Made by a program: the position numbers and the translations under genes
In this document: piece by piece, positions 1 to 8,196 of the stretch
Position numbering within the stretch: position 1 is the stretch's first letter
Layout: every line of letters starts with the position of its first letter
Source: a virus
Taxonomy: Duplodnaviria > Heunggongvirae > Uroviricota > Caudoviricetes
Reading direction: 5' to 3' (one strand)
Virus record (IMG/VR): IMGVR_UViG_2671180984_000037
Length of the DNA: 8,196 bases
The notes under the pieces: model-generated
What the model saw: only the letters and a program-made list of their open reading frames with translations
Databases searched by the model: none
What the model was told of the DNA's origin: nothing

Positions 1-74
1 CCCGTAACGCCTCTGCCACGCGCGTAACGTGACAGGGATTAAGGGTAAACTAATTGATTTTGCAAGTTTTTATT

Positions 75-1361
75 TTACCCTGCTTTCTTATGGGGCATAC
101 ATGGGACACTTTCAGATAGTCTTTTGTTAAGGAGTTCTATCTGTTCGTGATTGTTGTCTTTCATCCATGCTCCGTAAACATTGAATACCATTTGTGCGTT
201 TGTGTGGCCCATCTGGCTTGCGATAAAACTAGGATTAGCTCCTGCGGCAAGTGACCAGCATGCATAAGTATGCCTGGATTGGTACGATTTTCTGTGTCTC
301 AGACCTGCGCGTTTTAAGATACTTGTCCATGACTCCCTGATGGAGTCAACCTTGTAGTGAGGTCCGGACAACTGCTGCTGTTTTGTTACCTGAGGACTAA
401 AAACAAAAGTGCATTTATGCACAGCAGTTCTCCCATATTCCCTCTGCTTCACCTCTACAGAATGTTGCTTTCCAAGCATGGTCATTTCCGCCTGGCTTTT
501 AAGAGCATCAATAGCTGGTTGAACCAGATGAATTGTCCTTCCGGTGCCTGCATCGGTTTTTGGTGGAGTGAATTCGCCAAGTTTTGTATAATTTCTACGG
601 ATGGTTATAGTCCTTGCTTTAAGGTCTATATCTTCCCATGCCAGCGATACCAACTCCCCGTGACGAATACCCGTGTATACAGCGAGAATCCACAGGTTTT
701 TTGTTTGTTGATGACGGCAAGCCTCAATAAAACGAATAAATTCGTCACGGGTGAGAGGATCTGGTTTTACCTTGGACTTTTTTAAGGGAGCCAGACCGTT
801 AAATGGGTTTCCTGAGGTATAACCATTATCTGTTGCAAATTGAAACATTCCAGCTATGGTTGTCATATAGTAGTTTACCGTGACCACTGAGCGCCCTTTT
901 ATGGAAGAAGTCTTTCCATTAGAAAGCTTTTGGTAACCGGTCAACAAATCTCTCCTTACGAAAAGTAAATCCTCTTTTGTTATGGATGAAACCAGTTTTT
1001 TTTCACCTAACATTGGTAACATGTTTTTAATTACTGACTGGTAACGGTTAAGTGCATTCGCACAAATCTCAATTTTCTTAAGGTCCAACCATTTTTCCGA
1101 AAGTGCCTTAACGGTTATCTCTCTTTTTCCCAGACCAAAGTGTTTCAGGTTAGGGGAATTAGGGAACTGCGCGGCGTAGTCGAAACTCCCCATTCTGATT
1201 GCAAAACAAACGGAAGTGCGAAGTTCACCAGCGATCTTCCGGTTTTTGTCTGTGTCAGGAACACCGAGGTTTTCTCTGACACGTTTGCCATTATAGTGAA
1301 ACCATATACGGAGTGATCCTCCATGGTTTTCAACGCCTGTCGGGTATGATGCGTTACTCAT
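75..1361 (-). CDS. int: Phage integrase, tyrosine site-specific recombinase (428 aa)
   Basis: Full-length minus-strand ORF with ATG at 1361 preceded by GGGAGG 4 nt upstream. C-terminal catalytic region carries the tyrosine-recombinase signature (LRHRKSYQSRHTYA ... MVFNVYGAW, i.e. the H-x-x-R box and a downstream catalytic Tyr). It is the last gene of the leftward operon and sits next to a small excisionase-like gene. Confidence 0.9.
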   Translation of the reverse strand: MSNASYPTGVENHGGSLRIWFHYNGKRVRENLGVPDTDKNRKIAGELRTSVCFAIRMGSFDYAAQFPNSPNLKHFGLGKREITVKALSEKWLDLKKIEICANALNRYQSVIKNMLPMLGEKKLVSSITKEDLLFVRRDLLTGYQKLSNGKTSSIKGRSVVTVNYYMTTIAGMFQFATDNGYTSGNPFNGLAPLKKSKVKPDPLTRDEFIRFIEACRHQQTKNLWILAVYTGIRHGELVSLAWEDIDLKARTITIRRNYTKLGEFTPPKTDAGTGRTIHLVQPAIDALKSQAEMTMLGKQHSVEVKQREYGRTAVHKCTFVFSPQVTKQQQLSGPHYKVDSIRESWTSILKRAGLRHRKSYQSRHTYACWSLAAGANPSFIASQMGHTNAQMVFNVYGAWMKDNNHEQIELLNKRLSESVPCMPHKKAG

Positions 1362-1394
1362 TAAACCTCCCAGACGTCCAGGAGCATTAACAGG

Positions 1395-1649
1395 TTAACC
1401 GGAACTTGCATTTTTGGCACCTGGTTGTTTCTGGTTTTCGATCCATCGCATAATTTCTTCGATGTTGTACAGGCATTCACTGTAATGCCCAGGATCACCT
1501 TCTACAGCGTAATGGCGGTATTCTTTTCCCTGCATCCATGACTTTCTTCTGGCCCGCTCGATGGTGCCGGGCTTTAGCCCTGTTGATGCAATAAGGACTC
1601 TCTCCGTACACCATTTGCTGGGGGTTATCTGATAGATGATTGTCTGCAT
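1395..1649 (-). CDS. Excisionase-like small DNA-binding protein (84 aa)
   Basis: ATG at 1649 with GAGGT 5 nt upstream. Small basic protein immediately upstream of and co-oriented with int, the canonical xis position. Assignment rests on position and size plus a remembered resemblance to the DUF1233-type phage excisionases; not confirmed by search. Confidence 0.55.
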   Translation of the reverse strand: MQTIIYQITPSKWCTERVLIASTGLKPGTIERARRKSWMQGKEYRHYAVEGDPGHYSECLYNIEEIMRWIENQKQPGAKNASSG

Positions 1650-1667
1650 GCCAACCTCATAAAACTT

Positions 1668-1802
1668 TCATCCACGGCAGTGGCACCACACGTCAAACAT
1701 TCGTTTCGCAACTTCACGGCAGTAGAAGCCGTCGACATCACGGGTCAGGTCGTAGCGATTGCCGAATGTCTTGCGAACCCAGAACTCAAAAGCCGTATGC
1801 AT
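1668..1802 (-). CDS. Hypothetical small protein (44 aa), not in the supplied ORF track
   Basis: Hand translation of the minus strand gives MHTAFEFWVRKTFGNRYDLTRDVDGFYCREVAKRMFDVWCHCRG. ATG at 1802 is preceded by a strong GGAGGTGA Shine-Dalgarno and lies 3 nt after the stop of the upstream 80-aa ORF; its stop is 18 nt before the xis-like start. Confidence 0.4.
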   Translation of the reverse strand: MHTAFEFWVRKTFGNRYDLTRDVDGFYCREVAKRMFDVWCHCRG

Positions 1803-1805
1803 GTA

Positions 1806-2048
1806 TCACCTCCGTTGCATTGCGCGTAATTTTTTCAGGCGCATTTCCTGCTCAGTGCCCGCCAGAATTTTGCGGTACTCCTGTTGGTCAATATGTTCGA
1901 ACAGGTTGTTGAACTCACCAATGCGTACCCGTCCGGAGCGCCCGTCCATGCGTCGAAAGAACACTGAGTGCTGAGTACTGCGAGTAATCACCACAGGGTA
2001 TCCGGCTCTGTCCGTGTATATCTGACCACGTTGAATCAGAGCGAACAT
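1806..2048 (-). CDS. Hypothetical phage protein (80 aa)
   Basis: ATG at 2048 with AAGGA 5 nt upstream, tightly packed in the leftward operon. Charged composition looks protein-like. No family recognised. Confidence 0.5.
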   Translation of the reverse strand: MFALIQRGQIYTDRAGYPVVITRSTQHSVFFRRMDGRSGRVRIGEFNNLFEHIDQQEYRKILAGTEQEMRLKKLRAMQRR

Positions 2049-2052
2049 TCCT

Positions 2053-2139
2053 TTATCCCCAGCGGAAAAGCGAATACAGAATAAATGCCACCGCTATTGC
2101 AACTCCAACTGCGGTGAATGCTTCAGGCCAATTCATCAT
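2053..2139 (-). CDS. Small hydrophobic peptide, 28 aa, predicted single transmembrane helix (MMNWPEAFTAVGVAIAVAFILYSLFRWG)
   Basis: Hand translation of the minus strand. Its ATG (2139..2137) overlaps the TGA stop of the DUF551 ORF in an ATGA arrangement, and its stop is 5 nt before the next ATG, so it fits translational coupling. Too short for the ORF track. Confidence 0.35.
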   Translation of the reverse strand: MMNWPEAFTAVGVAIAVAFILYSLFRWG

Positions 2140-2726
2140 TTCACCTCCTGCGGCGGTTCTGGTAGCTGCATCCAGTGGGTTACCTCTTTGAGATACAGGT
2201 CTTCGCCATCACCGTCATCCCAAGTGGGCTTGCCATCATTAAACCAGTCGCCATATACGCCGACCTGAGTGTTGGGGATGTTTGGTGGGTAGTTGTTTTT
2301 AAAGTCAGCTGCTAACACATAGCATTGTCGCTCTCCCATTTCAGGCATTCGCTCACTACAGCTTATCCAACCATCCGGAGTTGCCGGATAGTTGCCATTC
2401 ACAAGGTCAGCTCGAACATATAGCGTGTCATCATGGTGTTGATTGTGGCTGCACCACGTTAATTCGCTTAACTCGCCATCTTCTGGCCATACTCCAGCCG
2501 TTTGCAGCCAGATATGGGCTGGCGCATCTTGGCAAGGTGTATTAACTGGCAACTTGTAAGTTTGGCTTACAGGTTCTGCACTATCAGCCTTGCGGCGCTC
2601 CTGTAGCTCGCGCAGAGCCGCTACAACATAATGGCTATTGTGCTGGTCAGCCCACAGAATGAGCCGAATCAACGTTGCATTTGAAACGTATTCGTCTGTT
2701 AGTTTGCTATTGGTAAAAGTGGTCAT
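2136..2726 (-). CDS. DUF551-like phage protein (196 aa)
   Basis: ATG at 2726 with AGGTGA about 8 nt upstream. C-terminus (GDWFNDGKPTWDDGDGEDLYLKEVTHWMQLPEPP) matches the conserved W...THWM.LPEPP tail remembered for DUF551 proteins of lambdoid phages. Family call is from memory. Confidence 0.65.
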   Translation of the reverse strand: MTTFTNSKLTDEYVSNATLIRLILWADQHNSHYVVAALRELQERRKADSAEPVSQTYKLPVNTPCQDAPAHIWLQTAGVWPEDGELSELTWCSHNQHHDDTLYVRADLVNGNYPATPDGWISCSERMPEMGERQCYVLAADFKNNYPPNIPNTQVGVYGDWFNDGKPTWDDGDGEDLYLKEVTHWMQLPEPPQEVK

Positions 2727-2728
2727 AG

Positions 2729-2920
2729 CTATTTCACCTTAATCTCAACATTTCGCAGCTTTAGCTCTACTGGCAGGTCTGACTTTCCTGTTAATGCTAA
2801 TGCGAGATTTTCTGGAGTAATGAGAACAGTTATTGTTTTCCCCCTCGCCAGACGAATAATCATGCGTATCTCGCTATCGTCACATGCTCCTGGTCGAACA
2901 ATTGATATTTGTCCGTTCAT
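2729..2920 (-). CDS. Hypothetical small protein (63 aa)
   Basis: The ORF track begins this frame at a TTG (2950), but the in-frame ATG at 2920 has a strong AAGGAG 6 nt upstream and sits 1 nt after the TGA of the upstream gene. The shorter 63-aa product (MNGQISIVRPGACDD...) is therefore preferred. Confidence 0.5.
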   Translation of the reverse strand: MNGQISIVRPGACDDSEIRMIIRLARGKTITVLITPENLALALTGKSDLPVELKLRNVEIKVK

Positions 2921-2921
2921 C

Positions 2922-3509
2922 TCACTCTCCTTTGATGCGAATGCCAGCAAGCCAGGTTCTTATGCCGATATATTCAGCGTTCCTGAAACCGCTTTTTACA
3001 TATATAAATGGCAAGCGAAGATTGTGACCATTGGCTGCCAGGTAGTCTTTACAACCCTGTTCGGTGAAACAGCAGGTAACGAATTCATCAATATCTTTCA
3101 CAGCAACGCGCCGCCATTTTTCTGGTGGTTCCCGAAAGTTTTCATGAAGTAGTTCGAGACGACGACTTTGGAGTTTATTGGCTTCATTGCCATCTTCATC
3201 AACCCAGACAATCCGGTCATAGTCATAATCAGCATCAACAACAATTTCGCGCTTTTGATACACACAAAACATAGGGTCTGACGTTATTCGATTATCCTGT
3301 GTTCGAATATTTTCACCGATGATGCCAAACGAATCTGGCGTAGGTTTTGTCTGTAACTCTTCGATACGTTCAGCCAGCGCCGCGCACTTGGCCTCAGCTT
3401 CAGCAAATTTACGCACTAGGTACTCAGCGTTTGTTTCGTTCACTTTCAGATCTCGCGGTACACATTTCCCGCGAAGAAACCCTTCCATTTCGAAAACATT
3501 CATGCGCAT
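2922..3509 (-). CDS. Hypothetical phage protein with N-terminal coiled-coil, possibly ead/Ea22-like (193-195 aa)
   Basis: ATG at 3509 (alternative ATG at 3503) overlaps the stop of the upstream HD-domain gene. N-terminal segment AEAEAKCAALAERIEELQ is coiled-coil-like, followed by an acidic D/E-rich region. The Ea22-like label is a tentative memory-based call. Confidence 0.5.
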   Translation of the reverse strand: MRMNVFEMEGFLRGKCVPRDLKVNETNAEYLVRKFAEAEAKCAALAERIEELQTKPTPDSFGIIGENIRTQDNRITSDPMFCVYQKREIVVDADYDYDRIVWVDEDGNEANKLQSRRLELLHENFREPPEKWRRVAVKDIDEFVTCCFTEQGCKDYLAANGHNLRLPFIYVKSGFRNAEYIGIRTWLAGIRIKGE

Positions 3510-4036
3510 TTGCGTAACCCCGATAACTCGTTAAAACGTTCCATAAACATCCCGTAGGCATGGCCTGGTGACAGTGGAATAACTTTGAACATCTCTGTCG
3601 CCGGGATACCTTCCAGTACAGGCCAGAAAGAACCATCATCAAGCCCGAGATCGCGGCGTTCGGTTGCCAGCATAATGAGATCGGCATATTTCACTGGCGT
3701 GCTCATAACAGGAGGTAACCCGTATTTCTCACGGATTACGGCGTCTATTTTTTCTTCCATCCGTTTATAGTCAGGAAGAAGGCGTTTCAGTGGTGCGGGG
3801 ATGTCCTGGCAATATGCTTCTGTTGCATCATGCATTAACGCTTCAAAAGCAAATTCCTGCGGTACCAGCTGGCTGCAAAGCACCGCATGTTGGGCGACGC
3901 TGTAGAAGTGTGAAAGATGTCCTGCAAAGCGACAGATATTTGAAAGGGAAACCGCGATATCGTTAATAACGATGTCGTCTTTATTTATCTTGTCATAATA
4001 AAAATGCTTCCCGGAAAAAGTTTTAATAAATGACAT
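3500..4036 (-). CDS. yfdR: HD-domain 5'-deoxynucleotidase, YfbR/YfdR-like (178 aa)
   Basis: The ORF track begins at a GTG (4063); the in-frame ATG at 4036 with GGAGA 5 nt upstream gives 178 aa. HD-phosphohydrolase motifs are present (SVAQHAVL with the metal-binding His, LMHDATEAY with the HD dyad, then QDIPAPLK matching the GDLPTPVK region of E. coli YfbR). Size and order (120-aa, 274-aa, 178-aa genes) match the yfdP-yfdQ-yfdR genes of the CPS-53/KplE1 prophage as I remember them. Confidence 0.75.
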   Translation of the reverse strand: MSFIKTFSGKHFYYDKINKDDIVINDIAVSLSNICRFAGHLSHFYSVAQHAVLCSQLVPQEFAFEALMHDATEAYCQDIPAPLKRLLPDYKRMEEKIDAVIREKYGLPPVMSTPVKYADLIMLATERRDLGLDDGSFWPVLEGIPATEMFKVIPLSPGHAYGMFMERFNELSGLRKCA

Positions 4037-4129
4037 TTTGTTCTCCACGTATATGCGCTGCACCGCGCTGAATTCTGGTAAAAGGAAGCCCTCACCATCC
4101 GGCGATTATTGAGTAAATTATGTTTCCAT

Positions 4130-4151
4130 AAATGCCCCCGCAGGGGCATTT
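4130..4151 (-). other. Perfect 9-bp stem / 4-nt loop hairpin (AAATGCCCC cgca GGGGCATTT) directly after the yfdQ-like stop
   Basis: Read directly from the sequence. It lies in the 127-nt gap between the yfdQ-like and yfdR-like genes. The downstream minus-strand sequence (AUGGAAAC) is not U-rich, so it is not a classical intrinsic terminator; more likely an intercistronic stabiliser or partial terminator. Confidence 0.35.
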
Positions 4152-4163
4152 GCAGTAATGAAA

Positions 4164-4988
4164 TCAGGCGGTGAAAGTACCAATAAAGGTTTCTACTTTG
4201 CTGTCTTTAAATTTCTCAACAAGCAGATCACGAAATTCGTTAGCCATTTCTTCCTGCACCGCTTCCAGCTGAATAATGCGCAGAACCAGTACAGGACGAT
4301 CGCCAGTGATAATGCTGAGGCGTAATTTAAACGGACGTTCTTTCAGGCCTTCAAACGGAACGCATTTAAATTCAAATGCCACTGGCATAATGTCTTTGGT
4401 CTTCGCTTCGACAGACTCCATCAGGGAGCGTTTGCCGCTGAAGTCATTGTCTTCAAAATCAGCGGTCTGGTTCGCTTCAATTGTGATTTTACGGATCGCC
4501 GCAGCCGCTTTGGTTGCCTGAATGGCGTCACCATTAGCATCAAAGCCCACAAGGTAGTCGGCCCAGTCTTCAATCCATTCTGCCAGTGACTTTTGGGAGT
4601 TACGCTCGCCATTAACAGACAACAGAGCAGAGAACGGTGCTGTCTTTTTCAGTTTGAGAGTGGCGGTGTTATCTGCGTGACCTGGTTCATCAATAGTACC
4701 CAGGTTAAGCACACTGACGGCACGCATATTATCGGCATCGATAAAGCAGCGGGTGCCTTCATCTGCAAGATCTTTAGAATAACGGGTAAAGTCATCGATG
4801 CTGGCAGTGGAAAGCGCACCACGGAAACGGAAGCGATTTAAATTAAATTTTTCCAGATCATGAATGCGGAAATTCTCAGGCAATGCCACAGCATCGGCAC
4901 CAATCTTACTAATAATTTCATTAACACCCTGAGCAGAAATAAGGGCATGGATTTGATTAATTGCGGTTGCGTCTAAGTTCTGAGACAT
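4164..4988 (-). CDS. yfdQ: YfdQ-like phage protein (DUF2303 family as remembered), 274 aa
   Basis: ATG at 4988 with GAGGA 7 nt upstream. The 274-aa length and position immediately upstream of the HD-domain gene match CPS-53 yfdQ. Function unknown. Confidence 0.65.
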
Positions 4989-5053
4989 AATAAGTCCTCA
5001 CTATATAAGGATATTCAGTGATGAGATAAATAATCAGTTAATTAAGAACGATA

Positions 5054-5416
5054 TTAATGACCTGCTGCGCGGAGTTTTCCGTCAGGTTCACCGGCAAGAG
5101 TCAGTAATTGTCCCTGGTCTTCCTGCAGAATAGTCAGGCGACCACCGCGATTGACATACATCGGCGTTTCGGTGGTGTCTTCTTCGGAAATTTTCCCGCG
5201 GTTAGTCGGACGAACATATGAGAGTTTGTGTTTTATTTTCACACGGTTCTCATCAAACGGTTCGATTTCCAGGTTGAGCGAGACCTTCCCTTTGGTTTTC
5301 GTGTTCATCACACCTGAAGCGACTTCACTGAGAACAGCGCCGATTTTGGTTTCAAATACGCCGCCGTCCAGCTCCCCGATAAATGCCTGCACATCAGTAC
5401 TGCGTTCGCTAGCCAT
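5054..5416 (-). CDS. yfdP: YfdP-like hypothetical protein (120 aa)
   Basis: The ORF track extends this frame to 5647 (197 aa) from a non-ATG start. The internal ATG at 5416 has a strong GAGGAG 7 nt upstream and gives exactly 120 aa (MASERSTDVQAFIGELDGG...), matching the remembered size of CPS-53 yfdP. The upstream extension overlaps strongly structured DNA. Confidence 0.55.
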   Translation of the reverse strand: MASERSTDVQAFIGELDGGVFETKIGAVLSEVASGVMNTKTKGKVSLNLEIEPFDENRVKIKHKLSYVRPTNRGKISEEDTTETPMYVNRGGRLTILQEDQGQLLTLAGEPDGKLRAAGH

Positions 5417-5464
5417 TTTGCTGCTCCTCATCATATCGACCCTGCAAGGTCGGTTGGTTTCTCC

Positions 5465-5553
5465 ACAAAACAGAGAAGAGCACCTGCGGTGGCAGCCGCC
5501 CGGGTGGATTGGGTTATGAGCCCGTCGTCCGGTGATGCTCTTCTCTGTTTTGT
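5465..5553. repeat. 18-bp perfect inverted repeat (ACAAAACAGAGAAGAGCA / TGCTCTTCTCTGTTTTGT) around a 53-bp GC-rich spacer
   Basis: Arms at 5465..5482 and 5536..5553 are exact reverse complements, read directly from the sequence. Located in the PL leader 50-140 nt upstream of the yfdP-like start codon. Confidence 0.8.
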
Positions 5554-5599
5554 AAAAAGAGCGGTACCAGCCGGAAGCAAGTGTACAAACTGGTACCGC
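5552..5599 (-). terminator. Terminator/attenuator-like hairpin in the early-left leader: 10-bp GC-rich stem (GCGGTACCAG / CTGGTACCGC), about 19-nt loop, then UCUUUUUAC on the minus strand
   Basis: Inverted repeat 5561..5570 / 5590..5599 read directly. On the transcribed (minus) strand it is followed by TCTTTTTAC (plus 5552..5560). The loop is larger than in typical intrinsic terminators, hence low confidence. Confidence 0.35.
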
Positions 5600-6000
5600 C
5601 AAAGCAGTGGCTGTTGTGGTGGGGTTGTCACTCAGGCGTATGGTCAACCTGACAATCCGGTGTCCTCAACGGGGAAAGAGTAACCCCGCCATACTTACCG
5701 CCGCGCCATTTCGCGGATGACCACAACGCTGAGAGCACTTAGCCAGTTACGGCACCACACTTTGTCGCGGCTCCATAAATGCCCTCATCGTTGCACCCTG
5801 GTCTCTTCCCAGGCGTCAAACCGGATCGCCACGCTGGTTAGGCGTCTTATCAGCATCATCATTGACTTGCACATTCCGGCTACCTGGTTTGTTTGCCCTA
5901 GCAAGGAGTGGATTGTCCCCTTTAACGTCCCCAGACCGCTAACGACGCATGTGCCATACGCCGTGTTACAACCAAATTTTGTTTGAATCTTGCCTGCCTC

Positions 6001-6045
6001 ATGTTTCTTTTGGATACATTATGTATCTCATGGGTACATTGTCAA
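6001..6045 (-). promoter_or_regulatory. PL-type early-left promoter (-35 TTGACA, 16-bp spacer, -10 CATAAT on the minus strand) overlapped by two 19-bp operators
   Basis: On the minus strand, TTGACA corresponds to plus 6040..6045 and CATAAT to plus 6018..6023. Operator-like 7-5-7 palindromes: ATGTATC-tcatg-GGTACAT (6021..6039) and ATGTTTC-ttttg-GATACAT (6001..6019), centres 20 bp apart. The same half-site recurs at the cI/cro divergent region. Confidence 0.6.
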
Positions 6046-6072
6046 GTATAAAAAAACCTGCCGAAGCAGGTT
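6046..6072 (-). terminator. Rho-independent terminator downstream of the cI-like repressor gene
   Basis: Stem AACCTGC / GCAGGTT (6055..6061 and 6066..6072) with CGAA tetraloop, followed on the minus strand by UUUUUUUAU (plus 6048..6056). Sits 13 nt after the repressor stop codon and just upstream of the PL -35. Confidence 0.65.
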
Positions 6073-6084
6073 CATAAATATTGA

Positions 6085-6759
6085 TTAGGCCTTTATTGTG
6101 TATCTTCTTGGTTTTCCCGAGAAAATCACTGTACCAATTATAGAGCAATTACCGTTAATCTTAATGTAAGGCTCAGGCCAGTTTGGGTTTAATGCTTTGA
6201 GATAACGCTGTGTTCCATCTTCTATCAATCGCTTGAAGGTGGTTTCGCCTGTATCGTGCATCAATGCAATAACGTCGTCACCGTGGCAGGCAGGGACTTC
6301 GGGATCAACAAAAATCATGTCTCCAGGGCGGTACTCATCAATCATTGAATCACCAATCACCCGCAAGATATAAGTCATTTCGCCACAGGGTACAGGGCAG
6401 GGATACGTTTCTGCTGTGCTCAAATCAACCTCAGAATAGCCAACTTCTTTCCATGCTCCGGCCTGTACCCATGATATGACAGGGACTAACGTTATTTGTT
6501 TGTTAGTGATTGAAACATCAGGTTTTTTTGTGATGTTCGTTGTCTGGTGTTCTTGATCAAGCCATCCGACAGGCAGGTCGAAACATTTTTCGATGTGGCG
6601 TGCCATGCTGTCACCGATATTTTTAGTAGCGCCATCCCCCATAAACCTGCTGGTTTGGGTTGGCTCGCGATCAATCATGGTGGCAAAGGATGAATTTCCG
6701 CCAACACCATCTCTCAGTTTTCTGGCGTTAGACCGCCGGATGTCATGGATTGTTTTCAT
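6085..6759 (-). CDS. cI: CI-type phage repressor, N-terminal HTH plus C-terminal LexA-like S24 peptidase domain (224 aa)
   Basis: C-terminal domain has the autocleavage catalytic motifs VIGDSM (Ser) and TFKRL (Lys), and a linker Ala-Gly (WVQAGAW) as the candidate cleavage site. Divergent from a Cro-like gene with operators between them. No Shine-Dalgarno before the ATG, consistent with a leaderless PRM transcript as in lambda cI. Confidence 0.9.
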   Translation of the reverse strand: MKTIHDIRRSNARKLRDGVGGNSSFATMIDREPTQTSRFMGDGATKNIGDSMARHIEKCFDLPVGWLDQEHQTTNITKKPDVSITNKQITLVPVISWVQAGAWKEVGYSEVDLSTAETYPCPVPCGEMTYILRVIGDSMIDEYRPGDMIFVDPEVPACHGDDVIALMHDTGETTFKRLIEDGTQRYLKALNPNWPEPYIKINGNCSIIGTVIFSGKPRRYTIKA

Positions 6760-6775
6760 AACGAAATTAAAACCT

Positions 6776-6844
6776 TTGTACCGATAAGGTACAAGTATCT
6801 TGAAGGTTCATTTCAATCATGTAATATGTATACCGGAGGTACAT
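6776..6844. promoter_or_regulatory. OR-like operator/promoter region between cI and the cro-like gene (divergent PRM/PR)
   Basis: 19-bp 7-5-7 palindromes TTGTACC-gataa-GGTACAA (6776..6794) and ATGTATA-ccgga-GGTACAT (6826..6844) share the half-site seen at PL. Candidate PR: -35 TTGAAG (6800..6805), 16-bp spacer, -10 TAATAT (6822..6827), then GGAGG (6835..6839) and ATG at 6850. Confidence 0.55.
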
Positions 6845-6849
6845 GTTGT

Positions 6850-7050
6850 ATGAAAGCGTATTGGGACTCTTTAACCAAAGAACAGCAGGGCGAGTTGGCC
6901 GGAAAAGTTGGCTCAACACCTGGCTACTTACGGCTGGTTTTCAATGGTTATAAAAAAGCCAGTTTTGTGCTGGCGAAAAAACTTGAGCAATGCACGTCAG
7001 GTGCAATTACGAAATCTGACTTAAGACCGGATATCTATCCGAAAGATTAA
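6850..7050 (+). CDS. Cro-like small HTH regulator, YdaS family (66 aa)
   Basis: The ORF track begins at 6745, which would overlap the cI start and the operators. The ATG at 6850 with GGAGG 10 nt upstream gives MKAYWDSLTKEQQGELAGKVGSTPGYLRLVFNGYKKASFVLAKKLEQCTSGAITKSDLRPDIYPKD. The C-terminal LRPDI motif and size match YdaS-type Cro analogues as I remember them. Confidence 0.65.
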   Translation: MKAYWDSLTKEQQGELAGKVGSTPGYLRLVFNGYKKASFVLAKKLEQCTSGAITKSDLRPDIYPKD

Positions 7051-7081
7051 CAGAACACCTTCAATTTTTAACCACAGAACG

Positions 7082-7651
7082 ATGAGGCTAACCGTGGGTA
7101 AGTATCACTGGAAAGTAGAAAAACAGCCTGAGTGGTACGTGAAAGCTGTCAGAAAAACTATCGCAGCGTTGCCGGGGGGTTACGCTGAAGCTGCTGAGTG
7201 GCTGGATGTAACAGAGAACGCATTATTTAACCGCCTTCGTGCCGATGGCGATCAGATTTTCCCGCTGGGATGGGCAATGATTTTACAACGTGCTGGTGGC
7301 ACTCACTTCATTGCTGACGCTGTGGCGCAGTCTGCAAATGGCGTCTTTGTGTCTCTTCCTGACGTCGAGGATGTGGACAATGCCGATATTAACCAGCGTT
7401 TACTGGAAGTCATTGAACAGATCGGCAGTTATTCAAAACAGATTCGTTCGGCAATCGAAGACGGTGTAGTGGAACCGCATGAGAAGACAGCAATTAACGA
7501 CGAGCTGTACCTCTCAATTTCGAAGCTGCAGGAGCATGCAGCACTTGTCTACAAAATTTTTTGCGTTTCAGAAAGTAATGACGCCCGCGAGTGTGCAGCT
7601 CCGGGCGTCGTGGCGTCGATTGCTTCTGGTTGTGGAGAAACTAACGCATGA
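7082..7651 (+). CDS. YdaT-like / CII-analogue regulatory protein (189 aa)
   Basis: Immediately follows the Cro-like gene in the rightward operon, the position of cII (or ydaT in Rac-type prophages). Family call is by synteny and general resemblance, not confirmed. Start could be ATG 7082 or GTG 7094 (GAGG 6 nt upstream). Confidence 0.5.
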
Positions 7652-7986
7652 ACAGTTTAACAACACACTACCGTCGCTCGCAACTGATTGCGCTTCCTGT
7701 ACCGGGTGGAAAAGCGAAGGTGGAGTATTGCTATGCAGTAAATGTACCAGGTGACAGGGAAATTGTAACCCACAGCTTTGCAGAGTGGGCTGTGGGGGAT
7801 TTCAACCGGCAGAAGGAGACAGTCCTTTGCGACAAGTTAACCGCTGGTTCAAAGATCACTACGGAGTGCCCGTCAGAGTCATTCGTTGGGAGCCGGAAAC
7901 ACAACGGGTTATCTACCTCCGTGAAGGCTATGAGCATGAGTGCTTCAGCCCGCTCGAACAGTTTCGTCGTAAATTCAGGGAAATAG
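7648..7986 (+). CDS. Hypothetical ORF coupled to the ydaT-like gene; N-terminal ~60 codons look coding, 3' portion doubtful
   Basis: ATG at 7648 overlaps the TGA of the ydaT-like gene (ATGA), with GGAG 10 nt upstream. From about 7830 onward the translation becomes Ser-rich and low-complexity ([22 protein letters not shown]) while another frame becomes protein-like. Confidence 0.3.
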
Positions 7987-8006
7987 AGGTCGGTCATGAG
8001 CACTAA
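7827..8006 (+). CDS. Hypothetical small ORF in the alternate frame (59 aa from TTG 7827; frame open from 7770)
   Basis: Protein-like translation with E. coli-typical codons ([56 protein letters not shown]). AAGGAG lies 8 nt upstream of the in-frame TTG at 7827. Its stop overlaps the replication-gene start by 11 nt. No ATG in frame. Confidence 0.3.
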
Positions 8007-8196
8007 ATTAACCGGCTATGTATGGGATGGTTGCGCAGCGTCAGGCATGAAATTATCCAGCGTGGCAATTATGGCCCGCCTGGCTGATTTCAGTAATGAC
8101 GAAGGTGTGTGCTGGCCATCAATTGAAACCATTGCCCGTCAGATTGGCGCGGGGATGAGTACCGTCAGAACGGCTATCGCACGGCTGGAAGCAGAA
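7996..8196 (+). CDS. Replication initiator, O-like, N-terminal winged-helix domain; 5' partial, runs off the window
   Basis: ATG at 7996 with AGAGG 6 nt upstream. Translation [67 protein letters not shown] matches the HTH N-terminus of lambdoid replication initiators as remembered, and the gene sits in the canonical post-cII position. Confidence 0.75.
   Translation, partial: MSTKLTGYVWDGCAASGMKLSSVAIMARLADFSNDEGVCWPSIETIARQIGAGMSTVRTAIARLEAE

Follow-up and report, generated by a model that had tools for sequence, protein, structure and literature searches.

A cluster of very short open reading frames (ORFs) lies between a DUF551-domain gene and the excisionase gene of a lambdoid prophage, and the question raised by this locus is whether the shortest of them, with 28 codons, is a gene at all and what its product might do. 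We analysed it within a stretch of 8,196 nucleotides (IMG/VR virus record IMGVR_UViG_2671180984_000037; Caudoviricetes), hereafter the window, starting from an original prediction, made from the letters alone, that unannotated and translationally coupled small genes are found here, one of them encoding a hydrophobic peptide. We conclude that the minus-strand ORF at 2053-2139 is likely to be a genuine gene, encoding a single-pass membrane peptide of 27 or 28 residues that would found a family as yet without a name. This peptide family occurs on lambdoid prophages in Escherichia and Shigella, Shiga-toxin prophages among them.

Gene order, start codon and annotation

The window belongs to an E. 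coli prophage, lambdoid and of the BP-4795 / Stx1 type, whose insertion site is mlrA; the mlrA-adjoining prophages of O26, O145 and other STEC genomes are 100% identical to it, and phage BP-4795 itself is 95% identical. The order on the minus strand is DUF551 gene, 28-aa ORF, DUF4222 gene (80 aa), 44-aa ORF, xis and int (Table 1), and the ORF coordinates of the original prediction were all exact on that strand. The 28-aa ORF translates as MMNWPEAFTAVGVAIAVAFILYSLFRWG.

Table 1. Features of the small-ORF region and its surroundings in the window, with the evidence for each.
Feature	Position	Strand	Evidence
yfdR-like 5'-deoxynucleotidase	3500-4063	minus	
195-aa mosaic ORF	2922-3509	minus	
63-aa hypothetical	2729-2920	minus	
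DUF551-domain protein, 196 aa, mosaic ead/Ea22/EaA type	2136..2726	minus	Pfam DUF551 E=3.4e-20; RefSeq WP_000206819.1
Shine-Dalgarno GGAGGTGA of peptide ORF, inside the last DUF551 codons	2141..2148	minus	sequence
Predicted micropeptide gene, 27/28 codons, stop TAA 2055-2053	2053..2139	minus	ORF, pN/pS, conservation
80-aa DUF4222 protein, distant RgdR-family member	1806..2048	minus	Pfam DUF4222 E=9.3e-16; PHROG 285
Shine-Dalgarno GGAGGTGA of 44-aa ORF, includes the DUF4222 stop codon	1806..1813	minus	sequence
44-aa hypothetical protein	1668..1802	minus	RefSeq WP_000556582.1; BP-4795 ORF3; PHROG 3871
Excisionase xis, xisR type, next operon gene	1395..1649	minus	Pfam DUF1233 E=2e-29; PHROG 539
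Tyrosine integrase int, adjoins mlrA at prophage end	75..1361	minus	

Upon examining the start of the peptide ORF, we found that its first ATG (2139-2137) shares the four letters ATGA with the DUF551 stop codon TGA (2138-2136), an overlap that had been predicted and is seen in the sequence, and that a second in-frame ATG follows at 2136-2134. The Shine-Dalgarno (SD) sequence GGAGGTGA (2148-2141) stands 4 nt ahead of the first ATG and 7 nt ahead of the second, and its presence before both the peptide ORF and the 44-aa ORF bears out the strong ribosome-binding sites described previously. The DUF4222 gene starts 4 nt past the peptide stop, the 44-aa ORF 3 nt past the DUF4222 stop and xis 18 nt past the 44-aa stop; the proposed gaps of 1-5 nt are therefore right for the small ORFs, which overlap or are separated by 3-4 nt, but not for the distance to xis. 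When the family members are compared, the second ATG of the window (2136) aligns with the sole ATG of all other members, and the 7-nt spacing between GGAGG and ATG, which is conserved in the family, matches this second ATG as well. These two observations favour initiation at the second ATG, so that the product consistent with the family would have 27 aa; the ATGA in the window is formed by the first ATG because the DUF551 gene here ends one codon earlier. A scan of both strands over positions 1300-3600 detected no promoter-like sites, and the sole terminator-like site in this interval, at 3322-3341, is neither inside the small-ORF region nor adjacent to it.

The annotation of the three small ORFs is uneven. 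RefSeq/PGAP and the BP-4795 record call the 44-aa and 80-aa ORFs and leave an 87-nt gap at the 28-aa ORF, and three further phage records are likewise without a call there. Of 40 RefSeq genomes sampled across those that carry the segment, 36 have nothing annotated under the peptide ORF; in the remaining four, all that reaches into it is a DUF551 CDS, whose last ~10 nt overlap it in a junction variant with a DUF551 that is ~10 nt longer. The exact peptide is present in a few GenBank submissions under the names 'hypothetical protein' or 'bacteriophage protein' (ETI78407.1, ASL58468.1, AOM45384.1), and its sequence was not found in the literature searched. The description of these ORFs as unannotated thus stands for the 28-aa ORF in RefSeq, but not for the 44-aa ORF, which is WP_000556582.1 or BP-4795 ORF3; the 80-aa ORF is likewise annotated in RefSeq, as DUF4222. 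The peptide gene is missing from the RefSeq annotation of O157:H7 Sakai, of EDL933 and of O26, O111 and O145 Stx prophages, so that annotation-based screens, whether of transcripts, proteins or mutants, do not see the peptide.

We also considered whether the peptide is part of a fusion with, or a frameshifted end of, the DUF551 protein. This was rejected, as the 121-aa 'DUF551' proteins of the same 90%-identity cluster lack the peptide, and the link of that cluster to DUF551 consists of contig-edge fragments of the peptide frame to which PGAP gave the name 'DUF551 ... partial'. An extended query of 40 aa retrieved only stand-alone calls of 43-47 aa, and among ~5.8 billion clustered proteins there was no longer protein with the partner and the peptide in one chain.

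Conservation and coding signature

A tblastn search of 50,697 phage records with the peptide gave 97 matches over nearly its full length, the most divergent at ~48% amino-acid identity; 933W, VT1-Sakai, VT2-Sakai, Min27, ArgO145 and BP-4795 are among the phages matched. IMG/VR contained 428 confirmed relatives. Substitutions were counted over 37 distinct nucleotide versions, which encode 14 peptides, and the set was later enlarged to 41 versions. The 27-codon length and the stop are the same, with no indels, in 38 of these 41 versions, a set whose loci were fetched through peptide similarity and which is thereby biased towards intact copies. In the peptide frame pS is 0.288 and pN 0.094, giving a pN/pS of 0.33 (37 versions), whereas the two remaining sense frames give 1.03 and 2.69, and the minimum numbers of changes at codon positions 1, 2 and 3 are 18, 14 and 41; the antisense frame that has the same wobble positions reaches 0.35 and is closed in the window. 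Seven residues are invariant (M1, W3, P4, A6, G11, R25 and W26), which gives the pattern M-x-W-P-x-A…G…R-W across the versions.

The frame is broken in three versions, through a 1-nt deletion in L009, whose annotated 36-aa CDS is the frameshifted frame, through a TGG>TAG change in L014 (POCJ13) and through loss of the stop in L089. Conservation of the frame in related prophages, on which the original prediction had made its claim depend, is what we observe, with frame-breaking copies being a small minority (3/41). In agreement with the proposal that these are real genes, all three small ORFs are under purifying selection, with pN/pS values of 0.33, 0.29 and 0.22 for the peptide, DUF4222 and 44-aa ORFs, respectively, each well under its out-of-frame controls.

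A 28-codon ORF alone is not unusual, with 70 ORFs of at least 20 aa overlapping the first 4 kb of the window; its conservation with a coding signature exceeds chance. As a control, the DNA pattern of the invariant residues was scanned over 185,579 species genomes, which yielded 72 matches. In all eight true matches codon 28 is a stop and the core is hydrophobic, a combination that none of the 64 chance matches shows. Reading the conservation as that of an RNA element was rejected, since the peptide region has no Rfam match at E<=1, no promoter-like site and no conserved RNA fold on either strand (alifold -5.3, column-shuffled mean -6.7); the single-sequence minimum free energy has a z of -0.49. 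We take the 28-aa ORF to be, very probably, a true micropeptide gene that is widespread and has been overlooked.

Distribution and mosaic flanks

The peptide segment occurs in 1,300 of the 5,426 complete E. coli genomes (24%), at 2,363 places in total, with up to 7 per genome and nearly all of them chromosomal. Across the 185,579 species genomes of the pattern scan, true matches are confined to Escherichia, Shigella and two tiny contigs that are probably contaminants, and one deposited fragment comes from Salmonella. In K-12 the peptide is absent from both CPS-53 (yfdS-yfdT-ypdJ-torI) and Qin (rem-hokD).

When the loci are aligned, homology breaks at both boundaries of the peptide ORF. Upstream, we distinguish at least four unrelated C-termini, namely DUF551 '...PEPPQEVNQ', '...GLISVEDILR', '...NIEQEVNR' of the coiled-coil protein L0139 in 933W, and '...KKKGMNQ', and DUF551 is the only Pfam domain among these types. 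Each of the 35 distinct contexts nevertheless retains the ATGA overlap with the upstream gene, and 31 of them have an SD core of 5 nt or more at a spacing of 4-10 nt. Right after the peptide stop come DUF4222, hokW/sokW, terminator-like hairpins or genes on the opposite strand, and in 933W the peptide is paired with an Ea22-like gene at a second genomic position, outside the exo-xis region. The region next to int is accordingly mosaic, with partners changing on either side of the peptide, which fits its earlier description as a place for accessory cargo. The case of this peptide indicates that ORFs of fewer than 30 codons can be validated by combining mosaic boundaries with codon-position statistics.

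Predicted properties of the peptide

Next, we investigated the amino-acid composition along the peptide. A 6-residue N-terminal tail, M-[TSN]-W-P-[ED]-A (MNWPEA in the window copy), is followed by a hydrophobic core of 18 residues and a C-terminal end of R-W-[GRW] (RWG in the window copy). The core always spans residues 7-24, its mean Kyte-Doolittle value is 1.85-2.80 in every variant, and substitutions within it swap hydrophobic residues, so the single hydrophobic helix of the original prediction recurs, as a predicted element, in all variants. The invariant W3 and W26 are 23 positions apart, a distance that would suit two membrane interfaces, and the acidic N-side (E/D5) and basic C-side (R25) suggest that the N-terminus faces the periplasm and the C-terminus the cytoplasm. 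The core also contains a GxxxA motif, G11-x3-A15, of which G11 is invariant and A15 nearly so. A packing face on the helix is plausible; the 100-degree periodicity of positional entropy along it is not significant (permutation p = 0.26).

Small single-pass membrane proteins such as KdpF (29 aa), MgtS (31), PmrR (29), AcrZ (49), CydX (37) and YohP (27) modulate larger membrane proteins and are often missed by annotation, and the genes for KdpF and CydX sit in the operon for the complex to which these proteins belong. The peptide is like all six in having fewer than 50 aa, one hydrophobic helix and interfacial aromatic or charged residues, whereas it differs from KdpF-type proteins in being phage-borne, in having no sequence similarity to them and in having soluble-looking mosaic proteins as its upstream partners. 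It is a new family among the small phage-encoded membrane proteins, a kind already known. No match above the cut-off was found in Pfam, NCBIfam or PHROGs, the best being KdpF (E=0.024), DUF883_C (E=0.07) and phrog_35838 (E=0.085); the PADLOC defence library and the solved structures returned nothing, and the homology search of the profile libraries (Pfam, NCBIfam, PHROGs, PADLOC) pointed to no kil-like, toxin or superinfection-exclusion family and to no target or function.

A lipoprotein or signal-peptide reading was rejected, the peptide having neither a basic N-terminus nor a lipobox [LVI][ASTVI][GAS]C. The motif in its place is YSIC, with Ile at -1, and its Cys24 is not conserved, being Phe in the window copy, with three residues remaining after position 24.

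Expression and possible function

The peptide would be transcribed with an early leftward operon that runs from DUF551 through the peptide, DUF4222 and the 44-aa ORF to xis, an expression pattern that we infer from the gene order, from the lack of internal promoter-like sites and from the exo-xis literature (PMC10834534). As this operon would be repressed in the lysogen, the peptide is expected to be silent there and to appear once the prophage is induced or a cell is infected. Hücker et al. 2017 do not list it among the intergenic ORFs that they report as translated in Sakai; their cultures were uninduced and would not express the peptide, which makes its absence uninformative. Ribosomes that end on the upstream Ea22/DUF551-type gene could re-initiate at the overlapping ATG, and the peptide, being too short to leave the ribosome before release, would be inserted into the inner membrane post-translationally, with its C-terminus probably cytoplasmic according to the positive-inside rule. 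By analogy with the known small membrane proteins, it may bind and modulate a host or phage inner-membrane protein via G11-x3-A15 and its interfacial Trp and Arg residues, a reading that we put forward tentatively, and a non-specific membrane-damaging toxin seems less likely.

The toxin reading deserves attention, as type I toxins (Hok/Gef, TisB, DinQ, ShoB, Ibs) are tiny hydrophobic inner-membrane peptides that are frequent on prophages, and the peptide is likewise tiny, hydrophobic, predicted to lie in the inner membrane and carried by prophages. A kil-like or type-I-like toxin would, on induction, depolarise or permeabilise the inner membrane or block division and shut down the host. The size and hydrophobicity of the peptide fall within the range of TisB, DinQ, ShoB and Hok, it has a single helix with a Kyte-Doolittle value of about 2.1-2.8, a dedicated antitoxin would be unnecessary in an operon repressed in the lysogen, where CI repression would keep the gene silent, and in 933W-type phages the peptide lies directly upstream of hokW/sokW, which are annotated beside it in 933W. 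However, the antisense RNA or antisense promoter, the conserved RNA structure and the long structured leader of type I toxins were not found, the strong SD and the coupling are the opposite of their tight translational repression, the sequence resembles no toxin family and genomes tolerate up to 7 copies; we regard a toxin as unlikely. The same coupling would ensure stoichiometric co-synthesis if the peptide were instead a membrane anchor or partner of the upstream Ea22/DUF551-type protein, tethering or regulating it. The stop of an upstream ead/Ea22/EaA-type gene is overlapped in 35/35 distinct contexts and the pair moves jointly to its second genomic location in 933W, but the upstream C-terminal domains are of at least four unrelated types, only one of them DUF551, with varied N-terminal modules, which is evidence against one conserved interface between peptide and partner, and no fused chain exists among the ~5.8 billion clustered proteins. 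We consider this reading rather doubtful.

Two further explanations deny the peptide a function of its own. If the ORF were a cis-acting relay, its translation would hand ribosomes to DUF4222 and xis or tune termination, and indeed the DUF4222 start is 4 nt from the peptide stop in the window and in other phages that stop lies a few nucleotides ahead of a terminator-like hairpin. Selection, however, acts at the amino-acid level (pN/pS 0.33; invariant W3, P4, G11, R25 and W26), substitutions preserve hydrophobicity and the downstream partner is not conserved, so that a relay appears very improbable. A chance spacer ORF, or a conserved non-coding RNA or DNA element spread by recent horizontal transfer, might be suspected from the lack of a call by PGAP and most submitters, from the plentiful supply of short ORFs and from the three broken copies. 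Such an element would hardly account for codon-position periodicity and low pN/pS at up to ~50% amino-acid divergence, for a constant length and stop position or for an SD and ATGA kept across unrelated flanks, and the region has neither an Rfam match, a conserved fold nor a promoter, while 0/64 chance pattern matches show the features of the peptide; we give this explanation scarcely any credence.

The locus can be compared with the lambda exo-xis genes ea22, ea8.5, orf60a, orf61, orf63 and orf73, which have a part in the lysis-lysogeny decision (PMC10834534, PMC10789677). The peptide gene shares with them the neighbourhood and the operon between the recombination genes and xis, a mosaic nature, predicted early expression and non-essentiality, and the gene upstream of it is one of the Ea22/DUF551 mosaic group. 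In contrast, the lambda exo-xis proteins are described as soluble domains (PMC10834534, PMC10789677), whereas the peptide is a predicted membrane helix, and a membrane peptide in this region is mentioned in neither PMC10834534 nor PMC10789677. It is possible, though we would not put it more strongly, that this micropeptide family, with members in the Shiga-toxin phages 933W, VT1-Sakai and VT2-Sakai, is always co-translated with the last Ea22/DUF551-type gene and acts as an inner-membrane effector of prophage induction or infection. If so, the effector might for example inhibit a host membrane protease, transporter or division protein, or exclude a superinfecting phage, and the peptide would be a missing part of the poorly understood exo-xis/Ea22 lysis-lysogeny module of Stx phages. 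The Ea22/exo-xis module, to which the peptide belongs or with which it moves, affects the induction of Stx prophages and through it the release of toxin; if the peptide acts on the membrane, it would be a new player in that module.

The neighbouring 80-aa and 44-aa proteins

The 80-aa protein matches Pfam DUF4222 (PF13973) with 57.6 bits against a cut-off of 27. Besides RgdR/ECs1581, we found no characterised DUF4222 protein in the literature searched. RgdR/ECs1581, encoded on a prophage, activates LEE type III secretion and represses motility (PMC3378721, PMC10877973), and its RGD motif matters for its activity (PMC3378721). Both proteins are small, basic and prophage-encoded and have the DUF4222 core R-G-x-I-Y-x-D...G..V.I in common. 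They differ in length (99 aa in RgdR, 80 aa in the window), in the motif, with RGQ in the window protein where RgdR has RGD, and in their loci, that of RgdR being a P4-like element with neither the peptide nor the 44-aa ORF. Identity amounts to 37% over 27 aa, and orthology to RgdR was rejected, the similarity being distant and limited to the domain core.

The 44-aa protein aligns to PHROG 3871 over its whole length (E=8.2e-32; residues 1-44 on positions 1-44 of a 48-position profile), and its family comprises 32 clusters, all from Escherichia or Shigella. Its conserved core is YGNRYDLTRDVDGFYCRE..RMF.VWCHCRG, in which Cys28, Cys40, His41 and Cys42 are nearly invariant, and this set of Cys and His residues suggests that the protein may bind a metal.

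Small open reading frames neighbouring the putative membrane micropeptide

We observed that the 44-aa protein family is confined to prophages of Escherichia and Shigella, and that its C-x11-CHC arrangement is near-constant across 18 peptide variants, with position 40 being Phe in one of them. Judging from these residues, the protein could be a putative small metal-binding knuckle. The DUF4222 relative RgdR is a prophage-encoded protein that activates LEE type III secretion in EHEC (PMC3378721, PMC10877973). The likeness of the 80-aa ORF to RgdR is limited to the domain core, and the RGD of RgdR is RGQ in the 80-aa ORF; therefore, on sequence grounds, RgdR-like regulatory activity cannot be assumed for it. 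Further upstream, the 195-aa ORF is a complete open frame with an ATG start in the window, although PGAP labels its homologous counterpart a pseudogene with an incomplete N-terminus.

Coordinates of the micropeptide's neighbours and of related loci
Feature	Location	Strand	Remarks
44-aa protein	window 1668-1802	(-)	Cys28, Cys40, His41, Cys42 kept in nearly all variants
80-aa ORF	window 1806-2048	(-)	DUF4222 domain, as in RgdR (ECs1581)
195-aa ORF	window 2922-3509	(-)	first ~35 residues are the K-12 YfdS N-terminus, divergent after
Peptide, phage 933W	L006 1201-1281; also L172 (58.8 kb against 1.4-5.8 kb)		after L0139/L0140
mlrA	L001 1054-1755		adjoins window 1-74
36-aa annotated CDS, phage vB_EcoS-689R5	L009 1199-1309		frameshifted version at the peptide position

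Genomic position of the prophage and of the micropeptide

The prophage is directly abutted by mlrA (yehV), the known Stx1-phage insertion site; in O157, phage insertion at this gene alters the regulation of curli. The peptide of 933W-type Stx2 phages lies after L0139/L0140 near the right prophage end, outside the int-adjacent exo-xis region, with the hokW/sokW toxin-antitoxin locus directly downstream; we take 933W and phi24B to be close relatives. A passage in PMC10789677 hints that some factor in exo-xis-type regions stresses the membrane, and because 933W, as phi24B's relative, has the peptide elsewhere, we draw no link from this hint to the peptide.

Annotation errors at the micropeptide locus

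Contig-edge fragments in the peptide frame (protein records P0003, P0016 and P0070; for example, GGESMTWPEAF...CRWG) carry the NCBI name 'DUF551 domain-containing protein, partial'. This is a misnaming, due to which the peptide and true DUF551 proteins fall into a spurious 90% cluster. The sole record with a CDS annotated at the peptide position is that of vB_EcoS-689R5, in frameshifted form, its WPEAF... frame being out of register because a 1-nt deletion follows the ATG.

Follow-up and report, generated by a model that had tools for sequence, protein, structure and literature searches.

Orthologs of YfdP, YfdQ and YfdR of Escherichia coli K-12 in the putative early-left operon of a lambdoid prophage: a constant gene pair, an optional HD-domain gene and a structured leader RNA

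When examining an 8,196-nucleotide stretch of viral DNA (hereinafter, the window) from a lambdoid prophage that resides beside mlrA in the genome of an E. coli of the O26:H11 type, we found that three consecutive open reading frames are, by sequence, true orthologs of YfdP, YfdQ and YfdR of the prophage CPS-53 (KplE1) of E. coli K-12, and that they appear to be the first three genes of a cI-controlled leftward early (PL) operon. Across loci from different species, the constant unit is the yfdP-yfdQ pair, and yfdR is optional. The explanation that we favor for the whole, and to which we assign an even chance, is that the early yfdPQR genes most likely serve in the takeover of host DNA replication. 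The features that are relevant for this argument are, in the direction of the presumed transcription:

6085..6759, minus strand: open reading frame for a cI-like repressor of the LexA/S24 family (RefSeq 'ymfK: LexA family protein')
6054-6073: hairpin of the cI terminator, with the PL-like promoter just downstream
6018..6045, minus strand: PL-like sigma-70 promoter, TTGACA-16-CATAAT, matching the consensus at 11/12 positions
6013-6027: 15-bp palindrome GATACATAATGTATC, which overlaps the PL-like promoter and may be an operator
5561..5599, minus strand: terminator-like hairpin (inverted repeat I2) with arms GCGGTACCAG / CTGGTACCGC and a 19-nt loop, running into a U-tract
5433..5560, minus strand: structured leader RNA, 128 nt, directly upstream of yfdP
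5054..5416, minus strand: yfdP, 120 aa from ATG, first gene of the putative early-left operon
4164..4988, minus strand: yfdQ, 274 aa, DUF2303 family
4131..4150, minus strand: GC-rich hairpin AATGCCCC-TGCG-GGGGCATT in the 127-nt gap between yfdQ and yfdR, read from the sequence
3500..4036, minus strand: yfdR, 178 aa from ATG, predicted HD-domain phosphohydrolase
2922..3509, minus strand: mosaic open reading frame of the Ea22/YfdS type, 195 aa, the start of which overlaps the yfdR stop by 10 nt

An earlier note on this DNA had reported three genes of 120, 274 and 178 aa and had likened them to yfdP, yfdQ and yfdR. The genes are indeed present at these places, all on the minus strand, and their identity is borne out by BLASTP comparison with the proteins of K-12 MG1655, in which gap-free alignments contained 119/120 (YfdP), 273/274 (YfdQ) and 174/178 (YfdR, with four differences) identical residues, that is, 99%, 99% and 98% identity to the CPS-53 proteins. 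The order, lengths and spacing of the genes are the same as in CPS-53 as well. At the DNA level, this prophage and CPS-53 have in common approximately 2.06 kb with 96.5% identity, and a block of approximately 2.0-2.2 kb is also found in phages SfV, SfIV and ST64B and in Stx2 phages. The borders of the shared DNA are at 3374/5435 in the comparison with K-12, 3406/5601 with SfIV and 3398/5620 with Stx2a_WGPS2, and beyond these borders the flanks are unrelated; besides the three genes, the traveling block includes the structured leader RNA region of about 200 nt, as well as ~45 codons from the start of the gene that follows yfdR. A megablast search with the segment 3400-5700 of the window showed that 58% of the complete E. 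coli genomes (3128 of 5426) contain the block, and RefSeq there labels the products 'protein YfdP', 'YfdQ family protein' and 'yfdR: 5'-deoxynucleotidase'. The yfdPQR module is thus already known, both from this annotation and from a publication (PMC4776307). The occurrence of the same block in several phages and in more than half of the E. coli genomes indicates that it is portable. Of the portable cassette proposed earlier, the mosaic, mobile character, with borders next to unrelated flanks, is retained, but a fixed three-gene unit is not, given that yfdR is optional.

The prophage backbone differs from that of CPS-53, as had been proposed. The integrase shows 29% identity to the CPS-53 integrase IntS over only 115 aa, and neither TorI nor YfdT has a homolog in this prophage. 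Conversely, the present copy keeps a full cI/cro region, the PL-like promoter and the leader RNA, all of which CPS-53 has lost. All genes from yfdP to int are on the minus strand, and the early-left run ends at xis and int, so that the hallmarks of a lambdoid PL early-left operon, namely, a sigma-70 promoter, an overlapping palindrome, an adjacent cI gene and co-directional genes, are found together. The order cI - leader - yfdP recurs in ST64B, phage LLS and SfIV, and in these phages, as well as in Stx2a_WGPS2, it continues with yfdQ and yfdR; a cI-like S24 repressor gene is also located upstream of the pair in 8 of the 22 loci that lack yfdR. The earlier placement of the genes in an early-left accessory region is correct with respect to early-left, but 'accessory' understates their position because they come first after the PL-like promoter. 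From the near-consensus promoter beside cI, we infer that yfdPQR should be silent under CI in the lysogen and switched on upon induction or infection; the use of the promoter, its repression by CI and the timing of expression are all deduced here from the arrangement of sequence elements.

The co-occurrence of the three genes across prophages, which the note had called for analyzing, turned out to be tight for two of them only. On the same strand, yfdQ is immediately preceded by yfdP in the window and at 79 of 80 loci that represent different species, the single locus without an upstream yfdP being cut by a contig end; at 58 of the 80, yfdR comes next. In phage records, YfdQ and YfdP are found in similar numbers (183 and 180) and with the same host spread, whereas YfdR-like HD proteins are found in 324 records with a different one. 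Other loci contain DEDD exonuclease and SSB genes downstream of the pair and RecT and YqaJ genes upstream of it; in VT2phi_272, the gene order is gam - recT - exo - ssb - yfdP - yfdQ. Because the pair is present without yfdR in many phages, inhibition of DnaA, which has been described for YfdR, cannot be its general function, and its occurrence next to SSB, RecT and exonuclease genes suggests that YfdP and YfdQ contribute in their own right to the replication or recombination of phage DNA.

YfdP belongs to the family Pfam PF27127 / phrog_204 (phrog_204 match, 1.2e-49), with the PF27127 match precomputed for all YfdP homologs listed, and is predicted to consist of a long N-terminal helix, three long beta-strands and a conserved tail. 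A beta-clamp-binding motif in this tail (QGQLFTL) was considered and rejected, judging by eye, owing to the mismatch to the QL[SD]LF consensus; a TTG-extended, 197-aa reading of YfdP is spurious because it runs through the RNA motif upstream of the gene. YfdQ matches Pfam PF10065 (DUF2303; 6e-93, 311.4 bits against a cut-off of 26.6) over profile positions 2-269 of 269 and has a homolog of solved structure, PDB 9o7m ('YfdQ Protein', E 8e-45), an unpublished entry for which our literature search retrieved no paper. This entry holds 36 chains, so YfdQ is probably a large homo-oligomer. The YfdQ family comprises 1830 clusters at 50% identity; the representatives of the best 150 are almost all single-domain proteins of ~250-300 aa, along with a few shorter fragments, and no domain fusions were found among them. 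A handful of YfdP-YfdQ 'fusions' (166-284 aa) in E. coli seem to result from deletions or from miscalling. The models of YfdP and YfdQ gave no informative match to a fold of known function in structure libraries that did not include PDB 9o7m. Judged by fold or sequence similarity to a known annealase together with mutually exclusive occurrence with other annealases, YfdQ did not qualify as a phage single-strand annealing protein (RecT/Redbeta, Erf or Rad52-like) either.

In YfdR, the HD signature (H50, H69-D70, E73, D78 and D119) is preserved in 51-52 of 52 aligned homologs, in agreement with the earlier claim of clear HD motifs. With all metal-binding and catalytic residues present, YfdR has probably retained a phosphohydrolase activity, be it as a second function or as an ancestral one. 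One of its homologs is the HD protein Atu1052, the structure of which has been solved (PDB 2gz4, E 2.6e-13) and to which YfdR is closer than to YfbR; YfdR also matches phrog_318, 'deoxyribonucleoside 5' monophosphate phosphatase', with 7e-110. However, its scores with the two YfbR models fall short of the curated cut-offs (Pfam PF12917, 24.3 versus 25.9 bits; NCBIfam PRK03826, 19.9 versus 122), and it therefore is best described as a YfbR-like member of a related HD subfamily rather than a YfbR equivalog. YfdR and E. coli YfbR share, in the aligned core, the HD fold and the H...HD...E...D...D motif (LMHDATEAYCQDIPAPLK versus MYHDASEVLTGDLPTPVK), but YfbR has a tryptophan in the 'RW' pair where YfdR has a phenylalanine (RF, residues 36-37), and DnaA binding, as reported for the K-12 protein, is an added activity of YfdR relative to YfbR.

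The proposal that these genes take over host replication draws on the K-12 orthologs. K-12 YfdR binds domain I of DnaA via Phe46 and competes moderately with DiaA and DnaB, and initiation at oriC is blocked by yfdQ and yfdR together with yfdS or yfdT, yfdP not being needed (Noguchi and Katayama 2016, PMC4776307); this view is repeated in PMC12122000. The high identity (98-99%) to the K-12 proteins suggests the same mechanism for the present copy. Under this proposal, yfdPQR would be expressed early from the PL-like promoter and kept off by CI in the lysogen; YfdR would bind DnaA domain I and, aided by YfdQ and by either YfdS or YfdT as the downstream partner, would block initiation at oriC; the YfdP-YfdQ pair would play its own part in phage DNA replication or recombination; and the leader RNA upstream of yfdP would tune read-through, processing or stability of the transcript. 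Several observations temper this proposal. The block to replication was seen only upon multicopy expression, and its authors concede that it could be an artefact of overexpression; deletion of yfdQRST had no effect on initiation; YfdR by itself inhibits only moderately and requires partners; and in pull-downs, YfdQ, YfdS and YfdT did not bind tightly to YfdR or DnaA (PMC4776307). Furthermore, the present prophage does not contain the complete set of genes used in that study, given that YfdT is missing and that only the first ~45 aa of YfdS are shared. Specifically, the first 35 aa of the 195-aa open reading frame that follows yfdR are those of K-12 YfdS and the sequence diverges thereafter, only the first ~45 aa are encoded within the shared block (which ends at 3374-3406), the PHROG matches are divided between the N-terminal part and the rest, and RefSeq treats the 3' part as an incomplete pseudogene.

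Interference with DnaA is not without parallel: lambda P, Bacillus subtilis SirA and E. coli DiaA and Dps are alike in acting on DnaA, with interference at oriC as the outcome, and SirA and DiaA, as K-12 YfdR, contact the Phe46 patch of domain I (PMC4776307). The folds of all four proteins are unrelated to that of YfdR, and lambda P, unlike YfdR, binds domain III of DnaA and loads DnaB.

An alternative, which we consider rather unlikely, is that the main task of YfdR, as a 5'-deoxynucleotidase, is to reshape dNMP/dNTP pools early in infection, DnaA binding being incidental. The invariance of the HD metal-binding and catalytic residues across the 52 homologs argues for selection on catalysis, the PHROG and RefSeq names for YfdR are those of a dNMP phosphatase, and the 324 phage records with YfdR-like hydrolases include numerous large lytic phages that infect Bacillus, Caulobacter, Rhizobium and Stenotrophomonas, in which nucleotide metabolism is a common theme. 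[quoted passage not shown] Conceivably, the block is instead an anti-defence module: the third gene varies among loci, encoding either an HD hydrolase or, in its place, a DEDD exonuclease, and either enzyme could destroy a host immune signal or nucleic acid, with YfdP and YfdQ, the latter probably as a large oligomer, sequestering or inhibiting a defence protein. The immediate-early position is where lambdoid phages keep host-takeover and anti-nuclease genes, and in some loci a T7 gp5.9-like RecBCD inhibitor gene and a gam-like gene adjoin yfdP-yfdQ. Such an anti-defence role nonetheless appears improbable: the YfdP and YfdQ models do not resemble the fold of any known anti-defence protein, no anti-defence phenotype is reported in the literature searched, and PADLOC, which covers defence systems and not anti-defence proteins, returned no matches.

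We attach similarly little weight to the idea that the genes benefit the lysogen by conferring tolerance to oxidative, acid or alkylation stress instead of serving the lytic cycle. In K-12, deletion of yfdQ or yfdS is reported to increase sensitivity to H2O2, and deletion of yfdQ sensitivity to MMS (Wang 2010 and Rooney 2009, as cited in PMC4776307), and yfdPQ is under positive control in stationary phase by the host regulator SrsR, which binds the yfdO/yfdP spacer (PMC9181523). These phenotypes, however, come from a decayed prophage that lacks a repressor, and the shared block, the border of which is 19 nt upstream of yfdP, does not include the SrsR sites. Here and in the active phages, the genes are located behind a cI-adjacent early promoter, and no independent promoter was detected.

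The structure of the leader RNA is well supported. Two inner hairpins are enclosed by a 22-bp outer stem, and between this stem and the Shine-Dalgarno sequence there is a further, short hairpin (fold z = -5.8); compensatory changes are seen in 15 of 40 pairs, pairing is maintained in 97.6% of cells compared to 41-56% in slid controls, and the observed values were reached by 0/500 shuffles. Scored with a covariance model (R1), the element reaches 124 bits here and 110-145 bits at the corresponding position of ~30 other loci, against 26-43 bits on the opposite strand. There is no match in Rfam, none to R1 in CPS-53, where the shared block ends 19 nt upstream of yfdP, and none at E <= 1 in the whole HK022 genome. 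A coding function was rejected since the indels are not multiples of three and the many G-U pairs fit the sense strand only; PHROG 'families' match open reading frames on both strands over this region, which is typical of miscalled reading frames. Immediately upstream, the hairpin at 5561..5599 looks like a terminator; in the alignment, its sequence varies while pairing is kept in other genera, and its U-tract doubles as the base of the outer stem of the leader RNA. The hairpin between yfdQ and yfdR (4131..4150), which was not flagged in the terminator scan, may be a weak terminator or an mRNA stabilizer.

The leader RNA probably controls read-through, processing or stability of the transcript. 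Tentatively, we suggest that it is a previously undescribed cis-acting RNA of the PL operon in N-less phages of the SfV/ST64B/mEp460 type, acting either in read-through, in a manner unlike nut and put, or via RNase III and transcript stability. In the read-through version, it would act on the adjoining terminator-like hairpin and on downstream terminators; alternatively, it would set the expression of yfdPQR as a site of processing by RNase III or as a stability element. The leader of lambda N contains an RNase III site, and the long outer stem recalls such a site. The element is similar to lambda nutL with the N leader and to HK022 putL in its place between PL and the first early-left gene, but nut and put elements adjoin the promoter, whereas the leader RNA is ~450 nt downstream of the PL-like promoter. 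This distance and the lack of an R1 match in HK022 led us to reject homology with put. A lambda-type nut site, as defined by a conserved, CGCTCTTA-like boxA followed by a short boxB hairpin with an N gene downstream, was rejected as well: the boxA-like string CGCTCTTTTTACAA is present in this copy, but GCTCTTT is not conserved at that position in other genera. An N-like gene is neither annotated nor found in the window, and the phages with the leader RNA encode a Q-type antiterminator but lack a recognizable N gene. Finally, GGCGGTAC of the upstream hairpin resembles the ops site of RfaH, but this reading was rejected because the key T is variable and changes in the stem compensate one another.

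The presence of yfdPQR in yet another prophage is of little consequence in itself: the genes are very common, already annotated and in part characterized. What is added here is the constancy of yfdP-yfdQ as opposed to the optional yfdR, the apparent position of the genes at the head of the PL operon, and the structured leader RNA. In Stx-converting and Shigella serotype-converting phages, this block would be the first to be expressed from the early-left promoter, and such active phages are a natural setting for testing the result obtained by overexpression in K-12, that YfdR blocks DnaA. Given that yfdP-yfdQ is a conserved unit beside recombination and SSB genes, functional work should target the pair and the unpublished YfdQ structure. 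The conserved leader RNA has no counterpart in Rfam and occupies the place expected for nutL and N; should read-through or processing be under its control, it would reveal how a large group of lambdoid phages that lack N express their early-left operon.

The ORFs and Pfam matches identify the window as the left arm of a lambdoid prophage, and a megablast search found it to be 100% identical in E. coli O26:H11 and related genomes, where the prophage directly adjoins mlrA.

Features of the prophage left arm, in window coordinates
From 6850, rightward: cro-like and ymfL-like genes
6775-6845: TTGTACCGATAAGGTACAA and ATGTATACCGGAGGTACAT in the cI-cro gap, with common TGTAC/GTACA half-sites, likely operators
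6759-6085, minus: cI-like repressor of the LexA/S24 family (ORF and Pfam)
6073-6054, minus: terminator hairpin just 3' of the cI stop codon
6045-6018, minus: near-consensus promoter TTGACA-16-CATAAT after the cI terminator hairpin (PL-like, the candidate early-left promoter)
6013-6027: perfect 15-bp palindrome GATACATAATGTATC overlapping the -10 of the PL-like promoter, likely operator
5433-5599, minus: structured leader RNA with hairpin, U-tract and three-way-junction motif (fold and covariation)
5416-5054, minus: yfdP, 120 aa (ORF)
4988-4164, minus: yfdQ, 274 aa (ORF)
4131-4150, minus: GC-rich hairpin AATGCCCC-TGCG-GGGGCATT in the 127-nt yfdQ-yfdR gap
4036-3500, minus: yfdR, 178 aa (ORF)
2922-3509, minus: YfdS-like mosaic ORF, 195 aa, overlapping the yfdR stop (ORF)
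Left of the 195-aa ORF, minus, in this order: small ORF, DUF551, DUF4222, excisionase, tyrosine integrase (ORFs and Pfam)

A gene-free gap of 668 nt separates the cI-like gene from yfdP on the minus strand, and neither a gene nor a further promoter was found on this strand between the PL-like promoter and yfdP. The order cI - untranslated leader - yfdP - yfdQ - yfdR - ... - xis - int recurs in SfIV, Stx2a_WGPS2, ST64B and phage LLS, and an N gene is annotated in none of these phages or in this prophage. We infer from the gene arrangement that yfdPQR would be the first genes of a CI-repressed early-left operon, in the place held in lambda by N and the kil/gam/recombination genes. The 10-nt overlap between yfdR and the next ORF suggests that the two are translationally coupled. 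The hairpin in the yfdQ-yfdR gap might be a weak terminator or stabiliser, a reading that would fit the K-12 papers in which yfdPQ is taken as an operon apart from yfdR. Inside the yfdR coding region are an 11-bp inverted repeat (3954-3978), flagged as terminator-like on the plus strand, and a sub-threshold match to Rfam STnc310 (3958-3999; 23 bits vs 40), both of which are probably due to chance. The promoter-proximal part of the leader (5601-6002) is variable and G+C-rich (0.54-0.56); it is replaced in SfIV by ~1 kb with two opposite-strand ORFs, Stx2a_WGPS2 shares only 5778-5992 of it, and an unannotated 89-aa plus-strand ORF at 5717-5986 has no PHROG match.

The earlier note recognized, from the sequence alone, YfdP, YfdQ and YfdR in the three genes and YfbR-like HD motifs in the last; this observation is fully confirmed, and its interpretation at the level of annotation is right. 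The products are identical to those of E. coli K-12 MG1655 at 119/120, 273/274 and 174/178 positions, respectively, with no gaps; the block is present in 3128 of 5426 complete E. coli genomes, and RefSeq gives the matching genomes the same gene names. YfdQ corresponds to DUF2303 over its full length (6e-93). YfdR belongs to the HD-domain proteins, has the structurally solved Atu1052 (PDB 2gz4), also an HD protein, as a homologue, and contains H50, H69-D70, E73, D78 and D119; a loss of the HD residues was looked for in the alignment, and they are kept in 51-52 of 52 homologues from other species. Because its scores against the YfbR models are under the curated cut-offs, YfdR is, as judged by sequence, YfbR-like but not a YfbR equivalog. 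The module, being common, named and partly characterised, is already known and not novel.

The DNA common with K-12 CPS-53 extends from 3374 to 5435, that common with SfIV from 3406 to 5601 and that common with Stx2a_WGPS2 from 3398 to 5620, and the flanks are unlike in each case; the left edge of the shared block is within the gene after yfdR and the right edge is ~200 nt upstream of yfdP. The integrase of the window shows only 29% identity to K-12 IntS over 115 aa, and counterparts of K-12 TorI and YfdT, looked for in the window, were not found. Thus, the proposal of a portable cassette set in another phage backbone is borne out. The 195-aa ORF starts with 35 aa that are exactly those of K-12 YfdS and continues with an unrelated remainder (phrog_3205), its 3' part being annotated in RefSeq as an incomplete pseudogene. 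This YfdS-identical start followed by divergence fits the Ea22/YfdS-type family, which is mosaic (PMC10834534), and the limitation of the identity to the first 35 aa places the mosaic junction of the shared block within the conserved N-terminal segment of this gene.

The block is portable, but the notion of a three-gene cassette has to be modified. Among 80 loci with YfdQ relatives (at least 39% identity, mostly from different bacterial species), yfdP is directly upstream of yfdQ in 79, the lone exception ending at a contig end, whereas yfdR, found downstream of yfdQ in 58, is optional. The 22 loci that lack yfdR include all those outside Enterobacterales (Marinobacter, Photobacterium, Vibrio, Kistimonas and Pontibacterium); their downstream genes include DEDD-type exonucleases (7) and SSB (2), and their upstream genes include cI-like repressors (8), YqaJ (2), RecT (1) and a T7 gp5.9-like gene (1). 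The 933W-like Stx2a phage VT2phi_272, with the order kil - gam-like - recT - exonuclease - ssb - yfdP - yfdQ, likewise has no yfdR. Of the records in the phage collection, 183 contain YfdQ and 180 contain YfdP, the two having the same host spread; YfdR-like HD proteins are present in 324, with a quite different host spread and many large lytic phages included. Therefore, yfdP-yfdQ is a constant pair in the company of DNA recombination and replication genes, and the gene for the HD hydrolase, an independent one, frequently but not invariably accompanies the pair.

AlphaFold2 models were built from 34-35 homologues (mean pLDDT 77 for YfdQ and 79 for YfdP). In YfdQ they predict a mixed alpha/beta core between an N-terminal helix and a long C-terminal helix; in YfdP, a 30-residue helix precedes three long antiparallel strands, and the tail is highly conserved. 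At 50% identity the YfdQ family falls into 1830 clusters, and nearly all of the best 150 of these are ~250-300 aa long, with no extra domains. In Burkholderia phage JC1, a DUF2303 protein was reported as virion-associated and coexists with RecT and YqaJ (PMC9144972), and we therefore reject YfdQ as a recombinase replacement. The furthest assignment that can be supported for YfdQ is an 'oligomeric partner in phage DNA metabolism'. The PDB entry 9o7m, 'YfdQ Protein', consists of 36 chains of a 274-aa homologue (E 8e-45); a literature search found no paper describing it, and it has no entry in the fold-search libraries. This structure is the quickest route to the function of DUF2303.

The suggestion that the module could act on replication is backed by K-12 experiments that the earlier note did not cite. 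There, yfdQRST was isolated because in multicopy it suppressed the over-initiation of an hda mutant, purified YfdR bound DnaA, with Phe46 of DnaA domain I being important, and YfdQRST-enriched extracts inhibited oriC replication in vitro; deletion of the genes had no effect on initiation, and the authors considered an overexpression artefact possible (Noguchi and Katayama, PMC4776307). Later reviews and an eLife paper describe YfdR as a prophage-encoded rival of DnaB for DnaA domain I. In the best-supported mechanism, YfdR, aided by YfdQ, would bind DnaA and inhibit initiation of host replication, with yfdPQR being switched on at the very start of early-left expression. We regard the case for this mechanism as evenly poised, because the evidence comes from overexpression, this prophage does not conserve the partners YfdS and YfdT, and a more general role has to be assumed for the constant yfdP-yfdQ pair.

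[quoted passage not shown] An anti-defence role and a benefit to the lysogen both strike us as quite improbable. It has also been noted that homologues occur in SfV and that the genes may formerly have aided phage growth (PMC4776307).

In E. coli phages, the last ~200 nt before yfdP move together with the block, and in Kosakonia, Mixta, Klebsiella, Citrobacter, Erwinia and other genera the leader DNA is 80-94% identical, YfdP there being only ~60% identical. The leader fold reaches z = -5.8 against shuffled controls, and the structure is supported by an alignment of 26-29 sequences. The 5' part consists of an upstream hairpin of variable sequence and a U-tract, which pairs with an invariant GGAGA at the base of the 22-bp outer stem; two inner hairpins follow, one with an invariant loop, GGCUCAUAACCCAAUCC, and a short 3' hairpin immediately precedes the Shine-Dalgarno sequence, which the structure does not sequester. 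Covariation is strong: both sides have changed, in compensation, in 15 of the 40 pairs, 97.6% of the cells pair compared with 41-56% for slid partners, and none of 500 shuffles reached the observed values. The covariance model (R1) scores 110-145 bits on the yfdP strand vs 26-43 on the opposite one, a difference that, together with the many G-U pairs, identifies the sense strand as the folded RNA.

The leader RNA precedes yfdP in about 43 of 79 loci and is detected by BLAST in 62 phage records, including SfV, SfII, SfIV, ST64B, mEp460 and Stx2c phages; R1 matches strongly in ST64B, LLS, SfIV and Stx2a_WGPS2 and more weakly, at the corresponding position, in loci that lay outside the model-building set, those of Yersinia, Serratia and Rahnella among them. 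It has no match in Rfam 15 even at E <= 10, none in VT2phi_272, where other genes stand between the promoter and yfdP, and none in HK022, which excludes homology to put, the HK022 antiterminator RNA. A boxA-like string in the window copy is not conserved elsewhere. K-12 CPS-53 has lost the leader RNA. The K-12 yfdO/yfdP spacer (9248-9604 in the coordinates of that locus), which is bound by the host regulator SrsR (PMC9181523) and carries four SrsR boxes, TCAGATTTTG repeats, has no homology to the window from 5436 onward; the SrsR sites are outside the shared block, and the SrsR control of yfdPQ in K-12 is not transferable here because the spacer is not homologous.

ORFs that read through the leader (5417-5647, minus; 5489-5683, plus) match phrog_33599 and phrog_3651, of unknown function, and in SfIV a 227-aa 'gp34' extends YfdP across the motif (5649-6329 of the SfIV locus). 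Because insertions and deletions here are not multiples of three, these ORFs and PHROG 'families' are probably miscalls over a conserved non-coding element. Candidate roles for this element are read-through control, RNase III processing or protection of a long untranslated leader from Rho. The leader RNA is the most novel item near yfdPQR and merits a separate look.

Follow-up and report, generated by a model that had tools for sequence, protein, structure and literature searches.

The PL leader of lambda carries nutL and an RNase III site ahead of N, and the T4 tRNA region, with its species 1 and 2 RNAs, is a phage stable-RNA/tRNA cluster. Among the described loci, the one most relevant here is the dicF locus of the Qin prophage, where a 190-nt DicF species with an RNase III-generated 5' end and a 53-nt species with an RNase E-generated 5' end occur, and where both terminated (1,146 nt) and read-through (1,608 nt) transcripts are seen (PMC10448788, PMC5069750). 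The longer of the two persists as a stable RNA in stationary phase (PMC10448788). Here we compare these systems with the early-left leader found in an 8,196-nt stretch of DNA from a member of the Caudoviricetes (IMG/VR record IMGVR_UViG_2671180984_000037; the whole of this stretch is called the window below). As judged by comparison of homologous loci, this ~590-nt leader is a chain of conserved, non-coding, folded RNA modules on the PL-sense (minus) strand, and its 3' half is homologous to the Qin-type dicF locus. The features of the region, in order of transcription, are as follows.

PL promoter: 6018..6045, minus strand; near-consensus, with 11/12 hexamer matches.
Leader 5' end: 5980..6010, minus strand; ~30 nt, variable among phages in the inter-phage alignment.
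Block A: 5778..5979, minus strand; conserved structured RNA domain, from homologs, covariation and RNAalifold.
Linker hairpin GAGGGCAU...GUGCUCUC: 5728..5787, minus strand; from folds, directly 5' of Block B and overlapping the 3' end of Block A.
Block B: 5613..5727, minus strand; four-way-junction RNA, from alignments, covariation and RNAalifold.
Spacer and DicF-type hairpin GGCGGUACCAG...CUGGUACCGC with UCUUUUU (t1): 5554..5612, minus strand; from the fold and the DicF alignment.
Long Y-shaped hairpin with a 25-bp stem (18 bp perfect): 5465..5553, minus strand; from the fold and inverted-repeat detection.
Small hairpin (5454-5435), Shine-Dalgarno sequence GAGGAG (5429-5424) and yfdP start ATG (5416-5414): 5414..5454, minus strand; from sequence and fold, with yfdP annotated here by RefSeq.

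The PL promoter lies directly downstream of the cI/ymfK terminator (6073-6054) and comprises, on the minus strand, a -35 element TTGACA (6045-6040), a 16-nt spacer and a -10 element CATAAT (6023-6018). A palindrome, GATACATTATGTATC, overlaps the -10 element and is a likely operator; transcription probably starts at ~6010 on the minus strand. Homology between the leaders of different phages begins at AAATTTGGTTGTAACACGG in the alignment of phage loci, and the first gene after PL is yfdP, the first base of whose ATG is position 5416. A first-pass annotation of this DNA, made from the sequence alone, had described a near-consensus PL starting transcription near 6010, followed by ~590 nt that lack a credible gene, are richer in G+C than their flanks and contain a hairpin with a U-tract and an 18-bp perfect inverted repeat. 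All of these elements are present: the G+C content is 0.52-0.565 over 5300-5999, as compared to 0.355-0.475 for the closest windows on its flanks, and the two hairpins are detailed below. The accompanying statement that the open reading frames are not protein-like also holds, with frames of 30-89 aa existing mechanically and the coding signature being absent. Substitutions in the leader fall 13/22/15 by codon position, as against 1/1/30 in cI and 1/0/7 in yfdP, and the conserved reading frame with synonymous-biased substitutions that had been named as the finding that would speak against an RNA element is not seen. Indels in the leader are mostly not multiples of three, and those in Block A break the frame.

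The entire leader, read on the minus strand, folds better than its shuffles (z = -4.4). At a coverage of at least 80%, 905 of the 5426 complete E. coli genomes contain it, as do at least 24 phage records, an occurrence beyond chance. A covariance-model search, which had been proposed as a check on the region, matched none of 4227 Rfam families to the leader, either at gathering threshold in the window or at E up to 10 over 5300-6150; the weak hits that it gave were only to the cI terminator, which resembles terminator-type small RNAs. Support for structure came instead from the alignments, where the compensatory changes sought by the other proposed check are present in the stems of both Block A and Block B.

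Block A contains a hairpin CGGCG...CGUCG, the invariant stretch GGUAGCCGGAAUGUGCAAG at 5884-5866, a hairpin that reads CACCAGC...GGUU in the window and CACCAUC...GGUG in most homologs, and the hairpin CCUGGGAAGAGACCAGG at 5813-5797. Its homologs (70-98% identity) occur in the P1-like phage-plasmids P1, P7, D6 and SJ46, in phiV10, SPN1S, Tyrion and the Klebsiella Uetakevirus phages, and in mEp390; elsewhere the block is situated between tRNA-Ile and ban (P1-like phage-plasmids) or upstream of tRNA-Arg (epsilon15-like phages). In the alignment of these homologs 97.9% of the cells of the predicted helices are paired, compared to 28-40% in slid controls, and 7 pairs have changed on both sides. The RNA has more G than C, which together with its heavy structure would fit a long untranslated leader that has to escape Rho. 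The linker hairpin that follows is retained in the phiV10-like loci, and other loci instead carry an insert with T-arm-like hairpins.

In Block B a closing stem formed by GUUGUGGU (5727-5720) and ACCACAAC (5620-5613) encloses three arms. Here 93.5% of cells are paired against 34-52% in slid controls (0/500 shuffles), 9 pairs have changed on both sides, and RNAalifold independently recovers the four-way junction. The G-U pairs in the structures of both blocks are compatible with the minus strand alone. GUAUGG:CCAUAC is a candidate pseudoknot that rests on one covarying pair only. Two further readings were rejected: a long-range pairing of the 5' flank with the P5 loop of Block B, suggested by the single-sequence fold of the window, loses its complementarity in the Qin-type loci, L036 and F1055; and, on inspection, the closing stem does not correspond to an integron attC site, as GTTGTGG/CCACAAC do not fit GTTRRRY/RYYYAAC.

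Block B is homologous over its whole length (5613-5727) to sequences of Qin-type prophages at 82-94% identity, and more weakly to those of P1 and P7; it combines whole-domain homology with a compensated four-way junction and a nearby U-run hairpin in a repressor-controlled early operon. In the leader's modules taken together, invariant stretches of up to 21 nt are common to lambdoid, P1-like and Uetakevirus phages with Escherichia, Salmonella, Klebsiella and Enterobacter hosts, and a full-text literature search for the invariant strings found no relevant paper. There are 149 instances of Block B in the fetched loci. This one conserved folded 5' domain precedes hairpin "cargo" of no fewer than nine variants, all the cargo classes shown containing or ending in a T-run and most forming a terminal hairpin; in the slot count, a run of at least five T occurs within ~200 nt of 131 of 132 Block B copies. 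A pattern scan of a genome collection was too loose, in that most of the 120 loci it returned look like chance matches: of five that were inspected, those from E. albertii and E. ruysiae are real, and those from Kluyvera, Proteus and Gilliamella lie in an unrelated stretch. The survey of Block B hosts thus covers phages of Escherichia, Shigella and Salmonella together with P1-like elements.

The position that Block B occupies between its invariant flanks is itself a slot, which in other loci holds, within the same closing stem, either a genuine tRNA-Arg(UCU) or one of two cassettes (iii and iv) that fold as multi-hairpin junctions. In SfV and e14 a protein-coding ORF (orf33 and ymfJ, respectively) replaces Block A and the linker, and cassette iv fills the slot. 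T-arm-like fragments are also found in related loci. The tRNA likeness of Block B is one of position only, in that tRNA-Arg fills the equivalent slot elsewhere: ARAGORN found no tRNA or tmRNA gene in the window, and the Rfam tRNA model had no match at E up to 10 over 5300-6150. In the epsilon15-like phages a unit consisting of Block A, the slot and a DicF-type terminator lies away from any early operon and has tRNA-Arg in the slot, which fits a locus that makes RNA products.

Downstream of Block B, the t1 hairpin (5600->5561 plus UCUUUUU) has a predicted energy of -21.5 kcal/mol (z = -3.3) and forms part of a DicF-type hairpin terminator spanning 5600->5554. It aligns to the DicF terminator arm UUUGGCGGUAUCAG, and a 19-nt deletion with respect to Qin has removed the single-stranded 5' seed of DicF, UUUCUGGUGAC, which pairs with xylR. 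In a Qin-type prophage the Rfam match to DicF is 26 nt downstream from the Block B homolog, a relationship borne out by the alignment. The Rfam DicF model (RF00039; gathering score 48 bits) gave 73.4 bits on this Qin-type locus as a positive case and no match in the leader even at E up to 10 over 5300-6150. In a duplex test against the start region of ftsZ the window hairpin scored z = +0.4 and DicF itself z = -1.4, a weak test in which the positive control is barely separated. The SfV record annotates the equivalent of t1 as a rho-independent terminator. The hairpin is read as an intrinsic terminator and as a candidate 3' domain of a small RNA. A string overlapping t1, CGCUCUUUUUA, that could be read as a boxA is not conserved in e14, SfV and F1055, and this reading was rejected.

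The second hairpin is formed by inverted-repeat arms of 25 nt (5465-5489 and 5529-5553; 88% complementarity) with the 18-bp perfect core noted in the first-pass annotation, and has a predicted energy of -50.7 kcal/mol (z = -6.9). Its 5' side is A-rich and its 3' side U-rich, and it is kept in e14, SfV and F1055 with a compensatory change in the apical hairpin. It shows no sign of coding, and is a candidate RNase III site or, alternatively, a second terminator.

Given this architecture, we consider an attenuating PL leader that yields small RNAs to be the most likely function of the region, giving it about an even chance. By this account, loss of the cI-type repressor would allow PL to transcribe a non-coding multi-domain RNA in the order Block A, linker hairpin, Block B, t1 and long hairpin. 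A part of this transcription would end at t1, thereby attenuating the early-left operon (yfdP and yfdQ on to xis and int), and RNase III, with cuts in the long hairpins on either side, might trim the t1-terminated precursor to a stable ~170-190-nt RNA composed of Block B and the hairpin, which RNase E would perhaps shorten further. Read-through transcripts would undergo cleavage at the long hairpin, and their translation would begin with yfdP. The Qin locus offers a precedent for such a product: by coordinate count on a Qin-type locus (L004) the 190 nt of the DicF RNA would correspond to Block B, the spacer and DicF, and a stalk enclosing this 190-nt unit is predicted in the Qin-type locus. 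The earlier proposal of an RNA-level control element thus stands as regards a non-coding, structured and conserved leader, and its option of a prophage-encoded regulatory RNA gains support from the homology of the 3' half to the Qin-type dicF locus and to a segment that the P1 record annotates as a "dicF-like region"; its example of an HK022 put-like site fares less well, as set out below. If termination at t1 and the long hairpin were efficient, an antitermination mechanism outside the attenuating-leader explanation would be demanded.

An alternative that we consider unlikely is that Block A, Block B and their sister cassettes are stable trans-acting RNAs, first expressed on induction and matured by tRNA-style processing, with the hairpin being merely a terminator; their roles could include those of tRNA-like decoys, protein sponges or anti-defence RNAs. 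The interchange of Block B, tRNA-Arg(UCU) and cassettes iii/iv inside one closing stem speaks for it, as do the P1 ban operon, where Block B, cassette iii and Block A are interspersed among the three tRNAs, and the stationary-phase stability of the 190-nt DicF form (PMC10448788). In a screen, the retron-Sen2 toxin was set off by an e14 "ymfH" clone that spans cassette iv, the hairpin terminator and the long hairpin; we take this as a lead only. Against it, neither ARAGORN nor the Rfam tRNA model recognises Block B, and the P4 arm of Block B is freely replaced across homologs, so it is not an anticodon mimic; moreover, this reading overlaps with the attenuating leader rather than excluding it. 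In its widest form, which we offer tentatively and regard as doubtful, the leader would be a single instance of a mobile non-coding-RNA operon common to lambdoid, P1-like and epsilon15-like phages, consisting of Block A followed by a slot with a fixed closing stem and an interchangeable tRNA or junction RNA. These RNAs would undergo tRNA-style processing and have a role in trans, such as that of decoys for host defences or for RNA-targeting enzymes. Such an operon, if real, would represent a new class of phage stable RNAs that is absent from Rfam.

The put-like antiterminator of the first-pass annotation appears quite unlikely. According to this reading, Block A and/or Block B would bind RNA polymerase in cis and carry it past t1, the long hairpin and later terminators, in place of N. 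It is favoured by the lack of a detected N-type protein, the absence of an N-like gene from the leftward operon having been noted earlier and being consistent with the finding that no left-operon ORF of the window has an N-type Pfam match, though an N protein that has diverged might be missed by Pfam. Reading from PL, both blocks precede the first terminators, a further hairpin follows yfdQ (4127-4150), and the strictly invariant single-stranded stretches suggest a macromolecular partner; in P1, the "dicF-like region" with Block B comes ~50 nt after the C1-controlled promoter Pban and before a terminator that has to be read through for the tRNAs and ban. The HK022 locus is alike in having structured RNA just downstream of PL, ahead of terminators, in an N-less lambdoid phage. 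However, its PL-nun region has no similarity to the leader beyond chance words of 10-14 nt, and put RNAs, which resemble one another in sequence and antiterminate independently of factors by way of the beta' zinc-binding domain of RNA polymerase, are two-stem elements of ~70 nt that occur as a putL and putR pair, whereas the blocks are multi-helix folds of 115-200 nt, the signatures of which occur once each in the window with no copy on the PR side (the gap between cro and the cII-like gene is only 31 nt, 7051-7081). In Qin, much of the transcription stops at the DicF terminator just past Block B (PMC10448788). Finally, tRNA-Arg or unrelated cassettes substitute for Block B while the terminator stays, and the ability of a real tRNA to replace it is more in keeping with a processed RNA product than with an element that modifies RNA polymerase in cis.

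We regard it as very unlikely that the leader is a functionless mosaic relic, that is, debris of old phage tRNA and small-RNA islands spread by recombination and tolerated between PL and yfdP. Sharp module boundaries, swapped cassettes, the T-arm-like fragments of related loci and the orf33/ymfJ and cassette iv replacements in SfV and e14 would all suit such an origin, but compensatory changes maintain the helices of both blocks, stretches as long as 21 nt stay invariant between lambdoid, P1-like and Uetakevirus phages, and 905 E. coli genomes retain the full leader. We give next to no likelihood to small proteins being encoded here unnoticed, whether by a YmfH-like ORF on the minus strand (5431-5631) or by the frames recorded as hypothetical proteins in Ayreon and cdtI: annotation pipelines do call ORFs in the leader and the YmfH frame is open across the long hairpin in the window and e14, but third-position bias is absent, the N-terminal halves of YmfH-frame ORFs are unrelated between phages, the YmfH-like ORF starts with GTG and on direct reading has no Shine-Dalgarno sequence, Block A indels break the frame, and the strand to which annotated ORFs are assigned changes from record to record.

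Returning to the attenuating leader and its modules, these observations bring out two covariation-supported RNA domains that Rfam lacks, and account for a common un- or mis-annotated stretch, which about one-sixth of complete E. coli genomes possess, as do Stx2c, cdtI, mEp460-type and other phages; K-12 ymfH is probably among the spurious "hypothetical proteins" annotated on it. They also raise the question of how early-left terminators are passed in phages with no detected N-type protein. The association of the modules with tRNA genes in three phage lineages suggests an undescribed shared logic of processing or function.

Comparison with the known systems places these modules as follows. As in lambda, a long hairpin lies between PL and the first gene, where it is a possible target of RNase III with a possible effect on expression of that gene; unlike lambda, the window is without an N gene, and the boxA-like string at t1 is not conserved. 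As in the T4-type clusters, non-coding products would derive from a polycistronic early transcript, and odd stable RNAs sit among tRNAs in such clusters; unlike them, the window has no tRNA. In the P1/P7 ban operon, too, a repressor-controlled promoter is directly followed by Block B and a terminator belonging to it; in P1-like elements Block A adjoins tRNA-Ile on its 3' side, and tRNA-Thr is followed by cassette iii. In P1, however, the modules are spread over ~3 kb among genes and tRNAs, and the cargo hairpin is different, whereas in the window Block A and Block B are adjacent in a 590-nt leader. The Qin dicF locus differs in having ydfABC in place of the upstream Block A, a long-range stalk where the window has a local 25-bp hairpin, and a different hairpin loop and 3' arm; in the window neither the 5' seed of DicF nor the AU-rich spacer cut by RNase E in Qin is present, so a separate small RNA of ~55 nt may not be released from it. 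The two loci nevertheless share a Block B that matches the sequence directly preceding DicF at ~90% identity, a terminator arm beginning UUUGGCGGUAYCAG and followed by a U-run, and a position in a repressor-controlled early-left operon whose downstream genes need read-through. The DicF small RNA is thereby tied to a wider modular family, in which a conserved folded 5' domain is combined with varied hairpin cargo.

The window comes from a lambdoid prophage of E. coli and spans its immunity and early-left region. Similarity searches with segment 5300-6150 gave 100% identity to the chromosome of strain MBT-5; for phages 2H10, Ayreon and cdtI and for Stx2c phages the identity is 98-99%. The features relevant here are:

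75-1361, minus strand: integrase
1395-1649, minus strand: DUF1233 excisionase
minus strand: DUF4222, DUF551 and HD-domain (YfbR-like) genes
4164-4988, minus strand: yfdQ (DUF2303)
5054-5416, minus strand: yfdP
5553→5465, minus strand: long hairpin with a 25-bp stem
5600→5561, minus strand: t1, a DicF-type hairpin terminator with a U-tract
5727→5613, minus strand: Block B
5787-5728, minus strand: linker hairpin
5979→5778, minus strand: Block A
6045-6018, minus strand: promoter PL (start inferred at about 6010)
6085-6759, minus strand: LexA-family cI/ymfK repressor
plus strand: cro and a CII-like gene

The first-pass annotation had read a near-consensus PL and a first gene start at 5416, and both stand: the promoter matches at 11/12 positions (TTGACA, 16 nt, CATAAT), and the start is that of yfdP, with GAGGAG upstream. 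The ~590-nt leader between them is, as had been described, richer in G+C than its surroundings (0.52-0.565 versus 0.355-0.475 in the nearest flanking windows) and structured, its minus-strand fold as a whole beating shuffles with z = -4.4. The two hairpins picked out by eye were recovered as t1 (followed by UCUUUUU; -21.5 kcal/mol, z = -3.3) and as the long hairpin, an inverted repeat with an 18-bp perfect core (arms 5465-5489 and 5529-5553; -50.7 kcal/mol, z = -6.9). The reported lack of an N-like gene is borne out by Pfam, which finds no N-type domain in the left-operon ORFs of the window. Covariance-model searches against Rfam 15 gave no match for the leader RNA modules, and full-text literature searches with the invariant leader strings gave no relevant match. 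Farther downstream, a 9-bp G+C-rich hairpin, AAAUGCCCC-UGCG-GGGGCAUUU (4127-4150, minus strand), lies directly past the yfdQ stop and is annotated as a terminator in Ayreon; it could be a second terminator within the early-left operon, and would as such bear on the need for antitermination there.

The view that the leader is not protein-coding agrees with the substitution pattern. In the frame annotated as ymfH in the K-12 e14 prophage, differences from e14, SfV and F1055 fall 13/22/15 by codon position, versus 1/1/30 in cI and 1/0/7 in yfdP. The window likewise has no stop codon in this frame along t1 and the long hairpin, and the predicted proteins have unrelated N-terminal halves. The apical hairpin of the long stem changes from GCGG/CCGC in the window to GCUG/CAGC in F1055. 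Among Block A homologs, indels of 1, 4, 7 and 13 nt occur and no open frame is common to all. Hidden small proteins in the leader are thus unlikely, and the ymfH gene call is probably an error made in a non-coding RNA region, since the homologous frame lacks a coding signature; in e14 ymfH (L360 2502-2813, E. coli K-12) corresponds to window 5431-5631 and covers an RNA module termed cassette iv, the DicF-type hairpin terminator and the long hairpin. The 'hypothetical proteins' annotated over Block A, Block B and the hairpins in Ayreon, cdtI, 2H10 and other phages (5489-5683 plus, 5785-5904 minus; strand varying by record) are probably spurious. The yfdP frame is itself open upstream as far as a TTG at 5647 (5054-5647, minus strand), a mechanical ORF of 197 aa that would cross the long hairpin and t1; RefSeq and SfV begin the gene with the ATG at 5416, behind a good Shine-Dalgarno sequence. 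In SfV (orf33, L002 2218-2514) and e14 (ymfJ, L360 3209-3517) the place of Block A directly after PL is taken by a protein ORF of ~100 aa, for which Pfam gave no match.

Similarity searches divide the leader into blocks with sharp borders. Window 5621-5727 matches thousands of E. coli genomes, and in Qin- and Rac-type prophages the match is flanked by ydfC (or a DUF1391 gene) on one side and dicB on the other, with DicF, as located by Rfam, 26 nt downstream of it in a Qin-type prophage. Aligned to the dicF locus, the window keeps Block B (~115 nt) and misses 19 nt that include the DicF 5' seed, after which the alignment resumes at UUUGGCGGUACCAG; the DicF equivalent is UUUGGCGGUAUCAG. Beyond UUUGGCGGUACCAG comes a hairpin different from that of DicF, and then a U-run. 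Pairing of the window hairpin with the ftsZ start region is not above chance, in a test that is weak because DicF itself reaches only z = -1.4. The P1 counterpart of Block B is annotated as a 'dicF-like region' ~50 nt after the C1-controlled promoter Pban, has its own terminator, and precedes tRNA-Asn, tRNA-Thr, tRNA-Ile and ban. In Actinobacillus phage vB_Apl-pPE4 (L352 1440-1760) we observed an E. coli Rac-type dicA-kil-recE region despite the listed Actinobacillus host (the host assignment or assembly may be questionable); its Block B is without the 5' closing strand, and the small RNA cargo downstream is tandemly duplicated.

The alignment of homologs proposed earlier as a check shows compensatory changes in stems of Blocks A and B. 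Nineteen distinct Block B sequences support a four-way junction (closing stem, P2, P3 with a variable arm P4, and P5), with 93.5% of cells paired versus 34-52% with partners slid; RNAalifold independently gave the same junction. Nine pairs are changed on both sides versus 0-3 in slid controls, although here and in Block A the counts come from related sequences, with few independent changes behind them. None of 500 shuffles matched the observed values, and P4 is replaced by several unrelated hairpins. Across the two blocks, G-U pairs are frequent in the minus-strand sense; therefore the structured strand is the one transcribed from PL. A candidate pseudoknot in Block B, GUAUGG:CCAUAC, is compatible with all the sequences, with a single covarying pair (U-A, U-G, C-G). 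In the window, 5733-5718 (CUCAGCGUUGUGGUCA, 5' flank and closing-stem strand) can pair over ~15 bp with the P5 loop region 5651-5636 (UGACCAUACGCCUGAG, minus strand), and a single-sequence fold favours this over the junction; the complementarity is not kept outside the window's lineage and could reflect either chance or an alternative conformer particular to that lineage.

Block A (5778-5979) recurs in the P1-like phage-plasmids P1, P7, D6 and SJ46 (in L006 directly 3' of tRNA-Ile, ahead of ban), in phiV10-type and other epsilon15-like (Uetakevirus) phages of Escherichia, Salmonella, Klebsiella and Enterobacter, there in a non-coding island flanked by the portal and terminase genes, and in the PL leader of mEp390. 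None of the records inspected annotates an RNA feature on it. Across eleven sequences from five phage groups, 97.9% of cells are paired versus 28-40% in slid controls, and seven pairs are changed on both sides; in the hairpin CCUSGGAAGAGACSAGG, three pairs covary. The complementary strings GGCACAU and AUGUGCC, invariant in all sequences, may form a second pseudoknot. By Rfam, tRNA genes absent from the deposited annotation stand right after Block A in Klebsiella phage BUCT711 (L354 1427-1500) and Salmonella phage SPN1S (L356 1426-1499).

Block B occupies a slot with invariant flanks (…GUGCUCUCAGC / GUUGUGG … CCACAAC / AGCC…UUGGCGG…), the insert of which differs among related phages.

Slot inserts, with counts among the fetched loci (sampling is biased by the way loci were fetched)
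Block B: 132
Genuine tRNA-Arg(UCU), acceptor stem starting inside GUUGUGGCA: 29
Cassette iii (GAAUGCGCAGGCUGAUGCGCGAAAGACAUUGCAG...), ~125 nt, enclosed by the closing stem that Block B also has and folding into this stem and three arms; L276, L251, L302, L320 and L348 (IMG/VR), L006 about 4611-4790, L357 (Tyrion): 25
Cassette iv (e14 and SfV), 9-bp closing stem and five hairpins, z = -2.8: 3

In a P1-like plasmid cassette iii follows tRNA-Thr, and its closing stem there, GUUGUGAUG/CAUCACAAC, shows a compensatory change. A run of at least five T lies within ~200 nt of 184 of the 189 cassettes. At least nine classes of 'cargo' follow Block B (149 instances, including canonical DicF, 75; the window's type, 36; and the P1 type, 18), each class shown having a T-run at its end or inside and most a terminal hairpin fold. 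Before the slot, L320, L348, Salmonella phage F1055 (L351) and SPN1S (L356) carry in place of the linker a ~100-nt insert with two hairpins in which CUGGUUCAAUUCCAG and GGUCCGUUCGAUUCGGACC resemble T-loops; the hairpins may be either tRNA fragments or T-loop modules.

For Qin, published work reports a terminated ydfABC-dicF transcript of 1,146 nt and a read-through one of 1,608 nt, a 53-nt DicF with its 5' end made by RNase E, and a stable 190-nt species with an RNase III 5' end (PMC5069750, PMC10448788). Counting 190 nt back from the DicF terminator in a Qin-type locus ends 2-5 nt upstream of the Block B closing stem; therefore the 190-nt RNA comprises Block B, the spacer and DicF. In the predicted fold a long-range stalk, CCGUGCGCUU with AAGCGCACG, surrounds this unit and is a plausible RNase III site, whereas in the window the linker hairpin (5787-5728) and the 25-bp hairpin (5553-5465) stand on either side of Block B and its hairpin.

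The window leader is non-coding, its 3' half is homologous to the dicF locus, its structure is conserved, and a hairpin with a U-run follows Block B. Of the readings considered, an attenuating leader from which a non-coding RNA is produced has the best support. Blocks A and B would fold on PL transcripts, a portion of which would end at t1 and be trimmed to a stable Block B-containing RNA, while the remainder would read through, be cleaved at the long hairpin and express yfdP onward; by analogy with Qin, we infer partial termination, processing and stability in this leader.

Independent trans-acting RNAs released by tRNA-style processing, a reading that overlaps with the attenuating leader, agree with what is seen in the slot and with the way the modules alternate with tRNAs in P1; as a lead only, a published screen found the retron-Sen2 toxin to be triggered by an e14 'ymfH' clone (cassette iv, hairpin terminator and long hairpin). 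A put-like cis antiterminator, as first suggested, is possible, as no N-type protein was found and both blocks stand ahead of the terminators. However, the leader has no similarity to HK022 put, a ~70-nt two-stem element from which the blocks differ in fold and size, the window has no PR-side copy, and the place of Block B can be filled by a tRNA. That a leader with covarying stems is a functionless relic is unlikely.

The dicF homology, the P1 'dicF-like region' and the 190-nt DicF species are already known. What appears to be undescribed is the Block B fold that covariation supports, the presence in three phage lineages of a second conserved RNA domain (Block A), the cassette slot common to tRNA genes and RNA modules, and the place of this PL leader, which lacks N, as a variant of the dicF locus without DicF.

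Follow-up and report, generated by a model that had tools for sequence, protein, structure and literature searches.

The hairpin at positions 5560-5600 on the minus strand of the DNA analysed here (8,196 nt of a tailed phage, hereafter the window) is, with a probability of roughly three in four, a DicF-type Rho-independent terminator in the PL leader of an N-less lambdoid phage, at which partial termination makes the 3' end of a DicF-like RNA while the remaining polymerases read through to yfdP. Elements of this kind, Rho-independent terminators at the end of DicF-type RNAs from prophage early operons, are known. Undescribed before is the variant found here, which is devoid of the seed, has another loop, lies upstream of yfdP and is carried by active phages. 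DicF is among the oldest known bacterial regulatory RNAs, and prophage copies of DicF affect cell division, metabolism and EHEC virulence. The DicF terminator module and its upstream domain thus also occur in a seed-less form in the PL leader of active temperate phages, among them Stx2c-converting phages, 2H10, Ayreon and cdtI.

The early-left leader of the phage

The window contains the immunity and early-left region of a lambdoid phage with immunity genes of the e14/SfV type; 1.2 kb of it are 98% identical to 2H10, a series of Stx2c-converting phages, Ayreon and cdtI. The following features, listed in the direction of early-left transcription, are used throughout:

6085-6759, minus strand: cI-like repressor gene
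6073-6054, minus strand: cI terminator (GAACCUGCUUCGGCAGGUUU and U-run) at the 3' end of the cI-like gene
6018-6045, minus strand: near-consensus PL-type promoter (TTGACA, 16 nt spacer, CATAAT; 11/12 matches)
5740-5977, minus strand: module A, a conserved non-coding leader block of ~240 nt
5605-5733, minus strand: module B, which forms the structured 5' part of the predicted "long DicF-like" RNA and has 88.6% identity with the dicF upstream region of Qin
5560-5600, minus strand: putative terminator stem-loop (5' arm 5600-5590, loop 5589-5571, 3' arm 5570-5560)
5552-5559, minus strand: U-tract CUUUUUAC (C5559, U5558-U5554, A5553, C5552)
5460-5558, minus strand: hairpin 2, a 24-25 bp helix (5558-5534 with 5484-5460) that encloses a conserved branched core
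5054-5416, minus strand: first early-left ORF, a YfdP homologue of 120 aa with its ATG at 5416

A promoter is annotated at the position equivalent to PL in the Ayreon record and, since the -10 hexamer (CATAAT) ends at 6018, transcription should start near 6011. The cI terminator finishes a few bases before the PL -35 hexamer (6040-6045) and, therefore, transcripts of the repressor gene stop right at the early-left promoter; the same layout was seen in e14 and SfV. PL and yfdP are separated by ~600 nt without a conserved ORF. Ahead of the yfdP homologue are a small hairpin (~5437-5452) and the Shine-Dalgarno sequence GAGGAG; behind it follow homologues of yfdQ and then yfdR. Behind yfdQ, at 4120-4150(-), there is a strong hairpin, AAAUGCCCC-UGCG-GGGGCAUUU, which is annotated as a terminator in Ayreon and has a U-tract on neither strand.

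Sensitive BLAST of the leader against phage genomes revealed a mosaic of non-coding modules with differing distributions. Besides modules A and B, a third block (5601-5417) begins exactly at the hairpin and corresponds to the conserved yfdP upstream region of SfV, SfII and others. A scan for tRNA and tmRNA genes found none, and an Rfam scan of hairpin and leader returned no match, neither at the gathering thresholds nor at E <= 10.

A terminator-like hairpin in the leader

The stem pairs G5600-G5590 with C5570-U5560 by 10 Watson-Crick pairs and one G-U pair. On the minus strand, the 5' arm consists of G5600 followed by GCGGUACCAG (5599-5590), the loop (5589-5571) reads UUUGUACACUUGCUUCCGG and comprises 19 nt, or 15 nt if two G-U pairs are added, and the 3' arm consists of CUGGUACCGC (5570-5561) and U5560, the partner in the G-U pair. 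After the stem follow five consecutive U (U5558-U5554), which places the predicted 3' end of the RNA at ~5554. A KpnI site (GGTACC) lies within the hairpin. In the window-type variant only, 3' arm and U-tract together (5555-5563(-)) read CGCUCUUUU, one mismatch away from the lambda boxA consensus; such matches occur at chance level. The coordinates and both arm sequences given by the first-pass annotation proved to be exact on the minus strand, its distance of ~410 nt from PL was borne out by the start near 6011, and its distance of ~140 nt to the first early gene amounts to 138 nt from the last U to the yfdP-type ATG.

In the RNAfold prediction for 5610-5540(-), 71 nt, the hairpin was present in the minimum free energy structure (-22.5 kcal/mol) as well as in the centroid (-19.5 kcal/mol), with z = -2.6 against 200 dinucleotide shuffles. 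It was retained in the fold of the whole 616-nt leader and in that of 5604-5414(-), for which z was -6.2. The concern that a 19-nt loop would block a stable hairpin, which had been named as grounds for discarding the terminator, was therefore dispelled. When both strands were searched for perfect stems of 10 bp or more with a loop no longer than 20 nt and 5 or more T in 8 nt, the window proved to contain exactly one such site and 200 dinucleotide-preserving shuffles none. The hairpin is absent from a generic terminator scan because that scan admits only loops of 3-8 nt. A d'Aubenton-Carafa-style terminator score with modern energies was discarded since it was negative for every terminator tested, strong ones included.

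The element thus has the GC-rich stem (11 pairs) and, immediately behind it on the transcribed strand, the U-tract of an intrinsic terminator. Efficient intrinsic terminators usually have loops of 3-8 nt, and the loop found here, with 19 (15) nt, is outside this range. Because of the 15-19 nt loop and only five consecutive U, the efficiency of termination may be low.

Homology to the dicF locus of Qin

In the Qin prophage of E. coli K-12, the 53-nt DicF receives its 3' end by Rho-independent termination and its 5' end by RNase E, a 190-nt species, cut at its 5' end by RNase III, shares the 3' end of the 53-nt form, and transcripts that end at dicF (1,146 nt) coexist with transcripts that read through (1,608 nt) (PMC10448788, PMC5069750, PMC9438474). 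A 72-nt form arises from RNase III cutting of the read-through RNA and has its 3' end 19 nt downstream of the terminator (PMC9438474, PMC5069750). Positions 5733-5554(-) of the window, 180 nt, are collinear with the 190-nt "long DicF" RNA, with 81% identity and one 19-nt gap. BLAST aligned positions 7-129 of the 190-nt species with 5727-5605 of the window (88.6% over 123 nt, E = 1e-42) and, as the next segment in the same order, dicF nt 13-59 with 5603-5553 (70.6%, E = 0.002-0.012), so that the hairpin begins 2 nt after the upstream domain, in the order found in Qin. An HMM made from Qin-context dicF variants only had a single significant match in the window, namely the 5' arm at 5604-5587 (E = 0.0025; envelope 5606-5555).

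Window and Qin have the 5' arm UUUGGCGGUAYCAGUUU, the stem base and CUUUUUA in common. The GGCGG/CCGCC base followed by CUUUUU that marks the DicF terminator is present in the window as GGCGG...CCGCU and CUUUUU, with one G-U pair. The setting is also the same: in both loci the hairpin is located directly 3' of module B, the upstream domain of the 190-nt species, in an early-left-type operon under the control of a cI-like repressor, and is followed by a 21-25 bp helix and then by the ribosome-binding site and first ORF. The two copies differ in that the DicF stem is interrupted (7+4 bp) whereas the window stem is perfect (10 bp plus G-U), that the closing pair at the base is G-U in the window, unlike in DicF, that the loop sequences are unrelated, and that the downstream gene is dicB in Qin but yfdP in the window. 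With a loop of 11-13 nt and bulges, DicF itself still terminates. Most likely, the window copy works like the DicF terminator.

The 19-nt gap takes out the DicF 5' seed (UUUCUGGUGACG) and the region of the RNase E site. In DicF, the single-stranded 5' seed with its RNase E-generated 5' end is the part that pairs with xylR and pykA (PMC5069750); since it is deleted, the window RNA cannot have the known targets of DicF via the 5' seed. The 3'/loop part that pairs with the ftsZ ribosome-binding site is probably not kept either, because the loop sequence differs, and RNAduplex against the ftsZ leader gave z = +0.5 for the window RNA and z = -1.0 for DicF, a calculation in which true DicF itself was not separated from shuffles. 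With seed deleted and loop altered, a function as small RNA is not implied by the homology. The DicF model RF00039 (gathering score 48 bits; positive control K-12 dicF, 76.7 bits) did not match the window at the gathering score, nor at E <= 10 on 681 nt or 116 nt. The window copy, which lacks the seed, has another loop and fails RF00039, is therefore to be regarded as a variant or evolutionary relative and not as a member of DicF.

The e14 copy and its 3' end in vivo

A further copy, the closest homologue in K-12, is located in e14 inside the annotated CDS ymfH (b1142), with 83.5% identity to the window over 176 nt. It has the same 10 Watson-Crick stem pairs, a CUUUUUACAAAACAGA tail and hairpin 2 as in the window; the base pair is G-C in e14 but G-U in the window, and the loops differ. 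Upstream, e14 has an STnc100-like body and a single-stranded stretch, GCUGUGUGUAGUC, where the window has module B. The e14 U-tract was computed to lie at 1201200-1201195 on the minus strand, and the curated Term-seq 3' end 1201195(-), with a read count of 34,193, is the last U of this tract (Adams et al. 2021, PMC7815308 supplementary file 1, sheet M63 0.4). Indeed, the flanking sequence listed for this end also finishes on the last U (PMC7815308). Term-seq does not tell termination from 3' trimming back to a stable hairpin, and 3' ends in vivo within the U-tract come from the e14 copy only. The designation "terminator-like" given to the window hairpin before was thus strengthened in two ways: the hairpin is a homologue of the DicF Rho-independent terminator in position and sequence, and its e14 copy has a 3' end in vivo on the last U.

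Another Term-seq 3' end, 1201257(-) on the LB 0.4 sheet, lies in ACUUUA^UGCUG, 17 nt upstream of the e14 hairpin (PMC7815308), and would be consistent with a cut of the RNase E type, from which a 62-nt RNA would result. A third one, 1201423, is located just upstream of the ymfH RNA region. The e14 copy scored 28.5 bits (E = 3e-4) with RF00039, which is below threshold, and the window copy scored nothing. With the STnc100 model (RF02076), the e14 region scored 29.2 bits, and the 3' terminal hairpin of the model was aligned to the DicF-like hairpin. The CDS ymfH (5070-5381 in the extracted e14 locus) covers the STnc100-like RNA body, the DicF-like hairpin and hairpin 2; probably, ymfH is an RNA rather than a protein-coding gene. 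A K-12 Term-seq 3' end that had been published but not interpreted, inside a doubtful gene, is thereby brought to notice.

The Qin dicF-dicB helix region matched STnc100 weakly (34 bits), and the window did not match this model (gathering score 47 bits), also at E <= 10. The Pas and STnc100 loci described so far belong to late (Q/lysis) regions (10.64898/2026.05.13.724894). The Pas sRNAs of this preprint from the Storz laboratory, PasD included, were considered as an identity for the window element and rejected, since they are late-region loci, unlike the element studied here.

Conservation of the hairpin

Conservation was analysed in 31 genomic loci with yfdP homologues, 120 viral contigs with a module B 14-mer, and the phage and K-12 loci. 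About 35 distinct hairpin variants were recovered (out of 39 listed matches, a few of which overlapped or were off-target), from E. coli, Shigella, Enterobacter, Kosakonia, Mangrovibacter, Providencia and viral contigs. All variants have the stem base GGCGG/CCGCC (or GGUGG/CCACC) and, directly after the stem, C/U-UUUUU, while the loop ranges from 7 to ~50 nt. Compensatory changes were found in the upper stem (TACCAG/CTGGTA, TGATGG/CTATCA, GTAT/ATAC, CATCAG/CTGATG and GGCGCCAGC/GCTGGCGCGCC). The outer seven pairs were paired in 93.4% of cases, compared to 86.5% in shuffles, and the observed value was reached in 0 of 2000 shuffles; the covariation comes entirely from fairly close relatives. The U-tract is kept before hairpin 2, before a Qin-type helix or, in two loci (L019 and L020), directly before Shine-Dalgarno sequence and ATG. 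Since it is kept whatever comes next, it is conserved for its own sake.

In e14, SfV and many genera, the same hairpin is found where module B is lacking, and two loci (L044, L073) are intermediates that combine an e14-type 5' flank with the DicF loop and Qin-type downstream sequence. A 201-nt query comprising hairpin and hairpin 2 had matches in 2759 of 5426 complete E. coli genomes. An ncRNA annotation under the match was found neither in the phage records examined nor among the E. coli matches listed.

Structures flanking the hairpin

Module A recurs with 78-82% identity in P1, between tRNA-Ile and ban (L003 3001-3185), and in phiV10-type phages (L004 2501-2745), in which it lies immediately upstream of tRNA-Arg. 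It shows compensatory changes (CCUGG/CCAGG, GCCGG/CCGGC, CCUCG/CGAGG) and had no match in Rfam. Module B is also present in PPompW-type and Tritos-type phages and right after the P1 Pban promoter. Its predicted fold, an 8-bp closing helix with three inner helices and a pseudoknot, had 96% of cells paired over 50 distinct sequences, compared to 33-57% in slid controls; nine pairs were changed on both sides and 0 of 500 shuffles matched. Module B is, therefore, probably pseudoknotted according to this model, but the covariation is supportive rather than conclusive because the sequences are closely related and the P1 lineage contributes much of the signal. An alternative helix from the minimum free energy fold (CUCAG.../...CUGAG) was rejected since its two sides vary independently among sequences.

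In every locus sampled, an intrinsic terminator is found within ~60 nt downstream of module B. The leader of the P1 ban operon, a repressor-controlled early operon, has module B followed by an intrinsic terminator as in the window: from the Pban start it is ~25 nt to the beginning of module B, and behind module B comes a strong terminator, with the tRNA genes and ban further downstream. The P1 record labels the equivalent stretch "dicF-like region". The P1 terminator (GCCCAUCUUCGGGUGGGC and U6) is, however, unrelated in sequence to the window hairpin.

In hairpin 2, eight pairs have changes on both sides (15 sequences, several genera). The bases of the U-tract form its foot by pairing with GGAGA, and the core loop CGGGCUCAUAACCCAAUCC hardly varies between E. 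coli, Mangrovibacter and Kosakonia. Its positional analogue in Qin is the 21-bp long-range dicF-dicB helix, which is followed by the dicB ribosome-binding site. The RNase III cut that gives 72-nt DicF would, by its position 19 nt past the 53-nt end, fall in this helix, and by analogy hairpin 2 is likely to be an RNase III substrate. Possibly, it is a separate small RNA or an element for the translational control of yfdP. Modules A and B and hairpin 2 are a more intriguing part of the locus than the terminator.

Alternative explanations

The first-pass annotation had taken the hairpin for an antitermination-controlled barrier to delayed-early expression. Put in full, it would be an efficient terminator that is overcome by processive antitermination, either by a leader RNA that acts on RNA polymerase in cis (module A or B, like HK022 put) or by a protein that does so, and the early-left genes would be reached by modified polymerase only. 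As in the window, the early-left genes of lambda (N/nut-tL) and HK022 (put) are separated from PL by an intrinsic terminator. An N homologue is absent from the phage, a put-like control has been speculated for relatives with yfdR-yfdQ-yfdP early-left operons (PMC12315714), and module B, with its conserved and, in the model, probably pseudoknotted fold, invariably has a promoter or upstream genes on one side and an intrinsic terminator on the other, P1 included. But unlike lambda and HK022, the window has neither an N gene nor a nut site above chance nor a put-like sequence: an N-like ORF was not found in the leader (5417-6017), where no ORF is conserved, boxA-like matches in the window numbered 8 with 6.2 expected, and HK022 putL and putR as well as the annotated HK639 putL-like RNA share only chance 9-13-mers with the leader. 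An Rfam scan of HK022 itself also gave no put match, as Rfam has no put model. With no N, nut (by boxA) or put element found, antitermination is left without support, and there is no evidence that read-through depends on a factor. In Qin, module B is directly upstream of the DicF terminator and yet the terminated products of 53 nt, 190 nt and 1,146 nt are abundant; therefore, module B does not abolish termination there. We know of no report of a dedicated factor for the coexistence of terminated and read-through transcripts in Qin. Furthermore, the hairpin is present where module B is absent. Taken together, we regard a barrier controlled by antitermination as unlikely.

Alternatively, the hairpin could mainly be a stability or processing element, in which case polymerases would read through, RNase III would cut the 25-bp helix and 3' exonucleases would trim the RNA back to the stable hairpin, which would account for the 3' ends observed. 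The long, near-perfect helix indeed starts in the U-tract and is conserved with covariation, Qin has an RNase III-dependent 3' end (72-nt DicF) 19 nt downstream of the terminator (PMC9438474, PMC5069750), and the e14 end was mapped by Term-seq, by which trimming and termination are not separated. On the other hand, the U-tract is conserved in the two loci in which the downstream helix is absent (L019 and L020), the e14 3' end is exactly on the last U, as predicted for intrinsic termination, and termination is the accepted origin of the 3' end of 53-nt DicF. That the hairpin is mainly such an element is likewise unlikely. That the hairpin is a chance palindrome around the KpnI site or part of a coding region has a negligible probability: open reading frames called mechanically do span the site, 5054-5647(-) and 5489-5683(+), and Ayreon and phiSTEC1575 have small hypothetical proteins annotated there, but none of 200 shuffles gave such a hairpin, the stem covaries and the loop lengths change by non-multiples of three. 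Both ORFs were rejected as coding. The TTG-started ORF 5054-5647(-) is an artefact, its frame being closed 1-13 codons upstream of the yfdP ATG in most homologous loci.

Proposed function and wider reading

For the DicF-type terminator with partial read-through, the following sequence of events is proposed by analogy to Qin. After derepression of PL, polymerase would transcribe the structured leader of ~460 nt, the 11-bp GC-rich stem would form with polymerase at U5558-U5554, and part of the polymerases would be released. Release would leave a non-coding RNA with its 3' end at ~5554, whose stable form should be ~180 nt long (5733-5554, module B and hairpin), probably after 5' trimming by RNase III, and would correspond to the 190-nt DicF RNA that RNase III generates in Qin. 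With its 19-nt loop and five-U tract, the terminator would probably act incompletely. In the transcripts of polymerases that read through, the U-tract would be folded into the foot of hairpin 2 with GGAGA, yfdP, yfdQ and yfdR would be expressed, and an RNase III cut in hairpin 2 would separate the RNA from the mRNA. The first-pass annotation had also offered a discrete non-coding RNA made from PL, and this part of it is nearer to the evidence; by homology, the stable product should, however, be ~180 nt long with an RNase III-cut 5' end rather than ~400 nt.

Between PL and the early-left genes, N-less lambdoid phages have this hairpin as their one clear intrinsic terminator, which makes early-left control in these phages directly testable. 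A wider reading is tentative and we consider it rather doubtful. According to this reading, the functional unit would be the ~180-nt RNA (pseudoknotted module B and hairpin) made from PL on induction, the GGCGG...CCGCC-U5 hairpin would be a portable 3' module of at least three RNA bodies (DicF seed, STnc100-like, module B), and temperate phages (lambdoids, P1, phiV10-type) would swap a cassette of seed and loop to retarget host genes; about half of the complete E. coli genomes would carry the family, and it would be annotated nowhere. In a stronger version, module B may modify RNA polymerase or set the ratio of termination to read-through in N-less lambdoid phages.

Related hairpins and loci

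Several observations were made on loci beside the main line of the analysis. Long-loop versions of the hairpin (L009, L019, L020, L028, L031, L033) share an inner stem as well as a conserved GAUGAUAAUGUUCUG stretch, which in two genera can be read as a Shine-Dalgarno sequence and AUG-AAG-AUA-(A/G)UG-UUC-UGA; the frame is lost elsewhere. A second conserved hairpin type, GGCGGCCCGG...CCGCCAGCUUUUUCAGGG, was seen ~0.4-1.1 kb upstream of yfdP in prophages of Mangrovibacter, Buttiauxella and Scandinavium (L009 ~1461, L010 ~1350, L011 ~2143, L032 ~2023). Four contigs labelled Fredinandcohnia humi, Martelella alba and Chryseobacterium sp. (L016, L019, L020, L024) carry yfdP loci of the enterobacterial type, and the protein segment of L016 is 100% identical to the YfdP of the window over 79 matched residues; these contigs probably reflect assembly contamination or mislabelling. 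Finally, a DicF-type hairpin, GGCGGUGAUGG...CUAUCACCGCC and CUUUUU, was found ~45 nt downstream of tRNA-Arg in phages of the phiV10 type (E. coli O157 typing phage 10; L004 ~2862-2905), so that a podovirus, too, uses this terminator module, here behind a tRNA.

Follow-up and report, generated by a model that had tools for sequence, protein, structure and literature searches.

DicF is among the best-studied prophage small RNAs, known from cell division, metabolism and EHEC virulence. At 20-25 bp, a helix is as long as E. coli RNase III substrates are expected to be. In phage lambda, an RNase III hairpin lies between nutL and the N ribosome-binding site, and its processing alters downstream expression, in that case by activating it. 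In the metY-rimP-nusA-infB operon, an RNase III hairpin comes after a small stable RNA and its terminators; processing there frees the RNA and determines what becomes of the mRNA, by triggering decay. The rimP-metY position is listed as a known RNase III site in the examined part of Table S1 of PMC5371410.

At the dicBF site of the defective lambdoid prophage Qin, RNase III processing of the full dicBF mRNA is reported to yield the 72-nt DicF, in accounts citing Faubladier 1990 (PMC5069750, PMC9438474). In Qin we found a 21-bp stem (L162 2561-2581 / 2692-2712) that starts 3 nt after the DicF U-tract, encloses ~110 nt unrelated to the core of the element described below, and ends 15 nt before the dicB AUG. 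The end of the 72-nt form, 19 nt beyond the 53-nt form, falls by our own arithmetic on these secondary sources at L162 2572, base pair 12 of the stem, and we infer that the Qin RNase III cut lies inside this stem. A position labelled dicF-dicB in the examined part of Table S1 is RNase III-dependent on thin counts, with 26 reads in wild type versus 0 in the rnc mutant (PMC5371410). As a separate observation, two segments of Qin are complementary: CGUGCGCU (L162 2355-2370), close to where RNase III is reported to create the 5' end of 190-nt DicF, and AGCGCACG (2592-2608), just inside the long stem downstream of dicF. Their complementarity hints at a long-range duplex flanking DicF.

Structured cis RNAs are also found at the start of the early-left operon in N-less lambdoid phages, namely the put RNAs of HK022 and HK639. 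These consist of two stem-loops, with no 20-25-bp closing helix (PMC9378689). The genome paper on phage LLS, having found no homologue of N, proposed a put-like mechanism (PMC12315714).

The locus described here lies in a window of 8,196 nt, the whole stretch of DNA that was analysed. It contains an 18-bp inverted repeat that forms P1, the helix at the base of a structured RNA domain (105-130 nt) in an early-left leader. An RNase III helix beside DicF in a phage early leader is already known, whereas the conserved apical domain is not; the searchable literature held no description of the element.

Probable early-left leader and DicF-family terminator

The window corresponds to the left arm of a lambdoid prophage, being identical to E. 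coli O26:H11 prophages and sharing ~98% identity with phages 2H10, Ayreon, cdtI and Stx2c phages. The whole yfdP operon is on the minus strand, a correction to the context given in a preliminary description of the repeat, and the cro-like ymfT is divergent from the minus-strand genes (Table 1). An operator-like TGTACC-N5-GATACA overlaps the spacer of the candidate PL and agrees with the OR operators of the cI-cro interval (6776-6794 and 6825-6843); the palindromes of that interval (6776-6843) read TGTACC-N5-GGTACA and TGTACC-N3-GGTATACA. We infer from these signals that the 670-nt gap upstream of yfdP is the leader of a repressor-controlled early-left operon. Because the gap is taken as this leader, the repeat would be transcribed as minus-strand RNA. 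It sits in ~600 nt of untranslated leader, from the candidate PL (6045-6018) to the yfdP start at 5416, and inspection of the 670 nt for ORFs revealed none that is convincing and none that resembles N.

Table 1. Coordinates of the genes, signals and RNA features in the window
Feature	Position	Strand	Basis or remark
Integrase	75-1361	-	gene map
xis	1395-1649	-	gene map
yfdR	between xis and yfdQ	-	gene map
yfdQ	4164-4988	-	gene map
yfdP	5054-5416	-	gene map; 670-nt gap upstream
yfdP translation start: AUG 5416-5414, SD GAGGAG 5429-5424, two in-frame upstream AUGs 5434-5429	5414..5434	-	
Small hairpin CGACC-UUGCAG-GGUCG, between element and yfdP ribosome-binding site	5437..5452	-	fold, relatives
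P1 3' arm in transcript (UGCUCUUCUCUGUUUUGU)	5465..5482	-	reading, repeat search, fold, covariation
P3 variable hairpin, GCGG CUGCCA CCGC	5486..5499	-	alignment of versions
Nearly invariant 34-nt apical core (A CCGGACGACGGGCUCAUAACCCAAUCCACCCGG)	5500..5533	-	alignment of versions
CGGGCUCAUAACCC, match to tRNA-fMet anticodon arm	5511..5524	-	within apical core
P1 5' arm in transcript (ACAAAACAGAGAAGAGCA)	5536..5553	-	reading, repeat search, fold, covariation
DicF-family intrinsic terminator: hairpin 5600-5561, U-tract UCUUUUU 5560-5554	5554..5600	-	Qin alignment, fold
Leader segment homologous to region upstream of Qin dicF, body of 190-nt DicF precursor	5601..5732	-	5' limit approximate
Candidate PL promoter, TTGACA-16-CATAAT, near-consensus	6018..6045	-	sequence
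Terminator of cI-like ymfK, just upstream of PL	6054..6073	-	sequence
ymfK, cI-like LexA-family repressor	6085-6759	-	gene map

On its 3' side, P1 is followed by a conserved GGAGAA, the small hairpin with its UUGCAG-like loop and the ribosome-binding site, and in relatives a hairpin with a (U/G)(U/G)GCAG-type loop again lies between element and ribosome-binding site. Two in-frame AUGs precede the annotated yfdP start by 15 and 18 nt, and a longer ORF is annotated in phage Ayreon. If the 16-nt hairpin (5452-5437) were looped out, GGAGAA would lie ~8 nt from these upstream AUGs, as a possible split Shine-Dalgarno sequence. Two other features of the leader were recorded. A 26-codon arginine-rich ORF (MRQARFKQNLVVTRRMAHASLAVWGR; 5922-6002, minus strand) starts ~8 nt from the predicted PL transcription start and is followed by a 10-bp hairpin (ACGGCGUAUG GCA CAUGCGUCGU). 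An exact 13-nt direct repeat, TCCATAAATGCCC, occurs at 4125-4137 and 5772-5784; the left copy is within a terminator-like hairpin (4124-4146) of the yfdQ-yfdR gap, annotated as a terminator in phage Ayreon, and a similar hairpin directly follows the element in some relatives (e.g. L127).

The hairpin that adjoins the repeat was compared with the Qin dicF-dicB region taken from a K-12 genome. About 115 nt of window leader (5605-5720) and the terminator align with the Qin region upstream of dicF, the DicF hairpin and its U-tract, with the motifs UUUGGCGGUA[C/U]CAGUUU and CCGC[U/C]CUUUUUA in common. The window lacks ~20 nt from the beginning of the dicF region, the DicF 5' end among them, and the similarity ends exactly at the first base of P1 (5553; the U-tract ends at 5554). 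Judged by this alignment, the adjoining hairpin is a homologue of the Qin DicF terminator, and the minus strand of 5554-5732 carries a predicted DicF paralogue, made up of the hairpin core and the leader of the 190-nt precursor. The hairpin matched neither RF00039 nor RF02076, even at E<=10. In relatives, these Rfam models (DicF and STnc100) cover RNA just upstream of the element and not the inverted repeat: the e14 terminator is a weak DicF match (28.5 bits versus a gathering score of 48), and SfV, ST64B and e14 have sub-threshold STnc100 matches immediately 5' of the element, an STnc100-like module replacing the DicF-upstream leader segment in other lineages. The motif GCGGCU(C/G)AGCGCACGCGG also opens this module in SfV, e14 and ST64B. 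A GGTACC in the terminator hairpin was considered as an operator and rejected, being common to phages with differently annotated repressor genes. A 20-nt direct repeat at 85% (GCGGTACCAGCTGGCTGCAA / GCGGTACCAGCCGGAAGCAA) links 3859-3878, inside yfdR, with 5561-5580, the 3' half of the DicF-like hairpin, and is probably due to chance.

The association of DicF-type terminators with long stems extends beyond the window. Among 104 distinct DicF-core contexts in IMG/VR, the core was followed by the present element in 48, by a Qin-type stem in about 50 and by neither in 1, the stems measuring ~26 bp (two mismatches allowed) and ~25 bp, respectively. This suggests that DicF-type terminators are as a rule followed directly by a long stem, realised by two unrelated inserts, and that the one conserved, undescribed RNA domain reported here accompanies about half of these terminators. 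Whether the downstream early genes, which in complete phages include excision and integration functions, are expressed depends on the handling of read-through at the DicF terminator.

The inverted repeat as the basal helix of an RNA domain

The preliminary description had reported an exact 18-bp inverted repeat, unlikely by chance, that would form a long stem as RNA, and these claims were borne out. By direct reading and a repeat search, ACAAAACAGAGAAGAGCA lies at 5465-5482 and its reverse complement at 5536-5553, with a 53-nt spacer, and in 300 simulated first-order-Markov sequences of 8.2 kb each, perfect inverted repeats with spacers of <=100 nt never exceeded 15 bp. On DNA the complementarity reaches 25 nt at 88%. 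The minus strand of 5400-5620 (221 nt) folds with z = -6.5, with 0 of 200 shuffles equally stable, into the terminator-like hairpin with UCUUUUU and a 25-bp repeat helix that includes G.U pairs. This helix comprises 18 perfect base pairs, 20 with a U.G and a C-G, and 25 with the U-tract/GGAGA extension. Pairing of the 5' arm goes on inward to 5534 (U.G, C-G) and outward into the U-tract at 5554-5558, and that of the 3' arm reaches G5483/G5484 on one side and GGAGA (5464-5460) on the other. The repeat was also correctly said to adjoin the U-tract of the terminator-like hairpin and to lie upstream of yfdP, but its distance from the Shine-Dalgarno sequence, given as about 50 nt, has to be revised, since 5465 is 35 nt from GAGGAG and 48 from the AUG. 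Overlooked at that stage was that the adjoining hairpin belongs to the DicF small RNA family, which is the key to the context.

The alignment of versions of the element bears directly on the nature of the repeat. First, in 33 diverse versions, 93.5% of P1 cells were paired, compared to 38-49% when the partners were slid by 1-3 columns. Second, five P1 pairs changed on both sides in these 33 versions, e.g. G-C in 20 and C-G in 13, or A-U in 24 and G-C in 7, and the covariation score was 0.140 versus 0.068 for shuffled alignments, none of 500 shuffles reaching the observed value. Third, the 20 P1 pairs over 91 distinct versions comprised 1589 Watson-Crick, 149 G.U and 12 A.C cells. The G.U:A.C ratio of 149:12 and the covariation therefore argue that selection acts on the minus-strand RNA rather than on the DNA or the other strand. 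We regard it as highly probable that the repeat is a selected RNA helix. Its perfection in the window is a minority state: all 18 P1 pairs are Watson-Crick in just 5 of the 91 versions and position 11 is mismatched in 54, while at arm pair 16 the 80 loci with identical YfdP show G.U in 74, A-U in 3 and the window's own G-C in 2. The U-tract/GGAGA extension is kept in most versions.

Within P1, the two parts of the domain differ in conservation. P3 is 14 nt in the window, other versions have hairpins of ~37-41 nt in its place, and its base shows compensatory changes. The apical core is nearly invariant across ~10 genera, while flanks, P3 and neighbouring genes vary. No Rfam 15 family fits the element, the covariance models giving noise matches on the wrong strand only.

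The core motif of the element, GACGGGYTMATNNCCCNAYCCAYCC, was scanned against GTDB species representatives and IMG/VR. It matched 28 GTDB species representatives, mostly Enterobacterales, 2 of the 28 being evident chance matches, and at least 120 IMG/VR contigs. Besides Escherichia, ~10 genera were found, among them Citrobacter, Enterobacter, Kosakonia, Mixta, Atlantibacter and Buttiauxella, and further Leclercia, Pseudescherichia, Pseudocitrobacter, Erwinia, Klebsiella and Shigella. Of 5426 complete E. coli genomes searched, 2809 carry the 89-bp element itself, typically once (median 1) and at most five times, so that a conserved domain occurs in about half of these genomes and in many other Enterobacterales. 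At every inspected locus it lies in a lambdoid prophage between a cI-type repressor and the first early-left gene, which varies (YfdP, RdgC-like, xisE in e14 and others), and in 153 of 156 instances a T-tract of at least 4 lies directly 5' of P1.

The element measures 103-107 or 122-130 nt. Since these length differences are not multiples of three, ORFs annotated over it are unlikely to be real, and a coding role, for which the leader also held no convincing ORF, was rejected. RefSeq annotates a 103-aa 'YmfH' across the e14 copy of K-12 (L003 2502-2813 = window 5456-5561) and its DicF/STnc100-like neighbour, and hypothetical proteins are annotated over the element in Ayreon and several phage records. 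On the grounds of sequence length, ymfH and the other ORFs across the element are probably spurious; literature searches on ymfH returned nothing relevant.

Proposed RNase III processing and the apical core

We lean towards an RNase III processing function for the repeat, as a helix at the junction of small RNA and mRNA, because the Qin stem follows the DicF U-tract and the end of 72-nt DicF falls at its base pair 12. Both sites belong to a repressor-controlled early operon of a defective lambdoid prophage with a DicF-family terminator as neighbour, and both have a long-range stem of 21-25 bp, set 0-3 nt behind the U-tract and closing a short distance upstream of the first ORF. They differ in that the Qin stem lies 2-3 nt from the dicB Shine-Dalgarno sequence, compared to ~35 nt and a small hairpin in the window, and in that cleavage is documented, in the sources as far as consulted, for Qin only. 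Neither the arms of the Qin stem nor the RNA it encloses aligned with the arms or core in the window; on this comparison the two stems are analogous in architecture, not homologous. P1 has the length of about two helical turns (20 bp or more) of an RNase III helix. The mismatch at position 11 in 54 of 91 versions is compatible with single-strand nicking by RNase III and equally with something else. In the examined portion of the RNase III sites in Table S1, the e14 copy of K-12 has no entry (PMC5371410).

The other two systems resemble the locus in part. Like the lambda N leader, compared here by description, the window places a long stem within untranslated leader RNA ahead of the first PL-operon gene; lambda has N and nutL, whereas the window leader has a DicF-like small RNA and no N-like ORF. 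The metY operon likewise joins a small RNA to an RNase III hairpin, and its small RNA is tRNA-fMet, the anticodon arm of which is copied in the core of the element. There, however, a complete tRNA gene lies upstream of the hairpin, while the window has just 14 nt inside the apical domain of the stem.

If the repeat is an RNase III helix, the following sequence of events would be expected. After derepression, PL transcripts that stop at the DicF-type terminator would yield a DicF-like small RNA, while those that read through would fold P1. By analogy with Qin, host RNase III would cut the P1 duplex, separating a 3'-extended small RNA from the downstream mRNA, freeing the apical domain and leaving a yfdP-...-int mRNA with a new 5' end beside the small hairpin. 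Such cleavage may raise or lower expression; the lambda and metY-nusA cases go in opposite directions. In this form the processing module is defined and testable.

Since RNase III needs no conserved apical sequence, the near-invariant core implies a second function. Within it, all 14 nt of CGGGCUCAUAACCC agree with the E. coli initiator-tRNA anticodon arm, the tRNA sequence being confirmed in all 5426 genomes, and comprise three G-C pairs and the loop CUCAUAA with anticodon CAU. By a simple count, the chance of a 14-nt match to any tRNA anticodon arm is ~1e-6. All 14 nt are kept in 64 of the 91 versions and CAU in 90. RNase III processing does not explain this copy of an initiator-tRNA anticodon arm in a phage leader.

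A further reading of the element, unlikely overall but compatible with RNase III cutting, is that it binds a host machine through the core, the anticodon-arm hairpin mimicking initiator tRNA and P1 presenting or releasing the mimic. The machine in question might be the 30S P site/IF3, MetRS or an anticodon nuclease, for example an initiator-tRNA-cleaving VapC. The thrS operator, an mRNA leader that mimics an anticodon arm, provides a precedent; besides the retention of the 14 nt and CAU, the near-invariance of the core amid varying surroundings fits such a role, and no phage protein is common to all contexts, which points to a host partner. The likeness is partial, however: just three stem pairs match and the two outer pairs of the tRNA-fMet stem are mismatched in the element, loop positions 37-38 vary (AA, UC, UA), unlike those of the tRNA, and no further likeness to tRNA-fMet was found beyond the 14-nt arm. 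ARAGORN called 0 tRNA genes and the Rfam tRNA model had no match at E<=10. The fold of the core bears on both sides. Model A has a five-pair outer helix, with G-C, A-U and G.U at one pair, and a GGG/CCC hairpin, and covariation between columns 34 and 58 favours the fold that contains the anticodon-arm hairpin. Model B dissolves this hairpin and gains two double changes, both from the e14 copy alone, and the two models fit the alignment equally well. Joining both ideas, the apical domain might be an initiator-tRNA mimic excised by RNase III as a small RNA that titrates or binds a host factor, a proposal drawn from the sequence match that we consider doubtful. If true, such a mimic would let an induced phage act on translation initiation or blunt a tRNA-targeting defence. 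Literature searches on initiator-tRNA mimics in prophages returned nothing relevant.

Other readings of the element

The preliminary description had raised antitermination among possible control functions. In this reading, which we hold as doubtful as the excised mimic, the element would be a cis-acting processive antiterminator RNA, an analogue of HK022 put, allowing read-through of early-left terminators in N-less phages. Its place at the head of an operon whose 670-nt leader lacks an N-like ORF is what such an RNA would occupy, the invariant core would suit a conserved partner such as RNAP, and LLS, without an N homologue (PMC12315714), carries the element. Other observations do not fit. 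Alignment of the element with HK022 putL/putR and HK639 putL-like RNA scored 24-31, compared to 19-21 for a reverse-complement control, which is noise; put RNAs have no 20-25-bp closing helix. They precede the terminators, whereas the element lies downstream of the first strong terminator, that of DicF type, and upstream of later terminator-like sites such as 4124-4146. HK022 has a second copy in the right operon, whereas BLAST found one copy of the element per phage record, always in the left-operon leader. A boxA/nut reading of CGCUCUUUUUACAA was rejected as its GCUCUU motif is not conserved in relatives. Of the first proposals, that of an RNA stem in a leader is supported, with a role in control or processing as the best reading; antitermination has gained no positive support.

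Slightly less probable still, and improbable overall, is that the element acts uncleaved, as a structural insulator or in translational control, with P1 locking the U-tract and GGAGA or setting the conformation of the mRNA. It lies 35-48 nt upstream of the yfdP start, the U-tract/GGAGA extension is kept in most versions, and looping out of the small hairpin would bring the SD-like GGAGAA close to the upstream AUGs. Against this, the real Shine-Dalgarno sequence is never inside P1, spacer and first gene differ and no conserved alternative pairing was found among versions, and the Qin analogue is reported, in the sources as far as consulted, to be cleaved. Sequestration of the Shine-Dalgarno sequence by the 3' arm was rejected, fitting some YfdP-type starts and not the RdgC-type leaders, as was a kissing interaction of the P3 loop with the loop of the downstream hairpin, which is inconsistent across versions. 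The CA-rich 5' arm resembles a GcvB target; an AgvB-like anti-sRNA was rejected, with no RF02702 match and AgvB itself at the PR'/moron site.

A DNA feature, whether a MITE-like insertion, a palindromic protein-binding site or a cruciform, is very improbable in spite of the perfect arms in the window, given a median of 1 copy per genome (maximum 5 in E. coli) in a constant prophage context, flanks (...TCC / AAA...) without target-site duplication, the presence of the element in all 80 loci with identical YfdP, and versions most of which are imperfect as DNA, with G.T 'mismatches', and paired as RNA. The suggestions of a MITE and of a protein-binding palindrome, and the view that a perfect repeat indicates recent origin, are accordingly withdrawn; of the checks proposed with them, the genome search for dispersed copies came out negative and the comparison of related prophages revealed the covarying stem. 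The element also occurs in 38 plasmid records. Several of these are phage-sized, e.g. CP085522.1 (41 kb) and OX345170.1 (43 kb), and may be phage-plasmids or mis-binned prophages; Salmonella plasmids of 144.8 kb are also among them.

Follow-up and report, generated by a model that had tools for sequence, protein, structure and literature searches.

Genes embedded out of frame, on the same strand, in the coding sequence of another gene are well established in phages, as in the Rz/Rz1 pair of lambda and the D/E or A/B pairs of phiX174. The pair described here, ymfM and a small gene of the DUF4222 family, adds to these known nested or overprinted phage genes and, like them, combines an older, folded frame with one that is compositionally odd or disordered. 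The arrangement differs, however, in which gene plays which part, because DUF4222, the embedded gene, is the older, conserved and folded one, while the extension of the enclosing gene is a young, disordered overlay. A further difference is that the embedded gene runs beyond the end of the enclosing one, ymfM ending 20 nt before DUF4222 does.

The enclosing gene has a considerable history. The division inhibitor sfiC, sought for 35 years, is now accepted to be ymfM, and the block of FtsZ-ring formation by YmfM is known from plasmid expression and from whole-ORF deletion in K-12 and UTI89. In the study of Ansari et al. (bioRxiv 10.1101/2020.11.19.390815) the whole ymfM ORF was cloned in pBAD24 and ymfM was also deleted; YmfM was found to cause filamentation and loss of the Z-ring independently of SulA, SlmA and MinC, and to contribute to SOS filamentation. 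Earlier screens had recovered fragments containing all of ymfM, and ymfM deletions in UTI89 were described in a 2024 study. Throughout the published ymfM work examined, ymfM is treated as a single gene and the nested DUF4222 ORF is nowhere mentioned. In the literature searched, DUF4222 is mentioned once in each paper that contains it, never in a title or abstract, and no paper was found that combines ymfM with ribosome profiling.

The stretch of DNA analyzed here (hereafter the window; 8,196 nt) corresponds to positions 1857213-1865408 of the matching RefSeq record NZ_CP058682.2, and belongs to an e14/SfIV-like lambdoid prophage adjoining mlrA. It contains the early-right operon of an e14/SfIV-type prophage, with ymfK, ymfT, ymfL, ymfM and the replication gene, and the e14 prophage of K-12 carries the same ymfM gene in the same context and synteny (ymfK-ymfT-ymfL-ymfM-replication gene). 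The features of the window that are relevant to the following sections are:

6085-6759, minus strand: ymfK, LexA/cI-like repressor (annotation of the identical record)
6850-7050: ymfT, cro-like (annotation of the identical record)
7094-7651, plus strand: ymfL, CII-like regulator (NCBIfam NF041471 YmfL, E=6e-50; Pfam Phage_CP76; PGAP)
7648-7986, plus strand: ymfM, 112 aa (PHROG 1170, E=3e-70, residues 1-112; TAG stop at 7984-7986)
7648-7833, plus strand: conserved N-terminal domain of YmfM, about residues 1-62 (alignment, polymorphism and stand-alone forms)
7794-7798, plus strand: polymorphic G5 run, GGGGG (allele counts; indel hot spot in rare variants)
7813-7818, plus strand: AAGGAG, Shine-Dalgarno sequence for the DUF4222 gene, inside ymfM codons 56-57 (from the sequence)
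7827-8006, plus strand: DUF4222 gene, 59 aa, TTG start (Pfam PF13973, E=3e-19; PGAP WP_001250269.1)
7827-7986, plus strand: 160 nt read in two frames (codons 60-112 and the stop of ymfM lying over codons 1-54 of DUF4222)
7984-7989, plus strand: TAG stop of ymfM running into GAGG at 7986-7989 (from the sequence; ATAGAGG or ATAAGGG is conserved across lineages)
7996-8196, plus strand: 5' end of the replication-initiator gene, HTH_36 (Pfam HTH_36, E=8e-11; annotation)

The gene upstream of ymfM had been labeled ydaT in the original prediction, but its matches to NF041471 and Phage_CP76 identify it as ymfL. Its frame has an earlier ATG at 7082 in the list of open reading frames, and the PGAP start is at 7094. 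An ORF coupled to the stop of this gene had been proposed to begin at ATG 7648, and this was confirmed: the ATG overlaps the TGA stop of ymfL (7649-7651) as an ATGA junction, a GGAG motif is found at 7634-7637, 10 nt 5' of the ATG, and the frame continues for 112 aa. The frame of the DUF4222 gene is -1 relative to ymfM, which is to say that ymfM occupies the +1 frame of DUF4222. Both the G5 run and the AAGGAG-TTG element (7813-7829) are located where they had been reported, with an 8-nt spacer between AAGGAG and the TTG (7827-7829). At the other end of the overlap, the TAG stop of ymfM is built from the DUF4222 codons ATA and GAG, and the GAGG into which it runs is likely to be the Shine-Dalgarno sequence of the replication gene. 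That gene lies in the ymfM frame, 9 nt past the ymfM stop (the TAG is followed by three intervening codons). The second frame had been said to overlap the replication-gene start, and it does so by 11 nt; this detail required correction in that the replication ATG is at 7996-7998, the DUF4222 gene ending 8 nt beyond the ATG codon.

Reference annotations of this locus, which is present in about 2,700 E. coli records, are in conflict, and each gives half of the ymfM/DUF4222 pair. K-12 MG1655 has only ymfM at this stretch (b1148, "cell division inhibitor YmfM"), as do phage records and Prokka-type records, whereas PGAP genomes, among them the record that matches the window exactly, have only a 59-aa "DUF4222 domain-containing protein" at 7827-8006 and are blank from 7652 to 7826. 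The PHROGs collection holds families for both frames, plus a 63-aa family that matches a rare frameshift variant. Across 359 nt, the window and K-12 share 98.3% identity; the YmfM proteins are identical at 109/112 aa, with all three differences in the tail, while the DUF4222 proteins are identical. K-12 differs in having GGGTG at the site of the G5 run, and in its replication gene, which is a ymfN chimera; that of the window is of intact length but is flagged as 'frameshifted' in the matching RefSeq record.

The interpretation we favor, with a probability of roughly 80%, is that ymfM and DUF4222 are two real genes on the same strand that overlap out of frame by 160 nt, with the ymfM frame kept open across the overlap. 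A pair of overlapping small genes using AAGGAG-TTG was among the options of the original prediction, and it is the one that the evidence supports. Judged from the sequence comparisons, the apparent frame break is a conserved overlap and not a frameshift, and both frames are open across it in diverged relatives, beyond chance expectation. Translation of ymfM would begin at the ATG coupled to the ymfL stop and yield an N-domain of ~62 aa followed by a tail of ~50 aa, while DUF4222 would initiate inside ymfM at its own Shine-Dalgarno sequence and TTG, and both products are presumably made.

The first frame had been described as changing in character after about 60 codons, and alignment bears this out. 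Residues 1-62 of YmfM are conserved in relatives down to 42% identity, with 25 invariant columns, while residues 63-112 are poorly conserved, and AlphaFold2 confidence falls in parallel (pLDDT of 56-72 in the N part but 31-37 over residues 68-112), so the tail is predicted to be disordered. The YmfM frame had no match in Pfam, its model was too weak to use in a fold search, and a search of solved structures by sequence returned no match to either YmfM or DUF4222. Weak matches of the N-domain to Listeria-Bacteroides repeat proteins were set aside, as they look like accumulated repeat score rather than homology. A first scan of viral contigs with the YmfM alignment recovered near-identical copies only and served the analysis of polymorphism rather than diversity; the polymorphism sample comprised 125 e14-like copies in 60 haplotypes. 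Diverged lineages were gathered by exact-protein look-ups and by a scan seeded with DUF4222. Among the 60 haplotypes, the non-overlapped part of ymfM (7648-7826) has 21 synonymous and 6 nonsynonymous variants, which identifies the N-domain as genuine coding sequence under purifying selection at the level of its amino acids. When the whole library was searched with the N-domain alone, two length classes of protein emerged, of ~60-77 and ~100-123 aa, and stand-alone N-domain proteins are 59-78 aa long (lineages L009-L013 and L126).

The proposal that the second frame is protein-like as far as 8006 also stood up well. Its product matches Pfam DUF4222 (PF13973) with 68.7 bits against a cutoff of 27, covering model positions 1-52 of 53, and AlphaFold2 gives it a mean pLDDT of 83.7 and models it as a small beta-barrel. 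There are 139 homologues, and most of the named ones are annotated as DUF4222 proteins. Like most members of the Pfam family, that of the window is 59 aa long, and it lies just 5' of a replication-initiator gene. The DUF4222 gene starts at an unvarying offset, +179 nt counted from the start codon of ymfM, in all lineages whose N-domain is standard, whether with TTG, ATG or GTG, and GGAG/GGAGG-type motifs precede it in most of ten lineages, being weak or unclear in L105 and L106. The DUF4222 frame of the window is open from a GTG at 7785 to the TAA at 8004-8006 (73 aa), but the GTG was rejected as a start, both because a stop interrupts the frame between 7785 and 7827 in relatives, K-12 among them, and because 7827 is the one position at which a start codon is conserved. 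The TTG (position 1,204,001 in K-12) is a weak start, and is traversed by ribosomes translating ymfM.

That ymfM is the sole gene, and the DUF4222 frame of e14-type phages an untranslated relic or by-product, is very unlikely. The K-12 RefSeq annotation of ymfM alone and the TTG start of DUF4222 would agree with such a reading, as would DUF4222 nonsense alleles with an intact ymfM in two lineages (codon 7 in L007; codon 3, by C7833T, in L048), which imply that some prophages at least, though these may be defective, can do without DUF4222. The variation in the overlap points the other way. Ten SNPs, among them every common one (e.g., 7922 T>C, in 69 copies), change a YmfM residue but are silent in DUF4222, whereas the six that alter DUF4222 are all rare, and a DUF4222 nonsense codon occurs in one single copy. 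The three tail differences between K-12 and the window leave DUF4222 unchanged, and in all lineage pairs the DUF4222 frame is better conserved than the +1 frame used by ymfM. The conserved start position with its GGAG-type motif in most lineages, the Pfam score far above cutoff and the confident fold also count against a relic. From these patterns of substitution, amino-acid selection in the 160-nt overlap acts on DUF4222.

Several explanations involving a frameshift had been offered in the original prediction, and a single base change can indeed join the two frames, with joined variants seen rarely. An ancestral gene of ~115 aa that a frameshift mutation, or a homopolymer sequencing error, had split in two is scarcely credible beyond that observation. 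A sequencing indel is rejected, since many independent complete genomes match the window region at 100% identity and the two-frame layout is retained in all diverged lineages, at 42-65% protein identity. The suggested alignment of homologues, which looked for a single ~115-aa protein, found instead two separate conserved genes with the same overlap, the outcome that the original prediction had named as refuting a frameshifted gene, and no family in Pfam or NCBIfam spans both the YmfM and the DUF4222 parts. The 112-aa plus 59-aa layout is dominant, occurring in thousands of genomes, and the two halves are independent genes in other genera, as described below, so inactivation by frameshift is rejected. 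Fused or 63-aa forms are rare in the protein database, with 3 to 14 member sequences compared with >1,600 in the 112-aa clusters, and indels at the G-run or close to it account for these variants (P0063, P0067, P0077 and P0065).

A programmed -1 ribosomal frameshift from ymfM into DUF4222, at or near the G-run and producing an N-domain::DUF4222 fusion, is extremely unlikely. It would be in keeping with the 24 open codons that precede the TTG in the DUF4222 frame of the window, and with the existence of fusion-type database proteins (P0065, with 14 members, P0059 and P0030). In the other N-domain lineages examined, however, the upstream open stretch is only 1-14 codons, and the rare fusions can be explained by indels. 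Nine of ten lineages, all but the L106 mosaic, lack a slippery heptamer (X XXY YYZ) in the frame of ymfM, and the RNA of 7780-7860 is predicted to fold no more stably than shuffled sequences (z=0.0). The G-run itself reads GGGTG (7797 G>T) in K-12 and in 81 of the 125 e14-like copies, and this allele creates a TGA in the DUF4222 frame. By these allele counts the window carries the rarer allele, and the run is no more than a mutational hot spot.

The arrangement of the two families elsewhere was surveyed by searching for YmfM N-terminal patterns in one genome per species. In Erwinia, Klebsiella and Mixta (L011-L013) there is an N-domain gene of 65-71 aa, followed by an ORF of 234-264 aa, a DUF4222 gene of 59 aa and the replication gene, while in Entomohabitans and Atlantibacter (L009 and L010) an N-domain gene of 75-78 aa lies directly 5' of the replication gene, without DUF4222. 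In two further cases (L126 and L128) an N-like gene terminates at the ATG of DUF4222 via an ATGA junction. These separate arrangements, together with the two length classes of the N-domain, indicate that the YmfM N-domain and DUF4222 are independent genes. The un-extended prophages (L126/L128 and L011-L013) have the same two families, order and operon as the window, but their upstream gene stops at the DUF4222 start or at the start of the 234-264-aa ORF that lies between, and dual coding is absent. In other clades DUF4222 stands alone, its +1 frame crowded with stops; in the clade of the window the 3' half of the preceding gene extends over it. Since the same two families are found separated, abutting and overlapped, the locus provides an example of overprinting with internal controls.

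As ymfM reads DUF4222 in the +1 frame, the wobble positions of DUF4222 are second positions of YmfM codons, and synonymous choices in DUF4222 determine where ymfM would stop. Synonymous recoding of DUF4222 gave about two expected stops per lineage, with a probability of the frame being open of 0.06-0.13, and yet no stops were observed in 9/9 lineages; in the remaining frame, the same test gave 2-6 stops against ~3.5 expected. Among genes picked by DUF4222 similarity only, the first +1 stop falls at DUF4222 codon 52-57 in 10/10 overlapped clusters (sharing <90% nucleotide identity) but anywhere from codon 0 to 56 in 17 distinct free-standing DUF4222 genes (separate arrangement). A Val or Leu codon of the NTR type (GTR, CTR or TTR) forms a stop when it precedes an A-initial codon, and such codons are used at 0/30 risky sites in overlapped genes, compared with 33/61 in non-overlapped genes (Fisher p=6e-8) and with 10/22 at harmless sites in the overlapped genes (p=4e-5), although the lineages are related and these p-values overstate independence. 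On a neighbor-joining tree, there are at least seven independent changes at two conserved Val-Ile sites, and all are C<->T, while harmless four-fold sites in the same comparison use all four bases. This tree-aware count (seven changes) is modest, but the direction is consistent in every test. The ymfM frame is open even where the DUF4222 proteins are only ~41-45% identical and synonymous sites are saturated. In all overlapped lineages examined, the ymfM stop is positioned from 10 nt before to 10 nt after the replication-gene start; in loci that lack DUF4222 or have it apart, the N-domain gene extends 3-19 nt beyond the point at which the next gene begins. As read from codon usage, the continuity of ymfM, and not the sequence of its tail, appears to be under selection, with stop-creating synonymous codons of DUF4222 being avoided.

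The sequence of the tail appears nearly free to vary. Any constraint upon it is at most weak at the sequence level, with synonymous divergence slightly lower in overlapped than in non-overlapped DUF4222 genes at matched DUF4222 identity (0.47 vs. 0.53, 0.44 vs. 0.47 and 0.37 vs. 0.44). The hydrophobic content of the tail is 0.19, compared with 0.34 in the +1 frame of free-standing genes, a difference that is confounded by DUF4222 clade differences. Such laxity would be expected if there are two genes but the ymfM extension is incidental, an ancestral stop having been lost once, the +1 frame of this DUF4222 clade being poor in stops by chance, and neither the tail nor its length conferring any advantage. 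The stand-alone N-domain proteins of 59-78 aa would also fit, since they show that the tail is dispensable for the family as a whole, and the per-lineage probability of an open frame (0.06-0.13) is not tiny for lineages that share ancestry. An incidental extension is nevertheless improbable given the lack of stop-forming codons at risky sites, the recurrence there of C<->T changes only, the open frame at saturated synonymous sites, and a stop that always falls within ~10 nt of the start of the next gene.

In the favored reading of two genes with a maintained ymfM frame, openness would be held by selection against stop-creating synonymous codons of DUF4222, and this would explain why ymfM ends always within ~10 nt of the replication-gene start. 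The locus would thus display selection on frame continuity without selection on sequence. The long frame may be kept for the sake of a tail on the protein, or for the delivery of ribosomes to the replication-gene start by termination-reinitiation coupling, and these two possibilities appear about equally likely. The tight packing of ymfM, DUF4222 and the replication gene fits translational coupling, and suggests ribosome delivery as one reason.

The overlap has consequences for the attribution of SfiC. A construct ending at the ymfM stop retains the DUF4222 ribosome-binding site, the TTG and 53/59 codons. As published clones carry the DUF4222 start and at least 53/59 of its codons, and deletions remove most of DUF4222, neither kind of construct distinguishes YmfM from DUF4222 as SfiC. 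It is plausible that SfiC is the 112-aa YmfM protein, which is favored because the N-domain is the conserved, lineage-specific part. That the SOS-inducible division block stems from or needs DUF4222, or else that the tail hands ribosomes to the replication-initiator gene in such a way as to lock division inhibition, DUF4222 and replication initiation together in translation, seems rather unlikely. Single-base changes exist that put a stop into one frame without altering the protein of the other, C7833T occurring naturally and T7838A, one of ten listed, being synonymous in DUF4222 while truncating YmfM after residue 63, and these make the question of YmfM versus DUF4222 directly testable.

An antisense ORF of 90 aa (7731-8003) was also considered and was rejected as a by-product, its frame being the codon-aligned complement of DUF4222. 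Stops in this frame require a sense TTA, CTA or TCA codon, and DUF4222 has only two Leu and one Ser, so that its openness is estimated to be close to a coin flip; long open minus-strand runs recur at this position in relatives.

In three loci, L105, L106 and L132, other and very different N-terminal modules are each in frame with the same +1-frame tail over a DUF4222 gene of e14 type (the layout of the E. coli K-12 e14 prophage). Module and tail meet in the conserved region of 'LC.NLT' and the DUF4222 start, apparently a site where modules are exchanged. In a fourth locus, L010, the YmfM-like protein ends in VQGNRGRS, which is near to IQGNRGRS in the third frame of the window (~7972-7995), as though an ancestor of e14 type had lost most of its DUF4222 gene by deletion. 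These and the other features discussed here are as follows (L-numbered loci have their own coordinates):

L105:2501-2839, L106:2501-2809 and L132:968-1351, other N-terminal modules on the +1-frame tail
L010:2501-2728, YmfM-like protein of 75 aa, Atlantibacter MAG
Window ~7912, point of divergence among database variants, after YmfM residue 88 / DUF4222 codon 29
Window 1806-2048, minus strand, second 'DUF4222 domain-containing protein' of 80 aa (PGAP annotation)
Window 7731-8003, minus strand, 90-aa antisense ORF, codon-aligned with DUF4222
Window 7996-8196 and beyond, replication-initiator gene, labelled a pseudogene with a frameshift in the RefSeq record whose sequence is that of the window
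L101:2501-2862 (GCA_032052235.1), 362-nt gene on record that begins where ymfM does and ends where DUF4222 does

Several protein-database variants (e.g., P0020, P0021, P0023, P0025 and P0029) match YmfM over residues 1-88, after which unrelated sequence follows. That several leave YmfM after the same residue suggests that a breakpoint within the ymfM/DUF4222 overlap recurs, whether through rearrangement, insertion or assembly. No Pfam match to YmfM was found, and in an exhaustive search with its N-domain (window 7648-7836), residues ~13-52 weakly matched, in multiple stretches, large proteins built of Listeria-Bacteroides (Flg_new) or DUF7507 repeats.

The second protein annotated as DUF4222 adjoins the excisionase and integrase of the same prophage, and BLASTP found no pairwise similarity between it and the copy at 7827-8006. 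Opposite the latter, long open runs on the minus strand recur in relatives, and the antisense ORF is probably a by-product of the scarcity of Leu and Ser codons in DUF4222.

Downstream, the replication gene continues the reading frame of ymfM after no more than a TAG stop and three intervening codons, AGG, TCG and GTC (window 7984-7998), so that read-through of this one stop, which is TAA in relatives, would fuse the two genes. Since the replication-initiator gene is annotated as frameshifted in the identical RefSeq record, this prophage copy may be replication-defective.

The L101 gene has a length that is not a multiple of 3 and its listed 113-aa product is not a direct translation of it; this gene is the same ymfM/DUF4222 overlap, oddly annotated. 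Where ymfL starts is ambiguous: its ORF has a first ATG at 7082 (189 aa), whereas PGAP and the K-12 annotation use 7094 (185 aa).
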